This document shows, piece by piece, positions 1 through 64,000 of a stretch of 64,000 nt of DNA. This DNA is from Phoronis australis (lineage: Eukaryota > Animalia > Phoronida). The stretch lies in assembly GCA_002633005.1 (NCBI GenBank), contig NMRA01000224.1, positions 185,988 through 249,987 of the forward strand. The letters are read 5' to 3'. Positions within the stretch are counted from its first letter, which is position 1. The number at the start of each line of letters is the position of its first letter. Position numbers and translations under genes: made by a program. The notes beneath the pieces were generated by a model. The model saw nothing but the letters and a program-made list of their open reading frames with translations, was not told where the DNA came from and made no database searches.

Positions 1-98
1 GCAGATGTGTCTCACGGACGTTCCTGATTTTGCACCGCATCTAAACAGATGTGTGCTTACGACGATTTTAGGCCTGGGAAAAAGAACTGGAGAAAACA

Positions 99-497
99 TC
101 ATACACCCAGAGTACCAAACAGAAGCCTGATTAACGAATACGTCATCAAACAGGTTATATAAAACTGATCAACAACTGATCCGCATTTCTTTGTTTCCTG
201 CCTGCCGAACGCAAACACACTGTGCACAGCATCTGACTTTAGCCTCAGTTTCTTTTTCTGCCCTGGCATGAGTTGTTTGGTAAGCTGGCATTCGTCAGTG
301 AAATCACTGTCAACAAAATGCCGGCCACAGACAAGATAATTCACGTCCTCATACTTGGTATTAACGACATATTTTTCATTCTTCACTGCCTCGAGCCACT
401 TCCAAAGCCTTATGGGCTCTCGAGGAAATCGAAAAAGCGATATAACCGCTTTTCTCACGGCTTCATAGTTCGCGTAAGCGGGATCGATACACCACAC
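99..497 (-). pseudogene. Degenerate THAP zinc-finger ORF, probably a DNA-transposon remnant
   Basis: THAP hallmarks LFRFP, W..AV, VCGRHF..SDF, LRLKSDAV.S.F. The second Cys is apparently Tyr (WCIDPAYAN), the AVP box reads AVH, and there is no in-frame ATG. A ttaa-AGG terminus-like sequence at ~644-650 would fit a Kolobok-type end (inference). Confidence 0.7.
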
Positions 498-661
498 CGT
501 AGCTGCATGAACTTTGCAGAAGAACCACTGACGTCGCTGCGTCGTTTCTCACCTTCCTCACTGGTTAACGCGACACCACTCGGCGAAGTAAGATCGACCG
601 TATACGAGGTGATGTGGATATAGACCGATTAAGACGGCACTCTCCTTTAAACATACCCAAC

Positions 662-785
662 CTTATTCAAGCTTGGACAATATTATTCAGCCTTAGACAA
701 TATTACTCGAGCTTGGACAATATTATTCAACCTTGGACAATCTTACTCGAGCTTGGACAATATCATCCCACCATTTTGGACATTC
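662..785. repeat. 20-bp minisatellite (tattaytcragcttggacaa), ~6 degenerate copies
   Basis: Direct inspection of periodicity. Confidence 0.8.
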
Positions 786-967
786 CATATTTAAAATGCC
801 ACAATTAGAATATTCCTTGTTAGCAATGCGACAATACTTTTTGGTGTTCTTCATGACCGGTGCGCTAACAGGTCAGAGATATGTTTATTTTAATCACCAA
901 TTGATTTAAGAAAATAACTTTTCCTTGGTGACTAAGAATAGCTAGCTTGAATTATGATACTCACTAG

Positions 968-1035
968 AAAGCACATTCAATCTTGCACATCAATGTTTAC
1001 TGAAAGCACATTCAATCTTGCACATCAATGTTTAC
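968..1035. repeat. 35-bp-period tandem duplication
   Basis: aaagcacattcaatcttgcacatcaatgtttac occurs twice. Confidence 0.85.
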
Positions 1036-1782
1036 CCAAAGCAATTCATCGTGGAAAAGGTGACTGGCCCAACATACTTTTCATTAAAGATTTCCGACAA
1101 GTCTGATTCACGTTACTCATCTGCACTCGTTCAAGCTGACCGAGCAATGGTTAGTCAGGGAACAAGTAAAATTCAAGATTGGAAAAAAATAACAAATACT
1201 GTTGAATAAGTTTGGTAAAATTAAGTTGAGCAGTACAAAGTTATAAGATGTGTACGCGTGTGTGGTGTGGCCTATTAGGTCACAGTAGATGGGTTTTAAG
1301 AGAGCAAGGCCTTACTTGTATGGTTTAAGTAAACCAAGGCCAAGAAAGAACACTAAGTGTGAAAATATGTGGGGTTAAACCACTATTTGCATTACTACTG
1401 CAGTAAATGAGATGGAAAAATTGCTTGATGCTACTGGTGTGGTATGCAGTTATGTTTTAAATAAGGTTTATTTGTAGATTTGTCGATTTGTTGAACTTAA
1501 TGTTTTGTTAAACATGCTCAGCTAACTGTCACAGTACGTGGCAAAAGTAATAGATACACATAGCAACTCATGATTCACTGCCTTGATGGCCGAGTTCAAA
1601 GGAAATTAATGTGTAACTGTCTCGACAAGTCATTGATCGTCATGTTGGGCTGTTACAAGCTGCAAATTATTAAAATAAAATTAACATCGATTGTGGGAAA
1701 ACTACGTTATGTTGGTGTGTAATGGGTTGTGTACTCAGCTGTTTCGTATTGATCAATTATTTGTGAGGACATCTGTTGACAG

Positions 1783-1851
1783 GATCTGGAGAATCAAATG
1801 AATATGGCCGAGAAGCTTCGCATCACCCTGTTGAAGGACTTCTTCGTGTAG
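1783..1851 (+). CDS. Possible last coding exon of a convergent plus-strand gene (DLENQMNMAEKLRITLLKDFFV*)
   Basis: ttgacag|GAT acceptor, a helical/coiled-coil-like 22-aa peptide with coding-like composition, then TAG. The polypyrimidine tract is weak and no upstream exons were identified. Confidence 0.35.
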   Translation, partial: DLENQMNMAEKLRITLLKDFFV

Positions 1852-3054
1852 TTACTACGACATGGTCACATGACACTTGCCATCACCCTATTGGACGACT
1901 TCCATGTAGCGTTTTCTGCGCATCTCGCGATACTCATAAGTTTCACCAAGAAGACTGCTATTGTTTGTAGGTTACATCCACATTGTTGCCATGGTACTAT
2001 ACCACTGCTATTCGTCATGGCGTCCATGATAGAACTGCAGATGTTACCCTTGGTCGCAGTGTTCTTGGTAGTACCATTATTATTCATTCTTCTTAGTCGC
2101 AGTATCCATGTTAGAGTCCCCATTATTCCCTGTGGTCACAGTGTTCACGGTAGAATCATCGCTATCAGTCTTGGTCATGAACTTTACGTGATCTCGTGTA
2201 AACATGTAGCCATAAGTTTATTAGCTGACGTTCATTTGAGCTGACAATGTTAACGGTCGTTATTCGCTGGTCATTACTCGCTGGTCATTACATGTGTTAC
2301 AATATCAGGTGTTAGCAGGGTTGGCCCACTCGATTTTACATCTCACAACCATTTTCCTAATGAGGCCAGTACTGTGTTTCAACCAATGGTTGTCAGAGGA
2401 ATTAAGTATTTGTGAATTTTACATTGTGATGAAGTTTTTTTATATTCATTCACGCTTCGTGAAAATTTCTCATTTGTGTATCTCGGGCCAAAAAAGCATA
2501 GTTGTGATTTTTAGTTTCTCACTTTTTCGATTAAGATTCTCCTAAAACGAGCGAGCATAAATTATGCTGGATTTTCTTACTCATAGCTTGTTAAGTCATG
2601 GCATTCCAAACCTTACATGCCTTTGTGCAGCTTGTCAAATGGAACTAAAGACCCTTGCTTAAATAATGCGGGCGGGAGGTTTATTGGTCAGTGAACGCAA
2701 TATCTTAAAATAAGCTTGGGTACAAAGCAGGACCAACTTAGCTTTTTTGGCCTAATTTGCAGACCTGTGTTAAGTATTGTGAGTATTGGGCGATTTAACT
2801 TCTGAAGGACCTTATAATGGAAGAATTTTAACATTGAGTTTCTTGGAAACGTTACACAATACATGTACTATTAATACTCGGTGCCTTTTCTTCCCGATAT
2901 GTTTAAAATGCTTGTCACATTGCACCTATATCTTAGTACCAACAGGACTTTTCATTTGAAAACAATTTTGGCTTATTAATTTCAGGAGTAATCTGTTCAG
3001 TTTAGTCAAACATTTACAAAACTATAAAAATGACCTTCATCAAGTATTTATTTT

Positions 3055-4117
3055 ATGAGCGAGTTATCCGAGTGTAGAATTTAATCTTGCACTTAGTAAC
3101 AATCTGCCATAGAATGGGACAAATGACCATATCTTTTTAGTATAATGCATGTACAGCTGAGGAGTAGCATGATGAATGTAAAAAATGCTGACCACTGGTT
3201 TTGATTTTATGCAAATTCAAGTCTTCCTATTACAACTCTTCTACCGTTGTTGGTCATTTTCCCCAAGTCACATTTAACTTGGATCTGTCAATCATTGCCG
3301 AGATGCGATTCTCCAAATTAATATTGTCTTCAGAGACAAAGTATGATGGTCCCAGGACCAGCTTGTTGGGGTCACTGCGGTCGAAGTAACTTTATCGAAT
3401 GTTTTGCACTTGTGTCTGGAAATTCTTCAGTGCAATGCACAATAAAATCGAAAATCGTGTTTTGAAAAATCATAGAAGTGTATTGTAACCTTTAACTGAA
3501 TATGAACACACATATTCATAAGAAAACTTTGGCAGTCCAAGTTGACTTTAAATGCCACATCTCGTGTTCATAATGAAACCGAGAAGNATGAGCGAGTTAT
3601 CCGAGTGTAGAATTTAATCTTGCACTTAGTAACAATCTGCCATAGAATGGGACAAATGACCATATCTTTTTAGTATAATGCATTTACAGCTGAGGAGTAG
3701 CATGATGAATGTAAAAAATGCTGACCACTGGTTTTGATTTTATGCAAACTCAAGTCTTCCTATTACAACTCTTCTACCGTTGTTGGTCATTTTCCCAAGT
3801 CACATTTAACTTGGATCTGTCAATCATTGCCGAGATGCGATTCTCCAAATTAATATTGTCTTCAGAGACAAAGTATGATGGTCCCAGGACCAGCTTGTTG
3901 GGGTCACTGCGGTCGAAGTAACTTTATCGAATGTTTTGCACTTGTGTCTGGAAATTCTTCAGTGCAATGCACAATAAAATCGAAAATCGTGTTTTGAAAA
4001 ATCATAGAAGTGTATTGTAACCTTTAACTGAATATGAACACACATATTCATAAGAAAACTTTGGCAGTCCAAGTTGACTTTAAATGCCACATCTCGTGTT
4101 CATAATGAAACCGAGAA
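3055..4117. repeat. ~530-bp near-identical tandem duplication joined by a single N (likely allelic overlap at a scaffold gap)
   Basis: 3055-3587 and 3589-~4117 differ at only a few positions that I could see. The n at 3588 sits exactly at the junction. Confidence 0.9.
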
Positions 4118-4609
4118 GAACCAGAGCTAGTTCATTCCCAACACAGTCCCTCTTGTTATATACCTGACTACAAACTCTACAACACCTACACAGGTTATTA
4201 CAGGTCCACTAACTGTCATAGTCTGCACAATAGACCATCTCAATGACCCTTAATCTTGTTTCAAACCACCTACAACAGGCCTTGCTTTCGTAACACTGAC
4301 TGACAAATGGATATATTACGTAAACAAAACATAGACCTCTTACACAGAATAAGTGGTTATCTCTCTTCATCGCCCGTCATGGCACCATAACTACTTCAGA
4401 ACCTAATAGTTGCATTGATGCGTGAGCTCATTCTTTGATGATTCACTTATCATTCAAATCTTGTTCATAAATCGTTCAAATCTTGATTAATTGTAGTTCC
4501 CTGGTGAACTACAGTAACATAGACTCGTGAAATTAGTCGATTTTGACGACATCGTTTAATTCCGGGAGACAACAGTAGTGACTGGAGCACCCCCTGATGA
4601 CTAAATAAC

Positions 4610-4698
4610 ATGGTATCTGTCCCTAAGATTACCTCAACATGGGATCTGTCCCTTGGATTGACCTCAACATGGGATCTGTCCCTTGGATTGACCTCAAC
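4610..4698. repeat. 30-bp tandem repeat, ~3 copies
   Basis: Unit atgggatctgtcccttggattgacctcaac. Confidence 0.85.
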
Positions 4699-5448
4699 GA
4701 AACGTAACACATGGTATATCAGTCCAGGCTTACTTGGTGAGGGTTATACAACACGAGGTTCTAAAACTAGGGGAAAATGGGGCAAGGAGGAGTCGCAAGG
4801 GGGGGGGGAGATCTGTATACACTTGGCATCAACCAATACTAACATGTATTCAGTATACAAAAGTAAATATATAGATATCTATGTTCTTGTTACTTCTCTA
4901 CTATTCCACAATATTCTTAACATACTTAATACCTTTGATAGTGACACAGATAACTTGGTAAGAAGCTACAACATGCCCAACAATTCCACCGTCATATACA
5001 CTTAACAAACTAAGAACACCTAAATCAAATCATGATTAAACTTGCCCAATGTTCAACAAAGATTTGAAACTGCTCTATAAATGAGTACCTTGTGAGTATT
5101 ATGAATCTACACTAATGGTTATGCTCTAGTCAATATATAATTGTGATATTTTTTAATACAATTAAAATTTGTTCATTACCATCTTTTTTTACTGGCAAGA
5201 CAGTCTGAAACATGATCAAATTGTTTAAAATGGAAGCTCCAGAGTGAAGATTTGACCTCTGCCCTTTACACTTTGACCTAGTACAACATGGCACCAAATA
5301 CAGGAATCAGCAGAAATATGGCAGCAATAAATAAAATGATTTACAAGACAGCAACATTGATCAAACAAAGATAAAGCCAGGTGATCACTATAAAAGACCC
5401 AGAAACACAAACAACGTTGAGTATTAGCAAAGAGTGTAGTGTTAAGTT

Positions 5449-6653
5449 TTAGGGGGGTACGTATGGGGGGGGACTCGGTTGATACGAAGGCTCTGTGCGT
5501 GGACGGGGAAGAGTAGAATCTTCACTATTCACGGGGGGGTCGGGAGGATGATACGCTGGCACCAGCGTCTCGTTTTCCATTTCTAACTCGTCCTCGGGAG
5601 GGTCGTCTTCTATAGGTTCTTTGTGGTCTGACGGTGGCGTCGACGGCGTGTTAGATCCCTCGCGGTGATAGGCAGGCGGTTCCTGCGCGGGTTGCTCATT
5701 GTCCATAATAAGTGGTCTGGCCGGAGACTCCGCTTTGTCGTCTAGTTCGTCCGCAAATATAATTGGGATCCCTTTGTTAACAAACGTGCGTTGTTCTTCC
5801 GTCTTCATTTTGCCTTGTCGTCGTTTCCGGTACAACACGCATGCGATAATGCCAGCCAGAAGAAGCAAAGCTACAATGATGACTGCTGGTAAAACTTTAA
5901 CAACAAGGTCATCGTCATCACCTTTAGACTCCCCTCCTTTCCCAGGCTTAGCTGTGGTCGGCTCAGGCTCAGGTTCTGTTCTTGGTATCGGAACAGATGA
6001 AACAGGCTCGAATTCCCCTTGGCAAGAACCTTTGGGTTCCAGTGCCAAGGACGACAATTCAAATGGGTGCATCATTTCCTTCGCTTCAGGTGTAAATGTG
6101 CCATTGGGATACATCAGCTTCTTCAAGAGACCTTCCACGCCTTCGGAGTTGCAGCTATCGCCACCTAGTGATGTGTCGGTCCACGAGAGAATAACGGAGC
6201 CACGCTTGAGACCAGTGATCTGCAAGTTATTACCATTTTTGTTACCTAACAAATTGCCCAACTTCCTAAGAAAATCGAGCTGCATGTGGACGTCATTGAC
6301 AAACGTATCGTAGTCAATATTTAAGGTCATGGTGAACTCATGACTGATGGCCTCTTGCTCACCAGGACGAGGAGCTAATACCATGATGTCCAGTGCTGTC
6401 CTCACTAACGCTTCGCTAGAATCCATTGCTGACACCTTCAGTTGATACAGACCGATATCTTTCTCCATCGGAAGACCAATTAACTCTTGCTTCTTCGCAT
6501 TGTATTTTAGCCAAAAGTTCCTTGGTAGTGTTGTACCTTCCAGAGTTGTGACGAGAACGGCAAGTTTGCGAGTGTTGCCATCCTCGGCATCGATGAAAGT
6601 GTCTTTCGGAATTCTGAATCGGAACACGTTCCCGACAGTGGCAGGTATTTGAC
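5449..6653 (-). CDS. DAG1: Dystroglycan terminal exon B: paralogous cadherin-like domain 2, SEA module, TM helix, ~126-aa cytoplasmic tail
   Basis: Phase-1 acceptor tatatttattttcgtag|GT CAA ATA. Motifs FIDAEDG, RGSVILSWT, Cys pair, TM VLPAVIIVALLLLAGIIACVLY, RKRRQGK, KGIPIIFADELDD, PPAY, PPPYVPP*. Confidence 0.93.
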
Positions 6654-9033
6654 CTACGAAAATAAATATAACACATCACCACGTATTATCATTTTTAAAA
6701 TCAATAATGGTCGGGAAAAAAACAAGGGCCTGACATGGGCTTGAAAGTTCCGACAACTGCAAGCTCTCAACTCCAGTTCAAGTATTTCTCATACTTACTT
6801 TTGACGCAACGTAGTTTTAGCAGACACACAAATGATTCTAGGTCAAGATATAAAATTTTATTCGAGATGGGCCTCACTCTTACCAAATTTTCATGAAAAC
6901 TTGGGTTTTCTCCTCAGACATGCTGGTAATAATTAGAAATGGTAGATGTGAACACAACGGTTGAGTGTGACAGCTTGTGTGCAACAAATGTACAAACAAA
7001 ATGTGTAACTAAATTATATATTTATTGTGAAATGTTTCTATGACATAAGACAGTAGGAATATATGAACTTATATAGTAGAACACACAAGAGGTATCGCTT
7101 ACCAGAAACAGCAGCGATACTTCAGCAAATAATACCGACCAGTTAAAAGGTCAAAAGTCACACCTCATTTTCCCAAGTATCAGAACATTCCACTAAAGTG
7201 GAATTGTTCTTCAGTTAGCTCAAGAAATTGTGACAAGAGAAAAACCAGTTACATTCCACTGAAAAGTCAAATTTACCCCATGTTTGTACAAATCAAGTAA
7301 TGTGGACAAAACATGGTAGAGTTGGTTAGCCATGGACTCATATGCTGTAAATGTAATTCTTATGAAAAATTTGTTTTTTCTACACTGTATAAATTTAAAG
7401 TCCATGCTCAGACACCATTAACAACATCAGAGAAACATTTAAAGGCAGGTTTTACAAGATTTAAAAAACTTAGTAGAACGAGTATTTAAATCACAGCAAA
7501 GACAAGACAACATGTCGACCCATAACTAATTCTAAAGCCTACCAGTCCATCAAAACAAACTACACACTTAGACTACTATACTTACATGGCCATAACTTTT
7601 TCAACCATTGCTACGAAACAAGACATCGTGCAAAGAAAAACAATGGCTGTTACATTGATAGATACTGAACTATCAAACATTGATAGATACTGAACTATCA
7701 AACATTGACAGTTTAAGTGAGCTTGGATAGCAGAAATATTGGTACGATAATTGTTACGAATATGTTTATTACAATAAACAATTGGACATAACAGAAGAAA
7801 TGTGCAATCTTTCGACCATATGCAGGAACAAATAATGGGTCCAGGATCTAACTTCTGAACTCAAACTAGACTCGACCAATCACCCTGTACAATTGGAGTA
7901 CAGATTTGCAAGTTTACTCGATGTGTGTCATGCAAATGTATGGTCAGCTTTGGAGTTGAGTTTCGAGAACAGATATTACATTCCATGCTCTGGGTTATGA
8001 CCAAGGAGATGCGAACATCTATTAAAAAGGGGTTCATTTTTACCCTATACAGCAATGATGGAGAGGCTGCACACTCCACAACAACACAAGATTGGCAAAT
8101 AATTCAGAAACAACAAACATAATTCAGAGGCGTGCAGACTGATCTGTATTACAACGCCAGTTCAAGATTTACATAATTCAGTCTACGATCAATGCAGTCA
8201 TCTCAGCTACACACCAAAGAATGTATAAAAGCAGTTGAGATACAAACCCAAACATTTGAGTGCCATAAAATTCAAAGGATATTTTCTAAATCATTGACCA
8301 AGCAGTGTACTATAGCTACATCTCTCACTGAAAGTGGACAATTACATCTGTATATGTCTATAAAACCATGAATTTACAATTAAAATTAAAATTAAAATCT
8401 CATATAATAAAAGTAAAATAATTTAAATCAACTGTACACCACATGGATGATGAACCAAACATTTAGCTCTCAGCATCGCAACAAACCTAACACAACATAA
8501 CCTCTACTTGCAATTTCCATGGCGTTTATCGTTTTCAGTATTACCACGACAATTTCTGAAACTGCTCATTTTCGGAATTGTTCCCATTAATATAGTTCCC
8601 ATTTACTCACCTGGATGAGAGCATATTACTTGATGACAAATCCTAAATTAATTGCTGTGCTTTAATGTTCATCGTTAGTAAGAAATCACCTCTTTTACAA
8701 AAAACATACTGGGTGCATTTTATGCAATTTAAGTTGCTTTCCCTGAAACAACATATAGTGCAGTTAACGTAAATTCCTAGAAACAAAGAGGTTGCTCTTT
8801 TTACCTAAACCACTAGGCAAAAACTAACACCTGACTTACAAAAGCGTTAACGAAGTAGCGACAACTCTCCTCCATTCAAGAAAAACATAGACTCTCATGC
8901 CCATAAAACCAAAACAAGCACGCGATTGAATATCAATAAAGCCGAAAATTTACTGTAACTTGCATAAAAATTGACGCAATATTTTCTCAAGAGCAATTGA
9001 CAAAATATACTGCGTAATATTCAATCCGTGGGC

Positions 9034-9039
9034 TTTATT
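9034..9039 (-). terminator. Candidate polyadenylation signal for the exon-A isoform
   Basis: AATAAA on the minus strand ~510 nt after the exon A stop. Further AATAAA copies at 7765-7770 and 7021-7026, before the exon B acceptor. Confidence 0.35.
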
Positions 9040-9551
9040 TTAATCAAGTTTCCAAGTTTTCTCCACCACTAGGACGAAGCAAGTCATTTTTTTCTTTCAA
9101 CTGCAATGTTCGTCCGATGCTGCTCTCTAGCATCACGTGAAGTAATTATGCTAAATGAAGACGCATATTGTGTAAACGGGTGCGTCGCATTTTACACAAC
9201 CTTGAAAATTTGTAAGAAATAAAACTGAAAAATATACAACCATCGGTTTCATTTCTTGATTATCTTCCTTTCATTTCCATTCAAGAAGCACTGAGGTGTG
9301 TCTCTGTCAAATATACATTGTTCGTTATTCTGCACTGGAGAAATGATTTTAATCCTCTTTTGATGGACACCAAGAAATTGAAATTGGACCCCAAAAATTT
9401 CGGAAGGCAGAACCAGTGGACCCTGAGTTTGGAATTATGGGGCGAACACTGCAATGACTGTACAATTTGAGTCTTTAACACCACTAAGTTCAAGTAGTTA
9501 ATATCATATGGCATAACTAACGGAGCACGTGAACACAATGTAGCTGCCGCA

Positions 9552-10723
9552 TTATGGTGGAACATAAGGCGGAGGACTAGGCTGATAGGAGGGTTCAGTG
9601 CGAGGACGAGACGACCGTGAGCTCTCATCACCCGACGGTGGTCGCGGTGGTTGGTAAAGCCGAGATGACGAGTCCTCCATTGGTTTGTCCTCCGCTGAGC
9701 TGTCAGTGTGGTAGGCGGGTGGTTTCTCAGTCTCCAAGATTAATGGCTTGGTAGCATTCTCCGGCTTCTCATCCATCTCATCAGTGAAGATGACAGGAAT
9801 ACCTTTGTTGATAAACGTATTCTGATCTTCATCAGACATCTTGCCTTTTCGTTTCTTGCGGTATAAAATGAAGGCTATGAGTCCGGCCAGCAACAACATG
9901 GCAGCAATCACCACCGCCGGCACCACGGTCACAACCCACTTGTCCTTTTCGTCGCCAGATTTAGACTCCTCTTCATATCCGGCAGGAGTTGTCATAGCAA
10001 CGGCAGGAGTTATCATAGCAACGGCAGGAGTTGTCATAGCAACGGCGGGAGCCCATGTCACTGGCTTGAAACCCGTCCTATTCTTCATGCAAGCACCTTT
10101 GGGTTGCAACGAGACAGACATGATCTCATAGTCACCCATCTTGTCCAACATATTTGCTGTAAAGGTCTTGTTCACATACATCACCTTTCCAAGCAGATTG
10201 GCTATCGCTCGGACTGGACACTGGTCAGAGGTCAAAGAGGAGTTTGTCCAACTGATAATGACCGACCCTTCTTTTAAACTAGTAATGACCAGTTTACCTG
10301 GATCATCTTCGCCAAACACACTCGCCAGTTTCGTCAAGAATTCCAGCTGCATGTGGACGTCATTCATAAACGTCTCATAGTCGATATTCAGCCTCATGGC
10401 AAACTCAAACGTAGCATCCTTAACTGCGTCACTCTTGCCGGCCTCCTGCACATTGATGTCAAATGGACTCCTCTCTAACTGTGCATCTTTATCGATTGCC
10501 GTCACAAAAAACTGGTACTTCTTCACGTGCCTCTCAAGTGGAAGACCAATAATCTCTTGTCGCTTCTTGTCGTAAGTCAGCCAGAAATTCTTGGGAAGGG
10601 ATGTTCCAGCAATGGTGCTTACAGTTAAAAGTAAGTTACGAGTGTCCCCATCTTCCTGATCGTAGAAAAGGTCTTTCTTGAATTGATAGCGGAACACTTG
10701 GCCGACTGTCGCAGTCAACATAC
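9552..10723 (-). CDS. DAG1: Dystroglycan terminal exon A: cadherin-like domain 2, SEA module, TM helix, ~102-aa cytoplasmic tail
   Basis: Phase-1 acceptor attgtattccag|GT ATG TTG. Motifs FYDQEDG, EGSVIISWTN (G|S cleavage), Cys pair, TM VVTVVPAVVIAAMLLLAGLIAFILY, RKKRKGK, KGIPVIF, PPAY, PPPYVPP*. Confidence 0.93.
9981..10047 (-). repeat. Coding 21-bp tandem repeat (PAVAMTT x3) in the exon A juxtamembrane stalk
   Basis: Plus-strand unit ggcaggagttgtcatagcaac x3; absent from exon B. Confidence 0.9.
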
Positions 10724-11019
10724 CTGGAATACAATGTAGGTGCAGTGAAGACATTTCGCACATTCAGAAAAGAAATGCCAGACAAAGGGACTACGAAATA
10801 AATTAATTACAAAACAAAGGTACAACATCAAAGCAAGTACAACATGCAAATGACTGGTTTCATATTTTCCAAACAATCCAAGTAGCCGTGAGGTGTAGAG
10901 TTCTCCAAGCACTATCAGAGAAGTGTCAGTCAAGATATCTCAAAAAGTCAAAATCGAGCATTAAAACATTAGGGGAATGTCATGATCAAAAGCACAAAAA
11001 TGCCTGGTAGTTCTCATTA

Positions 11020-11182
11020 GCAGTTATAGCAACTGCGGCTGTTGTCATAGCAACAAAGGCCTTGTCATAACAACATGAGCCATTGCCATAGCAATTCGGG
11101 CCGTGGTCATAGCAACATGGGCCTTTCTTGTAGAAATTTGGGACATTGTCGTCATAGCAACTCGGGTCGTTGTCATAGCAAT
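11020..11182. promoter_or_regulatory. Array of ~7 RFX X-box-like motifs at ~21-bp period
   Basis: GTTGTCATAGCAAC at 11041, with variants at 11020, 11061, 11082, 11103, 11148 and 11169. The 14-bp cores are conserved and the spacers are divergent. The 11041 and 11148 copies match RTHNYYWTRRNRAC. Confidence 0.5.
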
Positions 11183-11981
11183 TGCGACCGATCAAGGGTA
11201 GCAGCGGCACAAGAAAGCATGAGCATGCAATGCCTCGAGCAACTCACCTGGCGATAATACATGACGAGGTTGTCAAGTGGTAGCAGACGTCCAACATCCA
11301 GGCTATAGACCGTCAAGACTGAACACGGCTCTATGGGTAACACTGGGTTAGTTTGGTTGGGGTTCATGAGATATCTTTAACAGACACCCTCTGTATGCCT
11401 TACACGCCAGACAAGACCATGTTCAGAAAATGCCTCACAGCGTAACTACCATAAGGTAATACGTAGCAAATACCTGGACATGCTCTAACAGCGTCCTGTT
11501 ATAACAGCCCCAAACAGCGCCGCCTTAAAGTGGTAAAAACACACACATTGGCCATAGTACTTGTCCTGATGAGTCTCCTTGCTAATGTACTGTTGACGAA
11601 AATAGTTTAAGCTTTATTTGCCCAAAACATGCTTTCAGTTCACTACTAGTACCTTCTCACCTAAATTGGCGAAATTTTAAAGCAAACTTTTCTGGCAAAT
11701 GTCAAATGATTTATTTTTGTTTCTGATATCTTTTTAAGTTTATTGCACAACATTGACAAATCCAAACAAGTTTTGATGAAACTCCTCAACTTTTTTGAGA
11801 ACTACGTATAAAACATGGTATCATTGTAGGTTTTTGAGCAATTTTATAATAATTCATTTACTAAGATAATTTTTTTAAATGTTCCTGAAACAAGATATGA
11901 CTGCCGACAATTGAGGTTGTTAAGCAGTGCAAAATGATTATCGTTTCAACAGAAAATTTGCTGTCTAAATACATTACTCAT

Positions 11982-12149
11982 CAGGGGTGGATCCAGGATT
12001 TTGAGTTAGGGGAGACCAGGGCAGAGTATTAGCCAGGATTTTGCCCATCAGACATTCACACCCCACCCCCTGAACTGCCAAATGGAATCTGGGAGAAATT
12101 TAGAGGGGGCCATGGCCCCCTTGCCCCCCTCCCCTTAAATTCGCCACTG
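11982..12149. mobile_element. Non-autonomous TIR element (MITE) with 5-bp TSD
   Basis: Termini caggggtggatc...aaattcgccactg flanked by ctcat on both sides. A second family member lies at 62106-62379. Confidence 0.8.
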
Positions 12150-14438
12150 CTCATATACTGAATATTTTTATGAAGTTAACATTAGCAAGAGGATTCATTA
12201 GTAGACATACCATTGGACGCTGGGCGAAAGCAAAAGAAGTGCCTTGAGTATGCTCCCAAACAAACAGGCACAACTGATAGTACAATTATTACACTGGTAC
12301 AGTGTACGTCTGCCACTGTGATGGCTGCTGGTGAGTGAACAAACACAAACACATCCTTTCGTTCATATATTAAAACCAAATGAGGACGGTCACCATTACT
12401 TTCAAATAAAGTGAAGAATTACAACTAATATACAGAATATTCTACTTAGATGTTACACTTAACACTACAGCTATTAAAACACTAAACAACATCTTAAAGT
12501 GGCAATAAACCCACATTCACTCCAAGAAGCTAAATTTTGACTTCGACTCCTCCCTGCTGTAAAATTGGTCTCAACTTGTTCCTTACTCACACGACAAGTA
12601 ATTTTGGCCTTGCAAAAAACTGAAAGTTCGTTATTCCTTGAGACTAAGACATGCCGTGACAAGTAAAACTGTGGAGGGTGGTCTTGAGCAATAGTAAACT
12701 GACAAGCCCAGAAGTCGCACCTATTTTGACTTGAGAACATTTTCAGTGAAACCAACTTCACAATGTTAAGAAGTATGAATCAAAAATTGTTTTTGTGATT
12801 GAAAGTGGGTTTGCATTCGCTTTAAACTAATACCAGGGTGTTATCTTAATGCTAGGAGATGAATTTAGATGATCTCAACGGAAACACAAACATTGGTTAA
12901 TATACAGGAATTGTCAAACCACACCCAAAATAACAACAAAGGAAGCAGTTGAACAAAAAATACTTTCTTTATCAGTGGTTAGCGCCAAGACTGGGTAGAC
13001 TAATATCAGTAGCGTATTAGATGAAATGAGTGTTTCACAGTATCATGTAACAAATAAATAATTCAAAAACTGGTAATTCTAAAATAAAATACGGGGGTTT
13101 AATAAGACGGCACCGATTTGAAATTGTGCTATCTCCGATATTATACATTCTGAAGGAGTATACGACAACGTTCGATTACATAACTGATAGTAAGGCTTGA
13201 CAACTCATGTAACAAACGTTTTGTATCGGTCCTTTCCAGAGTTTACCGCCATTGGCTTTTATCCGTATGGTTCTCCCATTAAGGAGACTTTGTAATAAAT
13301 GTGCTCCATTTCCATTGAGAGACATGCTATCTTCCAGTAAAATACGTGTTTTGTAGGAACCTTGCGTCACTCGTTATATTTTAAGAAACGAAGTCACACA
13401 AAACTTTAGTAGCATTCACAGGTCACAGAACAAATTAAAACAAAATATCTCTTATAATAAGCAACACACTCTCCAAAGTAGTTGTGAGCCAGTTAGTTAC
13501 TCAACTAAGAGTGAATAACAAACGGAGAAACAACACACGTTACTGTGAAAATTCCAACATCGTGAACGATAAAAATTTTCATTTGTAAAAATTGGGTCAG
13601 TCCTTGCTTTTGAAACAAATGGAAAATTGCGAAATTAAGTTGAAAGTAATTTATATTGTGAAAGCAAGTTAATAGGGAAAGCTTCAATTCTTTTGAATAA
13701 AAAATTTCGCCAGTATCAATTCCAGAATTTTAAAAGCGTGTGGAATAGACATGGATGGAAGCGCCAAGACCAGAATGCACTTCCAGATAAAAACGAAATT
13801 ATTTCATAGGCAAATTTATGAGAACCATTTTACAGCAAGTTGACCTGCCACTGCATGTTTATGAACTGCCGACAAGACAATATAGGTATTTGAATGGCAC
13901 GAGAAAAAGAAATCCAAATATTATTAAGTAACGTCAGTAAGAAAGCGTAACTCACTCATAAACCAAACAAGATAGGGCAGATAAAATTAAATCAATTATC
14001 AAACCAACATTCACAGGATGTTTTTTAAAATCTTTGCTATGTCAATAATACCTTTTGTAACTTTTTTAACATGGAAAGTTTGAGTTTCAAAATGTTTGTG
14101 GCTAGACGCCCTCGCCAACTCGATTTATTCTAATTTGAAGTTTGAAATTTTGACTTGATCTAATTACAGTGGTACAAGACATTTTCATTTGCGTCATCAG
14201 TTCCAATTTCCTGTCGATTTGTAAAGGTGTTGTGCAGTTTTAACTAACTGTGAGAGTAAATTAAGAATGAATACCTCTGAAGGGAAATCGTGTAAACTTT
14301 ACAATTTGATGGCTTTGTAATTTAGTCATCCAACCGCACACCTCACCGAACACATGAATGTGTAGGGATGAATACTCACACGCATACTAACACAAACGAG
14401 CACACAAATGCACACAAGCAAGAAGACGCGTGACCTAC

Positions 14439-14490
14439 CGATACGATTCTTGACTTTAGGGCCAGTGTTGTCGCCTGGCTCTGGTTTAGG
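14439..14490 (-). CDS. DAG1: Dystroglycan exon 5 (PKPEPGDNTGPKVKNRI + G); last shared exon, first strand of the second cadherin-like domain
   Basis: Strong polypyrimidine acceptor cccttttctttgttcttctag|CCT, donor ATCG|GTAGGT, 52 nt, phase 0 in and phase 1 out. NTGPKVKNRI resembles the vertebrate NQRPELKNHI segment. Not in the ORF track. Confidence 0.88.
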
Positions 14491-14766
14491 CTAGAAGAAC
14501 AAAGAAAAGGGAAACTGAGGTCCAGAAAGAACTCTTTTCATCGTGACGAATACCGTATCCATCTTGGTGTGAACCCGGGGGGGGGGGGCAGAAAGAAGAA
14601 TGGGTTGATGCATAGGTAGGTTTGTGTTTAATATTCTTGAATGCCGAGACACAAGGCATAGTATACAATGACCTAGAATGACAATGAGAACTGTGCTTAG
14701 TCCAACACAATCTTGACATTAACGCATACAGTAGGAACCTGTTTCCTGTGGCAACCTGACACTCGC

Positions 14767-14991
14767 CTGCCCAGAACTAGCCTGCCTAGAACTAGCCTGC
14801 CCAGAACTAGCCTGCCCAGAACTAGCCTGCCCAGTGCTAGCCTGCCCAGGGCTAGCCTGCCCTGTGCTAGCCTGCCCAGTGCTAGCCTGCCCAGTGCTAG
14901 CCTGCCCAGTGCTAGCCTGCCCAGTGCTAGGCTGCTCTACCGTAGACTGCCCAGAGCTAGGCTGCTCCGTGCTAGCCTGCCCAGAGCTAGC
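14767..14991 (-). repeat. 15-bp minisatellite (GCTAGCACTGGGCAG) x15; candidate in-frame cassette exon
   Basis: 15 units, open in the phase-0 frame ((A/P)S(S/T)GQ repeats), bounded by cag| and CAG|GCGAGT. The confidence refers to the repeat; exon status is about 0.3. Confidence 0.9.
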
Positions 14992-15315
14992 CTGCCCAGC
15001 ACAGGGCACGGGCAAGAGAAGGCACTCAAATGCAAGAGGGGTGGAGTTTCACCTTAACAGGTGAGCTTACATGCGAAGAAAATAAAAAGTTCAGGGAAGG
15101 ATAATTCTTGGTCAGATACGTCAGATTGTGTTTCATTGAAGCTCAGTGTCCAGTCAGTTGATCCAAAATAGAGGTGACATATTATGTCTGAAATACTGTA
15201 TTATAGAAATTGTACATTATTCATAATTCATATAACCCATCGTTCGTTTCTGAAATTATCATGATAGATCTGATTGCCATACATGAACAGTTCAAAGAAC
15301 TCTACACTATCATAC

Positions 15316-15516
15316 CGTAGTGGCTCTGGTGGGTTTGGTTGGTCGAGTGGGTCGTGTGGGTCGTGTGGGCATCTTGGGCGTTCTCCGTGTGGTGGGTTCA
15401 GGTTCCGGCGTCATACGGGGGGTGGTGGGCATCACTTTGGGTGTTGGCTTCACCGTGACAACGACATCGGCTGTTCTCATGGGAGTCGGCTGTGCTGTTG
15501 GCATGACAACTGGAGC
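15316..15516 (-). CDS. DAG1: Dystroglycan mucin exon 4 (P/T/R/K-rich)
   Basis: Acceptor tgtgttaattccag|GCT, donor ACG|GTATGA, 201 nt, phase 0/0. Encodes APVVMPTAQPTP...PTRPTRPTKPTRATT. Confidence 0.9.
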
Positions 15517-15915
15517 CTGGAATTAACACAAAGTTTAAAACGTGAATGAGACTATTAATAATGTTTCATAATGAGTAGTATTCAAATGGTACGTCAAAAG
15601 CCAAGAGCTTCAGTATCCCACTGAACTTATAAACAGTGGAATGTTTGCTTTGGATTGTTCCTCACTGCATGAACAACAGAGGGTGCTGGAGAGCTAGACA
15701 CACCACACTGAGACTTCGCTAAGAATGTCATTGGGCGACTGGCTCATCACAGTGAAAATCTCATCTAGAACTAACTCAGTTCACAGAGTCAAGTCACAGA
15801 TACATTCATTTAACTTCATTTCATCGGCAGTGTAATTCACTAATGCCGCAAGTATAAACTGAATATATTAAAAAGCTATTAAACGTAATCAGACACTAAA
15901 GGTGTATATACATAT

Positions 15916-15954
<39 letters not shown>
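15916..15954. repeat. (TA)n(TG)n microsatellite
   Basis: Direct inspection. Confidence 0.95.
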
Positions 15955-15984
15955 ATTTAACAAACCCAATCTGAGACTGCTTAC

Positions 15985-16053
15985 CTTAGATGACATTTCA
16001 GGGGCGACTGTCGTCATTACTTGAACTCTTGTAGGCCGGATGGGCCCAATTGC
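15985..16053 (-). CDS. DAG1: Dystroglycan mucin exon 3 (AIGPIRPTRVQVMTTVAPEMSSK)
   Basis: Acceptor tttccttaccgcag|GCA, donor AAG|GTAAGC, 69 nt, symmetric phase 0, P/T-rich. Confidence 0.75.
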
Positions 16054-17312
16054 CTGCGGTAAGGAAATATATATTAATTGTAGATAGTCCTTCAACACAG
16101 AAAATAGCACTAGAGGGCACTGGTCCTACTTCAAAACAGACTAGCAAAGGTCACGTTAACGATTATTATCATACCAACCAATCACTAAATCAAGTAAACA
16201 CAGGGAGTGTTCCGTAAGGCTATTTTCTTGCAAGTTAAGTTTGCAAAACTTTAGGAAACAGGATCCTGTTGTAAGGCTTAGGTTTCGCAATTATACTTGT
16301 GACCTCAAGATAACAACTGAAATGAATGGTTAGCAAAGCTGGAACACTTGGAATTGTGGAGAAAAGTAATGTACTATAATTTCTGTTGTAAAAGACATGA
16401 TAATTTCCTGTGAGTGCCTAGCTTTATAAAATGTCCCCCATGTAGTTCACTTAATTTCCTGTTAGTTTCTCATCAAGCTGATGGCCCTGAGTATCAATAA
16501 ACCAACTGTGTTCCAGCCAATAGTGTTGCCTCTCTACACGTCCACGATGACACCAACGAAAGACTAACTTAATCAGCAAGTCATGCGAGACCCCAAGTAA
16601 CACCGGTTAGTTCGCCTAACATTGTGTTAGCGTAGCCGTGTTTAATAAACTGCACTATACGGCAAATGCAAGTCTGATTTGTACAGTTGCTTTCAAAAAG
16701 ACAGTATCTCTTTACATTATATTTCACCTGTTTTCTTTCTTGGTTTTTGCAACAACTTCTATAGCGAACCAAGTTGTACAAATCCAACAACTTATGAAAA
16801 CCACTTATAATCTTGCAAATGGAGAAATTGTAAAATTGTAAAATCAATTGTTAGGATAACACAAAGCAGGTGGTACATATGATGCAGTCCAGGCTGTGAG
16901 CCAGACTTTCCACAGACACAGGATCAAGTCAACTAGTCATTGAAGACATGTCTACCTTCCAACCAAGGCCTTAAATCCTTCAATGTTGGGGCAAAGTATT
17001 GGCCCCATTGCCTCTGAAAATATTGAAAAATCACGCAAAATTCCCCACATGAGGCCCAAAAACTCCCCTCAATTGATTGAAAAATTCCCCTCGAGGCTCC
17101 AATCACTTGTAACTTACACAGGTGACAATTTGAAAGAGCACAAAATGTTAATTTTGGCTACTTGAGGCAGACCCTATGAGGGCTCGCAGCAGAGTGGAGG
17201 GTGTTATTGATGGTGATCAGGAGGTAGAATTTTCCCCTCACCCTAAAAATTCCCCTCTCAGAAGGCACAGGCACTCCTTTCCCTCGGATGAACGAGGGCT
17301 TTGCCAACTTAC

Positions 17313-18029
17313 CGATTTTGTTCTGTCCACATCCATAGTGGGCACTACGGCTTTGGTAGGTGGCACCTGAGGCCCGATGGGCGTGGCTGTGGCCTGGATC
17401 TGACGTTTCAGCCTCCTCGTGGGTTTCACCAATTTATTGCTGGTCACGTGCCATCCCAAAATATTGTGTCCGATGGCGGCCGACATGGCGCCGTTCTGAG
17501 CCTTGGACTCCACATCTTCTAGGATCTTTAGGTGATCTTTGTGCACTGACCCGCATCCGATAGTCCAGGATATAAATGCTCCAGGGTGTTTTGGTTTCAT
17601 AGCATCCCCTCGTCCTGCCACAATAGCCGTCTTATCAAAAAGAGGCTTATTTCCCACAGGTAACATTGTTAAGAAGTCTTCCGTCAGTTTCAGATGTTTC
17701 ACCATCTTACTTATAAGGTCAACTTTGCTTGATGGTAACAGCTTATTAAGATCAGTGTCTACCACAACTGTAACCATGGTGACAGCCTCATTAGGCTGAC
17801 ACGTGATTGGCTGCAGCGTGTTAGCACTAGGATTGTCTTGCTGGGATTGGCGGGTTCTCTCCACCACACTAATACTGAAGACATCTTGTGCCCGCCCCCC
17901 TGTGCCATCTGCCCTGACCTGAATGTAGTACTCCCCCAGATCCTGATGACTAGGGACACCTGAGAGTGTGTGAGTTTTCCCATCATACATCAACCAAGAT
18001 GGCAACTGGTCACCATTTCCCTCCGTAAC
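17313..18029 (-). CDS. DAG1: Dystroglycan coding exon 2 (rest of Ig-like domain, S6-like domain, furin site, start of mucin region)
   Basis: Acceptor ttttgtttcag|GTT, donor TCG|GTAAGT, 717 nt, phase 0/0. Motifs LPSWL..D, LSGVP...DLGEYYIQVRA, ISWTIGCG, GWHV, furin site RRLKR followed by QIQATATP. Confidence 0.95.
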
Positions 18030-19004
18030 CTGAAACAAAAATCGCGCTATTTAGTAGAGATTCTACATTCAGCAAACTGTTGCAAGGAGTTCATCATTTA
18101 ATAATAAATGACATTTCTAACATTAACCTTTATTTATTTTCTAATGTCCATTAGTCATTGGTTTTATTTTTATTATTATACTACATGCATCACTTATCAA
18201 TAATTTTACAATTGCACACGTCAAACAAAAAGATACCAAGTTCAATTACAGGAAACGTTCAGAGCAAAAACAACAGCTGACGAAATTAAGCTTAGAAACC
18301 AGTCTGAAGCTATGACAACCACATGAATTAACTAACCAGATATGCAGACCACAGGCATTTACCTTAACCACACAACCACTAGAGGGCAGTGGATACCCCA
18401 TGGACAGACTTGCATCTGCCAATTGGTAGGACGATGGCCAATCACTGTGAACGTTATGAAATATAATTTCTTATAAATACAATTTCTTTTTTCAACATGG
18501 AGCCAACATTACCAGATTTCAAACAAACTTTTCCCACATTTCTTGAATAAGCTATCCCAGCAGCAAGTTACGAGATAAATTACTTGTTCTCAATTTGGCA
18601 ATAGTAAAAACTGATCAACAGAGCAGGCCAGACACAAATATGGAGAATAAATCAAGACAAAGACTGTCACAGCTGTCCACTGCCCAGTAAGTATTGCACT
18701 GCCCACTACACTTGAACTGAGGCAGTCAAAGGCTGAAGTAAAGAACCTAACATAGCACAAAAAGCAAGATCAAATTTGTGGTAACTGCCTAAAGCCCACA
18801 CCTAAAGAGAGTCAATTTCCAGGCTTTGTAAGTAATCATCTTGGATACAGCTAAGGTCACATTCTAATCTGACACTATCAGAGTTGAATGACTAGAATTA
18901 CACACCAGCCAGACAGATAAGTGACCTCTTGAGGGCCTGGCTTTTGTGTTGAGCTGAAGAGCAAGCACCTAACATCCATTGTCGTCCTGACATCATCTCC
19001 GACA

Positions 19005-19112
19005 ACAGATAGTAGTCACTTCATTCTGATCACTAGTTTTTAACAAAACTAGCCCCTACAGATAGTAGTCACTTCATTCTGATCACTAGTTTTTAACAAA
19101 ACTAGCCCCTAC
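19005..19112. repeat. 53-bp tandem duplication
   Basis: acagatagtagtcacttcattctgatcactagtttttaacaaaactagcccct occurs twice. Confidence 0.9.
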
Positions 19113-20582
19113 GGAAATGGAAAGCTGTCACTAGAAATTAAATGACCTTCAGTAAACCCTTACTGCTCCACTGTCATCACCATTTTCAACTTCAGTGATT
19201 TTACAGCAAATTAAGTGAAGTTTAGCCATTTCAAAGTCAGGAAATCCAGATTGGATTGATTAACTGATAAGGAACTAAATTGGATAAGCTTTAAAATACC
19301 CAGCTGTGAACCATAGCAATAGCAAGGACAATAGACAGCTAGGACAAATACATTGGTTGGCTTTCTCTTAGTTGCCACAACAATGCTTTGTACCAATCTC
19401 AAAGAGGAGGTTCTGCAGGCTTGTGCACAAAAGTACCAAAAATGACTGATAATCCAATAAGTCGCATTTCACCCTCTTGAGCTAGCTAAACAAGGCAATT
19501 CAAATAAGGGCTTTTACTTTTTTAAAATCAGTCTCGTAATATTCCTTACCGTGATAGGACTGCGTTTCCAATATACCAAAATTAAGCCTTCCAAACCATC
19601 CCTTTTTAAGTAGGTTGGCTAACCAAAAAATTGCGGATTCGAAAATGGTGGGTTTACGCATTGCCTACGACAAGATGTGGGGATTGAGGAAACAATTTAA
19701 AAACATTATCAGCTAAACATGGGCAAAATGCAGCTTCAAGTAATCTACCACAAGGGTGAGCCACTAAACTAAGTCTCCAAAAACAGTATTAAGTTGCTAG
19801 AGTTGACCATCAGTCAGACAGCATTGCACAGTTTTTTAACTTATCCACTGCAGGGGGTGCTCTCTAGACTTTTTTTGACTAATTGATAGTGTAGAGTGCT
19901 AAAGGCAGCCAGACTTGTCTAAATGAACATCAGACATTGGGAAGTGGATAAGGTGGGGTGATATTTATGTGTGACAATTTGGCAGAAACATAAGTACATT
20001 GGCAATGTAGCTGGAGTTCCAAAAAAACGTTTAACTGCCCAATATCACATGCAAGTTGCAAATTTTGAAAATAATAGCCAGCGTGACACGTATCCTTCTA
20101 AAAAAGGAATGACAAAGTGCCAGTCATACGAACAAACAAAAAATGCCCACTAGCTAAAATTTAATTTATCCCAGACATTTGGGTTAACACTCAGGGCATT
20201 TAGACTGAAGAAATAAAAAATCAAGCGAGGGCGTTCAATTGAACACAACAGAACAGAGTTGCTTATGAGTGAAATTTCGTGAACTTGGGATGTCACAGAA
20301 AATGTAGCCGTTAACAAGAATGGATATGGTGTAAATTTCAAAAACTGTTGATAGATAACAAGTCTAATGGCATGGCATCGCTTGATAAAAGTTGATCGTA
20401 AAATAATTTGCCAAACTTCCTTTCTCCACAACAATACCATGAACCCCAGTTCAAAACTGAGCACACACACGACGTGCATGGTCGAGCCACCTAATAAACA
20501 TATTCGTTTCTGTAAATGAATTCAATCAAAATTTAGAAGCAGAAGTAGTACAAGTCATGACAGAATTTCAGTTTAGATTACA

Positions 20583-20796
20583 ACATCTTGAGCAGTCGAC
20601 ATCTCGAGCAGTCAACATCTCGAGCAGTCCACATCTCGAGCAGTCGACATCTCGAGCAGTCGACATCTCGAGCAGTCCACATCTCGAGCAGTCCACATCT
20701 CGAGCAGTCCACATCTCGAGCAGTCCACATCTCGAGCAGTCCACATCTCGAGCAGTCCACATCTCGAGCAGTCCACATCTCGAGCAGTCGACATCT
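20583..20796. repeat. 16-bp minisatellite (acatctcgagcagtcc/g), ~13 copies
   Basis: Direct periodicity; accounts for the five overlapping repetitive ORFs. Confidence 0.95.
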
Positions 20797-23700
20797 TGTG
20801 TAAACACCTAGAGCAGTCCTACAATTTGAGAACCAGTTTTCTCCATGGAATAACAGGCATCAAACTTGTTCTCAAACTGTGGGGACGGTATTACCATGGA
20901 GATCTACCAGAACAACAGAACATTCCTGTCCATTTTCTGGTTGGTTAAGCTGAGTTAAACACAAATCATGGGACAGACAGCTCGACTAACAGGGACCAAC
21001 ACACTCAACAGACGGACCACAGAAAAGCCTCACATATCAAAATAATCCTAGATCCATGGGAACTAGGCACACTCCCTTCTGGAATGCACATCCTAATGCT
21101 AAGAAAAATAATTTCAGAAGCCAAACAAGCAATCTTGGGCCTTAAAACAACTGAGCTGTCACTGATGTCAACAACATAATTGGAGTTGGTGTTTAGGCCA
21201 GACCACTGTCAAAAATGACGAAGAAATTCCACAAGGAACTTGTCAGCTTGATTAAGACTTGTTTTCTCTGAAAACCACTGTCTAGCTGTACTCCTGGGGT
21301 GGGCATGAGGCCTATGACCAAGATGAAAAACCAAATTTTCATCAAAACCTACAGTATGTGCTTCGTTTAAGTTTAAAGAAGTAAAAATAATCTAATAGTA
21401 TGACTTACCCATAGTATTATGATAACCACTACAACCGTTATTACCAAGTACATGCACTGAGTAGTTACAAGCATATGAAGACCGATTCAGAAACATTAAC
21501 ACAACTTGTATTGGCATATTTGAGGAAACTTCACTTTCGAAAAAAAAATAATTGCCAAAACTGATTTATTTTATATTTTACTTTTCAAAGGCTTCTGAAA
21601 TTGTTGACTGACAGAATAGAAAAATAATGAAAAACATTTATATCGTGCTACTACATCTTATATGAAAAAAATGAAATTTCCAAAATTGGCGACGTTTTAC
21701 CATATGTATTTCACAATAAAAGGCAGGAAATATGAAGTTGGAGAACTCCTCGTTCCGTAACATAAACCATCATTCAGATAGTTAGCATCAACAGTGCCCC
21801 CTTTTAAGCATATCAAGATATTCAGTCCCAAAAAGAAAAGCACAAGGGTACTCGTCTATTTGAAATTACCATAAAGAGTAAAAATACAGCTTAGGATGAG
21901 AATTTCATCCCTCCTAATTTTATCAGCCAACTTCACAGTGACCATTCAGCCTATTACATTTTAGGATAACAAGACTGAAACCTTTGCCAACAAACCTCTA
22001 AGGCTCGGAGCGTTTTAGAGTCAGTGACTTAATTGCAGGAATAACGGAACGAGAACAAAGAATAGTTTCTCCATTTCCATAATTCAAATCATTAGGGCAG
22101 AGAAAATGCATTTAATGGGCGATGGAATGAGATGTCGTAATTCCACAGTGAACTCTGCGCGACCTCAAGATGAACTCTCAAGTGTTAAAACCACAGCAAC
22201 ACTGTGTCCACGATGATGACACCTTTATGATTTTCATTGAATAAACAAGTATTTTACGGACCAATCTGTTACTCTGAATTCTGCTGAAGTACCAATGCAA
22301 ACAGTCTGAGCTGAGCACGTCACCTCATTTAATGAACTTCACGTGTACAAAATCTTGCATTGTTGAACGCCAGAAGTGACATGTATCAGGAGAAGCAGAC
22401 GACTGGCAAGTTTCCACTTTTCACACTCCACATTAAATAATACCGGAAATTCTTCAATTTATTTTAATTAAATTACTACTTGCATGTAAATGCAACAACT
22501 TCCAGAGACCTGGAAACACATATTTTTGGGCTGTCGGTTGTGGGTACACACTATTATGAGCCAAGAGAGTTGTATTCTTACACTTGTAAAATGTTAGTCT
22601 CTTGATCAATTTTCTGCTAGGTGACACCATTCAGAAGCCCAGGAAACTATCTTTTATTACATAAAGTAACCTTTAGCGGAAACACACAGAGGAAGGAAGT
22701 GCAAAAAAATGCAAAAAAAAGGTGTTAAAAATGGGAACGCTCATGTTATACCAAAAACAAAGAGCTAAATAATATAAAGGAGTAACTTTTTTCTTCTAGT
22801 CATGTCAGATGTTATTCAGCAAAAAAATCTTTAACAACGTTGAGATATTCAAAGTCTAACTCTGATGTTATTAAAGAAGAAACTACCAATCGCTCAACTG
22901 CAAATGTAGGATGAGATCCCGGCATCAATTATTTCCCAATAATAAATTGCCGGCATCAGAAAAAGATCAACTAAAGAGAGCAGGCAATAATAATAGACAG
23001 AGGAAAGTACAATAAGCCATCATTTATGAAAAAAAAACTCCACTGTAACATTAATAGAGTGCTGCACGAGGTCACTTGAGGATAGTGTGAAACAGGTCAG
23101 GAAGAAAAATGTGTGTTAATGAATGAGGTGCTCCATGATGTCCTTCCATCAATAGGAAACAGGTGAATAAACCAGCACTGCAATGTTCGCATGTAAACTG
23201 GACGTTTATCAAAAAAGAAATTAACTGTCAATCCTTTCAACACATCACTGTAAGATTACAAACCCAAAGTCACTGTACTTAGAAGTGAACGCATGCATGC
23301 GTGTGAAAAAAACTCGAGGCACTCGAATGCACTTGGTAGGACCTAATAACTTAAAAGAGTTCAAGATAGGAGGTCAATAGACTTCAGTCATCCAACGACG
23401 GTCTGATTGATGCCAACTAAGTGCCACGGCACAGCCTCATTATGGAGATACTGACTAGCCAACTACGCCACCAGAATAAAAGATAGCTGGGTAGAAAGAA
23501 TTGCCGGAGTGCTACTAGAGGCCTGATTGCTACTAGAGCCAATTATTCTTCCCACACATATCTCCAGTGAAGAACCAACACATACAGCACATGCCAAAAA
23601 AATCAAGATAAAATACCGCCTCCTAGTCATGACACCTAATTTTGTTAGCAGCAAAAGTGACTGGTAACAACTACAAAGATGGCTAAGCTTTTAATTACAG

Positions 23701-24367
23701 AGCGGTTTAGCCACCTTACTAATTTTCCTTTTCATTCCTCTTTATTCTTGGTCATATGGCACGGTTTCTCTGACAATGAATTCGGGCTTCTGCCCATGGC
23801 TTCTGCCCAGCCAGTTATGACTGGAAATTTCGGTTCATTTTTGTCCGAATACTTTTGTCTTAAACTGTATATGTGGTATGCTCCCAATATGGGTGAGCAA
23901 GTCTGCCCCTCAAATGAGGCGTGACCAACAAGTCAAGGGTGACCAAGCCAGGTTTGTTTAACAGTTAATGGCTCATCCCATCTGAGCATGCCCAGTGACA
24001 GGGTTCATCAACACTGCCATACTGGATCACTAGCGAGCACAACTCACGCACAGTATTTTCCGATTTCAATGACTAGAACAGAAGATTCCAATACATTTAC
24101 AGTCAGTTTCTCTCATTGACAATGACAATTCCAATTCCTGAGTTCATGGTAAATTAGAATCATCGCCAGCAATTAATCGACTGATGTTTGGCGGTATTAA
24201 ACACAAGTAAAGGACTAAGTTTCCATGGTATAGCAGCCATTATTCCATATTGAATCCTGTATTGAATTAAGTGACTAGTCCAAACAATTAATTAATCTTA
24301 AATGACAACCAGTTAACTTTTCACTTTTAACAGGTTAGTCAGAAGCCAACTGTCAGACGTTACTCAC

Positions 24368-24649
24368 CGTGAGTTGACGCACATCGCCTTTGAATGTGTC
24401 TGATGGGATTATGAACTTGAACACTTTACCAACAACTGCTTGTCTGTCCTTGAGAGCATTCTGCAGCACGATCTGAGGTTTGATGGCGTCGCCCTTTGGT
24501 TGGTCAGCAGAACTAACAAGTTGTTCAATGTCACTGGTCACAGCACCAGCCGTGCACAAGCACAAACACAGTATTGCCATTAACACTAGCACAGTCTGTT
24601 TCTGCAACTCCGTCCTATTGAAGCCACACCTCTTGGTATCGGCAGCCAT
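24368..24649 (-). CDS. DAG1: Dystroglycan coding exon 1 (signal peptide and start of N-terminal cadherin/Ig-like domain); the exon including 5'UTR starts at 24720
   Basis: ATG, hydrophobic signal-like segment VLVLMAILCLCLCTAGA, then AVVGKVFKFIIPSDTF (dystroglycan N-terminal motif). Donor ACG|GTGAGT, phase 0. Upstream acceptor ttttgtgctcttgcag| at 24720. Confidence 0.9.
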
Positions 24650-24671
24650 ATTTGATGAGTTTCTCTCTTGG

Positions 24672-24712
24672 TCACCAGGAATGATGGTCGGACATCAAAG
24701 TCAAAATGCCAT
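24672..24712 (-). promoter_or_regulatory. Two short uORFs in the dystroglycan 5'UTR
   Basis: ATG GCA TTT TGA (24712-24701) and ATG TCC GAC CAT CAT TCC TGG TGA (24695-24672) lie between the acceptor (24720) and the main ATG (24649). Confidence 0.55.
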
Positions 24713-25484
24713 TCACTGTTCTGCAAGAGCACAAAAGAATGACATTTTAGCAAAACCTTATCAGCAATTTCAAGAACTTAAAAATCAGAACTCTTAGAAA
24801 ACCCTAAAAGACAAGTTTGGAGTGCAGTAGCCCTCAATAGACACAGTTGATAAATTCCATGCAAACCCACTGACCAATCAAGGCGGACTGACTAAAGAGT
24901 GAGAGCAAAAAGTAGTTGGTTAACATGAACCAGCTGTGCTGGAGAGAAGGAGCGATAAGGTCCCAAGACAGATGAGTAATAACACTACCCAGCAATATAT
25001 GCCAGCTTAACAAACAGACATCTAGCCAGGCAGGGGTGGGCCTGCTGCTGGTGCAAATTACCAGGTCAAATGGGGAGAACCTTGATGTTTTAACTAAATG
25101 TTTATATATGCAGGTCAAATACTTATTAAGTAAATTGAACTGCCCTGCTCATCAAGGTCACTATCTACCGCATTCAGGAGTGGTCAGAATTCAAATTGTG
25201 AAAAAGGATCAGAGACTCTTTGAAGCAGTTTAGGGTGAACAAACAGTCCATCCCCAATACTAAGATCCATGTCCTGCCACTAAGGAACTGTTGAAATGTT
25301 TAAGGAAATGCAGAAGTGTTGGAGCGATAAGTAATACTAGCATGCACACTTGAGTCCTGTCAACACACTCCCATTTGTATTCTACAATTTTATACAAAGT
25401 ACTGTCAAGACTTCCTTTGGGTAAAATCTCATCAATTTAGAAAACAATATGGCAAACTGGTGACATTTAATCTTCTCAAAGCTT

Positions 25485-25782
25485 CATGACACACTATTAA
25501 AATGACCCAAGGTCTGTATCATGACATACACACTATTAAAATGACCCAAGGTCTGTATCATGACATACACACTATTAAAATGACCCAAGGTCTGTATCAT
25601 GACATACACACTATTAAAATGACCCAAGGTCTGTATCATGACACACTATTAAAATGACCCAAGGTCTGTATCATGACATACATACTATTAAAATGACCCA
25701 AGGTCTGTATCATGACATACTATTAAAATGACCCAAGGTCTGTATCATGACATACTATTAAAATGACCCAAGGTCTGTATCA
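25485..25782. repeat. 35-39-bp minisatellite (cactattaaaatgacccaaggtctgtatcatgacataca), ~8 copies
   Basis: Direct periodicity with 4-bp indel variants. Confidence 0.95.
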
Positions 25783-28002
25783 CAGCTACCAACGAGCACT
25801 ATTTCGAAAAATTGTGGGCTTTCACAACAATGTTGGAAGCCGTTGAAAAATGAAAAAAGTGCCATTTACGTCCAAAATTGGTGACATTTTATCATACGAT
25901 TATCAATGTTCACGGGAACAGGTGTTCATAAAAATTCTCAACCTAAAGTCAAATATTACAAGTACACATTCGAAAAAAAACAGATAGTCCAGATAGTCCA
26001 TTACTTCAATCACTTCATGTCTCACTTTAACTTCAGAAGATTTAACTGTTAGGCACTTGACTAAGTGGTTTAGAAACCCGATTCCAGTGTATTTGGAATG
26101 TCAATTTTTTCTCTTAGCAAAGTAGATTTTGAGGTTCCCAGAAAGCTGATACTCCCCTCAGAAAGTCTATCTTTGCATGTAAAAGTTTAACGCCCTCTGC
26201 ATGTAAAAGTCTAACGCCCTTTGCATGTAATGCACATTACAGTAGACGTTAGTGCGCCTAGACGTTATCGTTTATTCGATTGGACTTGCACAGTAACTAG
26301 TCGCGATTTCAACAATGTTCGTGGTGTAACATACATCAAGATTTTCTGAAACAGAGTCTCGTCGGCAAAAATACACATCTAGTCGCATTTTGGTGCAACG
26401 AAACTTTAAACTTTGACGCCAAGTTTATTTTGTATCTACCAATGTATGTCTGACTTGTGAAAATGGGCCAGCATTTCTACACCAGACGGACACTATTGGG
26501 CTTATGTAATTCTGTTTAATTTATACATTACATGTTACTGTCAAAACAGAATATTCCACCAGGGGTTATGTCAACAGTAGATCTCTGGCATAACATAAAC
26601 TAAAGATATTGGAAAAGCCCTAAAGAGTCCTGTTTCTATTGCCAATTAGCTAGAACAACTGATAACTGGTGAAGGACTGGACAGTCTGTAATGACTTAAT
26701 GATTTAGAAACACAGTTACTCTAAATGCTGTTTGTACTACATTACATCACTCATAGCACTGTAGTTAAATGTGATGGAACTCCAAAGAGAAAAACTCTAC
26801 TTAGAATTAGAATTGTTATGAAACTCCAATGGTGGGTATCAAATTGAGGATTACCGCAATGCAAGATTGAAATACCCATTTTTCCCACAAAAAATGACAA
26901 TAATGGTAGGAACGGGAAAGTATTCTTATTCCCAATGATTTTGGAGACGTTTTTGTGTTTTTTCAATTTTGTAAAATAAGCTGCACTAAGATGTTTATTT
27001 CCGCAGAACATAAGTTCTCAGTTTAATTTCACCACAACAGTTACTGACCCAAAAACAACAACTGCACTGCGCTCGTCAGCCCCCAAACCAGCACCATCGA
27101 AAACCTTCCAATCGACCAAACGCTCAATGGCATCCTGCAATGTCTATCTCCCTCTGGTTAATAGTTCTCATTAAATGCTCAACAAGTAAGCCTCCAATTA
27201 GCCACATACAGCCCACCCCATCCAACATGTCCTTACTCATCATGGCCAGCACAGCTGTCACTGCCAGCTGCTCTGGCTGGTCTCGTACACTGAACTCATA
27301 ATGAGCTGTTTTTTTTAATAACTGAAGAATACTGCAGAGAAGAAAGGCACTTGAAACCAAGGGCAACCAGCCACCAAGGGAGGAGAAAGCGTTGAAACCA
27401 AAGCAACCACCCACTAGTAGGTTTCATCTCTACCATCAGTGGTAGACAAGCACACACACCCCACATCCCCCNCCCCCCCCCCCCCACCTGATCGCAAATC
27501 TGCTAAGAATCCCTATAAGCCCAGTCAATGCACATGTTGGTTACAATGGCCCAAAATATTTGGTAACACCTTCAGGTGTTAAGTAATCAGTTACTTTTCC
27601 AAGAAATCACCAATGAAAACCAACTGGGTACTGCAACAGTGAAATGTCAGAGAGTTAACACATGCAACAACAGGAAGGGTACGAAATGAAAGATATACCA
27701 CAGAGAATGTTTACATCAAAGGCATGCTCAAGATGAAATATTGTCAACAACACCAACATAGTGGACACAGACAGTTTTCAATTGAGTCGGCAAATGAGAA
27801 TAGCAGATGGACACTGGGAAGCAACTCTCACTGTAGGAGCTGCCATCAGGAGCAACAGACACAGAATGTAATGCTGAACACTAGAGATGACTGGTAATAA
27901 AGGGAGCTAAGAAAGAATGTAGCACTTTCTTAAGCTTTGCAATAAGCAGGACTGAGCCAAACAATGAAGATTTAGACATCACTTGGACAGACATCAAATG
28001 CA

Positions 28003-28003
<1 letters not shown>

Positions 28004-28085
<82 letters not shown>

Positions 28086-28120
28086 TGTGTGTGTGTGAGT
28101 GTGTGCGCGCGCGCGTGTCT
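28004..28120. repeat. (GT)n microsatellite with short (GC)n
   Basis: Direct inspection. Confidence 0.97.
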
Positions 28121-29277
28121 GTGTCTATGTCTGAGAGTGTCAGCAAACACTCGTCTGAGTACAGACACAATTGCATCATGGGACATTTAAACTCTGCACA
28201 CTTGCACTGTTCCTTTAGCTCATATACAATATACGTTGACCAACACATTCTCAGCGAGATCACACCTAAATAATGCAAGATGTCCGAGTGTTTCACCTGT
28301 GTATGTTCAAAAATGGAGCAGCCAACCGGCGCCATCTAAGTACCAGGACTGCAACTAGGGCTTGACTAGAGTATTAAATCATAGATGTAGACAACAAGTA
28401 AACACCTACAAAGGTTTACTATGAAAGTTCCACAACAAATAGGAGTAAACATCACATTAACATGTAAACTTGTTCCCTATTCAGGTAAAATAATGCAAGA
28501 CGCTCTGGCAGCCCTAACAGACAAGTGACTGAGGACAACTCTTAGGATAATCCTCCCAATCTACGGTAGGCAAACTAGAGAAACCATCCCATAGGAAAAC
28601 GCTGCAGATATACGCTGCATCACACAATCATGTGTGGTTGTTTTCTATCAAGTCCCTGAACGCACTCCCACTACACACAGTGGCTACCCCACAAGAATAC
28701 CTACATGCCAGGTACAAGCCACACATGTTTCAGTCTGGCAGGAATGAAGGTTGAACCAAACAATCCAATGGGGAAAATGCTGTTCTTGTGGCCACAAATA
28801 GTTTACATTGACATTGAGGAATTCCCTTCAGAGCTGCCCGTTTATCACCCTACAAGAGGGCTTGAGGATATTGCAGTGTCCTGGTGGACGGAAATTACTT
28901 CAACAAGCTTCTCATGAGTTGATGAGGACCAAATGTTAAGTGCGGAAAGAACAGACTGCTGCAGGTATTCGGTTAAATAAACATAAAAAAACCAGTCAAG
29001 GTCAATTATAAGTATCGGCAGAGGGGATATTTTTTAACATTTTCTGCGAGCAAAGAAGCACCCAACTGCGACATTCCATAAACTGAAATTGTCAATAACG
29101 ATCTCAACCGATTGTTTTGTCCACTGAAAATGTAATCAGTACAGTTCGGTAACACCCCTACATTGGCACAAACTTGGTTGAAGGCACAACTGTAATTTTT
29201 GTTTGAAAGCTTAACAGGAGATTGCATAGAGACTGCAAGTGAGTATGCATTAAGCTCTCTAAAAAAGTACAGTTGTG

Positions 29278-29545
29278 CCTTCAACCAAGTCTGTGACAGT
29301 GAAACGAAAACTTTCCACTCAATCTGACTTTTCACTAGTTAAGTAAAAATAATCTTTCTTCCTTTTGGTCTTGGTTTTTGTGATACTTAACTAGAACTCG
29401 AATGCGTGGAAAGTTTTCATTTCACTGTCACAAACTTAGTTGAAGGTAATTACTGAGCAAGTATATATAAAGGTATCTAAAAAATTACAGTCGCGCCTTC
29501 GACCAACTTTGTGACAGTGAAATGAAAACCTTCCACTCCATTTGA
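29278..29545. repeat. Direct-inverted-direct triplet of a ~45-bp motif, probably MITE-internal
   Basis: ccttcaaccaagtctgtgacagtgaaacgaaaactttccac at ~29278, its reverse complement at ~29407-29446, and a direct copy at ~29496. Confidence 0.7.
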
Positions 29546-30349
29546 GTTCAAGTTAAGTACCACATATGCGATATATAAAGACCAAAAAAAAAGAAAAAAG
29601 CGGATTATTTTTCGGTGGAAAAATCTAATGTAATTTTTTTCACAGCCAGATTCCCCGAGAAATTGTGCCGTTCCATTGAATTGCCTATAACAGCCCTATT
29701 TTTGTTGTTGGGAGCTCAATATGCCCACTTGCCAATGTCAGCAGTCTACAGCAAGATGAGTAAAGCCTGTTGGTCCTTTGCAGGGGCATTAAGTAATTAA
29801 CTGTGTATCTGACCACTTATCATTCCTCTCAGTGTGCACTTTGGATAGTGTTACACATGCATGGTAATTAGTACCACAGTGCAATATGGCTACCACTGTT
29901 TATTTGTTCAACATAACTCAGAGGTAACCACAACTGGTTGGAACATTTTGAGGGTGAATGGCTGACTTGATTTGCTAATGAGCCAGAAGCAGTTGCATAA
30001 CGAGATATCAAGTAGAAAGTGTCAGACATTTTGCAATGTGTAGGTACTCAAAACACCGACTATCAATTTTGATTCAAAGCTCAAAAACAAAAAAACTCAG
30101 GAGTCCTAACGGCCACTGAAACCAGAGCAACCAAAAACATTGATATATGTCCAGTGATGCATCACAAATGGAATGCTGGTGTGTTTATTGGTATCATAAA
30201 TAAAAATTACCACCAGATGGCACAGAATATGTCAAACCCTCTGAAAATGGGAAGGTTATGTTGTCTCCCTAACGAAGGCCTAATAGCCGAATTTCATGAA
30301 AATCCGGTCACAGAGGCGACTGCAAAAAAGAAAATAAATTGCAAATAGC

Positions 30350-30960
30350 AGCCACTGTGATAGTCAGATCCATTCAAACGAAGGTAACATCTGCTGCCAC
30401 ATCCACAGGATTACACTAGTCACCTTTCACTAAAGAACCCACAAGGGATTAAGGAGCTACAGTTGTAGATACAAAAAATAAAAAAGGCTACTAGGGGGCA
30501 CTGCATCAGTTGGACCCATTTGAAAAAGAACATTACTTATGCTGCTATCAGTAGAAAAACATCTGCCAATTTTCTTAATGCCCCTCTGGGTGTTTTTGTC
30601 TCCTTCATACAAACCTATTTACCAAATTAATTGAATTCTGACTAGGAACTCTGAAGATATAGAGATAAACATCAATAACTATAATTGCCACAAGGGGGCA
30701 CAGCGGCTGTCAGATATGTCCAAAAGTTGTTGTCATCCATTGTCACATTCATAGAAATACACTAGCCAGATTTAACAAAGTTCCATCAACTCTGCAGATA
30801 AAGAGGCCCTATTTAAATACCAAATTAGCGCAAGTCGGATTTTATCCGGAAGTTGCCGTAATTTTTAGACAGTTCTATAAGAACACATCTGCCAACTTTC
30901 AAGAAGATACTTGAAGGGGTTTTAGAGATACAGCAGCAGGCGTGGGACACCAGACAACAG
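30350..30960 (+). repeat. Degenerate copy of the gccactagggggc satellite-like family seen at 43270-44305
   Basis: ggctactagggggcac and gccacaagggggcac...tgtccaaaagttgttgtc resemble the units at 43420 and 43850. Confidence 0.6.
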
Positions 30961-32643
30961 GCGACCAGATTGAGATGAAAGCAAAATCATTGTCACGTGT
31001 AAAATCTTACGAATAATGGGTGAAGATATTTGCCAAAATGGATATTAATATTCAATTTTGAAAAGTTTCTAATATTGTTGTTAAAGCCTAAAACTTTAGT
31101 TTTCCACTCGTGGTGTCTTAAAAATTGGCAAGATTTTACTGTTGTACCAAGAAATCACTCAGAAATATCAGCAACAGGAATAAACACATCTGCAAACGAA
31201 ATTATCCCCAACAAATGTCTGCAGTCTGGTTGGAGCAGGTAAAAAATGGCAGCAAAACAACTGCATTATCTGGCTTCTGTCATCGCCTCTAGAGAGCCAA
31301 CGAATGAAAATCTATCAAAACAACAATGCTTCACAGGAATAAAACACTAAAATTTGTTGAAACAAAGCACATATGCAAAAACCTCACCCTGGAGATAAGA
31401 AAAAAATGCCAATTCCAAAAATAACACCAGTGAGCCAAGATGGCCGAGTAATTATCATGCAGGAAGTACATGAGTCATGTTAGTCTACATGAGACTCATT
31501 AATTTGTAAGTACAAATTCTGCCGATGGAACCCAGGAACAGCCTGCCTCCCTTTGTCTTCAATATAATCTACGAGGATAAAATAATCCCCAGGAGTAGGT
31601 TGTATTCACTCACCAGCCAATCAAACAAAGCATTAATATTGATTAGACCGACATACAAATAATGACAAAGCCAAGGATGATCAGCCCAAGATCTATTAAT
31701 ATTTATTCAACCACCAACTTTCAAACAAAGTGTCACCTCCATAACTTCACATACCCCAGTCTAATGCTGCGTCAATTTATATCAAACCACCATAAACAAA
31801 TTTAATATATTAAATTTTCATGGCTTGTCTAGAGGGTTAGGGTTACAAAGTTTTTTCAATTGCAGACGAAAATGTTTTTGAAGGCATCACTGCTCCAGTA
31901 CAAACTCTTTACCAAGTCTCGTAATCAGATGTACAGCACAAGCCATGCCAACAAAGCTACCCTTACTTAATATTCATCTTAGTTTGTTGAGATTTGATGA
32001 AATTACAAAATTCCTGTTGTGGCTTACAGTCAACAGTTCCTGTACCTCCCAACCAAATTATCAATAACGACTTATCTATGTACTCTCCCGTTGCTCGCAC
32101 AAGGCTATTCATTCTGAAAACTACAATAAAATAATTGAAAGTAAGAAAACAATTACAAAAAATGAATTTGAAGAAGGCTCATTTCACACTAGCAGAAGCC
32201 CCTGTTCAATAGCACTTGCGTTATGCAATAAATCAACATAAATGTTGACACCAACACAAAAATTTCAAATGAAAACAAAATCTGATGACTTCAACTAAGA
32301 AGATTTCCATGTTTTAATTCGGTGAAATCAAGGCTACATCAACAAACCAATCCCTTCATCCCACCACAAGATCCTGCCAAAGTAAAACAATGAGGCACCC
32401 TAAAAACACACATTAATCAGCACTGCAGTTCTAATGTGGCAAAAACAAACAAATGTCTTCTGAAGATAAGGCTTGGTGATAGTGTGGTAACATAATACCA
32501 GGGCTAACCAAGAATGGAAATATCAGAAATAGCCGCCAGCAAAGTCTACACCATTGTTAGATGTCAGTAAAGCTGAGGATGAGCTTCAATGATCATGTTT
32601 CAACAGATCCTTGTCTGAGGATCTGCTCCAGTGCTTGGTTAAT

Positions 32644-32698
32644 GTGACACCCTGGCTACCTATAGTGACACCCTGGCTACCTATAGTGACACCCTGGC
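32644..32698. repeat. 21-bp tandem repeat (gtgacaccctggctacctata), ~2.6 copies
   Basis: Direct inspection. Confidence 0.85.
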
Positions 32699-35600
32699 AC
32701 ACTCTTTCCATTAACAAGTCTGGGTATGTTTGGACAGATCTTGAAAACTCATCTCCTCCATGTCCATTTGCACAGCCATGACATCAATCAGTTCCCTTGA
32801 CATACATCTGGCAACAATGTTCAAGTTTTGAACTGGATGGATCATTTTCTTGAAACATTAGTATTGTTAAACCTCCATTTTTTCCAGAATGTTTTAATCA
32901 ACAAACGATTATAAACCTAAACAGTAATGTTAAGTAATGCTTAGACATCAATACTTATAGGAATACAAAATACAGGACAGCTACCTGTAATTTATTTGCA
33001 AAAAAACGAACCGCGTATTCCATTCACACCAATTGCAGGCGACCAAAAAAAATTATGAGCAGCAGACTCTCAGCCCAACTTGTGACCTGAACACACACAT
33101 GAAAGATTTGGACAGCGTTGACACCTATGACCCTATAAGTGCTTCCACCCTGATCTTTATGAATATTTGCTTAACATTCTTGAGGAAAGGGTAAAAAACC
33201 ACAAGAGAGCCGATGGATAATGAAGACCAGATCATATGGCAGACTCCACTCAAGACCAGGGCAGTGTTGCCCCCTGGTTGAACACAACAAGATTCCTGTG
33301 GTTCAATGTTAGATGGTTGACAGAGGGAAGAATCCAACAACTAAATACGCCTACTAACGAGCAATAACTATTCACGAAATCAAAACATGGTCACCCCAAC
33401 AAAATCCATCTCAGAACTTCCCTATCAGGCTGCCTGTTATCCAATAGGTTCTCAACTTACATACCATGAAAAGTATTCATAATATTTAGGAGTAAAAAAA
33501 GTTCAGAAAACCATATTGCAGGCAAGCTCTTCCAAATTAGACTGCTTCAATTCAAAATTTCACAGCCTCGGAGCTGATCTCTCAAGTTCACCCTAGCGTT
33601 GAAGCCTTTGCTGTCATGACAAGGAATTGTTCAAGTCTAGTAAGACAGGTTTACTTAACGTACCTATGTCTTTAACGCATATTGAAGCAGCGCTTGGAAA
33701 AAGAGTGCCACTTTAAGAAAAGCCCATTGTCTTAGCAGGACTAACAAACAATGTAGCGTCTCTCTATCAAGCCCATGTTTAAACTTGGCTCTTGCATATG
33801 AAGTTATCAATTTACCTGCAAATTCCCCAGGTATTAACCCAGATAGGGTTGTTTGTTTTAACACCATTCCTTGTTTCTGGATACCCATAATCCCCAGATT
33901 TCTGACTCTCACGTTTCCACGTACTAAGCGTTAACTCGACAAAATGTGGTATTCTGGAACAAGTCCAATTTTAACGCATTGAATTTTCCTTCCATTGACA
34001 CAAGTAAATGCTAGAATGGACTTTGCAGGTATACAGCTGCAGTTGCTTGTATTTTACTGTCGAGGTCAGCTAATCATGCGGCCATATTTCCACTACACTG
34101 GTAATTAACGCAAGTGATCAATCATGATCTTGGTAGGATTCAACACTACAGTACAAAGTTTTGTCAAGGCGACCACGACTACAGTGGCAAGAACAAGACA
34201 AGCATGCGTACGCTTCCACACTGGCACATCAGAAACAGCCCATTGTTTCTGTACCTTTCAAAATTCAAGTCTTACTCACTCGTTATCTTGAAGTCTATAT
34301 GTTGTAACTCCAAACCAGTGCATCAATCGGAATTTTGTTCTCTTTCAAACAAAATTTCAGGGGTGCGGTTAAAACATTAGAATTTGAGTACTTCAAAACA
34401 CAAGAACGAGACCACCTTACAAACTGATACAAAATTAATTTGAGATGAAACCCCAAGCATTCATAATCAGTGAAGCTAAGACCGCCAAAACCAGCCAGCA
34501 GAGACAGATATCAACAGAACAAAAAGTGTGTTTAAACTAAACAATCTGGCAGACATGTAGCAAATACCTATTAACCACAGCCACTGGGGAAATAAGAATC
34601 CCCTCCAACACCAGTCACCTGGTAAGGCCAGATACCAATCAACCACAGCCACCAGGGGGAGTAAGAATAGTCAACCTCCATGGGCAGCTGCAACTGACAC
34701 AAGTCACCTGGTAAGGCCAAATATCCACAATCATTCAATGAGGGAGTAAGTACTACAACTGCTACATACACAAATAAGAGACCATAAGTAATACAATAAT
34801 ACAATATAACACCGATTAAAAAGCCACAGTCTAAGTCGACAGGTGAATGCACTCAATGACTGTTTTTTTTGGCCATGAATAATTGTTTAATATCTGCTAT
34901 TATAACAGCATCGTGTGGCACAGAAATTCTAGAATGTGTTAAGTGAGTGCACGCCATTGTAAAGAATGTTCACATAAGCTCAGGCAACAAACAGCTCAAA
35001 TGACGAGTTTTCGCTACAGAACACTAACACAGATATACCAATACTGATTCGTTATCCACAAAAACATGGGATATATGTATAGTTGGGATGTAAACATTAC
35101 TTTCTTCTTCAGCCTCAGAACTGCAGAAATCCCAAGTCTGCTAACGTATCACCTCGACACACCATGTTTAGCGTTGATAACCGCGGGAGCAGCATGAATT
35201 ATTAACTATTTTTTCAGATAATCAGAGAGATTAAACTAACAACACGAAATTAAGTCAATTCATGCGGGACGTACTTGAAACTAATCCAAAGTACAATGTA
35301 CAACTGATCAAACCTGTCCAACATGTAGCCGAATGGAATGTGGACTCCTGAGGTGTAAGACTCAGCTACAATGTTAAGGCTTATGCAATTAAACCTACCA
35401 CAAAATCTCACCAAGTTAGGACACAATATGACTGACAGTCTGACAAGTGAAATTTTCTTTCGTTCTTCACGAAAGATGAATAAATTTGAAACCATTTTAA
35501 GAACAAAGTAATAGTTATAGTACCACTAGACAATGTTTCTGAGAAATTGTAGACATAAGACAACATTGTTAGAAGCTTTTGAATAATGAAGACAGGCCAA

Positions 35601-36920
35601 AATTGGCAATTATTCTCACCAATTGGTGAGAATTTATTGTACTTGGTCATTCCAAAGAAATAATCGTGCACATGAAGCCCTAGGAATGGTGTTAATTTCC
35701 TACAAATCTGTAAAGACTCTAGCACACATGGTATAACTGAAATTGTAATAAGTACATTTTCTGTTTCTAAATCACCATGTGTGTGGTTTAAGCTTTGCTA
35801 ACATTCAAACAGTTTGGAGTTTCAAAACATCCCATCGCGATACGTTGCTTCACCCTTAACTTCAGACCTTTTATTTTTCACAAAATGCTCTCAGTCATCA
35901 CCATAGATACCGGTGACACCAAAATATTGAAACCACATTTTCGAATTTGACATTCCCAAATTTCTAACGCTGAAAACATGGCGATGGTATTTTCAAAAAA
36001 GAGTCACATCGATAATTTAGAAATAAATAATATGAGGAGAAAGTTCTCTCATGAGAAAAATACACTCTTACAGAATCACTAACAGTGAAAACTTCGCTTT
36101 ATCTGAAAACAATAAGTCGATAAAGTCCCAAATTCAGTCATTTTTACTCATCATTACAGGAAGCTATTCACTCACTAGTCACTTAGTCCAAATACCTAGA
36201 ATGTGGGAAACCCACCTCCAACCCATCACCTCCTTTTACCTGTGTGAGTTTTAGCTCACCTGAACAATACCAGCCACAGGTGATCAGCACACACCAGCTC
36301 ATACCTGAGTGAAGCATTACATTACTCAAGCAGCCTGATTACACAAGTAAAGTGTATACAAAAAGACGGTCATTCAATGTTGAGCCAATTGGAGCTAACT
36401 GACCCGTACATAACCAGTGCTGTAACACAAAATACATTGGTGGCAAAAATAACGACAGATGTGCAATTCTTTCTCAAATAAAACATAAATATATTCCAAT
36501 ACAAAAATGTAGTTTTGTATCTGGACATTCCATTTAGTTCACTACCTCGAACTTAGGAAAAAGTCAAGCAAACTCCAACATAAATGCCAGACCGTACAGA
36601 CCCGCAGAAGGAATAACTCACTCCCAAACACCTTTATGGCAAAACTTAATGAAACTGAAGTTTAACTTTTAAAACCATTAAACTTTTTTAATAGTTTCCT
36701 CATTGTTGGGTTGCTATTCAGGAAATGTGAAGTAAAACTTACATACCCACTCTCACACCTTCGTGACAATAAGGTTCATCAACTAATAACAGTGTTTAAT
36801 ATCATGAAATGATCAAACCTAATAACATTAAAATTGGCATTACCGATGTATGGTATCCGGAAAATTACTCCTTGAATTTGAAACCCATTGTGAAATTCAA
36901 ACCAACTCCATTTTCCTTAA

Positions 36921-37373
36921 GGGCCTTTCATACTAACATCGACGTGTCGATGGTTTGGGGAGTTGCGGTCAGTATGAACGCTTAACTCCGGTCCTGGATC
37001 GCAGTTAACAGCTCCAGTTAACATTGCAGTTAAAAGGTGGATTTAAGACCACAGCGTCGACGCTGCGGTGCAGTATGAACGCTTAACTCCGGTCCAATCG
37101 AAGTTATCGCCAGGTGCCACTGTTATCATCAACAGTTACAAGGTAGTGTCGTCACTTATAGCTGCTTAAATTTTCTCTAATAGCAACCAATCGATTTAAA
37201 AATAAGTTTAATGTCACAACGCTACCTTGCGATAACTTCGATGACGACAGCGGCACACAACCGCTTACTTTGATGTTCATTAACTACCGAATCCAGTAGG
37301 AACGGTCCAGTTAACTGCAATGTTTACGTCCACGCTCCGCTCAGACCGGAGTTAAGTCAATATGAAAGGGCCT
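36921..37373. mobile_element. PIF/Harbinger-type MITE
   Basis: TIRs gggcctttcata...tatgaaagggcct flanked by taa/tta. Internal repeats (cagtatgaacgcttaactccggtc x2, inverted copy gaccggagttaag). Confidence 0.75.
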
Positions 37374-40300
37374 TTAGAAACTTAAGTATACTTAACCCCA
37401 GAAATGATCACAAAACAGAAGTAGATAACTAATTAATCCACAAAGCAGAACAAAGTATGATGTAGTTTTGAGTGGTTACCAAACATCCCTTTAGCACTCA
37501 GAATACCAGAGTTCATTGGCCACTTAATCAGAGGAAAGAATGGTGATTAAATTTATCTAATGTTCTTATTAACTATAGAGAAAACCAGCTTTCACATTCA
37601 AAATAATGGACAGGACCACCAATGAACATGGCATCTGGCTAATGTCAAAAACGCCTGGATCAGTGGCCTATGGCATGTGCTCTAATAGGCTAACTGATGC
37701 CTAGGAGGGAGGCTCATGTCACAGCCACACACTCAGGCCATTCTGTTCAAACTGACATATTAGAAAACTGACTAGAGTTCCCTGAACTGATCTTAATTGT
37801 TAACAATAAGTTCCTCTATAAGTGCTGCCAAGAATACTTAAGTATGGGCCAGAATACTTAAATATGGCTTATAATACTTTTATGTGGACATGACATAAAA
37901 GCACTCTTGATAAGTCTGCACTAAGAATCTCAGTAATAAAAAACTACAAAACTCAGTTTGAAGCACAGTCCAGGCGATAAACATGCAGTAAAAATTGCAT
38001 GTGTGACCACCTACAATGAGATTTTGACACCAAAGGGCAAAAACCGATTTATCTAATAGTCAGTGTGCACTCACTAAACACACGGTATCACAAAACTTAA
38101 CACGGAGTTAAACGAAGATACAACCCATGTGCAACTACCTTACAAAAATCGCACACTTACGTAGAAAATTCAGTGGCGATTGCTGAAATTTAACAATAAA
38201 AAAGAATAAAGCAAATCCGAGAACTTTTCTTTCTAATTACCGTCTTCTGTCAAAAAACAATGACTTAGACCACAAAGGTACTTCAGAAACACAATAACAG
38301 TATCAATAGCATGTCCAAATTTCTTTTGATATTAATGTTCAAGATAGGTGTCTAGATTTCCTCCAATACTAAAGTTCAAAGATAACGTCTCAGAAATGCT
38401 GTAAGGTAAAGTTTTCTAAATAGTAATTTCATTTACATTTTAAACAGCTTTTGAGTTTTCTTCTCATGAAAAGCATAAAAATTCTATTTTTGACAGCCCC
38501 TCAGGCAAAAGTGGAAGATTGCAAAAAACATTTCCCAACAAATTTGTGGACAACAGAAGGTAAACCATAGCAGCTGAAACTTTCATATGAATCCGATTAA
38601 CTATTTGTGAGATATGTTGTTCTAAAGTCAGCCAAATTTGGACGTTTTTACATGGTCCCACGCAAACTGGAAGGAAAGGAGTGCACTATAGGTTCACCTA
38701 ACAGGGAATGAAACAACTCAAAATTTAATCCCCAGTGTTAGGACAACATGACTGGCTGTATTACAGAGTGCAAAGTATACACAGTACCACCAAACGCGGC
38801 CAGAAAAATCAATACAATGACTAATAATGCGGTCTTATTACAAATTTTACAATTGAGCATAGAGTAATTGATATGGTACTAGAACATAAAAACTGTTTTA
38901 ACAACGATTAAAATGGTACTTATTGATTTTTTAAAACAGATATATTAACTCAAACTCGCTCATTTCTCCATACTTTTCTGCTCATACAAACAATTTTGAG
39001 AAATTGAAGAAACAACTAATAATACTCACACACAACTGCTGCCTGTCAAAGTCAGTGATCAAGTCAACACACTAGCAATCCTCTCAATGACCAACATGGA
39101 CTGAACCATTGATAGACAGAGGGGGTTCAGGAAGTGACTCATGTTTGGAAAGGCATGCCTCTCATCACCATATCTTAATGACAATTGGTCACCCATCATT
39201 AAACTTTCTTGATAGCTTAAATTAAAATGGCTACAAAACAAGAGAAGATCTTGCCACCACTTATTCACTTCGTGCTTTTTCCTAGTAGCTGAACCATAAA
39301 ATATAAACCCTGTTTACCCAAACTTTAACTGTTATATAGATAATTTGAAGTAGCAGTATTCCTACAAGGTATGTAAACAGTGTGGTTATGACCCTCCCTG
39401 GAATCTGGAATACTTGGAGTTTGACAGTACACAAGAATGAGGTGTAACTACTTGTTCATAAATAACTGATGGAAGGAATTGCTCAAAATTCAACAAACTT
39501 CCATGAACGAAGGGTTACTGACAATTTCTCCAAATAGTTATTTTAATCTTTTTAAAAGTTTACTGTATAATGGCCAATTAGACCAGTTGACAGGTGTGAC
39601 TGAAATTATCCACAAAGTTGTTTTTGTTGAGAATGTGACAAAAAGAAATTCCACTTTTTCATCAACTTGCATACAAAGCTGAAAAAATTCAACAACACCA
39701 CATCACCAAATCTCGCCAACTGGCGCTTGATTGCATTTTGTCCCGGTGGTTTCTTATCCGGCTGTGAGTAGCACGATTCAATAGAAAACGAACTTAACGA
39801 AACAAAAATTATTGGTTCGTGAACCACAGCAACACACAAACACGTCAATTCATTTCATATTTTTTTGAAATAAGTAATTTTGTGCCTTAGCAAGACCCCA
39901 TGAATGTAGCATTGATGTATTAAAAGTGGAAAACAGTACCACCATTAATCAATGTGAGTATACACGCATACAGCTGCTGAGATTGCAAAAGCAATTGCTA
40001 TTACAAAAATGCATGGTGTGCATCTCTCTAACAGTCAAGTTTGCTTCAACAAAGCGCGGGCTAGCGGTTAACAAATCACTTGGCAGCAATCCACAACTGC
40101 AGAGAGTCAAGTCTAACACTGTAGCAGGAAAAGGCGATCAATAGAACAATGTGTGACACAGCGTTAAATGTATTAACCAATAAAGCAGGAATAATTTTTA
40201 AAAGTGCGTGGATGTGAGGTCAAGTGCATTTGCCCAGGTTATCAGTAAATCATTGAGCCCTGATAACTGTTATATACAGCTGACCTATGACTCAAGTAGA

Positions 40301-40984
40301 GTCCATTGTTTTACCTGCAGAAGATGCCCAGCAAGAAGCAAGGGGTGCAGCCCCCCTCTGTACAGGTGAAACAACAGGTGATAATGAAAACCTCTGACGC
40401 ACTTCACAAGAATGCTATCACACCAAGTTAAAACTTGTAGACATAAATTTCAGTTAAGATTATGCAGGACTCTAGAAAATTTCCACCAAACTTGCCTAAA
40501 TTTGAATTAACATACCTCAGAAACGGTCGATCACATTTACACCAAACTGTCATATACTATGACCTATACACTTTTTTCCTTCAGTTTTTAAAATGTTCCA
40601 CTTTTGCATGAGGGACAATCAAAATAGGGCTTTCGTGACTTCAAGGACAAACTAAAAAATGCTTAAAACAAAAATAAAACAATTTAAAAACTACAGTATT
40701 TATGAGAGTTCATCTTGAACATTTACATGAGTTGAAATTTGGTCATGTTATTGACTACCGTTGTTTGTCTATGAATGTACTGTCTTTATTTTTCTAAAAA
40801 GACCAGGCCATGCGACAAAGTTCATGACAGATTCATATAAAGTCAATCACAAAATTCTACAGGCTTTCTTCATTCAAAACTTTTATACTTTTTGTGAGAT
40901 GAAATCTATAGTTCTGATAAGTCATTTGGCTACAAACCATGAGACAAAAACTGCCTCGCTATAAGCCATACATAGCGCTGTCTT

Positions 40985-41655
40985 AAAACCCTACCACTGG
41001 TATGGAACACCTAAAAACCTACCACTGGTATGGAAAACCTAAAAACCTACCACTGGTATGGAAAACCTAAAAACCTACCACTGGTATGGAAAACCTAAAA
41101 ACCTACCACTGGTATGGAAAACCTAAAAACCTACCACTGGTATGGAAAACCTAAAAACCTACCACTGGTATGGAAAACCTAAAAACCTACCACTGGTATG
41201 GAAAACCTAAAAACCTACCACTGGTATGGAAAACCTAAAAACCTACCACTGGTATGGAAAACCTAAAAACCTACCACTGGTATGGAAAACCTAAAAACCT
41301 ACCACTGGTATGGAAAACCTAAAAACCTACCACTGGTATGGAAAACCTAAAAACCTACCACTGGTATGGAAAACCTAAAAACCTACCACTGGTATGGAAA
41401 ACCTAAAAACCTACCACTGGTATGGAAAACCTAAAAACCTACCACTGGTATGGAAAACCTAAAAACCTACCACTGGTATGGAAAACCTAAAAACCTACCA
41501 CTGGTATGGAAAACCTAAAAACCTACCACTGGTATGGAAAACCTAAAAACCTACCACTGGTATGGAAAACCTAAAAACCTACCACTGGTATGGAAAACCT
41601 AAAAACCTACCACTGGTATGGAAAACCTAAAAACCTACCACTGGTATGGAAAACC
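40985..41655. repeat. 28-bp minisatellite (aaaacctaccactggtatggaaaaccta), ~24 essentially identical copies
   Basis: Head-to-tail with no spacers. Confidence 0.97.
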
Positions 41656-43269
41656 GCTGCTGTGGTTAGAATTACAAAATTTCCATGACATTACACAGAT
41701 TGTTTTGTGGCTGGATTCCCCAACACACACTCTAATTTCAACTGGTCTGAAGTGATTCCCAACCAACTGGTCTCAAGTGAGTAGTAACATTTCTGCAAAA
41801 GGATGACACTAAAATAGTAATTACCTCAAGGAGTATTCTGGGTAGTTGTAAAAAAAGCACTCAATAATACAAAATGTTGCAAGACACATCAGTTCAAGAA
41901 ATGTTTCGTGAATAAAATACATACACCACGAAATCTCATTCGGAAGATAATTCATACTTTGAATAACCCTAATTAAAAAGGAGAAAATTCTCAAATTGCA
42001 AGTGGCCTCCGTAACAGCAAAACATCAAGAGTGTGAAAACTAAGACTCGCGCTTCAAACGCTGTACCAACTGAAGAAAAATACCACCAGTTAACTCAGGG
42101 ACCCAGTGTTAAATTTCTTTTCAAACTAACAGAAAGTGGAAGCAGATGGAACAGGGAAGGAAGTGGATCACCAGATGGCAGTGGCGACAGTTAGCTGGCA
42201 GCAAGACAGACAGTCAGTTGGCAAGCATTATACAAGGCCAGAGAACCAACAATGTTGAGGGTTCACAAAGACTTTGTGATCATTATTAGACAATCAGATT
42301 AACTGGATGGCTCTTATAAACTATGAGTTGTCAGCAGTTGACAAGATGGAATCAATACCAAATCTGCGCTCATTTCCAGGAGCCAATTGACAACAAGCTA
42401 AAATGACAGGAAATAAAATAACCAGAGGATATAATGTTGGCCAGACAGCCCAAAAGAAATGCGATTTCTCATCGAATCAGAAACACAGCTTGATATGTGT
42501 AAATTGGATAAACAGCCCACTAATGTTTCGCCGGGGTTCCTCCACAAGAGGGGGTTGGTTAAAAAAGCCATAATATCATGACATCCTTTGAGTGAAATAA
42601 CTGTATTCAAGCATTGTCGTGTTTCCTGGAAACATGATGACATACATAACATGCATTATGAGATTTTTTGGTATTTTGCGACCACAATTTAGGCTCACAG
42701 TGGACTTAGAAGCACCGAACTATCTCTTTGTTGCCAGACAGTCATTTAACAAGTATTGACCAAGTTCATTCTGGGTATTCCATTTGTATATTTTTCATCA
42801 TTTTGTATTTTTTGTATTATCTCGGATGGGCATTTAGTTGGTTTGAATGCTTTCTTGGAAAAGAATCCCTTTTAAGGAGAACCCCCCGGAAAAGTTCAGT
42901 TTGAAGCAGACGAACTGAACACACTGGAACAGAACAGCTGACATTCCAAACATGGAGAATGGCATAAAAAGGTGGTCACATTCTTTGACATAACCCAAGG
43001 CTGAAGTGACATTGTTGAAGTGAAACAGGAATCAAGCACCCAAAAATATGAGCAGAGTACAAGAACTGCAGATTACTGTAGTTTCCCCAAATTCAAACAA
43101 AAATGATTGCCAAAATTGTCATGTTCCATTTCTAAAATTCTCACAGCATTGTGAAAAATTCTCAGAATTCTATGATCTATTTCCTGCACAATATGAACTG
43201 CACAAATAATGCAATAAGAACACAAATGCATCACAAATGGTGTGCTTTTAGAGTTGTTTATTTGTATCA

Positions 43270-44305
43270 TTGAAATGGCCACTAAAAGGCGCAAAATAAG
43301 TCAAATCCATCTGAAAAACAGAAAATGTCATCGTTTCTTTAAAAGAAAGCTATTTACCACATTTCATTAAAATTCGTCGAGGAACTTCAGAGAAACAGAG
43401 TAAAACGAAAAAAATGAAATTGCCACTAGGGGCACGGTGTTCGTCGGATCTGTCTAAAAGTCATCGTCTTCTCTTGATAACTTCATATAAATACACGTGC
43501 TAAATTGAATAAAGATCCTGCAGAGGGCTTAGGTATGGGTGCAAAAAACAAAACAGCCACTAGGAGGTGCCACAGCAGTTGAAGTCATCGGAAAATCATT
43601 GTCAATCGTCCCCTTTCATAGAAAGTACATTCATGCCAACTTTCACAATAATCCTTAGAGCGGTTTGGTTGACAGAGGGAAGGATGCCAAAAACAACAAA
43701 AATGGCCACTAGGTGGCGCAAACTAAGTCGAATCGATTCGAAAACGAGAGGATAGCATCATCTCATTAATTGATGTCTATGTGCCAAAATTTATGGAAAT
43801 CCGTGGAGGACTTTTGAAGATACAGAGGTAAACGTAAAAAACTAAAATTGCCACTAGGGGACACACCGGTACATCGATCTGTCCAAAAGTAGTCGACATT
43901 TGTTGTCAACTTCATATAAATATATTTGCTAAATTTAAGAAAGATCCTGTAGAATGTTTAGGAGATACAGCCATGGACGCAAAAACAAACAAACTGCCAC
44001 TAGGAGATGAAACAGTAGTCGAAGTCGTCCGAAAATCATCGTCAACTGTTTCCTTCATAGTAAAAACATACATGCCAATTTTCACAATCATCCTTTGAGT
44101 GGTTTGGTTGTTAGCGGGGTGGACGCCAAAAAAAGACTTGAAAATAGTAAAAATGGCCACTAGATGGCACAAAATGCCTCGAATCCATCTGAAAACGCGA
44201 GGATAGCATCACCTCATTAATAGATGCCTATGTGCCAAATTTCATGAAAATCGGATGAGAACCATTGAAGACGCAGAGGCGAACGTAAAAACTACAATTG
44301 CCACT
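43270..44305 (+). repeat. Satellite-like array of ~135-160-bp units with a ~430-450-bp three-unit higher-order repeat, each unit carrying gccactagRKggc
   Basis: Motifs at ~43279, 43422, 43556, 43705, 43850, 43996, 44156 and 44300. Units three apart are most similar (e.g. ggatagcatca.ctcattaat at 43750 and 44200). Confidence 0.85.
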
Positions 44306-44701
44306 TTAACTTTGCACTCCAAACAGTACAGTGTTTGTTTGCGTTGGTTTTGTGATCAGCTGCAACACCAGAATCTTGCAATGAATTATCTCCTTATCAT
44401 GTTGAACATCAGTATAGCCTGGGTAAACCATGGTCATGTGACTTGGTAAACAACCACAACGTCCCCCCACACACACATCACCCAGTCAAGTGAAGCATAG
44501 TTTGGAACGGATTTGCTGCCGAATAAATAAACATTCAACAGTTCACTAACCTTGTCCAAGATAACAGCATAAGTAAATGACACCATTTTTAAAGTTCCTT
44601 TGTCCAGACTACATCCCACAATGAAATTTGCAAAGCACAATAACTGCTTGGAACTCAGCACATTTCAAACCATTCCAAGTGAAGCTACTTTCAAGCAACT
44701 T

Positions 44702-44811
44702 GAAAGCTTATTTGAAATAAACATTAATGACCTACATTGAAGCATCTACATTTACTATAAATGTAGATGCTTCAATGTAGCTTCATTAATGTTTATTTCA
44801 AATAAGCTTTC
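44702..44811. repeat. Near-perfect long palindrome (~53-bp arms, 3-nt loop)
   Basis: gaaagcttatttgaaataaacattaatga...tacattta-cta-taaatgta...tcattaatgtttatttcaaataagctttc. Confidence 0.92.
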
Positions 44812-47800
44812 GGGTATTCTGTGTAGTGTTATATAAATCCATTTTACCTCGTTCCTTCCCAAGATTAAGTGATTTTTCCTTGTTCTTGAGATCAGGGACT
44901 CATCTCGCATTTGAAAAGCGGGGGTCCAAATTCGTGATAATAAAAAGAACATTCATCCAAGGTGAGGCACAACTCATTAGTTGGTCTGTGTAGGTTACCC
45001 AGTCGCAAAACATTCAAAAATGAAAATGCAAAACATCAGGATCGAGGCCACAACACTTAGAACTCCCTGACATTGTTTCATGAAATAAAATGGGAAATAA
45101 GGAGTAAATCGTGTTCAAAAGCACAAAAATATTGGATAAAATGTCAATTCTGCTACACATCGAAAAGTGGGACATTTTGATGGAGAGGCAAGATGTGGCA
45201 CGAAGCTTTAAAAAGCAAAACGATCCCGCCAGAAGCAAGACTGTTGGCTAGTATACGGCTGCGACATTAAGTTCACTTCTCAACACTGCAGAATGAAAAA
45301 GCACAAAATTTGGAAGCAGGATAACAAGAGAAGACTATGGCCGCCACAACCATCATGGTCACCATGACGACGGCATTTATTTCTTCGGTCGTAACTGTGA
45401 AATGCAAAAAGAAAATAAGGGTGGAAAGTATAGTTAAGCCAGAATTTATGCAACCACGCATAAACACAATGTTGATATATGTATATATCACCGTGTACGT
45501 CAAAAAGTATGCCATTCTGATGCTGCGGCGGTATGTGAAAGTAGCTTCAAGAACCGGGATGATCCTGCAGTTGGCAACTTTGATTTAGGCAGTGAAAGCA
45601 ATGAGAATATGCTGGTGCCTAAAACAAACACTAGGTGTCACTTTAGTCCCTTCATCGCAGGCACTTTCGAGACTTTCGAGTTTATTCAAAAACGGAATAC
45701 CATACCTCTCATTTCTAGACTTACCAAGAGCGCTGTGGAGCAGAATATTGTATTCAGACGAGAGTTTGCAGGAGAGGAAAGTTTAGAGAGTACACCCCTG
45801 TAAGTGAATTTCAGTCTGTTGCTGTCAATGTTCTTAAACAGGACTCAAAGGGAAATGTTCACTGTTTCTGTGTAACACATTGAATACACATCAACACTTC
45901 ACCACTGTGCTTATATGAACAAGCAAAGCAGCTCATCAAAAGTCAATTTTTAAATAAACTTATTCTGTTCAATAGCCAAACAAATGGACAGTTCAAGTTA
46001 AATTAAGCATAAGAAATTGTGGGTTGGAGGCATTAATCTAGTTCCATGACTCATTGCACATCTATGACTTTATCAGCTTATGATTTATATCAAAATGACA
46101 AGACTTCGCAACAACCCAGCTACCCTGACTGTTCGCAGCAGCCAGCACTGGACAACACAAATATGAGTTTAGAACTCATTCATCATCAACCCGGTCTCAT
46201 TCAGACATAAGATTGAAAACCTCCAGCAACTGATCTTTTGGAGATAATTTTTGTTAAAACTGGAAGGAACATGTAGCCCCATGTTTCATAGGGCTCATGC
46301 ATGACAATTTTTCAATGTTTTCCCATTCTAGGTAATATCCAGTATGACACACTTAACAACACAGGGAAGAAGCAGTGTTCTGCACATACACTTTCCAAAA
46401 CATGGACTGCTTTGGCGAGCACGCAGAAAGCTGCTCCCGATACCAGCAACACGAATACAACTCTACACTAGTGCCCCCTTAAGGCAAAGCTTTGGTTAAC
46501 AGCACTTGGTTAACCAACAGCCACGGGGCTTTTTGTACCAGTTTGGTTAACCAAAACAAAATCTGCTTTCCAGTTAATATCCGAAGGTGTTAAACAGAAA
46601 ATGAACAATTCGACGACATAAAAATTCAAGATTAATTTGCATGTCATTTAAACTGTTTTAAAAGACAGTTTTGTATATGCAAGAATCGTGTGAAGGAAGT
46701 TAGTGTGATCACATTCTTCGCTTGTAATGCATGGTTATAGTTCAAAAAGTGCTGTGTGATCTTGCATTTTTGGAAGGTTTTGGCATCTAGAGGGCATCCA
46801 CGTGGGCCAGCTGACATCTGCTTTTATAATCACTACACTGAAGTGATCACTCTCACCCCCTGTAGAGGGCACCTGAGTAGACCAGCAGACCGAGGCCACG
46901 TCTGCTCTTCTCATTAGTGTACAAGATAGTACAAGCACAACTTTTTGAGCTTTTTGTTATCACTACAAATATCTGCTAATAATTGGCTTGATTTATTCCC
47001 TGCAAATGTCTGTCTATTTTCCCAAACCAGTGACCCTAAGCCTGGCTAATAGGCGCAAAAAACCTCAAGCATCTGAACTATTCCCACTGGGTCAGTTCAG
47101 CAGGATTTTTTAAGCAAGACTTCATGCCCAGAGACAGTGATACTCTGGTAGAAAGAGGACATACACAGGGATTATTTCGCCACTTCAAGACCAGAGAAAA
47201 TCATCTCCATACACGTTTTAATTACTAAGCCACATTGATTTTGCTGACAGCTTTATTTTTTACAAAAAAAATAAGAGGATGTTATTCAGACAAACAAATG
47301 TTTAGCTTTTCTTTGGTAATGAGACATTTCCTTACAAAAAGTGATGATATGACTGTGTGATGTTGCAAGGTTCAGAAAACAGTTGTGTTTGCAATAACAC
47401 AATAAAGCAGCATGTATGTTGTTACTAAAAATAATTGATCCCAAACCATTAATCCACTCCCATGCAGTCTACAGCAATGCATTATGGGAACATCACATAC
47501 CTTCAATGAGTGAAGTAAGGGCAAAATCATTCTTTTCACATATTTTTCGTTAAATTCAAATTCACAAGAAGTTTAGGATGAGCCATCACTAATGAGACTG
47601 CATATGATAAAACACCAATGTTTTGTATTTTCTACTAGAATTAAATTAGTAGAAGCAACGAATACCATTTTAATAAAACAGTCGCTGTTGGATACATAAA
47701 GAAAGTCCCCTGAAAGACCCAAGAGGGTTTTTGCTACACAGATACAGAATGATTCATAAAACAGCATTATTGATTTTACTCGAACAAAACATAGCTTCCA

Positions 47801-49653
47801 CCATTGATTAACAGTTGGCTTAGTTTGGACAGAATCGCTTAAAAACGTTCATCAAAAGATTTCCACAGTGAGATGACACTTGAGCTAGAACAAACATTGT
47901 TCAGTTGGTGAGATGGGTCATTGAAGAGCTCTGGCTATTCACAAAGAATGGAGAAAACACGACACACTATCTGCTAGGAAAGGGAGCAGTGCTTAACGAA
48001 ATATGTACAATGGCAAAATCTCACTAATTTCGAACAGAAATATATGCTAAAACTTTTTTTTTTCGTTTTCAAAGTCTCCTAACATTGTTGCCAACGCTCA
48101 CAATTTCCCAAAGTATTGCGCGGTGCACAAATTAAAGATTGATTTATTTTATGCCACCTAACTTTTACAAAAATGTGGAAAAGAAAAATTTCAATAATCC
48201 ACCGTATTGTGTCCCAAAATGGTGAGGTTTTACCGCATGTGGGGTGTTGTGTGAAAAACTGAGGTTGCGCTGAGGATGTCGAAGGAAAAATCCATAATAC
48301 TGGGAGTAACCAACCAATCAACTAACAAAGTTGATGAATTGAATAAATAACGAGTAGCCGACTGAGTCGAGGAAAAGAGATTAAAATGTCCAAACACACG
48401 CCCTATGACACAGTTCACCAAGTTGTGCATTCTGGTCTGACAATGGCATTCGTGTGTATTATTACTTAATTTTGGTTTTTAAACTTGTTTCGCTTTGATC
48501 AGACCACTAACGATAACAGTTGCCTTCAGAGCACGTTGTTACCATGAAAAATACTTTCATGATTCGATTCAGTTACTTCAACTGCCAGGTGGTAACCTCT
48601 TCGTCACCATCAACCCTTCGCAGATGGAGGGAAAGGGCACATTTAACAAATTGGATAGTGGAAAGCCTGTCATCGGAAACCGGATGAAACCAGTTGATGA
48701 AAACTGAGAACGTACGCCTACATTTACAGCCAACAGGTGGCGACGTTACACACATCTCAAAACATAAAACGTTAATTGTTTTGATATTTAATTATTTTAA
48801 GCTGATCAAACATGACATATGAGTGTTTCATACGCGACAGTCTAATAGCAATGCATCAGAATCCTACAAAACTAACTCATTCTAGGAGACAAAGACACAA
48901 AACAAATTACCTTTAAATTCGCTCTTCCAGGATTCAGTTCTGAAAAAATGGTAACGATTATTAAAAGTATGAAGTGTTCTCAATTTAACATATTAAATTA
49001 AAACCTTCCATCAAAACTAGCTTCTAGACTTGAGAGGCAATGGCAACGCTTCTGTGGTATATATTTTCAAAACATTTTATAATGCTAGAAGCCAAATCAG
49101 ACAAATAGAGATGACAGCCTGTACAGTGCCTGCTGTTGTAATGTTTGCTACACAAGAAAACTCAGAGCTAAAGTTTTCTCAGAATCCAATCTCTCTCGCA
49201 CTTCATGATCGAAAACATTGAAGGGATTTGGCACAGTTGGCCTAATAATCTTAGTCTAACTGAACAATGAACGTAAATTAATGATGACATATTTGACATC
49301 TCATGAAATAAAAATCATACCTTTGATATTTCTTCTTAAATCATTCAAAACCTGAAAATAAAGCATGATCTTTGAAAACAATCTGACCAATTTTCTATAT
49401 CATATTGTAAAAATCACAAAATTTCAGTCGTAACAAACCATAGTTCTTGAGTTTGATGAATGGTGTCGCCACTATACTGAAGAACAAGAACAAATCACCA
49501 TAAATCTGTACTTGGTGATTTCAATTCTGATACAACAAACAATCAGAGATTGATCAATATTAGACCATCCAGAAGATGATTGTTTCTTACAAAAGCAGGC
49601 CACCATCATGGACTCTACTCAGTGAGATGGATTACATACAGCATTGGGGGTAA

Positions 49654-49798
49654 CATGGGTGGCGCAGCACTGAAAAAAGTGGGGCTATAGCCCCCCCCCC
49701 AAGCCCCCATGGTGCAACGCCCACAGACCATGGGCGGCGCACGCACTGACAAAAGTGGGGGACTATAGCCCCCAGATCCTTATGGTGCACCGCCCATG
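49654..49798. mobile_element. Tandem dimer of a ~70-bp miniature TIR element
   Basis: catgggYggcgca...ggtgcaMcgccca(tg) occurs twice, with shared core cactga.aaaagtgggg.ctatagccccc. Confidence 0.65.
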
Positions 49799-50095
49799 GA
49801 TAAGGTTTCATTGATATGACATTAAAAATTGATTTTTGCTCACTCTAACATCTTGATGAAAATCAAACATTAAGTTTTATTTCACGTTTAACACATTTTA
49901 TTAATCTAGCAACAACAACCTAACATTTGGTGAAAATTCGAGAATTTCTAGCGTTAGAAAGAGTTTGCAAAATAGAAAAATAATTAGAATAATTTTCTGT
50001 GAATAACTGAACAAGTTAGCGTCTAGTCAAAAGGAACTTATTTATTACAACTGCACTTCAATAATCTTAATTTTCAAGCCACATTGGGATCCATT

Positions 50096-50494
50096 GCCCT
50101 GTTGCATGAAACAGTTCCAAATAGGGACTTAACTGAGTTCCCTAAATCTACTGCGGATTTGTGGGCTTGTGAAAACACCGATTGTCCTTTCTTATGTTGT
50201 TTTAGTCTCATTTTTGGCTTTGATACACACCCAGAGTAAACTCTAGATTGAATTCTCAATATCATTGAACATAAACAGTAGGAATTTTTTCATGCAACGT
50301 CCCTAATTAAAGGACAAGGTCCCAATTATTTTGATTGAATTAAGGGCTCAACTTTTAGTTAGATTATAAAAAATGTCATTAGTCAAACAGGACCTCATAA
50401 TAAAGATAAAAATATAACATCCAATGAAACAAATATGCAAAAGATTTAGGGAACGTAGGTGAGTCCCATTTTGGGACTGTTTCATGCAACCGGG
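50096..50494. mobile_element. MITE with terminal inverted repeats
   Basis: gccctgttgcatgaaacagt.ccaaa at the left end and ttttgggactgtttcatgcaaccgggc at the right end. Confidence 0.7.
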
Positions 50495-50614
50495 CACATG
50501 ATCCCAGTCAACTCAGACTCGGACTCAGACTTGAAATATAACCAACCGCAGATTTTACATGAAGCACAACTGTCTAACTTTCCAGTCTAGTTGAGTACAG
50601 AGATTAGACATCAG

Positions 50615-51133
50615 AAGCGTGTTCAACAGCGCTAGCGTGTACTCGCGAACACAAGGAACAGCTCCTGAACAGCTGTGAGCGCTCACTGTGCGATCCATTA
50701 TGGCGACTCTGAAGCAGATTGTGTTGAACGTCTTAGCCGATGAGCTTAACACCAACAGTCCTTCCTATGGCGTACTGAGCGATGACTATGATTAATCTTT
50801 GCCAATATTAATATTGGCAGCCCAAGAAAACTATGAAAGCTTTGGAACGACAAGAATCGAAAATTACATCGAGGAAACTGTTCCTCGCTACAGTGACCCG
50901 CAATTTAAATCGCACTTTCGGATGAGTCAGTCAACTTTTGAGGTTAGTTTTCGTGTTGCAGAACCATAATGGGTTCCTATGTTGCAGACGTGAAGCCTTC
51001 GCAGGACGCCACCTTGGAAACCTAAGCGAACATGCTCTCGAGGTTGTTTGCGAGCGCTCGCGAACGCGAACACAGCTGTTCAGGACGAGGGCGCTCAAAT
51101 CGCTCGTGGGCGCTCACTTTATTGAACACGCTT
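50615..51133 (+). mobile_element. Internally deleted PIF/Harbinger transposon retaining a transposase 5' fragment
   Basis: TIR aagcgtgttcaa...ttgaacacgctt with 3-bp CAG TSD. From ATG 50700 the frame, with one TAA, reads ...RIENYIEETVPRYSDPQFKSHFRMSQSTFE then a GT donor (50943), a typical HARBI1/PIF N-terminal motif. Confidence 0.85.
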
Positions 51134-52692
51134 CAGGGCCAATGTGGTCAGCAGTCTGCATAACAGCACACCTGTGACACTAGCTATGGTCAGTTAGTGG
51201 CTGCATATCAGGTCCAACACAATACCCTATCCATTCAAACACAGAGCCTTAGGTCATGAGATCAAGATAAGGAGGGATAGCTGTGATCTATGGGAAGTCA
51301 CTTATACAAAACTATCAACAGGTCAACACAGATTCATAATGGCATGCACCTCAAGACTCCAGAACCAAGCTGCGGCCCATCACCTGCCACTCACAGAAAA
51401 GGTCAACAATTTCAGTGTACGGCAAAAATCTTTAGTTCGGGAAACAAAACAGCGGACAGGTGAAATGTCATTTTGTCAAATTTCTCAAACAAATTCAGGA
51501 AAATCTACTTTGCTTTTTAGCCTGGTTTGTTTGACATAAGTTGTAGAGCTCTGTTACCAAACAACTTGTGCAACAACAAGGCAAGACTGTGAAAAATAGA
51601 AATATGGCAGTTTTAGAAATTATTTTTGTCCCAAATTGAAGAGACTTCACTGTACTCAGTTTTCAAACTCCAGTTTTTACTTGGTATTTCACATCACTAC
51701 CGGGAGCACTAGAAATATGCTAAATACCATCATAGATTACAGACAACAGACTCACAACTCCGACATTTTCTTGCATAGTATCCTAGAGGAGGCACCACTC
51801 TCCTAAATTACCAATTTCAGTTTCCGGGAAATTCTTGCATCTATTTTACCGTCCAGTACAACGAAAAAAAAATATGTCGGCATTAAAACGCTGTTCAAAG
51901 TCTTCCAATAGTACAACTGTTGGTATCGTCCGTACTTTTGGCAACCCAACCACACGACAGCCAACCGTGATTAGCAGAAGACGGAAGTAAAACTTGCTAA
52001 TTTTGCCAGGTGTCGCTATTGAATAGTGACGTCATGGCTTATGTGTAAGATCACAGATTTTGTCTATTGATATTATACGGAGTTGGCGGTCCATGGTACT
52101 ATTAGTCTGTGATACCATGACAAATTTTGACAGCATGACTCTTGCTAGATGTGAATAGACGGGTAATGATGGTTACGTGCATGAAAAAGACTACAGTTAT
52201 GCAATAATGCATTAGCTAGGACCAGTATCTATTTTACTCCCAGTGCATTAGTCATTTCAGAAATGGAAAAACGTCTCTTTAAGGAATTATTAAGTCTGAA
52301 ATTGGTGAATCTTCGTGACAAAGCTGTAAAGACTTGTGCCGTTTTTAACTATGGTAAATAGCTCAAACAACCCTAGGTTGTATCAGACAGTCACCAGAGA
52401 CAGGAATCAGTCTAGCTTGAGGCCCAGGACATTAGCTTCAACTAAATCATATGCAATTGAAAGAGGGACCACATAGCAATCAGTTGACTCTATACCTTCA
52501 TAATCTACCAATTGGCCCATGTCAACAGACCCCTTTACAATGCACATACACTTGCAGTGGACCATATAGATCTAGTTTTACCATTAAGTTTTACTTGACT
52601 GGGTCTCCACATTATAACACCTCAGGCCATCAACTAAGACTCAAATCTCAAGGTAATAACCTGCTTACCTTGCAAAGAGTCTAGAATCCCTA

Positions 52693-52895
52693 AATACACA
52701 TTTATCCATACAATACACATTTATCCATACAATACACATTTATCCATACAATACACATTTATCCATACAATACACATTTATCCATATAATACACATTTAT
52801 CCATACAATACACATTTATCCATACAATACACATTTATCCATACAATACACATTTATCCATACAATACACATTTACACATACATAATACACATTT
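52693..52895. repeat. 19-bp minisatellite (aatacacatttatccatac), ~10 copies
   Basis: Direct periodicity. Confidence 0.95.
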
Positions 52896-55800
52896 TTGAC
52901 ACCTTCACCTTTTGTTACATTTGAAGTTGTTGCTTAAAAAAAATAATTTGAATTATCAGCAGGTGTACAAAGACGGTACTGACCTTATGAGTTCAGTCCC
53001 AGGTAAATCGTTAGTTCAACCACCTGGTAATCAGTTTCATTAATAATAACCACCTGTATGAACGACAACCTTGAACCCGCATATAGTCATATTCATACAC
53101 TCAACTGGCAATAGTCAGATATAGCATGCTCATATTTTGAGAACCAGTTTGATGTCCATTATTCAGTGGAGAAAACTGGTTCTCAAAATCCAAATCCATG
53201 TTTTATCGGCATTACCCACTAAAGTTTAAACCTGTTACATCACATTTGGCATAACTCAACTTATATGTGAAAATTAATCTAAAGCCCTTATCACATCTTA
53301 GAGTTTATTTCTATAGTGAACTTGCAAAACATTGCCTAACCACTGTTTGCAAAGAATCTCATCCACAACTAATGTAAACTGTGGAACAAAATAAACTACC
53401 AACATTATCCAATGTACTAGCCAAGTGAATCACTGTTCACCTAACACTAATAACCCACCAGACACCTGCAGCCAGGTTTACAGAATGGAGATAGTGCCAA
53501 CATGTTGGCCAAGCTGTCTAATCACATCATTGGCAACAATTTTGCTTGTGTATGCCGGTAAGATCGCGAGCTTACAGTAACGGGAAAACACTCACCTCTC
53601 GCTTGCGTCACTGGGTGATCTCGCCAAACACTAAGAAACTAGTTTTGCACGAAGGCACCCCATCCCAGCATGTTACCTACCACCTCCTGCCCTAGGCTCC
53701 CTGCAGTGGTTTATAGGTGTTCAACTCATGAATGAAGGTTTATAGCCTTGGTGATCTTATCAGGGTACTAATAGCAGTGCAGCTTAGCACCTGGCGAACA
53801 AAGGCTCACCTCACGAGAAATCAACACACACAACACTTCGTCAAGTTTGTCAGGCTCAACTTAACAAACAAACAAGAGATAAAGTTGGCTAATTCACAAA
53901 TATTTCACAAACCTTCAAGTGGGAGCCAACCTGGACTACACATGTGTGTCCTGAGATTCAATTAAATGCCTTAAGATGATCCCATAAACTACAGTGACAT
54001 ACTTGACCTGATGTGATTTGACCTGCGGGCAAACAGGACGCATCTCTCACCTGCGCGTGTTGTAAGGTGTAAATCTTCGTCCAGGTATCAACAAATGTCC
54101 AATCCAAGTCAGTCTTACTAATACCTGAGAAAGTATCAAGTTATGGCATAAAGAATGTTTGCTTGCAAAACTTACAAACCTCAGTGGGGGCAATATGCAC
54201 ACAGGGACCTGTAGGCTAATGTAAACTGCGCGACAATGGAGTTTTTTAGGAGGGCAAGCAATAAATAGGAGATGGTTATTTTATTAGGGTCTGTTACCAC
54301 AAGGGGACTTTGTTGGCAATATTTACACCTCATTGAGCCCATAGGGAAGCCACTTCTACCCTAGGCCATGGTGAACAAATATAGTCACTAACCATACAAA
54401 CTACAGAGTAACATGAAACAAGTCATTAATTTGAAACTGGGATTCCAGTGTGAAATGTGCCTAACAAATGCAGGGATGCAGCCTGTATTTGGCAAACTAT
54501 TTATTACACATTCCGGCAGTCAATTTATTTGTCTAGTTAATGGGTTTAAGCAGGGTGCTGAAAAAGAGCAATCCAGGCTCTAACACACAAGTGTCAAAGA
54601 ATGGGATCCATTTCAATGTGTTGTGCATGAATCAATTTTCATTAATATAAACTCAACAATGGCCAATTGAAAAAAGTCGAAAACAGTCTGACAACTTGTG
54701 AGGAAATGAAAATAAAACCCAACAAAGAACACGTGCCAACAATTCATTGCTTTGACCAAATAGTAACAATCTGTATAAACGCTATTGTAGAAAAGAATTT
54801 CAGTTTGCCAATCAAATGACTTGATGCCCAAATCAGAACATGAACCTCATATTAACAACACAAACCAATTCTACAGAGCTGCAATACAAAAACCACCTAT
54901 TTTCCACAAAAAAATTCCCACATATGATAGTGGCCCTTATTTATTAAGCAGGGGATATTCCACGAGGGGAGTACTCCTAGGATTACACTCAGTGCTTACA
55001 ATTGTCAAAATCTCAATCCGTAATTTAAAGGAGAAATTGACGCAGTTTTGCTGTCAATGTTGAATTCTCAACGGAACAGCTTTAGGATAGAAACATTACC
55101 ACACCTATCCGATCCTGAATGGTAGGCAAAAAAGCCAGCAACCAAAGTCACAGCCATTGCGTACATCTGGGGCACAAATACGCCACCTTTTAAATTGGCA
55201 ATTTTAGGGCTAGCCAACCCCAAAAAACTCTGAAGTGTTTTCTTGAGTCGCTGATGGTTTTGATATTCTTGGTAAAAAAGGAAATCAATGTCGTGTCACT
55301 GTAAGGAATATTATGAGACTGATTTTGGGCCATAAGTGGCCTAATTCTTTTCCACTCCTTGACAACTAAATAGTGAGGAAATGTAATTTTTTAAGTTTAG
55401 AAATTTGACAAAATAAAACTCCATTTGTCCATGACACTGAGTGCTGAATAGGTGTTCTGCATTTCAACAGTGCTGAATACGTTTTTGGGACAACAGCACA
55501 ATTTTATGATTGAAACTTCATAACACGTGCACACAGCATTGTTAAAACCCATCCCCTCCCACAAGCCACCACCCAATTAATAACTAGAAAACAACCAGTT
55601 GTTATTTCTCACGCTGGGTTTGGGAAGATAAAATATGCTTTGAAGTTCTTACAGTTAGTAAACATCAGAGTAATCATTTTGAAATTGTGCATTCCTTAGT
55701 TTTCTGCTGATAGCATCCTCGCAGCTGTACCCTAAGGTCTGGCGTGTTCCATGCAAGAATTTGGGCTCACCACATTGACAATCAATTTCAACTCTGAAAA

Positions 55801-57125
55801 TTTGAACTCCGCCAAGTGACAAAGCCAATACGTAACCTGTCAATTGAACAACAGGAGTTTCCTACTACCCCTGTTTACCTACTTATAGTTGTGTTTACAC
55901 CACTTGTGACTATTTACAAATAGAATTATTTTATTTCAAAACAAAAAATGACTCACTTCCGCCCATCACTGTCACTGTACTGTCCAGATTATTTACAGAA
56001 CGGTTTCAGCCCCCCACGCAGATCTTTTATACATCTACCATGACTCAGGCCATCATGAAACTAGCAGAAGCCTTTTTGTTCACTGTGGTTAAGAATAGAG
56101 CAACACAAGCTGATCCCTTTTGATCAAACTCCAGACAGGTAACCAGCCTATCCCCACCAGGTATTTCTTAAATACACAAGGGGTACTTGAGTACAATGTG
56201 ACACAGACATGGTATGTGTTCAATAATCACAGCTAATGCCCCCAGTCACAGGTAGCAGTCAAACTCTTGTACAATTACGCTCTAGTCAATTCCAAGCATC
56301 TCCCCTAGCCATACTGGAGTATGACAAGTCAGGGTGGCCAGAGTCAGTCTTAACACCGACACCTAAACTTTAATAGCTCACAACAAATTTCTCCACTGTG
56401 GCCATGAAAATTCAAAGAAAAAGTCAAGGTTGTTACTTTTTTGACAAGCAGACTCAAACTTAGTGGCCACAAGTATAGAAAATAAAGATATGTCTACATC
56501 TATGCCTGTCCCCTCAAAAACTGGTCAACTTTCTCTTACTCTGCAGTCATAACAAAATGTCATATTCTACACCACCGCTTTAAAGAAGTACTCTAAGGTA
56601 CGCAAGTACTCTAAGGTATGCAAGGCTTATGTATTGGTAAAAAGGGTAAAAAGGAATCCAAACTTGCGACAGGTGAGCCAGAGGTCTTCAAGATGACTGG
56701 TGACAAACAAAAGCACATCCTGATTGCCAGACTCCAGCTCAGGTCAACTGACAATAGCCTGCCAAATACACTAAACCTCTCCCCATTCTCAGTGTTCACT
56801 ACTCGAGTTCACTCTAAAGTGGAACAAAATTGTTTAAATGTCAAAAGAACAGATTGCATGTGAACTGTCTTATTAAATGCTAACAGCGGGACAACAGGTC
56901 TGTGTGTTACTGGACTGACTAATACATCCAATTCGTTCTAAAGTCAGAGATTTACTGATTAAAAATTAACAAATTCATTGCATATTGTTAGCACAATTTT
57001 CAAAAACGAAAATCAAAACCAATGAGACCCAGTCCAATGTCAAACATTCATCAAAACAGTATCTACAAAAGATGGCCTCACTATGACATGAAAGTGACAT
57101 AATAGCATTTCAGAAAAAAAGTCAA

Positions 57126-57427
57126 ATGGCTAAAACAGACCTACGCCCTGTCAACCTTAATTTATTTGCTTGTGGGGGCAATGCTAAGCTTCGTCTGCAA
57201 CCCATAGAAAAACAGTACTATGAATTTAAAATAACTCTACCAGAACCAATCCTACCCCACGTTCAAGTGCCATTAAAGGGTTCCTTCAAACCAGAACCCA
57301 CAATCAAAGCGCAGAAACCAAAATTTCCAATCTTTCGAAATTTTAAGTCCCCACAACAAAATATTACGCCAATACCTAAGGAACTTATCTGTGAAGCTCT
57401 TCTGTCAGAAAAAAGAACAAAATTCCC
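57126..57427 (+). CDS. Predicted exon 1 of an uncharacterised ~600-aa plus-strand gene (Pro/Lys-rich)
   Basis: caaATGG start, 100 open codons, donor CC|GTAGGT (phase 2) that removes the TAG. Confidence 0.5.
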
Positions 57428-57758
57428 GTAGGTTACACAAAATAATAACTTTGGGTTGACAGAAGTTTTAACACAATTCCGACATGTGTGTACTGGAGTC
57501 TTTCTACGTAGCAATCAGATTCTTAGGCCAATGCTGAAGTGAACTAGCACTTTTGGAAGTTTAAGACCCGATCACCTGGCACATACATTTTGATTGGTCT
57601 TGTGGTTTTAATGCGATACACTAGTGAACTGTATTGGTGCTATTAGCAGCGTTTATGCGTGAAATTTCATTTCAGCTATTTCTTAGCTATTTTTACACTT
57701 ATTGTTAAACGACAATTTGTGACTATTTACATGATGATTTTCTCCGCTATTTCTCCAG

Positions 57759-57776
57759 TATTTTACAACGCGCCAA
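57759..57776 (+). CDS. Predicted 18-nt microexon (phase 2/2)
   Basis: Strong acceptor ttttctccgctatttctccag| and donor CAA|GTAAGG; keeps the frame (P-ILQRA-K). Confidence 0.45.
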
Positions 57777-58512
57777 GTAAGGGGATTTCGCTGCTCTCGT
57801 TATCTCCATGGCCACAAAATTGTTTAGTGCTCCAAGGCAAATGGCATGACACATGTCCTGAAGTGCCATGAGTTTGTACCCCAAGTGCAGCTGTCACATT
57901 TTACTCAAGTAAAATACACTATTTTTATCCTGTAACGAATGGCGATTAAAAATGCTATGTCTCATTGAACTGTGAATATACAAATGAAGTACCAGTTTAC
58001 AGACCACCCCCGGGTCTTCTGGTGTGCAGGAAACCATCCGAGAACCAGTTAACATTACAATCTTGTGAAAGTCTTGTTTTGCTAGACTATTTTTATGTAA
58101 ATGAGTATGGTAATATGTCATCATTACCTTAATGAAACAAGGCACAGTTGTTATTATTTGTTCATTTCACTACCAAATAACAATTGCATAATATTTGGAA
58201 TTACTAGGGTCATCTATATGCTCACACAAGTTCTTAACTGTATCAGTTGTGCTGTTTTCTTAACACTGCAATTTATTTACAAATTGTTTCAGAAAATCTT
58301 TTCCTGATTATAATTGTGCACACAGTTCTCCAGGAAGTCACAAGGTGGCACTTGCTACAAATTTAAATATTCACGGTTTTAATGAGACATAGCATCTTTA
58401 AAGTTTGGATTTTACTTGGTATGTCATGACGATTAAAATAACGATCAAAATGTTGATTAAAACATCCATGCAAACAGGTCTAGTGAAACAACCAGCTTGT
58501 GATATCTTGTAG

Positions 58513-59995
58513 GCATGTTAGGACGCTATCTTGGAAACTTAAAACCCGACCGCCAGGCGTTGTGAAGGGCCAAAGTTGGAAAAGCGCACACTATATAGCA
58601 CACTATATAGCGTTAGGCAGAAAAAGGACAAACAGTGACTTCACTTTACTAACCCCTTCAATCCTGCTGCAGGTTCTAGATGACCACCCATCTCAAGCAA
58701 GCACAACTGAAGACAGCGTGTGCCAAGATGCACATACTCAATACAGGCTTCAGCAATACCATCAAAATATATTCGACATCCAAAAAAGTCACCTGGCAAC
58801 CAGTGACATTGACAAGTACCGGGACAGTGACATTTATAAAGAATCGTTATTGGTATTCAATCCTTTGGGAGAAAATGGACTAACCACAGGAAGTGTGATA
58901 ACACAACAGATGATGAACGACATGAATGATGACGAGATAAATATCTCTGCGGTCAACGGTATTCGAAATCACAGAATTACGTCAAAGAACGAACCAGAAA
59001 CATGCAGACTTAGAGAACAGGAACAACCAGCGCCACCTGAAAACATCACTAGCAACTGCGAAAGTACAGACAGTGAGGACTTCAAAAAGAAAATGAGCAC
59101 TGAACTTCATGAACAGAATACAGAAAGAGAAACTTCAAGAAACAAATCGTTCCAAGAACTTCATTTAGTTGAGTTAGAAGCCAAAACAAGTTGTGATGAA
59201 GCAATAGTGCAGGAAAATGTAACGGAAGTCACACACATGAAATCAGCTACAGAGGAGGAAGTCTTATTAATGACAACCAATGACACGGGCGCAGTGTTGG
59301 CTAATGACAGTGAAGCTGGAGGCAAGCTGGACAACTACACGCAGCCTGAGCAGACAGGTAGCGACCCCTGTTGGACAATGGATGAAGTGAGCCAAGAGAA
59401 TACAAACAACTCCAGGCGATCAGCAGAGTCAAAGATGAAACAAATCACAAATACTGACGTACAACAAAAATTTACCAAACGAGTTAATACCAACAGGAAC
59501 TGTACAACGTATAGTGAAAATCCGATAAAATGGCAAACTTCTATGAAGCCTACAAAGAAGCGAACTATTACCAAAAGAGTTGACAAGAAAGACTGGCAGA
59601 CTACAACGAATGAAGAAACTTTGACATGTGAAGAATCCCAAGTCAATGAAAGTCACAGGCCCACTGCAAAAACAAATAGTTCCCAGAATGTCGACCTCAA
59701 CAAATTGCCCAATGCAATGCGAAACAAGACCATGTTAAATAATGATGTGGAAAATCGAGGCAAGAAACTCTATGAACTAAGACAGAGTCACACCTGGCGA
59801 CTGCCCAAGATTGCTGCGCGTACAGCCAGATGTCAGCAAGAATGGCACCGAGGTGAGACGGGGTCAGAGCACAGCAGTCGGCTGGCCGTTCGCTTGCAAT
59901 GGGAAATGGAAAAACTCTCAGTCTTGGCAAAAACAGCTACTGCAGTCTACCCAGACATAAATGAATATGATAATGGACGTGACTCATCTAATTAA
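58513..59995 (+). CDS. Large terminal exon of the uncharacterised gene (T/N/E/S/K-rich, likely disordered)
   Basis: ~1.5-kb stop-free frame in AT-rich DNA. The phase-2 acceptor tatcttgtag|G CAT is in frame with the upstream exons; an alternative phase-0 acceptor (ctaac...ctgcag|GTT) lies at 58673. No recognisable domain. Confidence 0.65.
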
Positions 59996-62105
59996 CACGG
60001 CGTTTCAGACTGTTCACTGAAAACAGTGTGCAGTTACACAAATTGGATCAACCTAAATGAGGACTACTGACTATAAATTAGCACTGATTTACTTGATTGA
60101 GTCAGACGTCAACAGGATATAACATTGAAGAAACAAACGTGTTGGGTTTCTTATCGAACACACAGTACTGCACTAGTCATCCCTTGGTGAGAATCCCTCT
60201 TCCATTTCAGGTATACAAATGTTGACATTCTTACAAGTTTCTTTGTCTAGCTAGTTCACTTAAGGCAGTTAACTAAGTAATTAATACACTGCAATGGTTA
60301 TCACAAGAGTATCAATGGTTATCACACAAGTATCAACCAAATCACTAGCAGACAATTACAATGATAACATTCAGTTTGGCTTTAACTTGGACCTTAAGTC
60401 ATGTAAGGGTTCGGTCTTGTTGCAGCCACTCAAATTTTGAGACCAAAAATCTGAAAACTAAGACATCACTTGAGCTGAGCTACGCAATGAAAGTGATTGT
60501 GTTGTACTCAATCATAATGCTCTATACAACACTGACAAGTTTATTCTCACGCAAAATAGTCTCGAATAGGTGTCCCCACCCTTCAATAGGTGTCCCCACC
60601 CGTAAAAAAAGTTCATCATCTTTATCAAAGCCTAACACGCAACACCGCCTGAGATTCACTTAAATCATCACTTCCTTAGTCGAGAATGCATTAGAAACCA
60701 GCTTGCCTATATAAAGCTGGGAGGAAGTACTTATCGGATCCTGCTCAATGCTTGTGCAGTCAAGTTTATATACCAGTATGCAGTCAGCTGGCAGATACTC
60801 AAAATACGGTCAGCAGCCATTTTTTTATAAACAACAAAGCAAAACCGGCTACTTCAGAACCTCAAAACTCTATTTGCGGACAGCATTTAAAGTCATATCA
60901 TGAAACTTGTACCGAAATGAAGATCACCCGCCAACTTCACAGAAGCCAGAAATTTGTAACCACAGCATTCATCTATAGCACCTACTCTGTTTGTTAAAAC
61001 TGGCAGTTTTAAGTAAACTAGCTATTAACGTCATCTATTAGCAGCATGAACACAGCGTTTAATTTGATTACATTTCATTCATGTTTTAAACAGAGGAATC
61101 CAAAGTCGTGTATTTGAATGGACCGCACTTCTACAACTGCTTGGCCACCAGTTGTGACTCCGTTGTGGGGACACTCAGTTGATTGGACACAAGGTGCATT
61201 TGAGGCAACTTGCACTAATTTAAGTGTTCATCTGGATATAGCATTAGACTACCTTATCAATGAATATCAAAGCCCAGTTGTCTATGACAGGACGAGTGGG
61301 AGATATGAAAAGGAATGAAAAAAGTTTTTAAGGCAGTCGGTCAAGACGATCAGTGAAATACGGAAAATCTATTGTTGATTTTAAACATGCAGCAAAAGAT
61401 CCATCCTTTTTAGCAAATAATTTTGGTGCCCGAAGACAGAGTTTGTAGAACAACCATTGCCTTGCCACGCCATCACTAGTGCACAACTCAGAACACTGGT
61501 AAGCTTTGTTTTTGTGGAAAGCTAAAACAGCAAGAGTGAAATCAACACCTAAACTTTTCATTGACAAATTCACAACTGCTTGGCTGAGGGCTCCTGAAAA
61601 ATTAGGTCGTCAACCCCTTTAAGAGAATAAGAAAAACGAAACCCTATTATTTTAGAGTGTGTTAAAAACAATGAAGTGTTTGTTGGGTACTGGTCTACTT
61701 TCCCCTCAAAACGCATCATTGAGAGGAATTCTAAACCTTACAAAATGATAAACGTATTCGTTACACTAAAATTATATCTAATGATGCAAATTCACTCTGG
61801 AAAGCAGTGTCGCTTTTCGCCTAATTACATCTAGCCTCTATTTGCCTGTTTCAATTGTTGACTTGCCTGTTTCAACCTTGGAATCTTACTCAATTCATTA
61901 ACATTGAACAAACTACAATCACCCCAACAAATCTACATCAAAAAATGAATTTTAGTAGCGATAATCCTGTAGAAAATTACTCAATCCTTAGCCTTCCATG
62001 GGGAATTTAGTCCAAAAAAGCAAATAATTTTATAGCTTTGAAACGACAAAGAGGGATGATGCCGTTCTGTTATTTTGCCGTCAGATTTATGGAGAGCAAT
62101 AAAAT

Positions 62106-62379
62106 CGGGCGGATCCAGGAATTTGAGTTAGGGAGTGCCAGGGCAGAGTGTTAGCCAGGATTTTGAGTTAGGGAGGGCCAGGGCAGAGTATTAGCCAGGA
62201 TTTTGAGTTAGGGAGGGCCAGGGCAGAGTATTAGCCAGGATTTTGAGTTAGGGAGGGCCAGGGCAGAGTATTAGCCAGGATTTTGCCCGTCAGACATTCG
62301 CACCCCCAACTGCCAAATGGAATCTGGGAGAATTTTAGGGGGGCCATGGCCCCTTGGCCCCCCTCTAAATCCGCCACTG
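62106..62379. mobile_element. Second copy of the 11982 MITE family with an internal 40-bp unit expanded to 4 copies
   Basis: Same ends (gggcggatccagg...taaatccgccactg) and same body. Unit ttttgagttagggagggccagggcagagtattagccagga x4; flanks aaaat/caaat. Confidence 0.85.
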
Positions 62380-64000
62380 CAAATAGAGCTTTACCGATTC
62401 ACCAAATTCTTTCATATTTCACCAATTCTTAAATTCCAAATAAAATACTAGGACTGTTTTCTCAGGTGTTCCTGCCAGTCAACTGCATTTCTGTGCAAAT
62501 ATGACTTTGGCAAAGTTTCCAGTCTCCCAGAAAATATCGCTGTACTAAAACAATGGGAAACACACAAGGTAGATGTTCATTTCAATGTGGAAGTTGTGAA
62601 AACTTGCTCATGGTTGGGCATGCTACATTCTGATGCGAGTTTAGAGATGAAAGGACCACAAACATTGTTGTGGACAGGAAAACTAAGCTACATTTAAATT
62701 ATTCATTCTTTACAAAACTGAAATCAATTTGTATTTCGACATTCAGTCATAAACTGCAATAGTAGATATGTCCAGTCTAATAATGGCATAACACTTGAAG
62801 TCAACAGAAAAAAATGACCAACAGAAATGTCCAACCACCTGTGAAAAGGCTAGAGGTTGGTGTAAACAACAAATAGACTAATACACAATGTTATACATCA
62901 CCACCTCCATCAAAGCAATGCTATTTAAATGCCCAGGTTAAAGGAGTACTTGGGTAGTCAGGTGTGCTACATTAAGACATATATTCCATTGCGAAACGAG
63001 AACAAATTGAGCTGAAGTCAACTGAAAAAGCGAGCTTTGCTTATTTGCTATCTTTTAGTTTTACCCACATGGCACATTGAATCCCTGTTTTGACATGTTA
63101 CTTGTCATACACTGCTCGCTGGCTGGGCTTAATTTCAAAAGGAGTTGGATTGTGAAAAATCCCTTGTCTAAGCAGCTCATCCTTTATGTTCTACCTAAGT
63201 ATGTACCCCAACTCTCTCCTGTGACAACATCAAAGATCTTGCCCCTAGCCAAGGCGAGGGGGTAAAACTGAGTGCAAATCAGACGCCTCAAAGCCTGGAA
63301 CTCCGGCCCAGAAAACAAGAAACTTCTCAGGCCAATGCCCAAAGATGATAAAAGGCACAAAAGAATCTATTGCATCAATACTCAATTTCATAAGTCACCG
63401 ATTCGGTGAGGATGATTAGCTCCTTCAATGAACTTCTTGTCATAGAAGCAGCCAAGGCGACGCTTCGAGCGCTGGTCTGAAAAGTAATCATAATCGTCTC
63501 GTCGATGGAGTCGCGGACGAACACATGGTCATTCTCGTAGTCATTTTAAGAATTCTTCAACACAAGTCTAATCGTATTTGGTATGAACAGGGACCAAATA
63601 TCACAATTTTACTCGTAGTGACCGTAAAATGTTGTTCTTGGGAACAACAGAAGCAAAAACCACCACCTTCTTACCTGGCTTTCTTCTGCACTCAAAGCTT
63701 CCTCAAATCACGTGACCTAGTTTACCTGTGACTGGTCACGCTCACAGTGGTTTAATCAGAAACTACATATCGGGGATTTACCGGGCAGCAGGTTTCGGTG
63801 GGGGAGCAGCTCGTGGCATAGGCAATTACACCTCCCTGAATGCCCCAGGCATATAGGCAAACGAGGACCAGCGTGTTTGTCTATTCATTGTAGCGCAGTC
63901 ATTTGCAATAGAAAAACCTAACCTTCAGCATAGGTGATTTTACACAACATGTACGGCTAGAAAGTAGCATGCCGATCGATGTAAAACCCAAAACCATTAT

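Follow-up and report, generated by a model that had tools for sequence, protein, structure and literature searches.

The window analyzed here, a 64-kb stretch of DNA from Phoronis australis, carries on its minus strand a single dystroglycan gene, in which 5 common coding exons (440 amino acids [aa]) are followed by 2 homologous terminal exons, A and B. An earlier note on this DNA had described two beta-dystroglycan cassettes at one gene; all of the coordinates were verified, and both joins are open. The features of the locus are as follows.

24368 to 24649, minus strand: coding part of exon 1, shared; ATG, hydrophobic signal-peptide-like stretch, and start of IG1. In all four runs, loose RNA ends behind 18030 agree with its 3' end.
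17313 to 18029, minus strand: exon 2, shared; remainder of IG1, S6-like domain (PF18424, E 7.7e-28; PF05345, E 2.6e-6), and RRLKR, which we take to be a furin-type motif. Supported by RNA joints.
15985 to 16053, minus strand: exon 3, shared; mucin-like, 69 nt, phase 0. Supported by RNA joints.
15316 to 15516, minus strand: exon 4, shared; Thr/Pro-rich, mucin-like, 201 nt, phase 0. Loose RNA ends before 15316 match exon 5.
14439 to 14490, minus strand: exon 5, the last shared exon; 52 nt, first residues of IG2, phase-1 donor. Supported by sequence and RNA.
11026 to 11181, minus strand: degenerate copies in intron 5 of the 21-nt unit of exon A, 300 to 460 nt upstream of the A acceptor, with two X-box-like sites.
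9552 to 10723, minus strand: coding part of terminal exon A (minor, proximal); IG2, G/S site (Ser codon at 10265), two Cys, transmembrane (TM) helix at about 9938 to 9861, RKKRKGK, 102-aa tail, PPPYVPP, and stop. Supported by RNA, Pfam, PDB, and fold matches.
9980 to 10051, minus strand: 21-nt repeat (3.4 copies) inside exon A, coding for PAVAMTT-type units in the stalk, with three X-box-like palindromes.
7005 to 9551, minus strand: 3' untranslated region (UTR) of A, about 2.5 kb, with its probable end just past AATAAA at 7026 to 7021; a second AATAAA lies at 7770 to 7765.
5449 to 6653, minus strand: coding part of terminal exon B (major, distal); IG2, G/S site (Ser codon at 6198), two ectodomain Cys, TM helix at about 5907 to 5830, RKRRQGK, 126-aa tail, PPPYVPP, and stop. 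Supported by RNA, Pfam, PDB, and fold matches.
4750 to 5448, minus strand: 3'UTR of B, continuing past 4750. Sense depth is 36 to 59, and 44 to 71 reads per run extend over the end of the stretch.

The shared exons encode a dystroglycan N-terminal half comprising IG1, the S6-like domain, and, in exons 3 to 5, a mucin-like Thr/Pro-rich region for which glycosylation is predicted. The joints between exons 2 and 3 (46, 39, and 37 reads) and between exons 3 and 4 (51, 30, and 41 reads) were found in all four RNA runs, including a contig of the fourth run, X1, and loose ends agree with exons 1 and 5. One RNA contig of 2,256 nt spans exons 2, 3, and 4 plus B with the exon 5 joint. Skipping of mucin exons was not seen among the RNA joints of exons 2 to 4. 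When 192 homologues were compared by tBLASTn with the A-B gap and intron 5, no match was returned; as such, the N-terminal exons are not repeated between the cassettes, in agreement with the earlier reading. The window contains only two Ns, at 3587 and 27472; a single N-free stretch therefore holds every coding exon, with both cassettes.

Exon 5 ends in ATCG/gtaggt, a phase-1 donor, and the proposed phase-1 acceptors that match it were verified in the sequence: ccag/GTATG at 10723 for A and cgtag/GTCAA at 6653 for B. The two frames encode 830 aa (A) and 841 aa (B), as had been estimated, and neither holds an internal stop. Both predicted junctions, 14439 to 10723 and 14439 to 6653, were sought in RNA and found. 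The joint to B is covered by 44, 25, and 15 reads in runs X2, X3, and X4 and by a contig from a second study (X1), and thus occurs in 4 of 4 runs; that to A is covered by 0, 2, and 11 reads in X2, X3, and X4 (2 and 9 start points in the latter two), with GT..AG ends and all first mates on one strand. The A joint is accordingly present in 2 of 4 runs, with no instance in the X1 contigs, and every read supporting it derives from one study. Over the three runs with read counts, B is used far more than A (84 against 13 of 97 joint reads), and in X4, 11 of 26 joint reads belong to A. The runs differ in their A/B ratio (chi-square P = 1.9e-6), with X2 and X3 alike (P = 0.14), but X4 is of a different genotype from X2 and X3 (sites 6514, 16005, 17367, 17599, 17664, and 17957), and the difference among runs is therefore confounded. 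The proposal of an alternative last-exon choice thus holds as far as both joints occur in RNA, with usage skewed to B and a run-to-run difference that is confounded with genotype.

Separate 3' ends had also been proposed, with the gap between the cassettes read as a 3'UTR containing AATAAA signals. Sense depth over this region is 3 to 15 down to bin 7074 to 7405 and then 0.06 to 0.4 in bin 6742 to 7073, and an X1 contig ends at 7063; because depth falls beside the AATAAA at 7026 to 7021, A appears to have its own 3' end. A read-depth gap separates the UTR of A from B, the end of which lies beyond 4750. No poly(A) tail was seen in the RNA reads. Splicing of A onward into B, in an in-frame chain like that of arthropods, was considered and rejected: donor-like sites occur in A, yet no A-to-B joint is among the RNA joints. 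A search of the locus for competing RNA pairing gave only short inverted repeats at chance level.

Both cassettes contain every element that had been ascribed to them, namely, ectodomain domain 2, the SEA G/S site (LKEG/SVIISW in A and LKRG/SVILSW in B), a single TM helix, a basic juxtamembrane motif, a C-terminal PPxY, and an own stop; conserved Cys residues are at 168/211 and 167/210. PF05454 (DAG1) matches exons A and B with E values of 1.7e-50 and 7.8e-59, and both match the mammalian dystroglycan chains 8yt8_O, 9c3c, and 8uf4. Predicted models of A and B have an identical order of secondary structures and fold matches to 8yt8, 9c3c, and 8uf4. The description of the cassettes as beta subunits can be refined, since each encodes, besides the entire beta subunit, the C-terminal ∼152 aa of alpha-dystroglycan (IG2 and MAT).

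The cassettes are old duplicates of each other. In a 32-row tree, A and B form a sister clade within Lophotrochozoa (support 100/99; terminal branches 0.64 and 0.63), a clade also recovered in other trees, and topologies pairing A or B with Lingula were rejected (p-AU 0.004 and 0.003). For these analyses, 137 rows were kept and 50 dropped (cluster members, short pieces, and redundant vertebrates), and subsets of 48 and 32 rows were picked by hand; the final tree added 83 rows out of 141 new proteins, the rest being dropped for length or coverage. None of the 83 grouped with A or B. A+B falls beside Lingula at 83 in the 48-row tree, with no firm neighbor in the 32-row tree or the 83-row-extended tree. 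BLASTP returned no close relatives (best identity, 43% for B and 40% and 38% for A). None of the 26 metagenome loci listed holds a second TM-plus-tail module, a weak negative because downstream sequence exceeds 2.9 kb at just two of them (L001, 4.1 kb; L006, 4.6 kb). In all, a second species with the two-cassette layout was not found in the protein, metagenome-locus, and tree searches.

Both A and B join exon 5 but, unlike in the earlier note, they are not interchangeable: at 46% protein identity, their sequences have diverged (pS 0.715, pN 0.331). The last 18 residues are identical even though 14 of the 18 codons differ in DNA, so both copies look selected; the same 14 differences led us to reject gene conversion as the source of the identical tails. 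Each copy has also dropped one motif retained by the other. B lacks the N-glycan sequon following the G/S site, which is kept in 114 of 124 alignment rows including A; a literature search on the role of this sequon found no passage. A lacks the TPxSDHK motif, present in 21 of 137 rows, among them B, Lingula, Lineus, and Capitella, and its 102-aa tail is the shortest among 92 measured (median, 120). The acceptors differ in T content (A, 6/16; B, 11/16).

One gene splices its exon 5 to one or the other of two duplicate terminal exons and in this way likely yields two functional receptors, which would share the same predicted ligand-binding front end and differ in proteolysis domain, anchor, and tail. 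Attachment of one alpha N terminus and mucin region to either beta subunit, as originally suggested, is supported by both RNA joints and by the lack of N-terminal exons proper to B. It is unlikely, by comparison, that exon A is a leftover duplicate, long retained and now mostly splicing noise, with the working receptor made from B alone. Such a relic would fit the X2 counts (0 A joints against 44 B joints), the shortened tail, the loss of TPxSDHK, the repeat insertion in the stalk, and retention of intron 5: sense reads just upstream of A have a depth of 1.2 to 4.7, compared with 0 in most bins of introns 2 to 4, and some of the RNA over A is hence unspliced. However, the 389-codon frame of A is open although silent sites are near saturation, its branch is as long as that of B, all core motifs are kept, and A takes its largest share of joint reads in X4. 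In simulations of neutral decay, none of 300 runs with 0.3 changes per site kept the frame open, against 8% with 0.05 changes per site; relaxation of A is possible only if recent. Polymorphism in A relative to its own UTR was 7/543 versus 36/1,576 (P = 0.22).

Rather less probable is an internal promoter in intron 5, for instance at the X-box-like array, that drives much of the A RNA without exons 1 to 5 and leaves splicing from exon 5 secondary. All 5 sites in the 64 kb that match the X-box consensus (as given in bioRxiv 10.1101/2020.08.21.260547; 9 strand matches, 0.56 expected) are within or just upstream of A, in-frame ATGs occur at 10763 and 10721, and in X2 the start of A is covered at a depth of about 8 with no joint listed. 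These motifs are, however, copies of a single repeat unit and hence not independent; low-depth sense reads run on through most of intron 5 toward exon 5, as retention predicts, no read-start pile-up is listed, and the product would be without a signal peptide. Fusion in the assembly of two separate genes or haplotypes, for which a 532-nt near-exact duplication around the N at 3587 might speak, is scarcely credible, given that 46% identity rules out alleles, reads join both cassettes to the same exon 5, no N occurs from 3588 to 27471, and a second N-terminal half is absent.

For the origin of two spliced last exons, we propose that the ancestral large 3' exon was split when an intron arose where IG2 begins, making IG2-SEA-TM-tail-3'UTR one unit, and that this unit, acceptor and poly(A) signal included, was then duplicated in tandem to give the alternative exons. 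The choice may then lie between cleavage at the A poly(A) signal (about 7.0 kb) combined with the weaker A acceptor and read-through to the stronger B acceptor, B being the probable default winner. Judging from their motifs, the products are predicted to self-cleave at G/S, to bind laminin, and to bind dystrophin via the last 18 residues, which are the same in both. Given the reciprocal loss of motifs (subfunctionalization), the ectodomains of A and B may be glycosylated and shed differently, and their tails may have different partners.

The locus resembles metazoan dystroglycan (DAG1; PF05454 and PF18424) in domain order (SP-IG1-S6-mucin-IG2-MAT-G/S-NU-TM-tail), the intron inside IG1, the two conserved Cys, and the C-terminal dystrophin-binding PPxY (PMC5216574, PMC4582122). 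The usual DAG1 gene, in contrast, has two coding exons, one of them a large 3' exon, where this one has 5 shared exons and 2 alternative last exons, and according to surveys, the large 3' exon is conserved, each gene encodes one beta subunit, and repeated modules are in no case exon based (PMC5216574, PMC4582122). The IG2-SEA region is also duplicated in the IG2_MAT_NU repeats of arthropods, Saccoglossus, and Trichoplax (2×) and Nematostella (6×); here, however, the copy is an exon that carries TM, tail, stop, and UTR of its own and takes the place of its twin rather than being chained to it in frame. Teleosts and lampreys likewise have two beta subunits in one organism, but dag1a and dag1b are whole-gene duplicates with their own N-terminal halves, whereas in P. 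australis the promoter and 440 N-terminal residues are common and separate N-terminal exons for each copy are absent. Drosophila Dg is also alternatively spliced, but there a mucin exon is included or skipped (PMC3245913, PMC5216574), and a change of the membrane part is undescribed. The arrangement does have the marks of a 3' cassette cluster: the terminal cassettes are homologous, stand in tandem, and have their own stops, and in RNA a shared donor is spliced to each. As a class, alternative 3' cassettes that arose by duplication are already known from other genes (PMC6191721); the Drosophila clusters at PGRP-LC, CG42235, and Pip concern other genes and another phylum, and the present cassettes are single exons with no convincing competing RNA pairing. 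The suggestion that the layout is undescribed therefore stands for dystroglycan in the literature searched, where the duplications reported are of ectodomain modules repeated in frame or of the whole gene, and not for tandem 3' cassettes in general.

More speculatively, and with appreciable doubt, the locus might act as a natural cell-type switch of the entire membrane module, setting one glycosylated ligand-binding head on two subfunctionalized bases. Mechanical anchoring would by default fall to B (long tail, ancestral TPxSDHK), and A (short tail, a further glycan sequon where the metalloprotease site lies, X-box array upstream) would serve a specific, possibly ciliated, cell type, making this the first dystroglycan with a beta subunit chosen by splicing. 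The case comes from one lophotrochozoan, in which A is a minor isoform, and the general mechanism is already known. Among dystroglycans, this gene is an exception that RNA supports: its IG2-SEA proteolysis domain has been duplicated as an exon, and the membrane anchor and tail along with it. The outcome is two naturally occurring beta subunits that share one alpha head, with the dystrophin-binding end identical and the glycan sequon, shedding loop, and mid-tail different. This pair lets one ask which beta-dystroglycan functions (cleavage, shedding, signaling, and nuclear entry) separate from dystrophin binding.

The minus strand of the window carries one dystroglycan gene, in which five shared coding exons (e1 to e5) are followed by two homologous terminal exons, A and B.

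24649-24368, minus strand: e1, coding, shared
18029-17313, minus strand: e2, shared
16053-15985, minus strand: e3, shared
15516-15316, minus strand: e4, shared
14490-14439, minus strand: e5, last shared exon, ending in phase 1
10723-9552, minus strand: terminal exon A
6653-5449, minus strand: terminal exon B

Every coding intron runs from a GT donor to an AG acceptor. Joining e5 to A or B gives proteins of 830 and 841 aa, with 440 aa in common and no internal stops; the A and B proteins are 46% identical (BLASTP). PF05454 matches both terminal exons and PF18424 matches exon 2, while mammalian dystroglycan chains match A and B by sequence and also by predicted fold (mean pLDDT 67 and 65 for the models of A and B; high over IG2-SEA, low over stalk and tail). 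Neither intron 5 nor the gap between A and B contains dystroglycan-like sequence, in keeping with the earlier note's claim that no second N-terminal exon set lies between the cassettes. A pair of whole paralogues and the in-frame repeat form of dystroglycan were both ruled out for this gene. At 24720, 71 nt 5' of the ATG, lies an AG acceptor that hints at a non-coding first exon still further upstream, as in other dystroglycan genes.

The window has Ns only at 3587 and 27472. The former is flanked by a 532-nt direct duplication (3055-4118, 99.4% identical) that is probably an unmerged contig overlap. Elsewhere, a minus-strand ORF (99-548) with a THAP domain (PF05485, E 1.2e-11) could be a transposon remnant or belong to a neighbouring gene, and a Glu/Thr/Asn-rich open frame of 502 codons (58487-59995, plus strand) gave no Pfam match above cut-off.

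Splicing was assessed in four RNA sets: X1, contigs from one study and presumed RNA, and X2 to X4, raw stranded reads of a separate study, each sampled to ∼18 to 19%. The e5-B joint was found in 44 (36 + 8), 25, and 15 reads of X2, X3, and X4, respectively, and within an X1 contig; the e5-A joint was found in 0, 2, and 11 reads and in none of the X1 contigs listed. No A-B joint was among those listed for X1 to X4. Both junctions named in the earlier note as its check are thus observed; its observation of one gene with two homologous last exons is confirmed, and its reading of them as alternatives is supported. Of 97 joint reads only 13 lead to A, which makes it the minor form, and its joint was seen in a single study. 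Depth is about 2.5 to 11 over exon A and about 25 to 65 over exon B, with X1 depth of 15 to 65 over pieces of A and its UTR. The e2-e3 and e3-e4 joints occur in all four runs, with loose ends that fit e5 and e1, and a 2,256-nt contig carrying B also supports both.

Downstream of A, depth stays at 3 to 15 as far as bin 7074-7405 and falls to 0.06 to 0.4 in bin 6742-7073, adjoining an AATAAA (7026-7021) and a U-rich stretch. Going by this drop, A has a 3'UTR to itself, about 2.5 kb long. Coverage supports the separate 3' end proposed earlier for A, with a probable cleavage site close to that AATAAA.

Sense reads cover intron 5 directly upstream of A (depth 1.2 to 4.7; most bins of introns 2 to 4 are empty), which means that the RNA over A is partly unspliced, in line with a weak A acceptor, which has T at 6 of 16 positions versus 11 of 16 for B. 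Use of A differs among runs (chi-square p 1.9e-6), but X4 carries different variant alleles from X2 and X3 at several sites, so the difference cannot count as evidence of tissue regulation; a cis variant could account for it. X2 and X3 show no significant difference (p 0.14). If translation ran on from exon 5 into a retained intron 5 (14439-14326, minus strand), it would append 37 residues, including a hydrophobic stretch, and then reach a stop; the result may be a truncated alpha-only protein, or else a chance product of GT-rich DNA. Interspersed repeats at 11980-12120, 12555-12590, and 17110-17250 have reads from both strands, and an inverted copy of 11993-12150 lies at 62235-62380.

All trees place A and B as sisters (0.999, 99, 100/99, and 99), nested in a clade (97/93) made up of annelid, mollusc, nemertean, and brachiopod sequences. 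Since pairing A or B with Lingula is rejected (p-AU 0.004 and 0.003), the duplication is later than the split from the sampled relatives. Both end branches are long and of the same length (0.64 and 0.63), indicating that it is old and that neither copy ran ahead. The 374 codons that align give pS 0.715 and pN 0.331, with rough estimates of about 2.3 for dS (near saturation) and 0.44 for dN. The last 18 residues are the same in A and B while 14 of the 18 codons differ, which speaks against gene conversion as their source and points to selection on both tails. When point mutation was simulated at 0.3 changes per site, none of 300 runs kept the frame of A open; the share was 1% at 0.1 and 8% at 0.05, leaving room only for a recent relaxation of A. 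A polymorphism comparison for A gave p 0.22.

Both products have the G|S site, two Cys, an internal PPAY, a terminal PPPY, and a basic juxtamembrane motif, RKRRQGK in B and RKKRKGK in A, the latter being that of the mammalian chain matched by sequence (for PPxY and NLS roles in dystroglycan, see PMC9733019). B lacks the N-x-S/T sequon directly after the cleavage site that is present in 114 of 124 scored rows. The TPxSDHK motif, present in 21 of 137 rows (B, Lingula, Lineus, and Capitella among them), is missing from A, whose tail is the shortest of the 92 measured. After the second Cys, at the position of the buried human MMP site (HL715-716 and FIP718-720) described in bioRxiv 10.1101/2022.04.04.487063, the sequence is C-MKNRTG-FKP in A, which includes a sequon, and C-QGE-FEP in B. 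Such differences may alter shedding, glycosylation, or partners, and we think it likely that both isoforms are functional. The A stalk also holds a 21-nt repeat. All five sites in 64 kb matching the RFX X-box consensus GTHNYY AT RRNAAC (9 strand matches, 0.56 expected) fall within this repeat family (9980-10051 and 11026-11181), inside exon A and 300 to 460 nt upstream of it, and may be just minisatellite.

What is observed of the mechanism is that one donor serves two joints, that UTR coverage is separate, and that the cassettes are homologous and intact. An intron particular to this lineage, where IG2 begins, would have placed IG2, SEA, TM, tail, and UTR in a single exon; tandem duplication of this cassette with its acceptor and poly(A) signal would then have created alternative last exons, with proximal cleavage and the weak acceptor of A set against read-through to B. 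Among dystroglycan-like loci on metagenome contigs, five annelid-like ones (L001, L003, L004, L006, and L007) depart, as this gene does, from the published two-coding-exon layout. Because their acceptor lies elsewhere, ∼13 codons deeper in IG2, introns were gained near the IG2 start more than once; in L002 the large exon is uninterrupted. No second TM-plus-tail module was among the matches listed for the 26 loci, whose flanks are short. Two loci, L018 (531-10067) and L020 (480-8429), hold 10 to 14 IG2-SEA-like modules in tandem, and some proteins have up to about 20 to 30 such stretches.

In-frame dystroglycan repeats and fish and lamprey paralogues are listed in PMC4582122, and mucin-exon splicing of Drosophila dystroglycan is described in PMC3245913. 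We found no account of dystroglycan alternative last exons in a search of mostly open-access literature, including the main texts of PMC4582122 and PMC5216574. Tandem 3' cassette clusters as such have been described before as a class (PMC6191721, and Hatje and Kollmar 2013 as cited there). By the features tested, the gene is a dystroglycan that operates like a tandem 3' cassette gene; the mechanism is already known in general, and duplicated last exons are unexpected for dystroglycan. Seen in one species and with a minor second isoform, the finding is surprising for dystroglycan specialists and open to direct test.

Follow-up and report, generated by a model that had tools for sequence, protein, structure and literature searches.

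Two homologous alternative last exons of one dystroglycan gene end in the same 18 residues

Dystroglycan is usually viewed as one core protein with variation arising mainly by glycosylation, and to our knowledge its duplications consist of either a longer ectodomain or a copy of the whole gene. According to the available part of PMC4582122, one large exon of vertebrate DAG1 encodes everything except the N-terminus, tandem IG2_MAT_NU repeats are found in arthropod, hemichordate, placozoan and Nematostella dystroglycans, and Drosophila Dg has a mucin-less splice form; the available part of PMC4199286 adds an alternative 3'UTR of Drosophila Dg under the miR-310s. C-terminal substitutions derived from tandem exon duplication and made through alternative polyadenylation have been described for 236 human events, including NECTIN2 and PRKCB (PMC8373072), a paper in whose main text the word dystroglycan is absent. 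The class of event is already known; no dystroglycan example and no report on duplicated dystroglycan terminal exons was found in our literature search, which fell short of most subscription papers and supplements.

Here we describe one invertebrate dystroglycan gene on the minus strand of a stretch of 64,000 nucleotides (the window, whose coordinates are used throughout), with two exons, A and B, as its alternative last exons. By tblastn across the 64-kb window, the N-terminal exons form a single set and the C-terminal modules are two. The features are as follows:

24368..24649, minus strand: coding exon 1 (predicted), 282 nt, phase 0, with ATG, hydrophobic leader and the start of IG1
17313..18029, minus strand: coding exon 2 (predicted), 717 nt, with the remaining IG1, the S6 domain, a furin-like RLKRQ and the mucin-like start
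15985..16053, minus strand: coding exon 3 (predicted), 69 nt, mucin-like, AG/GT, frame-preserving, Thr/Pro-rich
15316..15516, minus strand: coding exon 4 (predicted), 201 nt, mucin-like, AG/GT, frame-preserving, Thr/Pro-rich
14439..14490, minus strand: exon 5, the last one common to both forms, 52 nt, with a phase-1 donor serving A and B
9552..10723, minus strand: terminal exon A, coding, minor form, predicted isoform 830 aa, DAG1 E=1.7e-50 (Pfam)
9980..10051, minus strand: translated 21-nt minisatellite in the stalk of exon A, 3.4 copies, PAVAMTT-like (TRF)
9555..9608, minus strand: last 18 codons of exon A, a PPxY tail of dystrophin-binding type by motif, followed by stop TAA 9554-9552
7000..9551, minus strand: 3'UTR of isoform A, about 2.5 kb, AATAAA 7026-7021, 3' end near 7000 approximate
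5449..6653, minus strand: terminal exon B, coding, major form, predicted isoform 841 aa, DAG1 E=7.9e-59 (Pfam)
6175..6177, minus strand: Asp codon of exon B, Asn in homologs (homolog alignment)
5452..5505, minus strand: last 18 codons of exon B, followed by stop TAA 5451-5449
4150..5448, minus strand: 3'UTR of isoform B, extending below 4150 (stranded depth 35-105, reads crossing the edge)

The IG1 and S6 domains upstream lie in predicted exons, of which exon 1 has a GT donor, an open frame and tblastn matches to two homologs (chiton and Capitella dystroglycan), and exon 2 has AG/GT ends and is matched by four homologs at 35-44% identity (tblastn). The mucin-like region starts in exon 2 and continues in the Thr/Pro-rich exons 3-5. 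Exons A and B lie in tandem on the same strand, both with phase-1 acceptors, and both predicted isoforms are open in frame. Exon A encodes, in order, IG2, the Gly-Ser maturation site, SEA/NU, a stalk, a TM helix and a 102-aa cytoplasmic tail; exon B encodes the same domains, but its cytoplasmic tail is 126 aa long. A probable false assembly duplication lies close by, at 3055-4089.

Four RNA runs (X1-X4) were used, X2-X4 being from one study with 18-19% of each sampled, and X1 being used as contigs. Exon 5 (donor 14439) is joined to exon B (6653) by 36, 25 and 15 stranded junction reads in X2, X3 and X4 respectively and by one X1 contig, and to exon A (10723) by 0, 2 and 11 reads, that is, to B in 4/4 runs and to A in 2/4. 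The A junction is thus thinly supported, by 13 reads altogether, 11 of them from one run, with none in X2 and no X1 contig. Both junctions are GT..AG, and the loose ends at 6654 and 10724 carry identical exon-5 sequence, while an A-to-B junction is absent among the junctions called from the RNA reads. An apparent joint from 10388 to 6400 was an edge effect of the similarity between A and B, and it disappeared when reads were aligned to the full region. With one exon-5 donor spliced to both copies in the RNA reads, the pair is no assembly artefact and the view of the initial annotation that it is not an allelic one is borne out, and so is its claim that neither is a dead copy, given that the frames are open, that transcription and splicing extend to both copies and that a separate 3' end serves A.

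B is the major form in all three read sets, with a mean depth of 34-64 against 5.9-8.4 for exon A. The share of A by depth was 9%, 9% and 20%, and its share of junction reads was 11/26 in X4 versus 2/71 in X2 and X3 together (Fisher p=4e-6, reads treated as independent). Depth in intron 5 was 1-3, higher beside the acceptor, and accordingly unspliced RNA may account for some of the depth over A. In 4/4 runs the A 3'UTR had a stranded depth like that of exon A down to the bin 7004-7154 and then 0 at 6853-7003; no poly(A)-carrying loose end was present among those called, and the 3' end of A was placed by coverage and the hexamer. It falls next to AATAAA, about 350 nt ahead of B's acceptor, and A and B are used exclusively of each other, through separate 3' ends. 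We infer that the choice is a contest, in which cleavage and polyadenylation behind A would leave B absent from the pre-mRNA, whereas a direct splice from exon 5 to B would discard A inside a 7.8-kb intron; the separate UTRs would add independent mRNA control. Long-range RNA pairing that would loop out exon A was rejected, as the best stem (-13.7 kcal/mol) was equalled by 94/100 shuffles.

The two copies have diverged widely, with 195/374 aligned residues identical (BLAST 45% identity, E=1e-108). Over the whole exon pS is 0.74 and pN 0.33, and outside the tail 98/177 identical residues are encoded by different codons. The longest exact DNA match is 20 nt, and no similarity was found outside the coding parts, UTRs included. 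These values agree with the old duplication that had been proposed from the silent differences, and pN well under a saturated pS, together with a tail pN of 0, supports selection on both copies as proposed. Within the species, the differences listed between X1 and the window in the coding part of B comprise 7 silent bases and 4 replacement bases, the latter in 3 codons. Even the closest homologs found reach an identity of only about 40-45%, and in a tree with 56 homologs A and B form one clade (SH-aLRT 99 for the whole module, 94 for the ectodomain alone) with end branches alike, 0.49 and 0.52. For the TM and cytoplasmic part without the tail the free tree leaves A and B apart, and a constraint joining them is unrejected (p-AU 0.564). 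The duplication looks old but lineage-specific from these sequence comparisons.

Taken together, we consider it about 85% probable that this is one dystroglycan gene with a tandem-duplicated last exon, that exon 5 is spliced to either copy, that the products are likely two receptors with the same outer, matrix-binding half and different membrane halves, and that selection likely holds the tail. The ancestral last exon would have been duplicated in tandem within the single gene.

Both exons end RPRTEPSYQPSPPPYVPP followed by a stop, and as first counted 14/18 codons differ, by one base each and with 0 replacements. The silent sites are indeed near saturation (pS 0.74), but the figure of 14/18, on which the initial annotation had leaned, carries no weight beyond that: with the codon usage of the gene, 12.6±1.9 silent differences are expected at saturation, and the count is ordinary for saturated copies and holds no further information. 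What is unusual, and beyond chance, is the 18-residue identity itself, at 52% overall identity. After the tail, the longest identical run in the A/B alignment is 7 residues, and a run of at least 18 was found in 16/20,000 shuffles; among all homolog pairs at 50-55% identity, 10/792 share at least 18 terminal residues. PPPY lies within the last 7 residues of A and of B, and PPxY at the C-terminus of dystroglycan is the dystrophin-binding motif (available part of PMC4582122, section 13). From this conserved C-terminal PPxY, both tails are predicted to bind dystrophin/utrophin, and the identity of the last 18 residues is likely due to selection, A and B being predicted to use one and the same docking site on dystrophin.

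The same gene structure could also have gained its identical tail from an ancient gene conversion at the 3' end, after which silent sites re-saturated under ordinary constraint. In its favour, the identical run begins abruptly and is longer than that of any comparable pair of non-arthropod-like homologs (0/273 pairs at 47-58% identity have at least 18 terminal residues, with a maximum of 13; the set is 61 sequences classed by regex), and both tails have a shifted Tyr at position -11 that is found in 2/156 homologs. The two Tachypleus dystroglycans, 53% identical, have just 9 terminal residues in common, a pair that does not support one genome and one partner as a sufficient cause of an identical tail. 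However, some arthropod-type pairs keep 18-20 terminal residues at 49-54% identity, and conversion leaves no trace in the DNA: the UTRs are dissimilar, and the tail (pN 0, pS 0.95) differs at 11/13 fourfold sites against 62/89 overall, which also upholds the earlier argument against a recent conversion. Since the ectodomain alone groups A with B, derived features in common need no conversion, and selection would still be required to keep the peptide while silent sites saturated. We regard an ancient conversion as unlikely.

Both copies carry the hallmarks of dystroglycan. The Pfam DAG1 C-terminal domain scores 199.9 and 172.5 bits for the two exons (cut-off 23.3), and A and B alike retain the Gly-Ser site, the cysteine pair, a TM helix and two PPxY motifs. 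The alpha/beta cleavage site is predicted at Gly-Ser in both: against the consensus Hy-x-R/K-G-S-Hy-Hy-Hy, B fits fully (LKRGSVIL) and A has Glu for R/K (LKEGSVII), a residue found in this column in 25/200 homologs, for which reason it was dropped as a sign of lost cleavage. Both members of the NU/SEA cysteine pair, each present in 199/200 homologs, are retained in A and B, and of 49 highly conserved columns A misses 3 and B 4 (median 3 among 109 homologs). At the Asp of exon B, homologs have Asn in 199/200 and an N-x-S/T sequon in 195/200, and the column aligns to NNT of mammalian beta-dystroglycan chains; B retains another sequon, NGT, at residue 183. A keeps the beta-subunit sequon and a juxtamembrane RKKRKGK, whereas in B the sequon is gone and the motif reads RKRRQGK. 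On the other hand, the cytoplasmic region is full in B and shorter in A by loss of about 24 residues. The losses in A and B look complementary from these alignments.

The minor share of A, the lack of its junction reads in X2, the missing cytoplasmic residues and a coding stalk that contains a minisatellite with a length variant might instead mean that exon A is decaying slowly or is used through leakage: still transcribed and at times spliced in, it would no longer make a needed protein. The variant was inferred from reading the loose end of one X1 contig, which stops at 10009 and resumes at 10052, that is 42 nt fewer. It is nevertheless in frame, the 1,172-nt frame has stayed open through saturation of silent sites, only 3 of the 49 conserved columns are missed, the Asn sequon and RKKRKGK are kept in A and changed in B, and the two end branches are alike; we find decay of A improbable, more so than a conversion. 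Two separate genes, an in-frame internal repeat of the arthropod kind (such IG2_MAT_NU repeats being common in dystroglycans, available part of PMC4582122) or a haplotype or assembly duplication, of which the nearby 3055-4089 is a probable case, can be set aside as very improbable, since a TM helix, a tail and a stop belong to each copy separately, N-terminal exons are absent between the copies, allelic proteins would be far closer than 45-52% identity, and exon-5 junction reads reach both.

Returning to one gene with a duplicated last exon, the copies may have split the ancestral features, A having the sequon and RKKRKGK and B the full cytoplasmic region; A would have gained the stalk repeat and lost cytoplasmic residues, and B would have lost the sequon and had its basic motif altered. 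Perhaps, and this we put forward only tentatively, beta-dystroglycan has been divided between two subunits, each regulated and subfunctionalised: a major one without the near-invariant N-glycan site and with the ERM/NLS motif altered, and a tissue- or stage-biased minor one with ancestral membrane-proximal signals, a variable repeat stalk and a shortened signalling tail, both with the identical lineage-specific 18-residue dystrophin tail and chosen by a switch of poly(A) site.

We looked for the same design in other dystroglycans. Among 138 proteins there was no other pair with N-terminal identity of at least 80% and a divergent C-terminus, and with exon 2 as query 0/795 candidates were full-length isoform pairs, which is weak evidence. 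The Lingula isoforms X1-X5 are identical over the last 400 residues and have one C-terminus. Two tail types in mollusc-like homologs were considered as a second case, but the one named cluster is Pomacea and the other type includes Pinctada, and they were read as probably belonging to different taxa.

The locus offers a natural swap experiment, with one outer half, two membrane halves and the dystrophin site constant, and such a swap would show what is contributed by the SEA domain, by its N-glycan site, by the stalk and by the middle part of the cytoplasmic tail. That a highly expressed form does without an Asn retained in 199/200 homologs bears on whether the glycan is essential.

Compared with known systems, the domain order, Gly-Ser site, cysteine pair, TM helix, basic juxtamembrane motif and C-terminal PPxY are those of dystroglycan (DAG1; PF05454; 8YT8, 9C3C, 8UF4), but unlike vertebrate DAG1 the C-terminal 390-401 residues come in two splice-chosen versions. 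As in the IG2_MAT_NU repeats, the same module is tandem-duplicated. Those repeats, as far as the available part of PMC4582122 describes them, are in frame within one polypeptide with a single TM and tail, whereas here the TM, tail and stop are duplicated as well and the copies are therefore alternatives, A ending in its own UTR with no junction to B among those called. The teleost and lamprey paralogue pairs likewise give two C-terminal halves per genome but are whole-gene duplicates (same source); here one N-terminal half serves both, the window holding a single N-terminal exon set and both copies being joined to exon 5. Drosophila Dg is also diversified by splicing and 3'-end choice, and its isoforms, in the available parts of the two sources, alter the ectodomain or the UTR, while here the whole membrane subunit changes. 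The events of PMC8373072 share with this locus homologous tandem 3' exons, one per transcript, with separate 3' ends, and the closest analogue is NECTIN2, in which the swap spans the TM region and a conserved C-terminal binding motif stands at both ends. In contrast to those events, the pair described here looks lineage-specific, and one exon swaps nearly half the protein, two folded extracellular domains included.

Both minus-strand frames ending in RPRTEPSYQPSPPPYVPP and a stop (at 9552 in exon A, at 5449 in exon B) matched the Pfam DAG1 family, the C-terminal half of dystroglycan (E 1.7e-50 and 7.9e-59 respectively), and also the solved alpha/beta-dystroglycan chains. The two were 45% identical by BLAST, with 195 of 374 aligned residues the same. 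With four homologs as tblastn queries, the window yielded a single N-terminal set and the C-terminal module twice, with no third copy. Both terminal exons begin in phase 1, matching the last shared exon (exon 5), and the predicted isoforms are open, with 830 aa (A) and 841 aa (B). A single dystroglycan gene with alternative terminal exons is the structure that we favour, with a probability of about 0.93.

Predicted coding exons upstream of the terminal exons, with AG/GT ends
24649-24368, minus strand, predicted coding exon 1
18029-17313, minus strand, predicted coding exon 2
16053-15985, minus strand, predicted coding exon 3
15516-15316, minus strand, predicted coding exon 4
14490-14439, minus strand, coding exon 5, phase-1 end

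Four RNA runs from one organism were used: the contig set X1, and the raw-read runs X2, X3 and X4 from one separate study, with 18-19% of each raw run used. The signal over exons A and B was confined to one strand. The junction from exon 5 to B (7,785-nt intron) was crossed by 36, 25 and 15 reads in X2, X3 and X4 and by one X1 contig, with 8 further X2 reads having one other base at the joint, and the junction to A (3,715-nt intron) by 0, 2 and 11 reads, so that 11 of its 13 reads come from one run. The first base of exon B (6653) was T for C in 11 X2 reads (5 T and 3 G in a second listing); with T, the codon at the junction would encode Asp in place of Gly, and the change is either an allele or a sequencing error. 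Mean coding depth was 5.9-8.4 for exon A and 34-64 for exon B (A share 9%, 9% and 20%), and intron 5 had a depth of 1.1-2.6. Two elements in this intron (11980-12120 and 12555-12780) are dispersed repeats, drawing many reads that match them in part on both strands. The A/B junction ratio varied among samples (Fisher p=4e-6); because the reads are not fully independent, we take this only to suggest a regulated choice.

Depth continued at a similar level from exon A across the A-B spacer, dropped in the 7004-7154 bin, where AATAAA lies at 7026-7021, and in each of the four runs reached 0 at 6853-7003. Exon A is thus followed by a separate UTR, about 2.5 kb long, without read-through into B; there was no poly(A) end among the loose ends listed. 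Given intron reads upstream of A and none just upstream of B, 3'-end formation behind A would precede the splicing of A. A search for an RNA pairing switch did not find one. For exon B, a candidate AATAAA lies at 3052-3047. A near-perfect 532-nt tandem duplication (3055-3557 and 3588-4089) flanking a single N at 3587 is probably an assembly artefact, possibly inside the 3'UTR of B.

The initial annotation had counted 14 silent differences in the last 18 codons and proposed an old duplication with purifying selection on both copies. The codon lists matched, every difference being silent, and the proposal is supported by silent saturation of the whole exon (pS 0.74) together with the unchanged tail peptide; selection on both copies is very probable. 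The silent count itself is unsurprising, as 12.6±1.9 would be expected at full saturation, and fourfold sites differed at 62 of 89 positions in the whole exon and 11 of 13 in the tail. What is surprising is the peptide identity. The second-longest identical run is 7 residues, and a run of at least 18 was reached in 16 of 20,000 shuffles. The 155 homolog modules ending PPxY-like gave 792 pairs with 50-55% identity, of which 10 shared at least 18 terminal residues, and these 10 have arthropod-type tails; with 94 arthropod-like sequences excluded by a crude regex that relies on the tail itself, none of 273 pairs at 47-58% identity reached 18 (maximum 13). Both tails carry Tyr at -11, where Y/F occurs in 2 of 156 homologs (Y/F/H at -10 in 143 of 156), and this rarity indicates that the shared tail is derived. 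A common binding partner alone seems insufficient to explain 18 residues, since a Tachypleus dystroglycan pair that is 53% identical shares just 9; an ancient gene conversion is a possible source of the identical tail. Several Pomacea dystroglycans (P0125, P0130, P0132-P0135, P0199, P0264) end in PPKIQP or PPEIHP and thus lack the tyrosine of the terminal PPxY.

A tree was built from 58 modules: A, B and 56 homologs chosen by hand from 200, comprising named taxa and unnamed sequences that are not arthropod-like, with two intended rows absent. It placed A and B as sisters with SH-aLRT 99, in a group that also contains Lingula and molluscs; their end branches measured 0.49 and 0.52, and their stem 0.33. 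With 31 rows, the ectodomain alone retained the pair (SH-aLRT 94); the transmembrane and cytoplasmic part without the tail separated A and B in the free tree, and the tree constrained to A+B scored higher and was not rejected (p-AU 0.564). From this placement, obtained in quick runs without bootstrap, the organism is probably a lophotrochozoan, and the duplication appears deep yet younger than the split from all sampled homologs. Homolog searches found none above about 45% identity. Within the species, the differences listed between X1 and the coding parts (40 rows out of 158, and 40 out of 50) gave at least 7 silent and at least 4 replacement bases (in 3 codons) for exon B, and at least 2 silent and at least 1 replacement for exon A. 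There were no substitutions in the tails among the differences listed, X1 covering the exon A tail in part, and no coding indels among those listed (12 of 19 rows; 4 rows).

Both proteins retain the Gly-Ser site, the cysteine pair, the TM helix and a pair of PPxY motifs. Over 49 columns of high conservation, A misses 3 and B 4, compared with a median of 3 in a dereplicated set of 109 homologs. At a position where Asn is found in 199 of 200 homologs, and lies in a sequon in 195, B encodes Asp, with no X1 difference among those listed at this codon. This Asp aligns to the sole sequon seen in the mammalian beta ectodomain of the solved chains, and passages of PMC9733019 describe one N-glycosylated residue in beta-dystroglycan; a second sequon, at residue 183, is retained in both A and B. 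The juxtamembrane motif is RKKRKGK in A, the commonest form (62 of 200 homologs), and RKRRQGK in B; in mammals the region serves both as a nuclear localisation signal and as a binding site for ERM proteins, rapsyn and ERK, according to passages of PMC2834674. The cytoplasmic part is 102 aa long in A, whereas B has 126 aa and four homologs have 120-124; A also lacks a PxSxHK segment that B shares with 28 homologs. The stalk of A includes a translated 21-nt repeat, whose array appears to be shorter by 42 nt in X1. Intron 5 holds a degenerate array of 21-nt units (11026-11181) that shares with the exon A repeat (9980-10051) a palindromic core, GTTGCTATGACAAC. This core resembles an RFX X-box, and the coding repeat may have its origin in the same element. 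The stalk follows the SEA-domain extension, which in human dystroglycan shields the MMP site, as part of 10.1101/2022.04.04.487063 reports. Complementary losses in A and B would point to subfunctionalisation, and a functional division between them is a tentative reading, somewhat below even odds.

Elsewhere in the window, a stop-free frame of 502 codons (58487-59992, plus strand) is acidic and of low complexity, and a 149-codon frame (99-548, minus strand) has a Cys...CGRHF pattern, presumably recalling a THAP zinc finger. Clustered inverted and direct repeats of 40-47 nt at 29161-29548 are possibly a small transposon remnant.

Duplicated, switched terminal exons were not found reported for dystroglycan in the literature, although supplements might contain such a report. 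In Drosophila, Dg is regulated through 3'UTR choice, as described in part of PMC4199286. PMC8373072 defines a class of duplicated 3' exons switched through alternative poly(A), with NECTIN2 as a TM-containing case. The A/B switch resembles this class, and the gene is a true dystroglycan carrying an exon switch of a known kind, of unusual size and at an apparently undescribed site.
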